A stretch of DNA of 63,563 nucleotides, counting the filler, from Octopus bimaculoides (taxonomy: Eukaryota): assembly GCF_001194135.2 (NCBI RefSeq). It is 8 parts of 8 records of this genome, joined end to end, with 100 filler letters (N's around TTAATTAATTAA, not from the genome) between each part and the next. Parts side by side here need not be neighbours in the genome. Positions count along the whole stretch, not along the records: positions 36,274 to 43,039 come from NW_026423641.1; 7 more parts are not named here. One strand, given 5' to 3'. Below, piece after piece: positions 1-63,563 of this stretch. Numbering within the stretch: the stretch's first letter is position 1; each line of letters starts with the position of its first letter. The notes under the pieces are model-generated. The model was not told where the DNA came from, ran no database searches, and saw nothing but the letters and a program-made list of their open reading frames with translations. Both the position numbers and the translations under genes were made by a program.

Positions 1-65
1 TATATATATATATATATGTACTTGTGTGTGTATGTATTTATGTATGTGAGTGTGTGTGTGTATGT

Positions 66-107
<42 letters not shown>

Positions 108-225
108 TGCATGTATGTATACATGTATATAGTATGCTTAGTACATACACAGAAACGAACAACTTTTTCCTTTTCCGGTGTTTGCTAAGTTTAAGCTACA
201 TGTGTGTAAGCATATGATTATGTGC

Positions 226-272
<47 letters not shown>

Positions 273-290
273 TAATAACAACGATAACTA
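1..290. repeat. Compound microsatellites (TA)n/(TG)n then (AAT)n
   Basis: Directly visible tandem di- and trinucleotide runs. Confidence 0.95.
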
Positions 291-558
291 CAGCTAGAAG
301 CATGTTAATATTAATGATCTTTCTATTAGCAATACCGTAATGAAAAAGGGGAAAACTACATCAAACAAAACGAAATAACCGCTTTATGCTGAATACATAA
401 ATATATTTATAAATATATTGAAGTATTTATACATATAACTAACTTAATATTATATAAATGTAAGTATTATACAGATGCATAGAAGACGCACGTGCGCCAT
501 ATATACATGCTTGCATGCATACATACATACATAGATACATAGATACGTACATACGTAG

Positions 559-590
<32 letters not shown>

Positions 591-820
591 CACACTTTTA
601 AGGACCACAAGACCAACTTCCTCTCCGACTTTAAACGTAGGTAAATAAATTCCCCCAAAAGCGAAATGAGTGTAGTTAGAGTGTTATCGACGCTATTTAT
701 CCTAAAATTAGGTCCATCATGAGATCAGATCAGTGGAATAGTAGCGCTAAATTTTAACAAATGGTTGCGTGATGCTGAAAACAAAGGATCCTGCATATGT
801 ACCCAAAGCAACATCGTGGA

Positions 821-876
<56 letters not shown>

Positions 877-1040
877 AACAGACCACCCTGCCTCTTGAAA
901 GCAATAATTTACCACGATTAGTGATCTTGACGTTATAATAGCAATAGACAGTAGGAAGCCACCATTTTGCAGTGACGATTCCTACTACGTAAAAAAGAAA
1001 AAAAAAATGTGGAGTGGGGTGATCTTTATTTGATGTCTCC

Positions 1041-1915
1041 ATGAGGAATGAAATCACTAATGTGGCTGTTCATACAGAATGGTACATACTGGATACACTT
1101 AGAAAGCAAATCTTCTTTTACAGTTCAGGAATATACAGAGATGATGGGTTGGCAATCTCATGCAATCGAATGGTCACAAACACATTTAGAGAGGATTTAA
1201 GAAGCATATTTAAGGTGATTAACTTGACTATGAACCCTAACCTAATAAAAAAAAAAACGCAATTTCTTTGATATAACATTAAATTTAAAGAGGGAAAACA
1301 CTATCCATACAGAAGTTCAAACGAGCAAACTGTAGACATCCACAGACATTCCAATCACACCTAGTTACAACTTTTAGATGGTGCAAGTAGGAGAGTCTCT
1401 GACATTTTTTCGAACAAGAACTTTTTCGACAAGGCCACTCTTATTACAACGCAGTATTAGCTAGTGGCTTCAGTAAGAAGCTAGATTAAGGAGATTACCT
1501 CACCCACTCGTCACAAGAGCAAAAACTAAGAAGAGGAAGGTAATTTGGTTTAATCGACCTCGTAGCACAGATGTTACCTCGGATATTGTGAAGACTCTTC
1601 CATCCCCAGTAAGGACATTTTTCCTGCGATTAAATACTATATACTAAGAATGTCAGCTAGTCTAGCTTGGGCAACATTTCTTCCAGATCACATATCACAA
1701 TTGAAAGCATACATTAACACTCCAATTCTAGAACCAGTTTACAACTATGGAAATCAATCAACTTCTCTACTTAAGGAATTCTCTCTTTACGAAGGAGTTA
1801 TATAAGAGCATCTATTACACTACGGAGCGGCATCAAAAAGAACAATTCTACTCAATCGGAAACAGTTTTGTGGGTCATTACCACGAGCATTTTAACTCTT
1901 TTAAATCAAGGAGCA
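1041..1915 (+). mobile_element. Penelope-like element fragment (C-terminal RT plus GIY-YIG remnant), decayed
   Basis: Translation gives SGIYRDDGLAI (RT catalytic motif, YRDD), then QFL*YNIKFKEGKHYPYR..DIHRHSNH, and near 1790-1915 LYKSIYYT..YSIGNSFVGHYHEHFNSFKS, resembling a PLE GIY-YIG endonuclease. Stops and frameshifts; ends at the SINE at ~1925. Confidence 0.8.
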
Positions 1916-1924
1916 AGAAAAATT

Positions 1925-2054
1925 ACACTTCATTCTCACATGGTTCTGGGTTCAGTCCCACTGTGTGGCACCTTGGGCAAGTGTCTTCTACTGTAGCCCG
2001 CCTACCAAATCCTTGTGAGTGGATTTGGTAAGCGGAAACTGAAAGAAGCCCGTC

Positions 2055-2094
<40 letters not shown>

Positions 2095-2640
2095 NNNNNN
2101 NNNNNNNNNNNNNNNNNNNNNNNNNNNNNNNNNNNNNNNNNNNNNNNNNNNNNNNNNNNNNNNNNNNNNNNNNNNNNNNNNNNNNNNNNNNNNNNNNNNN
2201 NNNNNNNNNNNNNNNNNNNNNNNNNNNNNNNNNNNNNNNNNNNNNNNNNNNNNNNNNNNNNNNNNNNNNNNNNNNNNNNNNNNNNNNNNNNNNNNNNNNN
2301 NNNNNNNNNNNNNNNNNNNNNNNNNNNNNNNNNNNNNNNNNNNNNNNNNNNNNNNNNNNNNNNNNNNNNNNNNNNNNNNNNNNNNNNNNNNNNNNNNNNN
2401 NNNNNNNNNNNNNNGTGTCTTTGTACCTGTTTTTTGTCCTCCACCCGCCACCGTTTGACAAACGGTGTTGGTTTGTTTATGCTCCCGCAAAAGTGACCGA
2501 AAGAAGAAGAACCAGACTTAAGAAAAAACAAAAAAAAAAACAGAAACAAAACATAAGTACTATGAGTCGATCTGTTCGACTTAAATCCTCCGAGTCGGTG
2601 CTCCAGCATGGCCCCGGGTCAAACGACCGAAAATATTGAA
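1925..2640 (+). mobile_element. SINE family A: tRNA-like head, internal (TA)n with gap, 3' tail
   Basis: Head CACATGGTTCTGGGTTCAGTCCCACTGTGTGGCACCTTGGGCAAGTG and tail GGTGCTCCAGCATGGCC recur throughout the window (7405, 15420, 18385, 57765, 58740, 61500). Confidence 0.85.
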
Positions 2641-2989
2641 GGGGTAAACATTACGAGAAAGAACCGTTGTCAGTTTAAGCGGTCTCGATCGAATCAATAG
2701 GATGTCATGTAATCCGCCCGCCCGGCCACCTACCTTTCTCTAATCCGGCATTAAGAGGTGGTGGATCGGTTACTGCTGGAGGTCGAATATCATCAACGGG
2801 AATCAACATTAAATATGAATGTGGTTGATCTTTCTCTTCTGCTCTGGCTACACAAATGCTCAAGCTTGGCTTTGTTGTTTATTGGGGCGTTTTATCAGAA
2901 AGTCATGCGTGTCTTGTTTGTTGTCGTCGACGTCGTCGTCGTCGTCATTTTGGTTGTCACCAACACTATTTTGCTCTTCGTCCTTCTCT

Positions 2990-3076
2990 GTCTTCTTGTT
3001 CTCTTCTTCCTCTTCTTCTTCTTCCTCTTCTTCTTCTTCCTCTTCTTCTTCTTCCTCTTCTTCTTCTTCCTCTTCT

Positions 3077-3135
<59 letters not shown>

Positions 3136-3163
3136 TTCCTCTTCTTCTTCTTCCTCTTCTTCT
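2990..3163. repeat. (TTC)n microsatellite with 15-bp higher-order unit TTCCTCTTCTTCTTC, running into a gap
   Basis: Visible; a CTC variant recurs every fifth triplet. Confidence 0.95.
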
Positions 3164-3924
3164 NNNNNNNNNNNNNNNNNNNNNNNNNNNNNNNNNNNNN
3201 NNNNNNNNNNNNNNNNNNNNNNNNNNNNNNNNNNNNNNNNNNNNNNNNNNNNNNNNNNNNNNNNNNNNNNNNNNNNNNNNNNNNNNNNNNNNNNNNNNNN
3301 NNNNNNNNNNNNNNNNNNNNNNNNNNNNNNNNNNNNNNNNNNNNNNNNNNNNNNNNNNNNNNNNNNNNNNNNNNNNNNNNNNNNNNNNNNNNNNNNNNNN
3401 NNNNNNNNNNNNNNNNNNNNNNNNNNNNNNNNNNNNNNNNNNNNNNNNNNNNNNNNNNNNNNNNNNNNNNNNNNNNNNNNNNNNNNNNNNNNNNNNNNNN
3501 NNNNNNNNNNNNNNNNNNNNNNNNNNNNNNNNNNNNNNNNNNNNNNNNNNNNNNNNNNNNNNNNNNNNNNNNNNNNNNNNNNNNNNNNNNNNNNNNNNNN
3601 NNNNNNNNNNNNNNNNNNNNNNNNNNNNNNNNNNNNNNNNNNNNNNNNNNNNNNNNNNNNNNNNNNNNNNNNNNNNNNNNNNNNNNNNNNNNNNNNNNNN
3701 NNNNNNNNNNNNNNNNNNNNNNNNNNNNNNNNNNNNNNNNNNNNNNNNNNNNNNNNNNNNNNNNNNNNNNNNNNNNNNNNNNNNNNNNNNNNNNNNNNNN
3801 NNNNNNNNNNNNNNNNNNNNNNNNNNNNNNNNNNNNNNNNNNNNNNNNNNNNNNNNNNNNNNNNNNNNNNNNNNNNNNNNNNNNNNNNNNNNNNNNNNNN
3901 NNNNNNNNNNNNNNNNNNNNNNNN

Positions 3925-4075
3925 ATGAATATCTCATCGAAAATCAAAAAGAGAGAGGATGACTACGGACAACTGCTCTGAAACCTCCAGCTTCTATATC
4001 CAGATCATAAATTCACATTCATACCAACAATGAATGGTGCAATTCGTTGTGTGTGTAAATGGCTGAGTGACACAA
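3925..4075 (+). mobile_element. Fragment of a restriction-like-endonuclease non-LTR element (R4/Dong-like) C-terminus
   Basis: Translation KKREDDYGQLL*NLQLLYPDHKFTFIPTMNGAI resembles the K..Y..L......IP...GA tail of R4/Dong-type ORFs (recalled similarity); in-frame stop. Confidence 0.5.
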
Positions 4076-4167
4076 CGTGTAAGCGGAACAGTAAAGATAT
4101 GTAAGACTTCTCTCAAGTTTAAAACGTGGCGTTGTTTTTGTTAATTACATTCTAACGATGGAGCTTC

Positions 4168-4202
<35 letters not shown>

Positions 4203-4457
4203 TCAGAATCGGGCTCCTAGACCGCGAGAGGTCTCCGAGCAAAATGTTCAGTGTGTCCATGTCTTAAGACAGCACTCCTACACTGATGTGTGTGTGTGTG
4301 TGTGTGTGTTTGTTTGTGTTCTTTAAACAGACGTAACATTCGTTGAAACTTGTGGATTTTAAACAGTTTGCCGCACCGGTGTTGAGTACTTTTTCTCCCG
4401 TTCATTGCCATTAACATGTAGACACACACACACACACAAATACACAATGTTGTATAA

Positions 4458-4680
4458 ATGCTCCGCAACCGGTGTGACGCAGCACACTGGCCTGCCGTAG
4501 CACACTGGCCAGCCGCAGCACACAGGAGTGCCACGAGACGATGCTAGGTGTGCCGCAGTGTAACCTGAATATAATTTTTTTCCCCACCGTACTTTTACTT
4601 ATGCTTTTGGTTCAGTTCTGCCGCCGAATTAAAAAAAAAATTAAAGTGTGCCGCAAGTGAAAAAAGGTTGCGGAGTACTG
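4458..4680. mobile_element. Non-autonomous hAT (Buster/Charlie-like) MITE
   Basis: TIRs ATGCTCCGCAACC (left, slightly eroded) and GGTTGCGGAGTACTG (right); identical 8-bp TSD TTGTATAA at 4450-4457 and 4681-4688 with central TA. Confidence 0.8.
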
Positions 4681-4689
4681 TTGTATAAT

Positions 4690-5030
4690 AATAATCCTTT
4701 CTATTATAAGCACAAGGCCTGAAATTTGGGGGAGGGGAATAGTCGATTATATCGACCCTAGTACTCAACTGGTATTTGATTTATCGACCCCGAAAGGATG
4801 AAAAGCAAAGTCAACTTCGGCGGAATTTGAACTCATTGTATAATAATAATAGTGGCTTCAAATTTTGGTACCAGGTCAACAATTTCGAAGAGTAAGTCGA
4901 TTATATATCGATGCCAGTGCTCGACAGGTAATTATTTATTTCGTTAACCCAGGAAGGATGAAAGGCAAAATTCAGAACATCAAGACGGACGAACTGCTGC
5001 TAAGCATCTTGTCCGGCGAGCTAACGATTT
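4690..5030 (-). mobile_element. SINE family B, two adjacent copies
   Basis: Reverse of family motif GAGTTCAAATTCCGCCGA..CTTTCATCCTTTCGGGGTCGAT..TACCAGTTGAG, also at 11115, 35085, 54430-56500, 62640. Confidence 0.85.
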
Positions 5031-5146
5031 TGATATACTTCCCATACACACATGAATAATTTAGCGTCCATATATTAATGGAAGATATTTTATCTCGACA
5101 CCAGCGATATTTGAACTTTGAAATTTGAGTCACACACGCACGCACG

Positions 5147-5201
<55 letters not shown>

Positions 5202-5912
5202 NNNNNNNNNNNNNNNNNNNNNNNNNNNNNNNNNNNNNNNNNNNNNNNNNNNNNNNNNNNNNNNNNNNNNNNNNNNNNNNNNNNNNNNNNNNNNNNNNNN
5301 NNNNNNNNNNNNNNNNNNNNNNNNNNNNNNNNNNNNNNNNNNNNNNNNNNNNNNNNNNNNNNNNNNNNNNNNNNNNNNNNNNNNNNNNNNNNNNNNNNNN
5401 NNNNNNNNNNNNNNNNNNNNNNNNNNNNNNNNNNNNNNNNNNNNNNNNNNNNNNNNNNNNNNNNNNNNNNNNNNNNNNNNNNNNNNNNNNNNNNNNNNNN
5501 NNNNNNNNNNNNNNNNNNNNNNNNNNNNNNNNNNNNNNNNNNNNNNNNNNNNNNNNNNNNNNNNNNNNNNNNNNNNNNNNNNNNNNNNNNNNNNNNNNNN
5601 NNNNNTATATATATACATATGAATATATCTGTATGCGTATCAATTTAATAAATAAGGTTGATGACATTGTTAAGAAATGAGACAAGAAGAAAGCAAGGAA
5701 CTTTAAAGGAAAGATTTAAAGCTTTGTGGCGAAAACTTGCGACGTGGTCAAAAGTAATGTTATAGCAAAGGTCCTTATTATGCGCTGGGTTATCATTTAA
5801 GGTCAGCAGTTAATACTGAATTTAATGCTCAGAAGAAAAAACATACTGAATGGAATTACTTTTAAGACGTCAAGCCATTGAAATATGATAGAAAGACGTT
5901 GAAAATATGAAG

Positions 5913-6290
5913 ATACTAGCTGACGTATCCGGTAATTCCCGGGAAAGCGGAGCTTATCCCTTGGTTCTGTTCCCATAATTGTTTCGCTAATATGATAGCA
6001 ACAACATAAAGTATGTAACCCTTAAAACGGTTTTTGTTCATTTACAGAGAATACCGAACTGTCTTACGCGGGATCTTGTTTTTAGGAATTCCCAATAAAT
6101 TATGAATACCCAACTTGTGAAGTCAGTTATGTAATGATAATATGAAATTAGTTGAAAAAGAGTGAAAAAAGGACAAAACAAATTTAGTCCGACGCGGTAA
6201 CGATTCTGTCACCTGGTCCCAGCATTACAACATTGCAAAAGGCACTACTTTTTTGGGAACAGTAAATATTCTGCAGAAAGTACTGTCTAA
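5913..6290 (+). mobile_element. Possible Helitron/Helentron-type non-autonomous element 5' end
   Basis: Starts ATACTAGCTG followed by a short palindrome TTCCCGGGAA, resembling ACTAG-start rolling-circle MITEs; no 3' end identified. Confidence 0.3.
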
Positions 6291-6499
6291 ATGAAGTTAC
6301 ATAGCTTGATAGGGAGTCAGTTAAACGATCCAGTGCTCACAAGATCATCTCTATGCAAATGAAGGAATAATAATAAAGGTAATGATGATGATGATTTCAC
6401 TTGCAAAAGGGGAATTAAATGTGGGGTACATTATGAGCATAGTTTACAATTTGTAGGGCCTACATAAAAATGAGCGGAAAAAAAGGAGAGGAGGAGAAA

Positions 6500-7001
6500 A
6501 GGTGGTGACTCGCATGGCTTCTGATCTGAAATGATGTACATTGTTTTGTCTTGGTATAAAAGATAGGCAACAGCAAATATTCTGCTCAGTACCACAGATT
6601 TGCTTCTCAGTTGTTTGACCTTAACCTGCTGATCATGTCTCTTAGTGGCTGATGATATGTGCATCCCTGATCACGAGCAGAAGTAGCTGGGGAGCATCAT
6701 AGCCATGTGTTAAGAGGAATTCTTTGGGGTTTGAATAATTCACCTCTGGAAACATGGGTGTTTCGTTCATCATCCTTAAACAACCCTTATTCAGGGATCT
6801 TTTGAGTGGAATGGGCTATTCAACAGGAAGAAAATTCTAACAGACCCCCATCAGCAAAGTCATGCGTTGTTTATCTTGGTATGAGAACACTAAGCATGTG
6901 CCTGGTGTACCCTTATCAGACAGGTAATCATGGTGGGTATATTGGGCTTCGTATATTTGTACCCTAGTGTCACTTTGATGGCATGCGGTGCTCTCTCACT
7001 C

Positions 7002-7057
<56 letters not shown>

Positions 7058-7081
7058 TAATAATGATAATAATAATAATAA
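6500..7081 (+). mobile_element. Dispersed ~500-bp repeat family C ending in CTCTCACTC(AAT)n
   Basis: Collinear with 12180-12730 along nearly its whole length (e.g. AATAATTCACCTCTGGAAACATGGGTGTTTCGTTCA; CCTGGTGTACCCTTATCAGAC); both end in an (AAT)n tail. Confidence 0.85.
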
Positions 7082-7404
7082 TGGAGGTGAAAATTTGTAT
7101 GGAAGTTTTGTTTAACTGGATAATGTTATTATATTAGAGATTGAAAGGAATAAAAGAATAATTAAGAAGCGTATTCCTAGATGATACCGAAAATGGACTT
7201 CAGATGCCTTTCAAGGGTAACCAGTGCACCTGACTCATTGCAGCTCCTAGGCTACCAATATATACACATACATACAAATACACATACATACATACATACA
7301 TACATACACACATACATACACACATACATACATACATACATACATACATACATACATACATACATACATACAGTAAACCTAGAAATTCGAAACCAAGATT
7401 AAAT

Positions 7405-7585
7405 TTTACGTGTGGCTGTGTGGTAAGTAGCTTGCTTACCAACCACATGGTTCCGGGTTCAGTCCCTCTGCGTGGCACCTTGGGCAAGTCCTGGGGCCGA
7501 TATCTCTGACTAAAAGGCGGTGCTCCAGCATGACCGCAGTCAGATGACGGAAACAAATAAAACAGTAAACGAGTAAAAGAGAATA
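7405..7585 (+). mobile_element. SINE family A copy with internal deletion
   Basis: Head GGCACCTTGGGCAAGT is joined directly to tail CCTGGGGCCGAT..GGCGGTGCTCCAGCATG. Confidence 0.8.
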
Positions 7586-8285
7586 CGTATATGAATNNNN
7601 NNNNNNNNNNNNNNNNNNNNNNNNNNNNNNNNNNNNNNNNNNNNNNNNNNNNNNNNNNNNNNNNNNNNNNNNNNNNNNNNNNNNNNNNNNNNNNNNNNNN
7701 NNNNNNNNNNNNNNNNNNNNNNNNNNNNNNNNNNNNNNNNNNNNNNNNNNNNNNNNNNNNNNNNNNNNNNNNNNNNNNNNNNNNNNNNNNNNNNNNNNNN
7801 NNNNNNNNNNNNNNNNNNNNNNNNNNNNNNNNNNNNNNNNNNNNNNNNNNNNNNNNNNNNNNNNNNNNNNNNNNNNNNNNNNNNNNNNNNNNNNNNNNNN
7901 NNNNNNNNNNNNNNNNNNNNNNNNNNNNNNNNNNNNNNNNNNNNNNNNNNNNNNNNNNNNNNNNNNNNNNNNNNNNNNNNNNNNNNNNNNNNNNNNNNNN
8001 NNNNNNNNNNNNNNNNNNNNNNNNNNNNNNNNNNNNNNNNNNNNNNNNNNNNNNNNNNNNNNNNNNNNNNNNNNNNNNNNNNNNNNNNNNNNNNNTATAT
8101 ATATATATATATATATGCTAGGGTAGCTGGAATATACTATGGTTACAAGCTTTGTAGTATATATATATATATATATAAATATGTGTGCGTGTGTGTGTGT
8201 ATGTGTGTGCTTGCGCGTACGTATGGTTATATGTATGCGTGTGTTTGTGTGTATGTATACTTGTTTATATGTGTGAATGTGTTTG

Positions 8286-8324
<39 letters not shown>

Positions 8325-8671
8325 TCTGCTTGTTTATGTGTTAGTTGCTATGCACGTGCGTCTGTGTATATGCGCGGCCATGCGATAGTTGCTAGGTGTA
8401 TGTTTGTGATTGTGTCTATGCGGTAGTTGCTATCTGTGTGTTTGTATATCTGCGGTGTAATTGTGTTCATGTGAAGGTTACTCTGGGTGTGTGTGTGTGT
8501 GTGTGTGTCTATGTGACAGTTACTGTGTGTGTGCGCGCAAGTTGTATTTGCTCTTCTTTCTGTGTGCTTTAATCTTGTACATACACACACACACATATAC
8601 GCACACATCTCTCGCTTTCTCTCTCCACATACACACACACATCCAAACAAACACAGGCATACACATACGCA

Positions 8672-8717
<46 letters not shown>

Positions 8718-9639
8718 CTGTACACTCACTCGCAAGTAACCCACACGAATTTTAATCTAACGTTTCGTCACACATTTTCAGGTTTACCTTATNNNNNNNN
8801 NNNNNNNNNNNNNNNNNNNNNNNNNNNNNNNNNNNNNNNNNNNNNNNNNNNNNNNNNNNNNNNNNNNNNNNNNNNNNNNNNNNNNNNNNNNNNNNNNNNN
8901 NNNNNNNNNNNNNNNNNNNNNNNNNNNNNNNNNNNNNNNNNNNNNNNNNNNNNNNNNNNNNNNNNNNNNNNNNNNNNNNNNNNNNNNNNNNNNNNNNNNN
9001 NNNNNNNNNNNNNNNNNNNNNNNNNNNNNNNNNNNNNNNNNNNNNNNNNNNNNNNNNNNNNNNNNNNNNNNNNNNNNNNNNNNNNNNNNNNNNNNNNNNN
9101 NNNNNNNNNNNNNNNNNNNNNNNNNNNNNNNNNNNNNNNNNNNNNNNNNNNNNNNNNNNNNNNNNNNNNNNNNNNNNNNNNNNNNNNNNNNNNNNNNNNN
9201 NNNNNNNNNNNNNNNNNNNNNNNNNNNNNNNNNNNNNNNNNNNNNNNNNNNNNNNNNNNNNNNNNNNNNNNNNNNNNNNNNNNNNNNNNNNNNNNNNNNN
9301 NNNNNNNNNNNNNNNNNNNNNNNNNNNNNNNNNNNNNNNNNNNNNNNNNNNNNNNNNNNNNNNNNNNNNNNNNNNNNNNNNNNNNNNNNNNNNNNNNNNN
9401 NNNNNNNNNNNNNNNNNNNNNNNNNNNNNNNNNNNNNNNNNNNNNNNNNNNNNNNNNNNNNNNNNNNNNNNNNNNNNNNNNNNNNNNNNNNNNNNNNNNN
9501 NNNNNNNNNNNNNNNNNNNNNNNNNNNNNNNNNNNNNNNNNNNNNNNNNNNNNNNNNNNNNNNNNNNNNNNNNNNNNNNNNNNNNNNNNNNNNNNNNNNN
9601 NNNNNNNNNNNNNNNNNTGACGAGGTGAAACAGAGCTGC

Positions 9640-9865
9640 TATTATTCCTGTTGCTGTTGTTGTTGTTGTTGTTGTTGTTGTCATCGTCACATCCCAACTG
9701 CGACCGCCAACAGAACCATAAGTCTCTCTGTCATCATCATCATCATCATCGTCGTCGTCGTCATCACCACCACCACCACCATTCCCATTACCACTACCTC
9801 CATTACCGCCACCACCGCCAACAACAACAGCTACCTGTCGTCATCCTCATCGTCTCCATCGTCAG

Positions 9866-9905
<40 letters not shown>
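9640..9905. repeat. Compound trinucleotide microsatellite (GTT)n/(CAT)n/(CAC)n
   Basis: Visible tandem triplets. Confidence 0.9.
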
Positions 9906-10064
9906 NNNNNNNNNNNNNNNNNNNNNNNNNNNNNNNNNNNNNNNNNNNNNNNNNNNNNNNNNNNNNNNNNNNNNNNNNNNNNNNNNNNNNNNNNNNNNNN
10001 NNNNNAAAATATAAATGTAGTGGTCAGCGATCTATCATGATATATATATATATATGTATTCTTT

Positions 10065-10209
10065 TATTCTTTTATTTAATTCAGTCATTTGACTGCGGCC
10101 ATGCTAGAGCACCGCCTTTAGTTGAACAAATCGACCCCAGAACTTATTCTTTGTAAGCCTAGTACATATTCTATCGTCCTCTTTACCGAAATATACAAAT
10201 ATGTATATT

Positions 10210-10250
<41 letters not shown>
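10065..10250 (-). mobile_element. SINE family A 3' tail followed by its internal (TG)n
   Basis: CAGTCATTTGACTGCGGCCATGCTAGAGCACCGCC is the reverse complement of the family A tail. Confidence 0.85.
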
Positions 10251-10659
10251 AGCCATACAGTAGAATCAAAATCAGGAGAAAAAAAACAAAAAAACAAACA
10301 AACGAGTTTTCATTTTTCTCAATACGGGTATTAAACTTACTGTGGTACCCGGCTTACTTGAAGTTTCATTCTCCGTGTTTCTTAATTTGTCACAATGACA
10401 CCGAAGTGAATCAACTCATTGTCACATAAAAATAACTCTTGATTTAAACACAGTGTGAACAGATTTTTATATTAGTATTAACTTGAAATCCGTTAAGAAT
10501 TTAGTACCTCATCAACAAAGTATGAAAAAGTTTGTTTCATTAAAAGTAAATATATATATATGCATATATTTTAACAGTTAAGTTACTGGTTCATTCCGGG
10601 ACCATTGAATAGTTAACTAGTAATACTTATGCGGTGTATGTATGTATGTATGTATGTAT

Positions 10660-10775
10660 GTCATTAGCCACCAACGGAGCTGCAAATGCAAAATATAAGT
10701 TAGTCCTAGAGCGCACAATGTTCCTGAAGGTCGGCAATGGTCTTCCTCGGTCACGAGTGGACGGCCATCATGCAT
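10660..10775 (+). mobile_element. RTE-clade LINE extreme 3' end
   Basis: Encodes ISHQRSCKCKI*; the following UTR matches the reverse of 27075-27175; ends GGACGGCCATCAT. Confidence 0.7.
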
Positions 10776-11114
10776 GTATGTATGTATGTGTGTATGTATG
10801 TATATGTGCAGATTATTACGTTTTGTTTTATCAACATGCGTATAGGTGATTGTCTAGACATGCTCATATATATTTAAATGATAAACTTCTGGAAAGTTTT
10901 ACAGATTTTTAAAGTTCCATCCTAAAACCAAATGACTAAAGAAAAAAAGAATCAGTGTATGCTGTGCAATAAACAATAAGTATCACAAAGCATTAATGTA
11001 AACTTTGCCTGCATCAGTAACACGGTTAGAGAACACAACACTATCGAAACATATTTGGGTAGCTAAAGATCCAGTAGAGACCATTAGTATTACATTGATA
11101 ATATTAGAGAAGGC

Positions 11115-11335
11115 ATTAGAGGTGACAAGCAAGTAGAATCATTAGCACACCTGACGAAATACTTAGCAGCGTTTCGTCAGTCTTTACGTTCCAAGTTCAA
11201 ATTCGGCTGAGGTCAACTTTGCCTGTCATCCTTTCGGGTTCAATAAAATAAGTACCGGTTGAGCAATGGGATCGATGTAAACGACTTACCCTCACCCCGA
11301 AGTTGCTGGCCTTGTGTCAAAATTTGAAACGAATA
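11115..11335 (+). mobile_element. SINE family B
   Basis: GAATCATTAGCAC..GTTCAAATTCGGCTGAGGTCAACTTTGCC..ATAAGTACCGGTTGAGC. Confidence 0.85.
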
Positions 11336-11786
11336 TTACAGAAGGTATTAGCACTTAGGAATGGCCCAAAGGACTGTAACCTCTCTCTTACAAAAAAGCT
11401 TTACATTAGTTCCAATCTTATTCTAATTCTACACAAAATAAATTCATTTCTATTAGTTGACACATTTCAAGATTCTTTCTCATGAATTTCAAAATAGACG
11501 CACCTGTTGAATGATAAATCACTAATGAAGTCGAAGCACTTTGGATTACCTGAAAGTACGGTAACCACAAATTTAAACTGTTCACCTGTTATAAGTCTTT
11601 TCTTCTCAATTCATTTTTTGTGCTCAGTCGATGAAAAGGTCGACTAAACGGATCTTGAGGTCGACTAATATGATATCACATTCATCGTACACAGGAAAAA
11701 CATTTACCTGACTCTATACATTTCTAACACAAAAGTGTGCATTGAGCACTTTCATGTAGCGCACACGCACACACAGATGCGTGCGT

Positions 11787-11821
<35 letters not shown>

Positions 11822-11921
11822 NNNNNNNNNNNNNNNNNNNNNNNNNNNNNNNNNNNNNNNNNNNNTTAATTAATTAANNNNNNNNNNNNNNNNNNNNNNN
11901 NNNNNNNNNNNNNNNNNNNNN
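11822..11921. other. Artificial scaffold linker (44 N + TTAATTAATTAA + 44 N)
   Basis: Identical 100-bp construct seven times in the window; the core gives stops in all six frames. Confidence 0.95.
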
Positions 11922-12134
11922 ATTCAGACAAATACATAACAAAAACACCAGGACTTACAAATATATATAACATACAGAAAATTGCACTACTGGGTACTGC
12001 ACACATTCTACGCAAAACACTTTCAATACAGTAAACATAAGAGCACCACAGCAAACCACAGCACATACCCAAGGCGCACAGAGCTGCGCTCGGTAGTGAA
12101 GTGAAAGCACGTTATAAAAATAAAACTACTGAAC

Positions 12135-12180
<46 letters not shown>
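11922..12180 (+). mobile_element. R4/Dong-like non-LTR retrotransposon 3' end with (AAT)n tail
   Basis: Encodes SDKYITKTPGLTNIYNIQKIALLGTAHILRKTLSIQ*, a C-terminal motif typical of R4/Dong ORFs; short 3' UTR ends ACTACTGA then (AAT)n. Confidence 0.8.
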
Positions 12181-24779: not shown

Positions 24780-26690
24780 AGTGAGAAAAGAGCTATGGGC
24801 CAATAGGTCACGTAAATTGCTGGCGCGTACAGAGAAAAGGCGGGCCGGGCTGTGGTGAAGACGAAGGGCGGTAGGGTGGTCGGATACAAATTGGCAGAAA
24901 GTGCGTAATCTAGTTGGAGGACTATTGAGGAGGGATTGTAAGGCGAATGGAAAACGAATACGGGTGGAACGGGCGTGGGAAGAGAGGATGAATGCGCGGT
25001 CAGCACAACAAGCGTGACTAACGACGACTTGGATAACAGTCAGGTGTATTCTCATTGGCTGGAGTGCCAAACCATGTGTTGGGTCTGTGTCTCAGATCCA
25101 TGTTCATCATTACAGAGCCGACGGAGAAGACGGAGCTGAGGTATGGACAGCCTAGTGCTAGTAGGTTAGATTACGCGCGTGCTGCATCTTCCCCAACCAA
25201 TCCCTCCTTTCCTCCAGTGAAGTTGGGGGTAACATTAGCGTAGCATTGGCTTGTAGTGGATGGAAATAGTGAGAGAAGAGTTGTTGATGGCAACGGAAAT
25301 ATGAAGGAAGTTGACACACGCATTGGAATCAGAGCAGGAATATTTGTGGGCGTGGAGGGGAGAATGGATGAGAAAGGACGTGCATTCCTCACCGGAAAGT
25401 GGCCTTGCATCGATACAGTAATCGATGAATCCACCGTAGAGATCGAGATTGAGATCGATAAAGTGAAAATAGGTGGGCGTTAAAATAGCCGACGGACAAC
25501 TTCGCTTAATTAGGTACCGTTCTCATTGCATAGCCAATCCTGAGACATGTTGGTAAAATACTCCGGCGAACGGAAGTAGATTCAGAGAGACGACTAGTTT
25601 GGGCAAACAGAGGTGAGTAAAAGTGCAAAGAGGCTTTCATAATTAGGAATAACAATGCAAAGATACTTTATCTCGGGGACGAATAAGAGTCAGGAAGATT
25701 GAAACCAGAAACACAAGGAATTCAAAAGACAAAGAGCGAAGAACGCAGTAAGTGTTGTGAATGTGTGAGGGAAACGAAGACACGTGGAGTGGGTGGAATT
25801 GGGACAGTGAAATTGGAGACGGTGTGAGGTAAGAGTAGTAGGAGGAAATGATTCCATGAATGAGGTATGGAGGCGGAGGGTAAAGAACAGTAAAACAAGG
25901 TGTCTTGAAGCTTGCAGAGAGCCTTAGCTCCGTAGAGATCTAAACGTCACACAACCACAGCTCCACCCTTGACAGACGGTTTCAAGTGGGGGTTGTCATG
26001 GTGTCGGAGGCAACGGTGGTGGGTAGAAAGTTAGGATAGGGAGGTGTTGAGTTCTCGCGGATTCCTACAAAATATGAAACAGCTTAGGGCGCGGTGGCAA
26101 ACTTTTGCAAACTCATTCACTGCATGGAACTAGCCAGGAATCGTCGTTCGAAACGCGTTGCTGGACAGACTAAGTAGTATGAACCGGAGACCCCTACTAT
26201 AAAGAGAACATTCTGCTTAAGAGAGATGGAGAGAGAAGAAATGGTTACAACAAACAGAAGAGTGGAAATGGTGGACGAATTTAGGTAGATTGACGGAGGG
26301 TGTGTGGGTGCGTTGGCATTGGGCTCGCTGAAGATGCGAAAGGAGGAGACACTAGGTGGGCGTGTCAGTTACAAATGTCGAGAAACTTGGACAGTGCTAG
26401 GCGTTGTCAGAAGTGGAGAAGGGGTGATGTAGTGACATACAGTGGAGCTAGATCATCTGATTAATAGTGTTTGGTTCGAGGAAATATTCGTGGAGAAAGA
26501 AACGAATGATGGAGTGGTCAGAAAGAGAGGAAGAATATAGAATAGACAAGTTAGAGAAAGGGGTCAAAGGGGCGTAGTTTGGAGAGATTAGATTGGGTGC
26601 AAGCATGTATATGGCGGCGAGAAGTGGGATGGAGGATAGTTTCAATGGAGGAGGCAGTGTAAGAGATGGAGTAGCGGTAGAGATGTAAGC
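24780..26690 (-). mobile_element. Penelope-like element RT, decayed, without visible endonuclease
   Basis: Minus-strand translation: YGGFIDYCIDA (catalytic FIDD decayed to FIDY), VNFLHISVAINNSSLTISIHYKP, LSIPQLRLLRRLCNDE, RASNLRDLLAHSS, all typical PLE RT/thumb motifs. Confidence 0.85.
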
Positions 26691-27074
26691 AACTCTACAC
26701 TCTGAATTTTCCCTCTTTTTTTTTTTCCTTATCCAACGTACTATCTGGTAGCGTCCTAATCTCCAACGGTTTTTTCAAATGAATTACGTTATAACCTTAT
26801 CCAACTATAGTTCTCATACNNNNNNNNNNNNNNNNNNNNNNNNNNNNNNNNNNNNNNNNNNNNNNNNNNNNNNNNNNNNNNNNNNNNNNNNNNNNNNNNN
26901 NNNNNNNNNNNNNNNNNNNNNNNNNNNNNNNNNNNNNNNNNNNNNNNNNNNNNNNNNNNNNNNNNNNNNNNNNNNNNNNNNNNNNNNNNNNNNNNNNNNN
27001 NNNNNNNNNNNNNNNNNNNNNNNNNNNNNNNNNNNNNNNNNNNNNNATATATATATACATGCGTATTTAAATAC

Positions 27075-27390
27075 ATGGGGAAGAAGACAATTGCTGACCT
27101 TCAGGAACATTGTGCGCTCTAAGACTAACATATTTTATATTTGCGGCTCCGTTGGAGGCTAATGAGCCCCGTTCTTGGCAAGCATACATGACTGCAAACA
27201 TTGCAAACCAAGCTTTCCTCATTCACTACACTACCAGTGCACTTTCGAGCAGCAAGCTTAAATTCTTCATGAAGATTACATGCTTTTTCAAAGGTGTCGA
27301 ACTACCCCACTTAACCAGCATCCTCCATCTGTGGCGATGACACGCATTGCCCTCCCAGTCGGTCTTCTGCACATCACAGACCTTTAATGA
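27075..27390 (-). mobile_element. RTE-clade LINE 3' fragment
   Basis: LKVCDVQKTDWEGNACHRHRWRMLVKWG, then LVCNVCSHVCLPRTGLISLQRSRK (RTE C-terminal C..C motif); UTR matches 10660-10775. Confidence 0.75.
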
Positions 27391-27821
27391 GAATTTTTTC
27401 AGTCATATTTTTATTTTGATTATTATTAATATCTACGTTTGTAGAAATAAGTATTCTTGTATTTTCTATTATTCAATTGATTATTAATGATAATTAAATA
27501 AACGTGTTTAGTTTTAACTAGTATAGCTTTAACTATTACACCGGTTTAATATGTACTAATATTATCTTTATTATTATTTTAACCTTAAACTTCGTTCAAA
27601 TTGTATTTAAAACGAAAGTAATTTATGAAAGCTGTTTTTGTTTATAATATACATGTTAGCATATATTATAATGGATGTAGGGATGATTATGGAATGTTTA
27701 TTATTTTGATATTTTTAATAACTTTTCTATCTTTATAAAATAAGTATTTTATATAAATTCATTTGGTACTTATTGTTGGTTGATATATATATTTATTTAT
27801 TATAATTATTGTTCTATTTAA

Positions 27822-27935
27822 GACCTGACGATTAGCTTTATTTTTGAATAGATTTTATTTTCGATAATTTCAATTGATTTTAATCGATTTAAATTTCCTT
27901 TCTATTTGAAAATTAGTTATGAAACACTTGTAGTC
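27822..27935 (+). ncRNA. Candidate minimal type I hammerhead ribozyme motif
   Basis: GAC-CTGACGA-(T TAGC..long AT-rich stem II..GTTA T)-GAAAC-ACTT-GTA-GTC: both core boxes, a 3-bp stem I (GAC/GTC), minimal stem III and a GUA cleavage triplet; U-U mismatch at the base of stem II. Confidence 0.45.
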
Positions 27936-28024
27936 ATTTTATTATCTTTATCTTATGATATTTACTTTGTATTATGTTATACTCATTTAATGTGCTTTTA
28001 ATTAAGTGGTTATACACCATTAGG

Positions 28025-28331
28025 TGTATACCCGCTTCCGTACATTAAATTTCTTGAAGAAACAACGGAACGCAGATTCTGAACTATCAACACAACAATA
28101 TTTATTTACAGAGGAAATAGGCAGCACTTCGCCCTTTTGTTGGAGAGAGGTGCTTCGATGTCTGGGCCCTTCGTCGGCCGGCGAGAAAGAGAATGAAAAA
28201 CCACGAGAAGCTTGGATATCGATGACTACGCATGCGCATGAAACTCTTCCTGTGTTCCTTCCGGAACTAGTCCCTGCGCATGCGTGGATAAGCTTTCCGG
28301 AAATGTCGTCTGCTATTAAGGTGTCACTACA
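28025..28331 (-). mobile_element. Possible solo LTR (~307 bp)
   Basis: TGTA...TACA termini (TGTAGTGACACC on minus strand), AATAAA about 60 bp from the minus-strand end, CpG-rich body; no TSD found. Confidence 0.4.
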
Positions 28332-28439
28332 AAAGTATTCGTACAGAATAAATGTATGAGTTTCTATGCCACAAAATACTGTTAAAATATTTTTTTTGTT
28401 TACTAGAACTTTCTCGTTTGTTCCAATAATCTTATCAGT

Positions 28440-29734
28440 GGTCATTTTTAAGTGTCAAAACGCCAGCTTCTTTTTTCAGCACTGAGACCATAAAGTTGTG
28501 TCGTAATAATGGCGAAAAGTAAAGAAGTCACAAATTCAGTGAAAAACTTAATTATTGAACAGTGGAAAGCAGATAAAAGTTACAGGAAAATATCAGAGAC
28601 CCTTTGTATTCCATTTTCTACCATATCTTCATTTATTCAAAGATATAAAAAAAAAATCGGGAACTGGTGAAAACAGAATAAGATCCGGTGCACCACGCAA
28701 GATTTCCCCTAGATCTTTAAGAAAAATGAAGTGAAGTATCGAAAAAAACGCAATCATCACCAGAAAGGAGTTGCAAGAAGATTTGCTAGCTTCAGGGACT
28801 AGTGTTACACTACGAACAATCAGCAATGAACTGAAGTCATGCTCTCCAAGAAAAACATCACTGTTGACTAAAAGGCGTAGAGATGTCCGTTTAAAATTTG
28901 TTTATGAACATAAAGATAAATCTGATACATTCTGAGAAAATGTTCTTTGGACAGACGAGTCGAAAATTGAATTGTTTGGACGAAATTCGTGTAGCCATGT
29001 TTGGAGGAAAGATGGTACCACCTATTCGCCGAAAAACACAATTCTTACTGTAAAGTTTGGAGGTGGCAACAGCATTGTCTAGGGGTGTTTCTCTGCAAAT
29101 GGCACAGCAATTTGCATGTGATAAATGGTAGAACGAATGCAGAGATGTACCAAAATATTTTGAACAACAAATTATGGGACTCTGTAGAAAAATTTCCAGC
29201 TTCGTGAAGGGTGGGTTTTACAACAGAATAACGACCCTAAGCACACGGCGAAGTCTACCAAAAATTGATTGTCAATGACAATAAAAAATTATTAGAATGG
29301 CCAAGCCAGTCACCTGACTTGAACACCATTGAAAATTTGTGGCGTTATTAGAAAATTAAAATTCATTCAAGAGCTCTAATGTGCATTCCAGATTTGAAGA
29401 AAATTTGTCAAGAAGAATGGGAAAAAATTCCTAAAGAAACATGCGATTCATTGATTAAGAAATGCAAGAATAGATTGGTTGAAGTGGAACTGAATAATGA
29501 TTATGCTACGAAGTATTAAATCAAAATTATCAGTTACTTATGTTCTGTAGGAATACTTTTTCACCCCAAAATTTTTGTATATAAATTCATTAGTTACTAT
29601 AATTTATTAGTTTCTTTTGCATATTCTTAGTTTATGTATGTGTATGCAAATATAGTATTGGTATATCCCATTTATGTTCATTAGAAATTAAATAAATAAA
29701 GAATTTTGATATGTCCGAATATTTATCCCCCCCC
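28440..29734 (+). mobile_element. Tc1-like (DD34E) transposon; transposase pseudogene 28509-29519
   Basis: [77 protein letters not shown], ..YATKY*; several stops. The probable right TIR (GAATATTTATCCCCCCCC) runs into the gap. Confidence 0.95.
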
Positions 29735-30299
29735 NNNNNNNNNNNNNNNNNNNNNNNNNNNNNNNNNNNNNNNNNNNNNNNNNNNNNNNNNNNNNNNNNN
29801 NNNNNNNNNNNNNNNNNNNNNNNNNNNNNNNNNNNNNNNNNNNNNNNNNNNNNNNNNNNNNNNNNNNNNNNNNNNNNNNNNNNNNNNNNNNNNNNNNNNN
29901 NNNNNNNNNNNNNNNNNNNNNNNNNNNNNNNNNNNNNNNNNNNNNNNNNNNNNNNNNNNNNNNNNNNNNNNNNNNNNNNNNNNNNNNNNNNNNNNNNNNN
30001 NNNNNNNNNNNNNNNNNNNNNNNNNNNNNNNNNNNNNNNNNNNNNNNNNNNNNNNNNNNNNNNNNNNNNNNNNNNNNNNNNNNNNNNNNNNNNNNNNNNN
30101 NNNNNNNNNNNNNNNNNNNNNNNNNNNNNNNNNNNNNNNNNNNNNNNNNNNNNNATATATATATATATATATAAGTATATATAATAGAAATATGTTACAA
30201 AAACAAAATAGAAACTACACGTGGGAATGTAAGGGCAAAAAGAAGAAAAATAAGCGAAAATGCACATTGGAAATCAAAAAAGTAAAGGCTTTTTATGAA

Positions 30300-33034
30300 A
30301 AGTAACGATAGATATATACAATTAGATGAAGCATTTTGCTTTTGTTAAAAGTAATAAAAGTCATTATTGTGAATTGTTAGAGATTCAAAAGCATACCGCT
30401 TTCTAGATCTATAATGTGAATGGTGTATGGTTTGTATGGGTGTTAGTGGTATTAAATGAAAGGTTAGTAGTGTTCTGTATCATTTTATGTGTTCATATTT
30501 AGTTGTGAAAGATATTTATTGATGAGAGTTGCCTTTTTATTCATTCTTTGTTGTGTTGAGGTTTTCTGTGAACATTGATAGAAGAGAAAAATTAAGAAAT
30601 TAGGATTAAGATTCCTCGCACACCTTTCTCTGTGTCCACTTACCTGCATCTGTCTGTATTGTAGGTGGCGGATTTATTCTTTGTCGAGAGTGGTTCTTCT
30701 ACGGAGTGATATTCTTGTTTGGCCAATATAATTATTACCACACCTTAAGCATATAATGGCATAGATTAGATTTTCCGAGGCACAGGTGAAATTTGTTTTA
30801 ATCTTAAATATTTTACCTTGTTTAAAGTGGAACTCTGAACCCTCCAAAAGGTAGGAGCATGTACCACAGTTAGGTCGACAACATTTTTTCACTTTTGCTT
30901 CCGTTGTTAATGTATATAGTCTGGCACTGGTTAATATTTTTTCAATGATTTAGGTTGCATTTTGCTTTTGATAATTTTGTGTGAGCCTAAAGTTTTGTTC
31001 ATTGTTTTATTTCTTGTGAGGATGGGTAGATTTTGGATGATAATGTTAAATGATTCGTGGTTTCTAGGGTTATGTGTGGAGATGTATGGGAGTATTTTTA
31101 AGTCTGGTTTAATATTTCGGTTGACTTCCCTTAACGTTCGTATGTCTATTTCCTTAGCTCGTTTAATTTCATCATTTATTAATGATATTGGGTAATGTCT
31201 TTTGGTTAGTATTGATCTGAGTTCAAAAAGTCTTCGTTCACGAATATAGGTGTCCGAAACTATGGCAAAGTTTCTTTTCGCTAGATTATAAAGTATATTA
31301 ATTTTTATGAGTTTGGGGCGGCATGGAGTTGAATAATAGGTATTGTTTAGAATATGTGGGCTTATAGAAGATGTCTGCTTCGATGTTTAATTAGGCTGTC
31401 AAGAAAAGGGAGTTATTTACTGCTGTGTTCTATGGTGAATTGTATGTTGTTATTAATATTGTTAAGCATTATTTTGAAATCGAAGTGTTTGTCCATGCTG
31501 TCTTTCCAAAGTATAAATCAATCGTCCAGATACCTCTTCTAGTCCTCCTTTAGATAGCAATGAATAGAAGTGCTATATTTTTGTAGTGATGATTGATATA
31601 TATTAAGCTCTGGGTAAACCATTACAAGGTTCATAATCACTGGAGCAGCTCGGGTTCCCATTGAATTCCACATTTTTGTCGATAGTAAACTGTATCGAAC
31701 ATGCAATAGTTGTACAGTAGGTTGAATTTGAGTGCTGCGATTATGAATCTGTAGTTGATGCATCCCGGGATCTCTTGTGTGTATTTTTCTAGCCAGATGT
31801 GATCGCTTCTATACCATAATTGTGTGGGATATTGGTGTACAAGTTCACCTCATCGAATGGTACTAACAGAGTTCCTTCATTTATTGCCTTCGGTGAGTGG
31901 TTAAGTATGTGTAAGTCATCCCTGATGAAGCTTTTCACATATTTTAGAAACGGTTTGAGTAAGATGTCGAGGAAGTTGCTCGAACGGTGGGTTTGACAAG
32001 CAGGTCCAGCAATGATGTGTCTCAGTTTGAGGTCGGTAGGAGGAGGAACATTAATGCACAGGCTTGGAGAAACTTTCCAAGCTTTACAATTATGTGGATT
32101 TTTGTGTATTTTAGGTAATCCGTAGAATAGACTAGGTCTGTATTTAAAATTGGATAAATAGTAAATTTCATGCTTAGTGAGGCCTGTTCCGTGTATTTGA
32201 AGTAAAGAGGATAAGTTTTTAAGTGTCTTCTGTGGGTTGAATTGTACTACCATCTCATAGTAAATATTATTTTCCAACATAGAGAGTATTAACTTTCTGT
32301 AATACTCTGTGTCCATCACCACTGCCGTAATTCCTTTGTGGGTTTCTTTAATGGTGAGGTTTATATCAGGTTTTAACTCGATTAGGTCTTTCCATTCATT
32401 TACATTAAGGTTGGATTTAATTCGTTGTTCTTCGTAGGTTATTAAAAGGAAAACTGGTAATGTGTTCACAAAAATCATCAAGTGCTTTATTTCTGCCTTT
32501 TGCAGGACAGTATTCACTTTTCTTTTTTACTATTGACTCATCTTCGCTGGTGTAGTTGTGAAGGGCTTCTGTGAGGCGTAATTTTCGGCGGAAATCCATA
32601 GTGTTATCCTTAATTTCATTCGGGTTCGATCTACGAGTGGTTGCAGTAAACTTTAAACTTCTTGCTAGAATTTTAGTTTGTGTAATACTTAGGATTATTT
32701 TCGGTTGTTCTTGTAAATTTTGTTCCATTTCATATCTGTTTCTCTGATTCAGGTCTAAAAAATGGTTGTAGAAGTGGATTGTTGTGGAAAGTCTGTATTG
32801 TGTTTGGTTTGCTGAGGAGAAAATGGGTGTAAAGAGTGTATGTTGTAGTATGTTTGTGGTGGAGTGAATGTGGAACGGGCTGGATTATGGTTATACTGAA
32901 GGTTGTCATATTGTCTATGGTTGAGGTGGTTTGGGTTAGATTTATTTTTAATATTGTAATGTGGGTGGAGGGAGAAGTTATGTTGTCTAGTTAGCTTGTG
33001 TCTAGTTGAGTGATTGAAGTAACCATGTTGAGGG

Positions 33035-33050
<16 letters not shown>
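30300..33050 (-). mobile_element. Near full-length Penelope-like element (RT + Cys-rich linker + GIY-YIG), frameshifted
   Basis: FYGLPKIHK, LRHIIAGPACQT, FDEVNLYTNIPHNYGIEAI, MGTRAAP, and CCRPNCGTC..FTCASENLIYAIICLRCGNNYIGQT. Confidence 0.95.
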
Positions 33051-33069
<19 letters not shown>

Positions 33070-33723
33070 CATAAAAGGAATTTCACCTCTGTCAGACAGA
33101 GTTTGAATTCCTTTTAGTAATGTATTCTTCTATACACAATCATACATACGTAAACAACATGAAATACTTAAACAAATTTCGGTATGCGAACAACGAGTGA
33201 AACAAATGGAAAACAGGAAAAGTAACATAAAGAACAACCCTTCATCAGCTGTCGGCTGCCTCTCTACTCCTCATTTCGAGCATTGAACGACAATATGAGA
33301 CTCCGAAAGGCAGTTGCACCCACGAACCAAAATAAAATTTGGGATTTGCCAAGTTTCAAATTTGGTAACAAAACAGGACAGAGGTGGCATACAACAAGCC
33401 AAACGAAAACAAACACGGAGGGCCGTTAGGCCAGACAAGGTAAAGTAGAGAGAGAGAGAGAGAGAGAGAAAGAAAGAGAGACAGACAAAGACAGAGACAG
33501 ACAGAGACAGACAGAGACAGACAGAGAGAGAAAGAGAGAGAAGGAGATAGTTGTTAGGATCTCATCGACTCATAGAACAGGTTCCTCACTCAGACAGATT
33601 ACGGATGTCACACATGCAACAGAAAATGAACCACAACTCAGAAGAAAACGGGAATAGACTAATGACCCACTTCAACCCACCACACCATGCAATCTACCAA
33701 CGAAAGAAAGAAAAATAAATGAA

Positions 33724-33758
<35 letters not shown>

Positions 33759-34030
33759 AAGGCAGGGGTAGAAACACTGTGATTTACTTTGCAATATACA
33801 CGCAAACAAGATGAACATATATAGACCAAACAGACATACGCAGTGATGCAAATACAAGCACAGACACAGATACATTCTAGAGAAAGACAAAATAGAATAG
33901 ACAGAAGAATATAAGAGAGAAGAGGAGAGACAAAGGAGAGAAAGCCGTTGAACGGCTCACAGAATGTGTGATGAAAGAACTCCGACAGAGAATTTAATAA
34001 TGCTTGGAAAGAAATAATAATAATAATGCG
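33070..34030 (-). repeat. Probable pseudo-LTR / 5' region of the adjacent Penelope element, with degenerate hammerhead boxes
   Basis: Lies directly upstream of the ORF on the same strand; minus strand carries CTCGAAATGAGGAGTA (33280-33265), CTGATGAAGG (33248-33239) and CCGAAA (33182-33177). Confidence 0.4.
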
Positions 34031-34180
34031 TATGCTTATTGTCAAACTGACACCCACAAGTATAACAATATCTGTTTCAGCAGATTTCAGATCAAGAATC
34101 TTGCATGGCAAGTAAATAAACGTATATGTATATGCATGTGTGTGTGTGTGTGTATGTGCGTGTGTGTATGTACGTGTGTG

Positions 34181-34217
<37 letters not shown>

Positions 34218-35084
34218 ATGCCTCTTCCCGGCAGAAATCCTCTTTAGAACAGTATCGATTTTCTGCTTCTTTTTGGATTCGCGATCAGGAAATTGATAGA
34301 ATCCTTTTGATTCGCTGATACTTGTATTTCGGTAACATATTAACCTATAATGGTGGGGAGGGAAGGTTCGTATATTCTAGTATATTACGTATTTTTCGAT
34401 CATTCGATTTTATGTGTAGCCGCAATGACACAACACATTATACACAAATTGCTTTTTAAATCCACTAACAACTCGATATCTGGTGACTCTTTTCCTTTTC
34501 TCAGAAATCGACAATGTCTATGTCAGCAGACTGCTTGTAGGTTGGTATTCGTGTTGCTACGGTTCTTGTGATGCTTATATCACAGATATCGTCTTATACT
34601 ATAACTGCACTCAGTACTTCTGATATAAAGGCCCAAACGATACAGCCAATACCACCATCGATTTTTTATCTACACCCGCAGTATGGTATATTAATATAGA
34701 TCCGTATCAGTCGTAGTGTCGCTAACTTTTCTTCTTTCCATCTCTCGTATTTCCATTCTTCCTTTTCATCTTGCGTCTTTTTTCTCTTTTCTTCTGATGT
34801 TAACATTTGGATTTTAAGAATCAAATATTATTCACTTCACTCCAAAACATGACTATTTCTGCCATATTTCACTCGCTTCTCATCTTTTAGGACGTGATTA
34901 GCGCAAAGTTAATACAAAATATTTTGTTTGCTTAACTCCACAATAAAACATCGTAAAGTGTTTCCCCCGCATACAGCCACTGCGCAATAAGTGGAATAAA
35001 TATATAAAAAGGAATATATTAGAAAAATATATCATGATAATTAGGAAACCAGTGAAATATAAGATAACACAGGAAATAATCCTT

Positions 35085-35290
35085 TCTACTAAAGGCACAA
35101 GACATAACATTTTGTGGGGCGTGGAGGTACTCGTCGATTATATCGACCCTCGGTATTTTACTGGTACATAATTTATCGACCAAAAAGAATTTGAGCAAAG
35201 TCGACCTCGGCATAAGTTGAACTGAGAATGTACAGACAGATGAAATGTCTCTAAACACTTTGCTCAGCGTGCTAACGATTCTGCCATTAA
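35085..35290 (-). mobile_element. SINE family B
   Basis: GTCGATTATATCGACCC..AAAGTCGACCTCGGC..GCTAACGATTCTGCCA. Confidence 0.8.
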
Positions 35291-35858
35291 ATAATGTAGC
35301 TGATGGTCACACATTTAAGATTATTCTCGTTCGCCAAATTGAATGTATGCTATACTGGAAACAAATACGAAAAACTCACCTTATTTACAGTTACAGCACA
35401 AAAGCAAAATGTCGTCTATAATATCACCTCAAACATAATCAAAAACATTAGTCACTTTTTTCTGAATTTGATTTCTAAGGATGGTAACCGACAGACTCAC
35501 GAAATTTTGGGTTAGCATAATGAAGGGTGATTTATCGGTAAAAGTAAAAATCAAAGCTTTACTGCATATACAAAAATCATCACAGGTCTTATGAGCAGGA
35601 CGGAAAATAACCTTTAGTGTGAAGGCCAAAACATTAGGAGAAATTAATATTGCAAATCAATAAGTAGTGTAGTGATAATATATTTAACACTTGAACAATT
35701 TCCCCTCCAACAGATTAGTTATGACTCGAGAAACTATTGACACGTTAAGGTTCGAATAGATAGCTAGAGTTAGAGTGAAAGAGAAGGATAGTGTGAATGA
35801 GAGTGAGAGACTGGTAGTGTGTTTGTGTGTGTGTGAGAGAGAGAGAGAGAGAGGGGGG

Positions 35859-35905
<47 letters not shown>

Positions 35906-36173
35906 TGAAAGAGAGAGAGAGGTGGACGAGGGATATAAAGTAGAGGTATCAGATATTCTGAATTGTAATTCATCACTTTATGTATGAACAGGCTTGAGGC
36001 TTTCCGAGCAATGCAATTACACTTACAACCCTCCCACACACACATGTATATATGTGTGCGCATGAATTTGCGTGTATGTGTGTGTATATACATACTTATA
36101 TATTTATATATATATGAATATATTTATATATATGTATATTTGTATATATGTATATATATATATATATATATAT

Positions 36174-36273
36174 NNNNNNNNNNNNNNNNNNNNNNNNNNN
36201 NNNNNNNNNNNNNNNNNTTAATTAATTAANNNNNNNNNNNNNNNNNNNNNNNNNNNNNNNNNNNNNNNNNNNN
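36174..36273. other. Artificial scaffold linker
   Basis: 44 N + TTAATTAATTAA + 44 N. Confidence 0.95.
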
Positions 36274-39200
36274 TCATTTCGTTGGTAAGCTCGTCCATAC
36301 GTACGAATGAGCGAACGAACGAATGAAAGAATGAATGTACGTACGAACGAACGTACGTAAATAGGTACGTACGAACTAACGAACGAATGAACAAACGATC
36401 GAACGAACAAACGAACGAACGAACAAAAGAACGAACGGACGAAACTAACGAAGGAACAAACGAACGAACGAACGAAACAAACGAACGAAAGAATGAATGA
36501 ACGAACGAAAGAACGATCAAACGCACGTATGTACGTACCTACGGACAAAAGAGCGAACGAATGAACAAACTAACGACCGAACGCACATACGTACGAACGA
36601 ACAAACTTATGTGTGTACGTACGTACGAAAGAACGAACGAACGTACGTACGTTCATAAGTAAGTACGTTTGTTCATTAGTTCGTTCGTACATACGTACGT
36701 TCAATTCTATGTTCGTTCAATCATTCGTACGTACGTTTGTCCGTTTCTTTGTTCGTTCGTTTGTTCGATCGTTCTTACATACGTACGTAAATCCGTACAT
36801 TCGTACGGACGTTCGTTCGTTAGTTCTTTCGTACGTACGTACGTTCGTTCATTAGGTCATTCGTACGTACGTTCGTTCGTTCATTTATATATATGTACGT
36901 AGGAACATACGTACGTTCATTCGTTCGTAATTACGTTCCTTCTTTCGTTTATTCGTTCGTACGTACGAACTTACTTACGTACTCACGTTTTTCCTTCCTT
37001 CGATCATTTATTCATACGTACGATCGTTCGTTCGTATGTACATACGATCGTTCTTACGTACGTACGTACGTTCGTTCGTACGTACGTACATTCATTCGTT
37101 CGTTCGTACGTATGTACGTTCGTTCATTGATAAATATGTAAGTACGAATATACGTACGTTCGTTCGTTGTCTNNNNNNNNNNNNNNNNNNNNNNNNNNNN
37201 NNNNNNNNNNNNNNNNNNNNNNNNNNNNNNNNNNNNNNNNNNNNNNNNNNNNNNNNNNNNNNNNNNNNNNNNNNNNNNNNNNNNNNNNNNNNNNNNNNNN
37301 NNNNNNNNNNNNNNNNNNNNNNNNNNNNNNNNNNNNNNNNNNNNNNNNNNNNNNNNNNNNNNNNNNNNNNNNNNNNNNNNNNNNNNNNNNNNNNNNNNNN
37401 NNNNNNNNNNNNNNNNNNNNNNNNNNNNNNNNNNNNNNNNNNNNNNNNNNNNNNNNNNNNNNNNNNNNNNNNNNNNNNNNNNNNNNNNNNNNNNNNNNNN
37501 NNNNNNNNNNNNNNNNNNNNNNNNNNNNNNNNNNNNNNNNNNNNNNNNNNNNNNNNNNNNNNNNNNNNNNNNNNNNNNNNNNNNNNNNNNNNNNNNNNNN
37601 NNNNNNNNNNNNNNNNNNNNNNNNNNNNNNNNNNNNNNNNNNNNNNNNNNNNNNNNNNNNNNNNNNNNNNNNNNNNNNNNNNNNNNNNNNNNNNNNNNNN
37701 NNNNNNNNNNNNNNNNNNNNNNNNNNNNNNNNNNNNNNNNNNNNNNNNNNNNNNNNNNNNNNNNNNNNNNNNNNNNNNNNNNNNNNNNNNNNNNNNNNNN
37801 NNNNNNNNNNNNNNNNNNNNNNNNNNNNGAACGAACTAACGCACGAACAAACGAAAGAACGTATATTCGTACTTACATATGCATGAATGAACGAACAAAC
37901 GAATGAACGTGCGTATGTTCGTACGTACATATGTATGAATGAACGAACGAACGTACGTACGTACGCACGAACGATCGTACGTATGAACAAATGATCGAAG
38001 GAAGGAAAGAACGAACGAACGAACGAACGTACGTATGTACGGATTTACGTATGTAAGAACGAACGAACGATCGAACAAAGAAACAGACGAACGTACGTAC
38101 GAACAAAAGAACGAACGAACGTACGTAGGTACGAAAAAAAACTAACGAACAAAGAATTGAACGTACGTATGTACGAAGGAACAAACGAACGTACATAAAT
38201 AGGTACATATGTACGTACGTACGTATGAACGAACGAAAAAACTAACGAACGTACGTACGAACGAACGAAAGAACGTACGAACGAACGTACGAACGATTGA
38301 ACGAAAGAATGTACGTACGTACGAACGAACAAACGTACGTGCGAAGGAACGAACAAACGAATGATCGTACGTACGTACGGAAGAACGAAACAAACGATCG
38401 AACGAAACAAACGAACATACGTACGAACAAACGTACGTATATAAGTACCTACGTACGAACGAACGTAAATACGTCCGTACGTACATAACAACGAAGGAAC
38501 GAATGTACGTACGTAGGAACGAACGTACGTACGAAACATGAAAGAACGTAAGAACGAACGAACGAAAGAAGGAACAAACGAATTTACGAACAAATGTAGG
38601 TACATACGAACAAGCGTAACTACGACGGAACAAACGAACGAACGTACGTAGGAACGAACAAACGAATGAAAGTACGTACGAACGAAGGAGCGAGCGAAAG
38701 ATTGTAAGAACGAACGTACATACGAAAAAAAAAAACGAACGAACAAAGAAATGAACGTACGATCGAAAGTACGAACGATGGAACGTAGGTATGTATGTAC
38801 GTACGAAGGACCGAACGAACGTACGTAAGTAGGTACATATGTACGTACGAACGAACGAACAAAGTAACGAACGTACGCGCGTTCGTACGGTCGGTCATTC
38901 TTACGCACGTACGTAAGTTCGTTCGTATTTAGTAACGTACGTCCGTTCGTTCGTTGGATCGTTCGTACGTACTTACTTATGAACGTACGTACGCACATCC
39001 GTTCGTTCGGTCGTTAATTTGTTCATTCGTTCGCTCTTTTGTCCGTAGATAGGTACGTACGTACATTAATTCATTCGTACGTACGTGCGTTTGATCGTTC
39101 TTTCGTCTGTTCATTCGTACGTACGTTCGTTCGTTCGCTCGTTTGTTCGTTCATTTGTTTGTTTCGTTCGTTCGTTTGTTCGTTCGTACGTTCGTTCATA

Positions 39201-42045
39201 CGTATATACATAAGTAAATACGTACGTTCGATCGTTCGTTCATTTCGTTGGTATGCTCGTACGTACGTACGAATGAGCGAACGAACGAACAAACGAAAGA
39301 AGGAACGAACGTACGTATATTCGTACTTACATATGTATGAATGAATGAACGAACGAACGAGCGTGCGTATGTTCGTACGTACATATGTATGAATGAACGA
39401 ACGGACGGACGAAGGAACGCATGAAACGAACGAACGTACGTACGAAAGAACTAACGAACGAGGCAACGAACGAACGTCCGTACGTATGTACAGATTTACG
39501 TATGTAAGAACGAACGAATGTAGGTACGAGAAAAAAACGAACGAACAAAGAATTGAACGTACGTATGTACGAACGAACTAACGAACAAACGAACGTACAT
39601 AAATAGGTACATATGTACGTACGTACGTATGAACGAACGAACAAACTAACGAACGAACGTACGAAAGAATGAACGAACGATTGAACGAAAGAATGTACGT
39701 ACGTACGAAAGAACGAACAAACATACGTGCGAAGGAACGAACGAATGATCGTACGTACGTACGGAAGAACGAACGAACGGTCGAACAAAACAAACAAGCG
39801 AATGAACGAACGAGCGAAAGAACTTACGTATGTACGAACAAACCAAGGAACGAATGAACAAACAAACGTACGTAGGAACGAACGCATGTGCGAACGAAAG
39901 AGAGATCGAACGAAAAAACAAACGAACGTACGTACATACATCCGTACGTAGGAACGAGCGAAGGAAAGTACGAACGAAAGAACTAACGTACGTCCGTACG
40001 TACTAGGGAACAAACGAAAGAACGATTGAACGTATGTAGGTACGAACGAAGTAACGAATGAACGTACGTAGTTAGGTACGTAGGAACGAACGAACGTACG
40101 TAAGTACGAATGAACGAAGGTACGAACGAACGAAAGAAAGAACGTAAGTACGAACGTATGTTCCTACGTACATATATATGGATAAACGAACGAAGGAACG
40201 AATGAAACGAACGTACGTAAGGAAGAACTAATGAACGAACGTCCTTACGTATGTACGGATTTGCGTACGTAAGTACGTATGTAAGAACGAACGAACGATC
40301 GAACAAGCGAACGAACAAAGAAACGGACGAACGTACGTAGGTACGAAAAAAAAACCAACGAACAAAGAATTGAACGTACGTATGTACGAACGAACTAACG
40401 AACAAACGTACTTACTTATGAACGTACGTACGTTCATTCGTTCTATTGTTCGTTATTTCTTTCGTACGTACGTGCGTTCGGTTGTCCTTTCGTTCGGTCG
40501 TTAGTTTGTTCATTCGTTCGCTCTTTTGTCCGTAGGTACGTACGTACATTAATTCATTCGTACGTACATATGTGCTTACATACGTACGTGCGTTCGATCG
40601 TTCGTTCGTTCTTTCGTTAGTTTGTTCGTACGTACGTTCGTTCGTTCACTCGTCTGTTTGTTCTTTCGTTCGTTCGTTCATTCTTCCGTTCGTTCGTTCG
40701 TTTCTTCGTTAGTTTCGTACGTTCTGTCGTACGTACGTTCGTTCATTTGTTCCTTCTTTCGATCGTTTGTTCGTACATACGTACGTTCGTTAGTTCGTAC
40801 GTTCATTCATTCATACGTATATACATATGTAAATACGTACGTTCGATCGTTCGTTCGTTCATTTCGTTGGTAAGCTCGTACGTACGTACCAATGAGCGAA
40901 CGAACGATATGAACGAACGAACGTATATTCGTACTTACATATGTATGAATGTACGAGCGTGCGTATGTTCGTACGTACATATGTATGAATGAACGAACGA
41001 ACGTAAGTAAGTTCGTACGTACGAACGAATAAACGAAAGAAGGAACGTAATTACGAACGAACGGAAGAACGAACGTACCCATATTCCTACGTACATATAT
41101 ATGAATGAACGAACGAACGAACGTAAGTATGTATGTACGTACAAAGGACCGAACGAACGTATGTAAGTAGGTACATATGTTCGTACGAACGAACGAACAA
41201 AGTAACGAACGTACGCACGTTCGGTCTTTCGTTCGTTGGATCGTTCGTACGTACTTACTTATGAACGTTCATTCGTTCGTTCGTTCTTTCGTACGTACGC
41301 ACATCCGTTCGTTCGTTCGTTAATTTGTTCGTTCGCTCGGTCGTTACTTTGTCCATTCGTTCGCTCTTTTGTCCGTAGGTACGTACGTACGTACATTAAT
41401 TCATTCGTACGTACCTACGTACGTATGTGATTACGTACATGCGTCTGATCGTTCTTTCGTTTGTTCATTCGTCCGTTTGTTTGTACGTACGTTCGTTCGC
41501 TCCTTTGTTCTTTCGTTCGTTCGTTCATTCTTCCGTTCGTTTGTTCCTTCGTTAGTTTCGTACGTTCGTTCTTTTGTTCTTTTGTTCGTTCTTTCGTTCG
41601 TTCTTTCGTTTGATCGTTGGTTAGTTCGTACGTACGTTCGTTTGTTCGTTCGTTCGTACTTACGTACGTACTTTCGTTTGTTCGTATGTACGTACGTTCG
41701 ATCTTTCGTTCGTTAATTTCGTTGGTAAGCTCGTTCGTACGTACGTACGAATGAGCGAACGAACGATATGAACAAACTAACGAACGAACGTACGTACGTA
41801 TATTCGTACTTACATTCGTTCGTTCGTACATTCGTACGTACGAAAAAATGATCGAAGGAAGGAAAGAACGTGCGTACGTACAAACGAATAAACGAAAGAA
41901 GGAACGTAATTACGAACGAAAGAAAGAACGAACGTACGTATGTTCCTACGTACATATAAATGAATGAACGAACGAACGATCGTACGTACGTACGTACGAA
42001 CGAACGTACGGACGGACGAATGAACGAATAAAACGAACGAATAAA
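36274..42045. repeat. Complex CGAA/CGTA tetranucleotide-derived higher-order satellite with alternating strand polarity
   Basis: Blocks of (CGAA)-type alternate with (TTCG)-type, interspersed with (CGTA)n; junction ATTTCGTTGGTA(A/T)GCTCGT recurs at ~36275, 39241, 40860, 41715; gap at 37173-37829. Confidence 0.95.
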
Positions 42046-42119
42046 CTCATATTTATTTATATATATATATTTATTAATATATGTATATATTTATATATTT
42101 ATTCATACATATTTCTTTC

Positions 42120-42312
42120 ATATCTCTTTTACTCTTTTATTTGTTTCAGTCATTTGACTGCGGCCATGCTGGAGCACCGCCTTTAGTCGAGAAAATCAAC
42201 CCAAGGACTTATTCTTTCTAAGCCTAGTACTTATTCTATCGGTCTTTTTGCCAAACCGTTATTATTTATATATATATATATATATATATATTTATTTATT
42301 TATCTATTTATT

Positions 42313-42345
<33 letters not shown>

Positions 42346-42635
42346 ATTTATATATATATATTTTTTATATATATTTTTGTTTATATTTCTTTATATATAT
42401 ATATTTATTTATATATATTTATGTATATATTTCCTTATATATATATATTTCTTTATATATATATATTTATTGATATATATATACATTTATTTATATATAT
42501 TTATTTATATATATGTATATTTATTTATATATATTTATTTATTTATATATATTTATTTCTATATATATTTATTTGTATACATTTATTGATATATATATAT
42601 TTTTAATATATATTTATTTATATATTTATATTTAG

Positions 42636-42671
<36 letters not shown>

Positions 42672-42987
42672 TCATTTATATATATATATTTATTTATATA
42701 TATATCTATTTATTAAATTTATTTAAGTATATTTATTTATATATATTTGTTTATTTATATATATATTTATATTTATTTATATATATATATTTATTTATAT
42801 TTATTGATATATATTTATTGATATATATTTATTTATATATATATATATATTTATATATATATCCCTTTATATATATATATATTTATTTATATATATATAT
42901 ATATATATTTATTTATATATATTTATTTATATATATTTATTTAAATATATTTATTTATATATATGTATTTATTTGTATATATTCATC

Positions 42988-43021
<34 letters not shown>

Positions 43022-43039
43022 CCTTTATATATATATATA
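42120..43039 (-). repeat. SINE family A tail followed by ~770 bp of TA/TTTA-derived complex repeat
   Basis: Tail reverse motif CAGTCATTTGACTGCGGCCATGCTGGAGCACCGCC at ~42148-42182; from ~42265 the sequence is almost purely A/T. Confidence 0.85.
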
Positions 43040-43139
43040 NNNNNNNNNNNNNNNNNNNNNNNNNNNNNNNNNNNNNNNNNNNNTTAATTAATTAANNNNN
43101 NNNNNNNNNNNNNNNNNNNNNNNNNNNNNNNNNNNNNNN
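43040..43139. other. Artificial scaffold linker
   Basis: 44 N + TTAATTAATTAA + 44 N. Confidence 0.95.
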
Positions 43140-43513
43140 CTCCAGCTGTTGTATCAATATGAATAGCTTAGAATAAAATTTCACTGGAAATAGATTATCA
43201 AAATTTAATAAGAGGAGAGGGGGGTCTTAAATCAATAAGCGGGGGGATAAAAGTGGGGGTGGGTGGAAAAAATCTGAAAAACTAATAAGCAGGGGAGGGA
43301 TGATTATTCAAGACCCCAGAGTAGCTTACTCTTCTCCCTTTTAATATGAGAGCCTTTGTTTCTCTGAGATTTTTTTGGTAACTCTTATCTTTCTGTGAAG
43401 CCGGTCACACTGGCAAACAAGCAGTCACTTAGACACAGCTTCTGTTGATGTTATTATGGCTGTCAACTGCTATAGTCAAAGAGATGATGGTAATGTTGTA
43501 AAACTCAGCGGAC

Positions 43514-43764
43514 TCATAACTGAGCTGGTGATAGTGTTGCACATGAGATTGGTAATCTTCTTATTGTTTCTGCTTTCACTTTCCCAGTCAGAAGAGGAAT
43601 GACAGTGACAACACTTGTGACCAGGAGAACAAGGTAGCCAGTTGAAATCATAAAGGTATAATTGGTGTTGCTCTTATTATTTCTGGGTTTGACATGTTGT
43701 TTATAGATGTGCTTCTCTTCCCAACAGCTGTTGTCACAATCAATACATGCACATGCATTTGCTG
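43514..43764 (-). CDS. Candidate terminal coding exon of an unidentified single-pass membrane protein
   Basis: Pyrimidine-rich NAGNAG acceptor (TTTTCTGTGTAG|CAG); open frame ANACACIDCDNSCWEEKH..FMISTGYLVLLVTSVVTVIPLL..PAQL* in unique sequence. Upstream exons not found. Confidence 0.4.
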
Positions 43765-44769
43765 CTACACAGAAAATTTTTTGGAAATAAAACACTTTAA
43801 AGGGTACATCGTTTTAAAGCCTTCAGTTTTTTAGCAATGTCTTAAGCAATATTAAAGATAAACTTTCCAAACATGGTCAAAGTTACAGAGTGTCAATATT
43901 TACAATCAGAGCAGCTTGGATAGGAAAATAATAACTTAGGCACAAAGTGCCAAATTTTGGGGACAGGTGTAGTCAATAACAGGAACGTCAATACATAACT
44001 GGTACTTATTTTACTAATTCAGATGAAGGAAAGGTAGAATTAATCTCATAGAATTTGAACCCAAAACATGGTGGTGGTGATAGTGGTGGTGGTGGTGGCA
44101 GCAGTAGTAGTAATAGTAGTAGTAACATAGACACATATGACATATTTGAAGGAGGAGTACAGTCAATTAAGCTGACTCCCAATACACAACTAATACTTAT
44201 ATCAACTCCAGAAGTATGAAAAACAAATTCAACTCCAACAAGACTTAAGCTTATATATGCAACAAAATCCTACCAAAATATAATAGTAACAATAATTTAA
44301 ACAACTATCATTAAGATAAAAGGAAATAATTTTTAATACCAAATCTTTTTAAAAACTTTTTTAGTTCAATAAATTTTATAAAATTTCAATTTAAATGGAA
44401 GATAAATAGTTCAATCAAAATTACATTATAGAAAAATAAATAACATTGGAAAATAAATAAACTCATGCATTAGAAGGGAATTGCATAAATGAATGTGACT
44501 GTATGCATGGTAAGTAAAATGAATAGCTTGGTTTGCAAATATTTTTATGATAAAAGAACAAATGTCAATATGAATCACAGTAGCATGAAGGAGAGGAGAG
44601 ATGAATACTACCATCGCAGATATGGTGCTCGTCAGTTATAGGTAATAAATCTGGTAGCTAATGACCAAAGTTTGCTGAATTGTAATATAGATAACAATTT
44701 TGATTTTCAATTTACTTTAAAGAATGAAAATGCTCATTTCCTTTCTTAGTCCTCATTGATAAGGTATAA

Positions 44770-45020
44770 ATGGCTTTATTTAATAGAATCAGTGTTCAGT
44801 TCGAATTTTCTAAAGTCAGTGGTTGGAGAGAAAACATAGGTATGAGAATGAGTGGCAGAGATCTGGCAAGGATTGGGAAATGCATAGTACAAGGCCTGGG
44901 AGTAAGGCAATATGAGAAATGAGAGGAGGCAAAGTAGGTGATATACAACTAACAAATTCAAGAGAAAACTTCTTATAATTTCAATACAAGAAGCAGGAAG
45001 AGAATACAGCCCACCCATGC
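44770..45020 (-). mobile_element. Old L2/CR1/Jockey-like LINE 3' fragment
   Basis: TYVFSPTTDFRKFELNTDSIK* resembles the LP..VFP...DL..FK C-terminal motif of these LINEs. Confidence 0.45.
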
Positions 45021-45239
45021 TTATTTGGATAATTTTGTTTTTGCAATTAAGAATATGTGTATGCTTATATAAAAATCATCCCTGAGGTCTGAGCAGAATT
45101 CTATTGTAGGTTAAATCTATGCCTTTCAAAACCGTGTTACTGAGAGAGAGAACATCTGTAATGGCTATGAACTGATGACCTTCTACCCTCAGTTTTAAAC
45201 CTTGTTAATCTACTTCTATTTCATAAACTCATAAGTGTT

Positions 45240-46960
45240 AGCAATGACTGAGTCAATACAGTATCAGACACCCAGCCAAAAGACTAGTAGTTCATATCTT
45301 GTTATCAGCACTACACCATGTCTATGACCAAGATCTTAAACTCTAAATAACCAAATCTACAAGCTCTACAAAGTCAATCAAGTAGTATCATTATAAAACA
45401 AGATCCATTCAAAAACTACTGCAAGTTTGGGTGATGTTAGAAGTGCTAATAGTATACAAACCAACTCACTGAAACACATGAATTGGAGCACCAAAACTAC
45501 TCTGCTGATTGATAATCAACAGCATTCCTTAGTATGACAGACTGCTAACGAAATCTGTGACCAGAAAAGGCAAATAAAGTAGAATTAAAAGCCTCCAGCC
45601 AACAGGATAACCTTCACTAATGGATTACCCACTTTCAGCATCTTGGGAAACCATCAATCATTACTGACATGCTTGTAGAAACTAGTATAAACTACAAACT
45701 GAATATCAAAGTGAGTAACTACACAGCAGATGAACTAACAGTGCTCTGACTAAAAAGATATTTGAAACCAGATCATTTAATGATACACTTTAACTGATTA
45801 ACTCTGTCTACAGTCAAAATCCACCCAATAAATAGACTGAAGACTGTATCCTCCCTTTGTTTGAAAAAGGTGACTTGACTTAGCAGAGAGTTACTGGGGT
45901 ATTAGCAGCTGGAATCCGAGAAAATTTTTCATTAACTGTCTAATAGATGGTGTTTCAGTAAAGAAGCTTCCAGCCTTTCTGTTATTTGTACATTACTCAG
46001 TTCACAAACATAAGATACTATAAATTCTACCGATCTATGGAATCCTTCAAGAAATAGTAGATACTCTACAGAAACATTTGAGCATAGAATTTTTTTAGAT
46101 TTTTTTTTATGGTGTTTTACAAGGAGACACTAGCATCTTTCTTATTCATACTCTGTCTTGACTATGTTCTCTACATTTCAATAGATTACAACATGGAACA
46201 TGGCATTATCTTCACAAAATTAAGAAGTTCCAGATACCTAGCTTCTACAATAACAGATGCAGAGTTATCTGAAGACTTAACCCTAATATTGTTTACAATA
46301 GGAGCCACTATCCTCTTTCACATTCTGAAAGATGCCACAAGAGGCATTAATCCTTATGTAACACTAGAAAAATTAAATTCATCAATTACAACTTGGAGGG
46401 GATGATCACTTCATTGTCTAAGATTGATAAAACCAGTAAACTTTTTTACATACCAACATGTATCAACAAAGTTTATACAATACTTTAGTGTCAACATTAT
46501 ACAGATATCTCACCTTTTAAAGTATCTAAACAGGAACTTTTTTCATGAAGTGTTTGAATCTGCAATACTTTATGACTCTTCTACATGGATACTAACAAGA
46601 AGGTTTGAAAGTATACTTGATGGCACCTACATGTGCATGCATCATGCTATTTTGAAAATGTCCAGGAAAGAACATCCTATACAAGAAAGACTGTACAAAA
46701 AGCTTCCAAAATCCTACAGTATCAAACACTATTCAAGAAAGAAAAGTTTACTTTGCTTTCTGTTGAAGTAAGGAGGAGCTGATTACTGACACTCTCTTCT
46801 GGACAGCTTGACATAACCATAATTGTATTGGTTGCCCCATAGAAACAAATATTACTGGATGTCATTGGGTGGAATTATCACCTGTCATGGCAAATAGAAA
46901 TGAGTATAGGATCAGGGTCGAGTGAATTCAAGCACGCTTGATCTGAAGATGATGATAATG
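45240..46960 (+). mobile_element. RTE-X-like LINE, heavily decayed RT region
   Basis: YKETLASFLFILCLDYVL..RSSRYLASTITDAELSEDL (decayed QGDTLAPFLF..YADD), FESAILYDSSTWILT..LDGTY; ends in GATGATGATAATG. Confidence 0.85.
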
Positions 46961-47426
46961 GCTATCATTACCACTTCTAAGTGAACTAAAAAAAAAGTAA
47001 CTATCTTCAATACAAAAAAGTAAACCCTACTACCTCTGAATAAATATTTGCTAACCTTTCTTAAAATTTAAATACTCGTTACTATTGAAAAATGTCAGGC
47101 AACATGAGTTCATCTAGGCATTTCAATTACATTTGTAAAAATATCTATCCTGGTTATATTAGCATGAAAAATATGGATGTGCAACAGTTGCTTAATTAGC
47201 AACAGAAACAAGAGGCATCAGCTCTTAAAAAATAATTATAAGAAAACAAATGAATGTCACATAATTCCTTAAATTATTAAGGATATCAAAAAATATTTTG
47301 TCTTCATATAATGAACCTACTGCAATAAGATATCTTATAATTCATTAAGTTCCCACAGAAAACATGGTGAAAAATAATATAGATATAAAAGAACTGAAAG
47401 AAAAAGTAATATTTATCTGAAAGAAT

Positions 47427-47923
47427 TTATGAAGGGAAAATTTTATAATCAGGATTCCATTCTGTTAGGATGCCAATGTAGGAGGAAATCATTCCCAGAA
47501 GGCCCAATACTCCAGGGGAAAGGTTAACATGATGTAACATGGCCATAGGTAAAGGTAAGTCTGTGGTATTACGTATTAGATCAAACAATAATGGCTTGTT
47601 TTTCAGCAAACTAAAAACATACAGCTGTAACTGAGAGCAATTCTTCATAGCAGTGTTGTTAGTTATACACCCCAGTTGGTAAAAGTCTCTTCCAATGCTG
47701 CATAAAATACTTGCCAGCCAGAACTGGGCAGATAATTCAGAAATCTTAGAGCGATTGATCTTTAAAATACCAACACGGTCCAACCAAATTAAATTATCAA
47801 ACAGCAGATACAAGGCATTATTGATCTTCGCTAAAGAGATCAAGGTTCTCAAGACTATATCATCAACATGTAAAGTCTTTAATGTACTGTTCAGCAGTTC
47901 AAAACTTTTCCCAAAACGAAACA
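47427..47923 (-). CDS. PEX11: Peroxisomal membrane protein 11 (PEX11A/B-like), 3' terminal coding exon (497 nt, phase 1)
   Basis: Acceptor TTTTCTTTTCAG|TG; intact frame xFRFGKSFE..LAKINNALYLLFDNLIWLDRVG..RDFYQL..PLLFDLIRNTTDLPLP..SPGVLGLLGMISSYIGILT..FPS* matches conserved PEX11 motifs; the intron position matches the RK-x-FR junction recalled from vertebrate PEX11. Confidence 0.92.
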
Positions 47924-48249
47924 CTGAAAAGAAAATAAATAGATAAATAAATAAAATTGATGTAATTACAAAATGAAATTTCTGTTGAATTTTAAAAAAT
48001 CAAAACATCAATTAAACTGAATTAAATTTTGAAAAGAACTTAAAACACTTCAATATGATTTACAAACACTTAAAACATAGGATTCATTAGATATGAGTTA
48101 GAGTTCAAGGAGGCAATTCACACAGAAAAATCTAAAAATGAACAAAATACCAGTTTATATTAACAGCTCACTTATGCTGTGCTGTGTGCCTTGCAAAATA
48201 CATTTTGTTGGTTCAGTACATACAGTAGAAAAATAGATGCTATTTAAAT

Positions 48250-48990
48250 CAGTGGTTCCCAGACTTTGTCAGACTGCCATCCCCTTGGCACTCAGGCCAC
48301 ATTCTTGATGCCCACACTCCATACCACCACAAACATAGACCTCTTTCTACTACAAATTCTAACAACTGTATTTCACAAATAAAACAACCCATTATTTTGT
48401 TGTTTTTACAATATGAAAGAGTAAATTTACATCTCACCTGTAACTATGTTGTTTTCATATTTTTAATGTGATGGATGTATATTGTGCAAGAATATCAGCT
48501 TTTCGATGTTTGGCTGAAAGGTACTAAGAAGTAGTCTCAGATCTCTGTGTTCAATAATTTTCAGTCAGTTTCCTCACTTAGAAAGAATCAGAGCAGCTGC
48601 ACAGAAACCCCGCTCCACAAAATATGATATTGGAAAGACAATAAAGTACATCTTAAGTTTGTTCCACAGTGCAGGGTAGCAGTCAGAAATGTCCTTTTGC
48701 AATAAAAAACCTTAGCATGATTTCCTGAACTTTGGCCTCAGCTCAATGTCATTTTGAAGTGAAACCAGCTCTTTCTCCACTATTCTTATTTCCTCATTAC
48801 TGATTATAGAGTGTTTTGCAAACACACTAAGTATAACTTTTTTAATAAACTGATGAAGCACCGATGACAACCTACCATCAATGGTATCCTGTCTATTGCT
48901 CAAACACAAAATACTGACATTTCTTTTGTATTTGTTTCTCGTCTTACAATCAATAGCTTTTTGAATCAAATGTTAATCTTTGACAAAACA
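48250..48990 (-). mobile_element. hAT (Buster/SCAND3-like) transposon 3' remnant in the intron upstream of the PEX11 exon
   Basis: TIR CAGTGGTTCCCAGACT at 48250 preceded by ATTTAAAT; minus-strand remnant ELVSLQNDIELRPKF..YPALWNKLKMYFIVFPISYFVERGF..DLRLLL..LHNIHPSH* (hATC dimerisation domain), stop at 48463-48465. Confidence 0.85.
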
Positions 48991-49460
48991 AACATAAGCA
49001 AGAAACATACTTTTATTGTTTGGCAAAGGGGACTAATCTAACTGTAAGCTAATTTTGGTTGTTCTAAGTATGTTGCACAATATATCTTCAATGTTATAGT
49101 ATTCTACATTTTAAAATACTTGTAACATGCATTTTTCGAGAAAAAAATTTTGTACTTCCACTTCATTTTAATTTTCTGGATTAAAATCACGAAAATAAAA
49201 AAAAGGAAATTCATATTCATGCATGATAACTTACCAAACAATTTTTCCTGAATAAAGATGGCTAATATGTGTTTCAGAATGTGGAATATTGCAACATGAT
49301 GAAAAATAATAATAAAAAAAGGGTGGCTTGTATTCCAATTGTGTAGGGATGAGTAGACATTTAAAAAAGCATTGATTAAAATGTTTTAAAGAAAGTTCAC
49401 TGGCAAGTGTTTTGAAACATATTTTAAAATATACTACAAAATATATGTAATATATTATAT

Positions 49461-60410: not shown

Positions 60411-62384
60411 NNNNNNNNNNNNNNNNNNNNNNNNNNNNNNNNNNNNNNNNNNNNNNNNNNNNNNNNNNNNNNNNNNNNNNNNNNNNNNNNNNNNNNNNNN
60501 NNNNNNNNNNNNNNNNNNNNNNNNNNNNNNNNNNNNNNNNNNNNNNNNNNNNNNNNNNNNNNNNNNNNNNNNNNNNNNNNNNNNNNNNNNNNNNNNNNNN
60601 NNNNNNNNNNNNNNNNNNNNNNNNNNNNNNNNNNNNNNNNNNNNNNNNNNNNNNNNNNNNNATAGATAGACAGACATGTATGTATTTATGCATGTATGTG
60701 TATATGTGTGTACTTATGTATGTATATATGTATATGCTTGGGCAATGTGTGCACAAGTATCAGATTAACAACTCGCCTGAGTGCGTACAATATGATTTCA
60801 TCGGACTGCACGAGTCTCAAAGTCGTGCAAAGCCTCAAGACCTGTTAACGTACACCGACTGCATTTTCACACTTGTATAGAACTGTGAGCAGCTAACAAA
60901 ATGTTAGATACCAGGTGCTCAATCCTAGTTGTCGCTTGAGCTAGGACGGCAGCCCCATCGAAAAAATGTGCTATGCCAAGATATGTCTGACAAAGAGTGA
61001 CCATCTGTACTTGATATTTCAAACATAACTTCCTCTTCCTCTCAACTCTTATTTGGTTGNNNNNNNNNNTTGATATTTCAAACATAACTTCCTCTTCCTC
61101 TCAACTCTTATTTGGTTGAGTCACACTTCTCATAAAAATGTCTTATTTCTTATCAATCTAGTGGTTTAGCTTGAACCAAAACCCAGGCACCTCAACTGGA
61201 TTGTAGATCCATGACCCTCAATGTTGACCAACATGAACTCGCCGTTCCAAACTTCAACTTATGAAACCAACCGCTCGCTCTCGTTAACGCTTGCCATCAC
61301 ACCTTACCACTTCGTATTCCTTTAGCTTGACACCGATCACCTCATTTACCATAGAGTTCAGAACAACCATAGTTGCGTCGTCCACTGTGACTGCTAGTGC
61401 CATTCGTCTCTTCTTCATCGCCGCACGGTTGAGATAGTTTTCATGATGCTAAATCAATTAGATACTAATTTCATTTCCTTTTTTATTGATATACATAATG
61501 GAGGGAGGCATAGCTGTATGGTAAGAACATTGCTTCCTTACCACATGGTTTTGGACTAAATCCCAAAGCGTGACACTTTGGTCAAATGTGTTCTTCTGCA
61601 GCCCCAGGTTAACCAAAGTCTGGAGAGTGAGTTTGGTTGAGCGAAACTGAATGAAGCCCTACTATATATATATNNNNNNNNNNNNNNNNNNNNNNNNNNN
61701 NNNNNNNNNNNNNNNNNNNNNNNNNNNNNNNNNNNNNNNNNNNNNNNNNNNNNNNNNNNNNNNNNNNNNNNNNNNNNNNNNNNNNNNNNNNNNNNNNNNN
61801 NNNNNNNNNNNNNNNNNNNNNNNNNNNNNNNNNNNNNNNNNNNNNNNNNNNNNNNNNNNNNNNNNNNNNNNNNNNNNNNNNNNNNNNNNNNNNNNNNNNN
61901 NNNNNNNNNNATTTCAAGGTGGCAGCCCAGGATGGCTGCAGTCCAATGACTGAAACAAATAAACCTTTATGAAGTACTTTATTTTGTGATAAATTTGTTT
62001 AGAGAGCAATAACGAAGACAACAGAAAGATATGATAAAATAATTCATGTTTATTTCAATAAAATTTACTCTTTACAAATGTCTTGGAATTAATACTTAAA
62101 CATCATTGACGTTATTGAAATATAGTTGATTCCAATTCCAGAATATTCCATCAAACTCAATTACTAATCGAATATTGTTATTGTAGTTACACTTATTGAT
62201 ATATTGATTTATTAAACAATAGTATGTGGGAGTAGGTGTTTTTGTCTACTTATTTCTTTATCGTTATCATAATGGGGGACTATGTTTGCGATGTTTTAGT
62301 AGCTGGCGTAAAAGTGATGGCGCAAGAAAATATGCTACTTGATCGCTCGCATGAGAATTCGGCCATTCTTTCATTTTATACCCG

Positions 62385-62527
62385 GTGCGGGGCTACTGCA
62401 ACAACATCAGCAGGGGCTGCGTCTGCGGCAGCAGCTGCCAGGTGTGCCTCTGCTGCGGGAACTTTTAGCGCGGCGGCTTCTACAGCGGCAGGTGCCGCAG
62501 CAACTGTTGCAGGTACCTTTGCAGCAG
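62385..62527. repeat. Degenerate (GCA)n-derived GC-rich tract running into a gap
   Basis: GCA/GCG/GCT triplets; poly-Ala or Gln/Leu-rich depending on frame. Confidence 0.6.
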
Positions 62528-62639
62528 NNNNNNNNNNNNNNNNNNNNNNNNNNNNNNNNNNNNNNNNNNNNNNNNNNNNNNNNNNNNNNNNNAAACAGAT
62601 GTATAAATACTGATTACGGTTTTTTTAGCGCAAAGTTAG

Positions 62640-63050
62640 AAATTCCGAATGAAGGGTAAGTCGATTAGATCGACTCCACTGCTCAAATGTTACTTATTTT
62701 ATCGACCCCGAAGTAATGAGAGGCAAATCGACATCGGCGAAATTTGAACTCAGAACACAAGTACTGATGTAGTGTGACTAAGCATTGATCCCGACATGCA
62801 AACGATTCTGCCAGCTCACCCCCTTTAATTTGTATTCATAATGATTCCAATTATTGGCACAAGGCCAGCAATTTCGGGGGGAAGAAGTAAATCAATTACA
62901 TTGACCCCAGTGCTCAAGTGGTACTGTTTTATCGACTCCGAAAGGATGAAAGGCAAAGTGGACCTCGACGGAATTACTTTACAGAACGTAGAGACGGTTA
63001 AAATACCGCTAAGCTTTGTGACCGACATGCTAGCGATTTTCCTAGGTCAC
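62640..63050 (-). mobile_element. SINE family B, two adjacent inverted copies
   Basis: TTATTTTATCGACCCCGAAG..GGCGAAATTTGAACTCAGAAC and ATCGACTCCGAAAGGATGAAAGGCAAAGTGGACCTCG. Confidence 0.85.
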
Positions 63051-63519
63051 CTTTATATGACATTTATATAAATGTTAATATTCATTGAGAGCGATGAGTA
63101 CTGGGTTGGATGTACTTGACTTACTCCAACGCCTTGAGCCAAAATTTAGAACTAATATTAATACATATGTAAAGACAGATTCGTAATTGAATTTAATCTT
63201 AGGTATGCATTATCATGGCATACCAGAAAATGGTTATTACAGTATTTGTATATAGTCATAGACTGGTGATTTGACATTTCGCCAGAAAAATGGCAAAATA
63301 TCTGTATCCGGTACTCATAAATGGAATTGGAAGCTAGTTGTCTCGCTTGTTTATGACTTTCAGGTGTTTTAACATCCAAAGTGCTGTTCGACAGCGAGAG
63401 AGCAAAACACATAAGTTGAGCAAGTGAGCAGCATATTTTTTACATTAGCGTGGTTTTGGGTTCACTCCTAGTGTACAGTATCTCGGTCAAGTGTCTCCTA
63501 GCATAGCTAACCGATGGCT

Positions 63520-63563
<44 letters not shown>

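What the first reader, a model, noticed from the sequence alone, without database searches (positions are those of the whole stretch)
36274..42045. Polarity-switching CGAA/CGTA higher-order satellite punctuated by a conserved hairpin junction
Seen: each unit runs junction -> CGAA-strand block -> TTCG-strand block -> junction. The junction is a non-tetramer spacer (TTGGTAAGCTCGTACGTACGTA) between inverted arms (CGTTCGTTCATTTCG / CGAATGAGCGAACG) at ~36275, 39241, 40860, 41715. Unit lengths vary (1619 and 855 bp measured). Diagnostic motifs recur in the same order (GTATATTCGTACTTACAT at 37861, 39315, 40923, 41798; GTACTTACTTATGAACGT at ~38969, 40408, 41251; CTCTTTTGTCCGTAG at ~39034, 40522, 41364). 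This is not simple slippage: units were duplicated at kb scale. Inference: an undescribed fold-back satellite, or a foldback-like mobile unit; possibly structural (centromeric or subtelomeric).
Basis: partly seen in the sequence, partly recalled or inferred. Interest (0 to 1): 0.75.

Follow-up and report, generated by a model that had tools for sequence, protein, structure and literature searches.

The report
Tetramer satellite with conserved orientation switches
This is a non-coding tandem repeat (satellite DNA) built from the four-letter units CGAA and CGTA, whose 0.9-1.6 kb units each flip strand at two conserved points; the architecture is real in the assembled sequence, but it belongs to a known kind of repeat and could not be checked against reads.

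Summary
All motifs sit at the stated coordinates. Unit-to-unit homology reaches 252 bits, against at most 60 bits in 100 tetramer-preserving shuffles.

Three corrections:
- The "non-tetramer spacer" is three mutated in-phase tetramers (TTGG TAAG CTCG) followed by (TACG)3. Both kinds of strand switch therefore lie in short runs of the self-complementary tetramer ACGT.
- The first unit (about 36390-37172) is an inverted copy. It carries the three landmark motifs in reverse-complement order.
- The N gap lies on the axis of a palindrome. Its two flanks are mirror images, 89-92% identical at matching distances from the gap.

Best reading: a higher-order-repeat satellite derived from a compound (AACG)n/(ACGT)n microsatellite. 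It has two ancestral orientation switches per unit (J and S). The unit was amplified in tandem with length changes, and one unit later inverted. It is non-coding, and nothing points to a mobile element.

Closest known cases are the Tribolium satellites with "macro-dyad symmetries" and conserved inversion sites, and the strand switches in human HSat3.

Copy number, chromosomal location and assembly fidelity could not be tested. Interest is modest.

The parts
36274..36317 (+). Junction J0, cut at the piece's left edge. It holds the end of the T-arm, the spacer at 36282-36303 (2 mismatches) and the A-arm CGAATGAGCGAACG at 36304.
   Evidence: 94% identical to J1 and J2 over 50 nt
36390..37172 (-). 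Unit U0, an inverted copy of a type-2 unit. It carries rc(m3) at 36539, rc(m2) at 36649, the inverted S switch at about 36634-36713, and rc(m1) at 37136. The inversion breakpoint lies somewhere in 36325-36390.
   Evidence: 36634-36713 matches rc(40361-40440) at 96% over 80 nt; 36914-36974 matches rc(41001-41061) at 100% over 61 nt.
37173..37828 (.). Assembly gap (N, estimated length) lying on the axis of a palindrome formed by U0 and U1.
   Evidence: 37164..37118 mirrors 37850..37896 (89%) at 8 and 21 nt from the gap edges; 37053..36990 mirrors 37945..38008 (92%) at 119 and 116 nt.
37829..38871 (+). U1 CGAA-polarity block, at least 1043 nt with its start lost in the gap. m1 is at 37861.
38860..38890 (+). 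S1, the A-to-T orientation switch of type 1: GAAC GTAC GCGC GTTC.
   Evidence: 38771-38885 is 94% identical to 41109-41223
38872..39232 (+). U1 TTCG-polarity block, with m2 at 38969 and m3 at 39034.
39233..39283 (+). Junction J1, the T-to-A switch: T-arm, TTGG TATG CTCG, (TACG)3, A-arm.
39284..40420 (+). U2 CGAA-polarity block with m1 at 39315. Its end (40327-40408) is a 95% copy of 39510-39591 joined directly to m2.
40396..40440 (+). S2, the A-to-T switch of type 2: m2 followed by the perfect 20-nt palindrome ATGAACGTACGTACGTTCAT.
   Evidence: (hairpin z = -7.0)
40421..40851 (+). U2 TTCG-polarity block with m3 at 40521.
40852..40902 (+). Junction J2, which carries the exact spacer.
40903..41217 (+). 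U3 CGAA-polarity block. It is the short form and lacks about 0.8 kb of the middle of the U1/U2 block. m1 is at 40923.
41200..41230 (+). S3, the A-to-T switch of type 1: GAAC GTAC GCAC GTTC.
41218..41706 (+). U3 TTCG-polarity block, with m2 at 41251 and m3 at 41364.
41707..41761 (+). Junction J3. Its spacer carries a 4-nt (one tetramer) insertion.
41762..42045 (+). U4, a truncated CGAA-polarity block with m1 at 41798. The array ends here against AT-rich simple sequence.
   Evidence: 40489-41139 is about 80% identical to 41332-41998 over 679 columns

Best explanation
**What it is.** A non-coding satellite with higher-order-repeat structure that grew out of a compound tetranucleotide microsatellite, (AACG)n mixed with the self-complementary (ACGT)n.

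**Unit structure.** One ancestral unit had the order: CGAA-polarity block, switch S, TTCG-polarity block, switch J. Both switches sit in 2-3 copies of ACGT. There the two strands read alike, so a hairpin or fold-back can form, and a template switch or inverted duplication keeps the 4-nt register.

**Later history.**
- The whole unit was copied in tandem at least 4-5 times, probably by unequal exchange between the internally repetitive blocks. This explains the unit-length variation of 855, 1619 and at least 1400 bp.
- A secondary deletion or duplication created a second type of S junction, shared by U0 and U2.
- One unit (U0) was flipped, most simply by recombination between the mutually inverted arms of two junctions. 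This created the palindrome whose axis the assembler could not cross, which is the N gap.

**Function.** I commit to no cellular function beyond being repetitive, probably heterochromatic, DNA. Its hairpin and cruciform potential promotes its own rearrangement.

**Shown versus inferred.** Shown: the tetramer phase, the conserved switches, unit homology above chance, the inverted unit, the mirror-image gap flanks and the absence of coding signal. Inferred: the order of events, the fold-back and recombination mechanisms, and the heterochromatic, high-copy status.
For: - **Tetramer backbone.** 95% of bases lie in CpG-to-CpG intervals that are multiples of 4, with only 24 phase breaks in 5 kb. In-phase tetramers are CGAA 29%, CGTA 21%, and the CpG-loss variants TGAA, CAAA, TGTA and CATA 18%.
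- **Unit homology.** Copies are 80-95% identical over 80-680 nt, far above tetramer-shuffle controls.
- **Conserved junction.** Four J copies share the same three mutated tetramers plus (TACG)3.
- **Conserved switches of two types.** S copies share m2 and m3. S1 matches S3 at 94% over 115 nt, and S0rc matches S2 at 96% over 80 nt.
- **Position of the switches.** All switch points read GAAC-GTAC-G(TA/CG/CA)C-GTTC or TTCG-(TACG)3-AACG.
- **Old palindrome at J.** The T-side sequence CATACGTATATACATAAGTAAATACGTACG mirrors the m1 region on the A side. Arm scores are 34-45, against 14-16 ± 2-3 in shuffles.
- **Inverted unit.** U0 is inverted and the gap flanks are mirror images.
- **No coding or RNA signal.** ORFs are (FVRS)n/(TNER)n low complexity with no Pfam hit. 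No Rfam match reaches half its gathering score, and there is no tRNA.
- **Precedent.** The same architecture exists in Tribolium satellites and in human HSat3 and beta satellite.
Against: - Everything rests on one 6.8-kb scaffold with an internal gap, and no reads could be examined. A satellite assembled from short reads can be a chimeric consensus, so unit order, unit lengths and the placement of U0 may be unreliable.
- Specific inverted homology between the A and T blocks is weak: about 75% identity over about 70-100 nt at J, and 63.9 bits against a shuffle maximum of 60 in the global test. The primary switches could therefore have arisen without any inversion.
- Copy number and array size are unknown. 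The array could be a single local oddity rather than a satellite family.
- CpG columns changed only modestly more than other columns between copies, 12.5% against 8.5%. Nothing can be said about methylation or heterochromatin.
Confidence: 0.65

Rival explanations
1. Assembly or scaffolding artefact. A long, simpler (CGAA/CGTA)n satellite was collapsed and mis-joined by a short-read assembler. The strand alternation, unit lengths or the inverted first contig would then not exist as such in the genome.
For: - The piece is a short scaffold made entirely of repeats, with an N gap of estimated size exactly on a palindrome axis.
- Units share exact stretches of 30-61 nt, long enough to mislead a k-mer graph.
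Against: - The switch sequences are asymmetric and specific. They are not pure palindromes at which a graph path could flip.
- They recur in 4 diverged copies that differ by substitutions, at 80-95% identity. An artefact that reuses the same reads would give near-identical arms.
- Whichever way the first contig is oriented, it contains a junction and a unit body in opposite orientations inside contiguous sequence.
Confidence: 0.15
2. Polarity blocks arose without inversions. The ancestor was a strand-symmetric (ACGT)n microsatellite. AACG and its complement CGTT (read as TTCG in the array's phase) are the same single-base change made on opposite strands. Each variant was then expanded locally by slippage, producing alternating polarity. 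Only U0 would be a true inversion.
For: - In the NNCG phase the switches read TTCG > TACG > AACG with the phase kept.
- ACGT makes up 19-21% of the array and is interspersed everywhere.
- Within U1-U4 the A and T blocks share no inverted homology above the tetramer-shuffle maximum.
Against: - The AT-rich, non-tetramer landmark on both sides of J is mirrored at similar distances, 36-66 nt to the left and 45-78 nt to the right. Arm scores exceed all shuffles.
- S2 has a mirrored order of rare variants around a perfect 20-nt palindrome: TAAC, then GAAC GAAC, then a GTAC run.
Confidence: 0.2
3. Foldback-like or MITE-like mobile element. Each unit would be an element with long terminal inverted repeats made of short tandem repeats, as in Drosophila FB elements, here inserted or amplified in tandem.
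For: - Each unit has two arms of opposite polarity built of short tandem repeats, and it snaps back into one long hairpin of -202 kcal/mol.
- Conserved sequences lie at the arm boundaries.
Against: - Units are joined head to tail through a conserved junction that is itself in-phase tetramers. No target-site duplication or defined terminus is present.
- The one visible array end (42045) falls inside a block.
- The arms are not copies of each other.
- There is no transposase-like ORF.
- No dispersed copy turned up in any collection searched. Those collections are microbial or viral, so this point is weak.
Confidence: 0.05
4. A functional dyad-symmetric satellite. The alternation and its conserved inversion points would be maintained because non-B DNA (hairpins or cruciforms) or hairpin transcripts help specify (peri)centromeric chromatin, as proposed for Tribolium macro-dyad symmetries.
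For: - J and S are better conserved than their surroundings. There are 49 consecutive invariant or near-invariant columns across 4 J copies, against 72% mean column identity.
- Fold-back potential is strong.
- There is a precedent and a published hypothesis in PMC13081366.
Against: - Conservation of J and S is equally expected from recent common descent of the copies.
- No location, chromatin, transcription or cross-species data are available.
- The array seen here is only about 5.8 kb.
Confidence: 0.1

Closest known systems
Tribolium satellite DNAs with macro-dyad symmetries (TmSat1/TmSat2 of T. madens; also T. freemani and T. castaneum). PMC13081366, read.
   Same: - Tandem arrays change monomer orientation inside the array and so form inverted sub-arrays.
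- The inversion sites are conserved in sequence.
- The number of repeats between fixed points varies.
- Both can form long hairpins or cruciforms.
   Different: - The Tribolium monomers are about 110-700 bp and the sub-arrays span kilobases to tens of kilobases. Here the monomer is a tetranucleotide and the sub-arrays are 0.3-1.2 kb.
- The switches here sit in a self-complementary variant of the monomer itself.
- There is no sequence relationship between the two.
- Genomic abundance and (peri)centromeric location are shown for Tribolium and unknown here.
Human satellite 3 and beta satellite arrays (T2T-CHM13). bioRxiv 10.1101/2021.07.12.452052, read.
   Same: - HSat3 is likewise a satellite derived from a simple-sequence repeat, with higher-order structure.
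[quoted passage not shown]
   Different: - The HSat3 motif is the pentamer CATTC, which is not self-complementary.
- Its strand switches are scattered rearrangements in megabase arrays. They are not two fixed switches in every repeat unit.
Drosophila foldback (FB) transposons (from general knowledge, not tested here).
   Same: Long inverted arms composed of short tandem sub-repeats, and snap-back behaviour of the single strand.
   Different: - FB elements are dispersed insertions with defined ends and target-site duplications.
- Their two arms are copies of each other.
- None of these features is seen here.
Tetranucleotide-based crustacean satellites with interspersed "punctuation" sequences, such as the hermit crab (TAGG)n satellites
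   Same: A satellite whose bulk is a 4-nt simple repeat, interrupted at intervals by conserved non-consensus sequences that define a longer period.
   Different: As far as I recall, no regular strand alternation is reported for them. The motif is different and the organism here is unknown.

Membership tests
Satellite DNA with higher-order repeat (HOR) structure | Head-to-tail tandem repetition of a long unit that is itself made of short monomers | tested here: met
   Four junction copies lie on the same strand at spacings of 1619 and 855 bp, and the landmarks m1, m2 and m3 recur in the same order.
Satellite DNA with higher-order repeat (HOR) structure | Similarity between long units exceeds what the monomer composition alone gives | tested here: met
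   Scores are 252, 240 and 188 bits, against a maximum of 58 in 100 tetramer shuffles.
Satellite DNA with higher-order repeat (HOR) structure | High copy number or long arrays in the genome | not testable with these tools
No relatives turned up in the metagenome, viral or prokaryote collections.
Satellite DNA with higher-order repeat (HOR) structure | No protein-coding or structured-RNA gene content | tested here: met
   ORFs are low-complexity translations of the repeat, with no Pfam hit. Rfam matches are all far below the gathering scores, and there is no tRNA.
Dyad-symmetric satellites (Tribolium type) | Sub-arrays of opposite monomer orientation within one array | tested here: met
   AT skew and tetramer polarity alternate at least 9 times.
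Dyad-symmetric satellites (Tribolium type) | Inversion sites conserved in sequence across the array or genome | tested here: met
   The 4 J copies and 4 S copies are alignable, with long invariant runs. This was tested within this array only, not genome-wide.
Dyad-symmetric satellites (Tribolium type) | Multi-kilobase symmetric arms; (peri)centromeric, megabase-scale distribution | not testable with these tools
   Arms here are 0.3-1.2 kb. No chromosome context or reads are available.
Foldback (FB-like) transposon | The two arms are inverted copies of one another | tested here: not met
   Within U1-U4 the best inverted HSP scores 63.9 bits, about the shuffle maximum of 60. Only an old mirror image of about 70-100 nt at about 75% identity surrounds J.
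Foldback (FB-like) transposon | Defined termini with a target-site duplication; dispersed copies | tested here: inconclusive
   The right array end (42045) falls inside a block and has no terminal motif. The left end is not in the piece, and dispersed copies could not be searched in the host genome.
Foldback (FB-like) transposon | Some copies carry a transposase gene | tested here: not met
   No ORF has any Pfam domain.

The most novel reading that the evidence does not exclude
Array-level dyad symmetry with conserved inversion points has, according to PMC13081366, been documented only in Tribolium beetles. On this reading it also exists in an unrelated animal lineage. Here it would be seeded by a self-complementary tetranucleotide, (ACGT)n, that acts as a built-in inversion hotspot. 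The alternating-strand unit would be maintained because its hairpin or cruciform DNA, or hairpin RNA, contributes to (peri)centromeric or heterochromatic chromatin.
Probability: 0.1. Interest if true: 0.6.

Novelty: new member of a known kind. Interest (0 to 1): 0.3.

Why it matters
If long reads confirm the array, it is a compact and easily analysed example of how a microsatellite becomes a complex satellite.

- A self-complementary motif variant (ACGT) inside an asymmetric repeat (AACG) offers in-register sites for strand switching.
- Those switches then become fixed landmarks of a higher-order unit.
- It would also extend the "dyad-symmetric satellite" architecture beyond Tribolium, which bears on the idea that repeat organisation and non-B DNA matter more than primary sequence in satellite-rich chromatin.

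On the practical side, the locus shows why assemblies break at such repeats: the gap sits on a palindrome axis.

If the array proves to be a single short locus or an assembly chimera, it has no wider importance.

Tried and rejected
1. **Reads.** I did not try to get round this.
2. **Relatives by DNA pattern.**
   - The junction 22-mer gave 0 hits in metagenome contigs and viral contigs. Its single hit in genome contigs (L001, a Sulfurovaceae MAG contig) is ordinary coding DNA that shares only 22-24 nt, which is a chance match.
   - The m1 20-mer gave 0 hits in viral contigs.
   - The 20-mer from the SINE-like flank gave 0 viral hits and 31 metagenome hits. All 31 match only over the pattern itself.
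3. **Relatives by protein.**
   - Two repeat-derived ORFs are not on record as called genes.
   - A homologue search with the junction-spanning ORF returned only unrelated low-complexity (TNER)n/(FVRS)n proteins. None carries the junction signature RAYQRNE.
4. **Literature by sequence string.** Searches returned nothing relevant. Searches for AACG/ACGT microsatellites in cephalopods or molluscs also returned nothing useful.
5. **Rfam.** The only matches are microRNA-hairpin look-alikes at 19-37 bits, against gathering scores of 55-140. I rejected them as palindrome noise.
6. **CpG decay as a methylation signal.** The excess between copies is only modest, 12.5% against 8.5%, so I drew no conclusion.
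7. **Organism.** From memory, the flank at 42140-42262 resembles an octopus SINE. I could not test this and have not relied on it.

Full report
**What is there.** The piece 36274-43039 has three parts:
- a 5.8-kb repeat (36274-42045), interrupted by an N gap at 37173-37828;
- about 95 nt of AT-rich simple sequence and a unique stretch of about 120 nt (42140-42262);
- a (TA)n/(TTTA)n microsatellite running to the end of the piece.

The repeat is built almost entirely of phased tetramers. When every block is oriented to its A-rich strand, 95% of bases lie in CpG-to-CpG intervals that are multiples of four, and there are only 24 phase breaks. In-phase tetramers are CGAA (29%), CGTA (21%) and mostly single-base derivatives. 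The CpG-loss forms TGAA, CAAA, TGTA and CATA together make 18%. CpG is 3.3 times more frequent than expected.

**Check of the observation.**
- The junction spacer is at 36282, 39248, 40867 and 41722, all on the + strand, with 0-2 mismatches and no matches expected by chance.
- Junction spacings are 1619 and 855 bp.
- m1, m2 and m3 are exact at the stated places.
- AT skew alternates between about +0.5 and -0.5 in each unit.

I tested the claim that this is more than slippage with a null that shuffles the tetramers inside each polarity block. Observed off-diagonal self-alignments reach 252, 240 and 188 bits on the plus strand and 186 and 143 on the minus strand. There are 31 and 26 HSPs of at least 60 bits. 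In 100 shuffles the maxima were 58 and 60 bits. The kilobase-scale unit is therefore real in this sequence.

**Three corrections.**

1. *The junction is not a non-tetramer spacer.* In the NNCG phase it reads TTCG TTCA (one extra T) TTCG TTGG TAAG CTCG TACG TACG TACG AATG AGCG AACG. TTGG, TAAG and CTCG are one-base derivatives of TTCG, TACG and TTCG, and the phase runs straight through (phase statistics). The real T-to-A switch lies in (TACG)3.
   - The A-to-T switches read GAAC GTAC G(TA/CG/CA)C GTTC. In unit 2 this forms the perfect 20-nt palindrome ATGAACGTACGTACGTTCAT.
   - Both kinds of switch therefore sit in a short run of the self-complementary tetramer ACGT.
   - The "inverted arms" are largely the automatic result of a TTCG block meeting a CGAA block.

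2. *The first unit is inverted.* m3, m2 and m1 occur once each in reverse complement, at 36539, 36649 and 37136.
   - 80-nt windows from about 36390 to 37172 all match units 1-4 best on the minus strand, in places at 96-100% identity. Windows in 36274-36350 match on the plus strand.
   - The junction J0 and the body of U0 thus have opposite orientations within contiguous sequence. This stays true whichever way the contig is placed in the scaffold.

3. *The gap.* I tested the flanks.
   - They are not a collinear continuation. They are mirror images at matching distances from the gap edges: 37164..37118 against 37850..37896 (89%, at 8 and 21 nt), and 37053..36990 against 37945..38008 (92%, at 119 and 116 nt).
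   - The gap therefore sits on the axis of a palindrome formed by inverted U0 and direct U1. This is a plausible reason for the assembly break.
   - Reading frame is irrelevant because nothing here codes.
   - True continuity and gap length cannot be established without reads.

**Anatomy of the units.** Each unit runs J, CGAA-polarity block (starting with m1), S, TTCG-polarity block (with m2 and m3), then the next J. The TTCG block is 360-490 nt in the three units that show it whole.

| Unit | CGAA-block length |
|---|---|
| U1 | at least 1043 nt (start lost in the gap) |
| U2 | about 1140 nt |
| U3 | about 315 nt |

- U3 lacks about 0.8 kb of the block middle.
- There are two types of S.
  - Type 1 (U1 and U3; 38771-38885 against 41109-41223, 94%) switches 30-100 nt before m2.
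  - Type 2 (U2 and inverted U0; 96% over 80 nt) joins a copy of an internal A-block segment directly to m2. That segment is 40327-40408, which is 95% identical to 39510-39591.
- Shorter periodicities of 32-64 nt are nested in the block starts.
- The four J copies share 49 nearly invariant columns, against a mean column identity of 72%.

**Fold-back or not?**
- Single strands around every switch fold far better than shuffles, with z from -2 to -7.
- A whole unit folds as one snap-back hairpin at -202 kcal/mol. An equally long one-polarity stretch folds at -125 kcal/mol. This follows from tetramer complementarity.
- Specific inverted homology is weak. Within U1-U4 the best inverted HSP is 63.9 bits, about the shuffle maximum.
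- A focused test of the arms around J does show an old mirror image. The AT-rich landmark left of J (CATACGTATATACATAAGTAAATACGTACG) matches the reverse complement of the m1 region right of J at similar distances. Arm scores are 34-45, against 14-16 ± 2-3 in shuffles.
- Around S2 the order of rare variants is mirrored.
- I conclude that J and S are probably junctions of ancient inverted duplications. An origin without inversion is not excluded, because AACG and CGTT (TTCG in the array's phase) are mirror-image one-base derivatives of palindromic ACGT.

**What it is not.**
- ORFs are translations of the repeat, (FVRS)n or (TNER)n. They have no Pfam domain, no exact gene on record, and only low-complexity look-alikes in the protein search.
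- Rfam gives only sub-threshold microRNA-hairpin look-alikes, and there is no tRNA.
- Nothing indicates a transposon. There is no terminus or duplication at the visible end, and the arms are not copies of each other.

**Relatives elsewhere.** None could be found.
- Pattern scans of the metagenome, viral and prokaryote-genome collections gave nothing or chance matches.
- Full-text searches for sequence strings gave nothing relevant.
- These collections are not the right place to find an animal satellite, so this absence says little.

**Comparison with what is known.**
- The architecture matches satellites with inversely oriented sub-arrays and conserved inversion sites in Tribolium. Those authors state that such macro-dyad symmetries had been documented only in that genus (PMC13081366).
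- It also resembles the many strand switches in human HSat3 and beta-satellite arrays (10.1101/2021.07.12.452052).
- It differs in scale (4-nt monomer, sub-kilobase arms), in having exactly two fixed switches per higher-order unit, and in placing the switches in a self-complementary variant of its own monomer.
- It fails two of the three foldback-transposon features tested, and the third (defined ends and dispersed copies) was inconclusive.
- I file it as a new member of a known kind.

**Verdict.** The repeat is a real, structured, higher-order satellite in the assembled sequence, of ordinary kind but neat architecture. The main uncertainty is assembly fidelity, along with genomic abundance, neither of which could be tested here. 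Interest is 0.3.

Noticed in passing
window 42140-42262: A unique, non-repetitive stretch of about 120 nt (TTTCAGTCATTTGACTGCGGCCATGCTGGAGCACCGCC...GCCAAACCG) lies between AT-rich microsatellites and looks like a truncated SINE or TE fragment. From memory it resembles a cephalopod (octopus) SINE. This could not be tested: there was no match in papers or in the collections, and no tRNA.
   Followed up: partly
window 42046-42139 and 42263-43039: A long (TA)n/(TTTA)n-type microsatellite with 3-5% GC fills the rest of the piece. The satellite ends abruptly against it, inside a CGAA-polarity block.
   Followed up: no
window 37874-38039, 40904-41198, 41904-41996, 36802-36980: There are intermediate periodicities of 40-52 nt, and of 32/64 nt in the inverted unit, at the starts of the CGAA-polarity blocks. 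This is a third level of repetition between the tetramer and the kilobase unit.
   Followed up: partly
window 41816-41840: In the last unit, a patch of about 25-30 nt of TTCG polarity follows m1, where the other units have ATGTATGAATG. It is a small local strand switch or replacement.
   Followed up: no
window 36274-42045: CpG density is extreme: 715 CpG in 5 kb, observed/expected 3.3. CpG-loss variants are the commonest tetramer derivatives. Between unit copies, CpG columns changed 12.5% against 8.5% for other columns, which is only a modest excess.
   Followed up: partly
L001 3239-3262 (MAG Sulfurovaceae contig JAOZOG010000099.1): This is the only public hit to the junction 22-mer. It is a chance match of 22-24 nt inside ordinary prokaryotic or phage-like coding DNA and is unrelated to the satellite.
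   Followed up: yes
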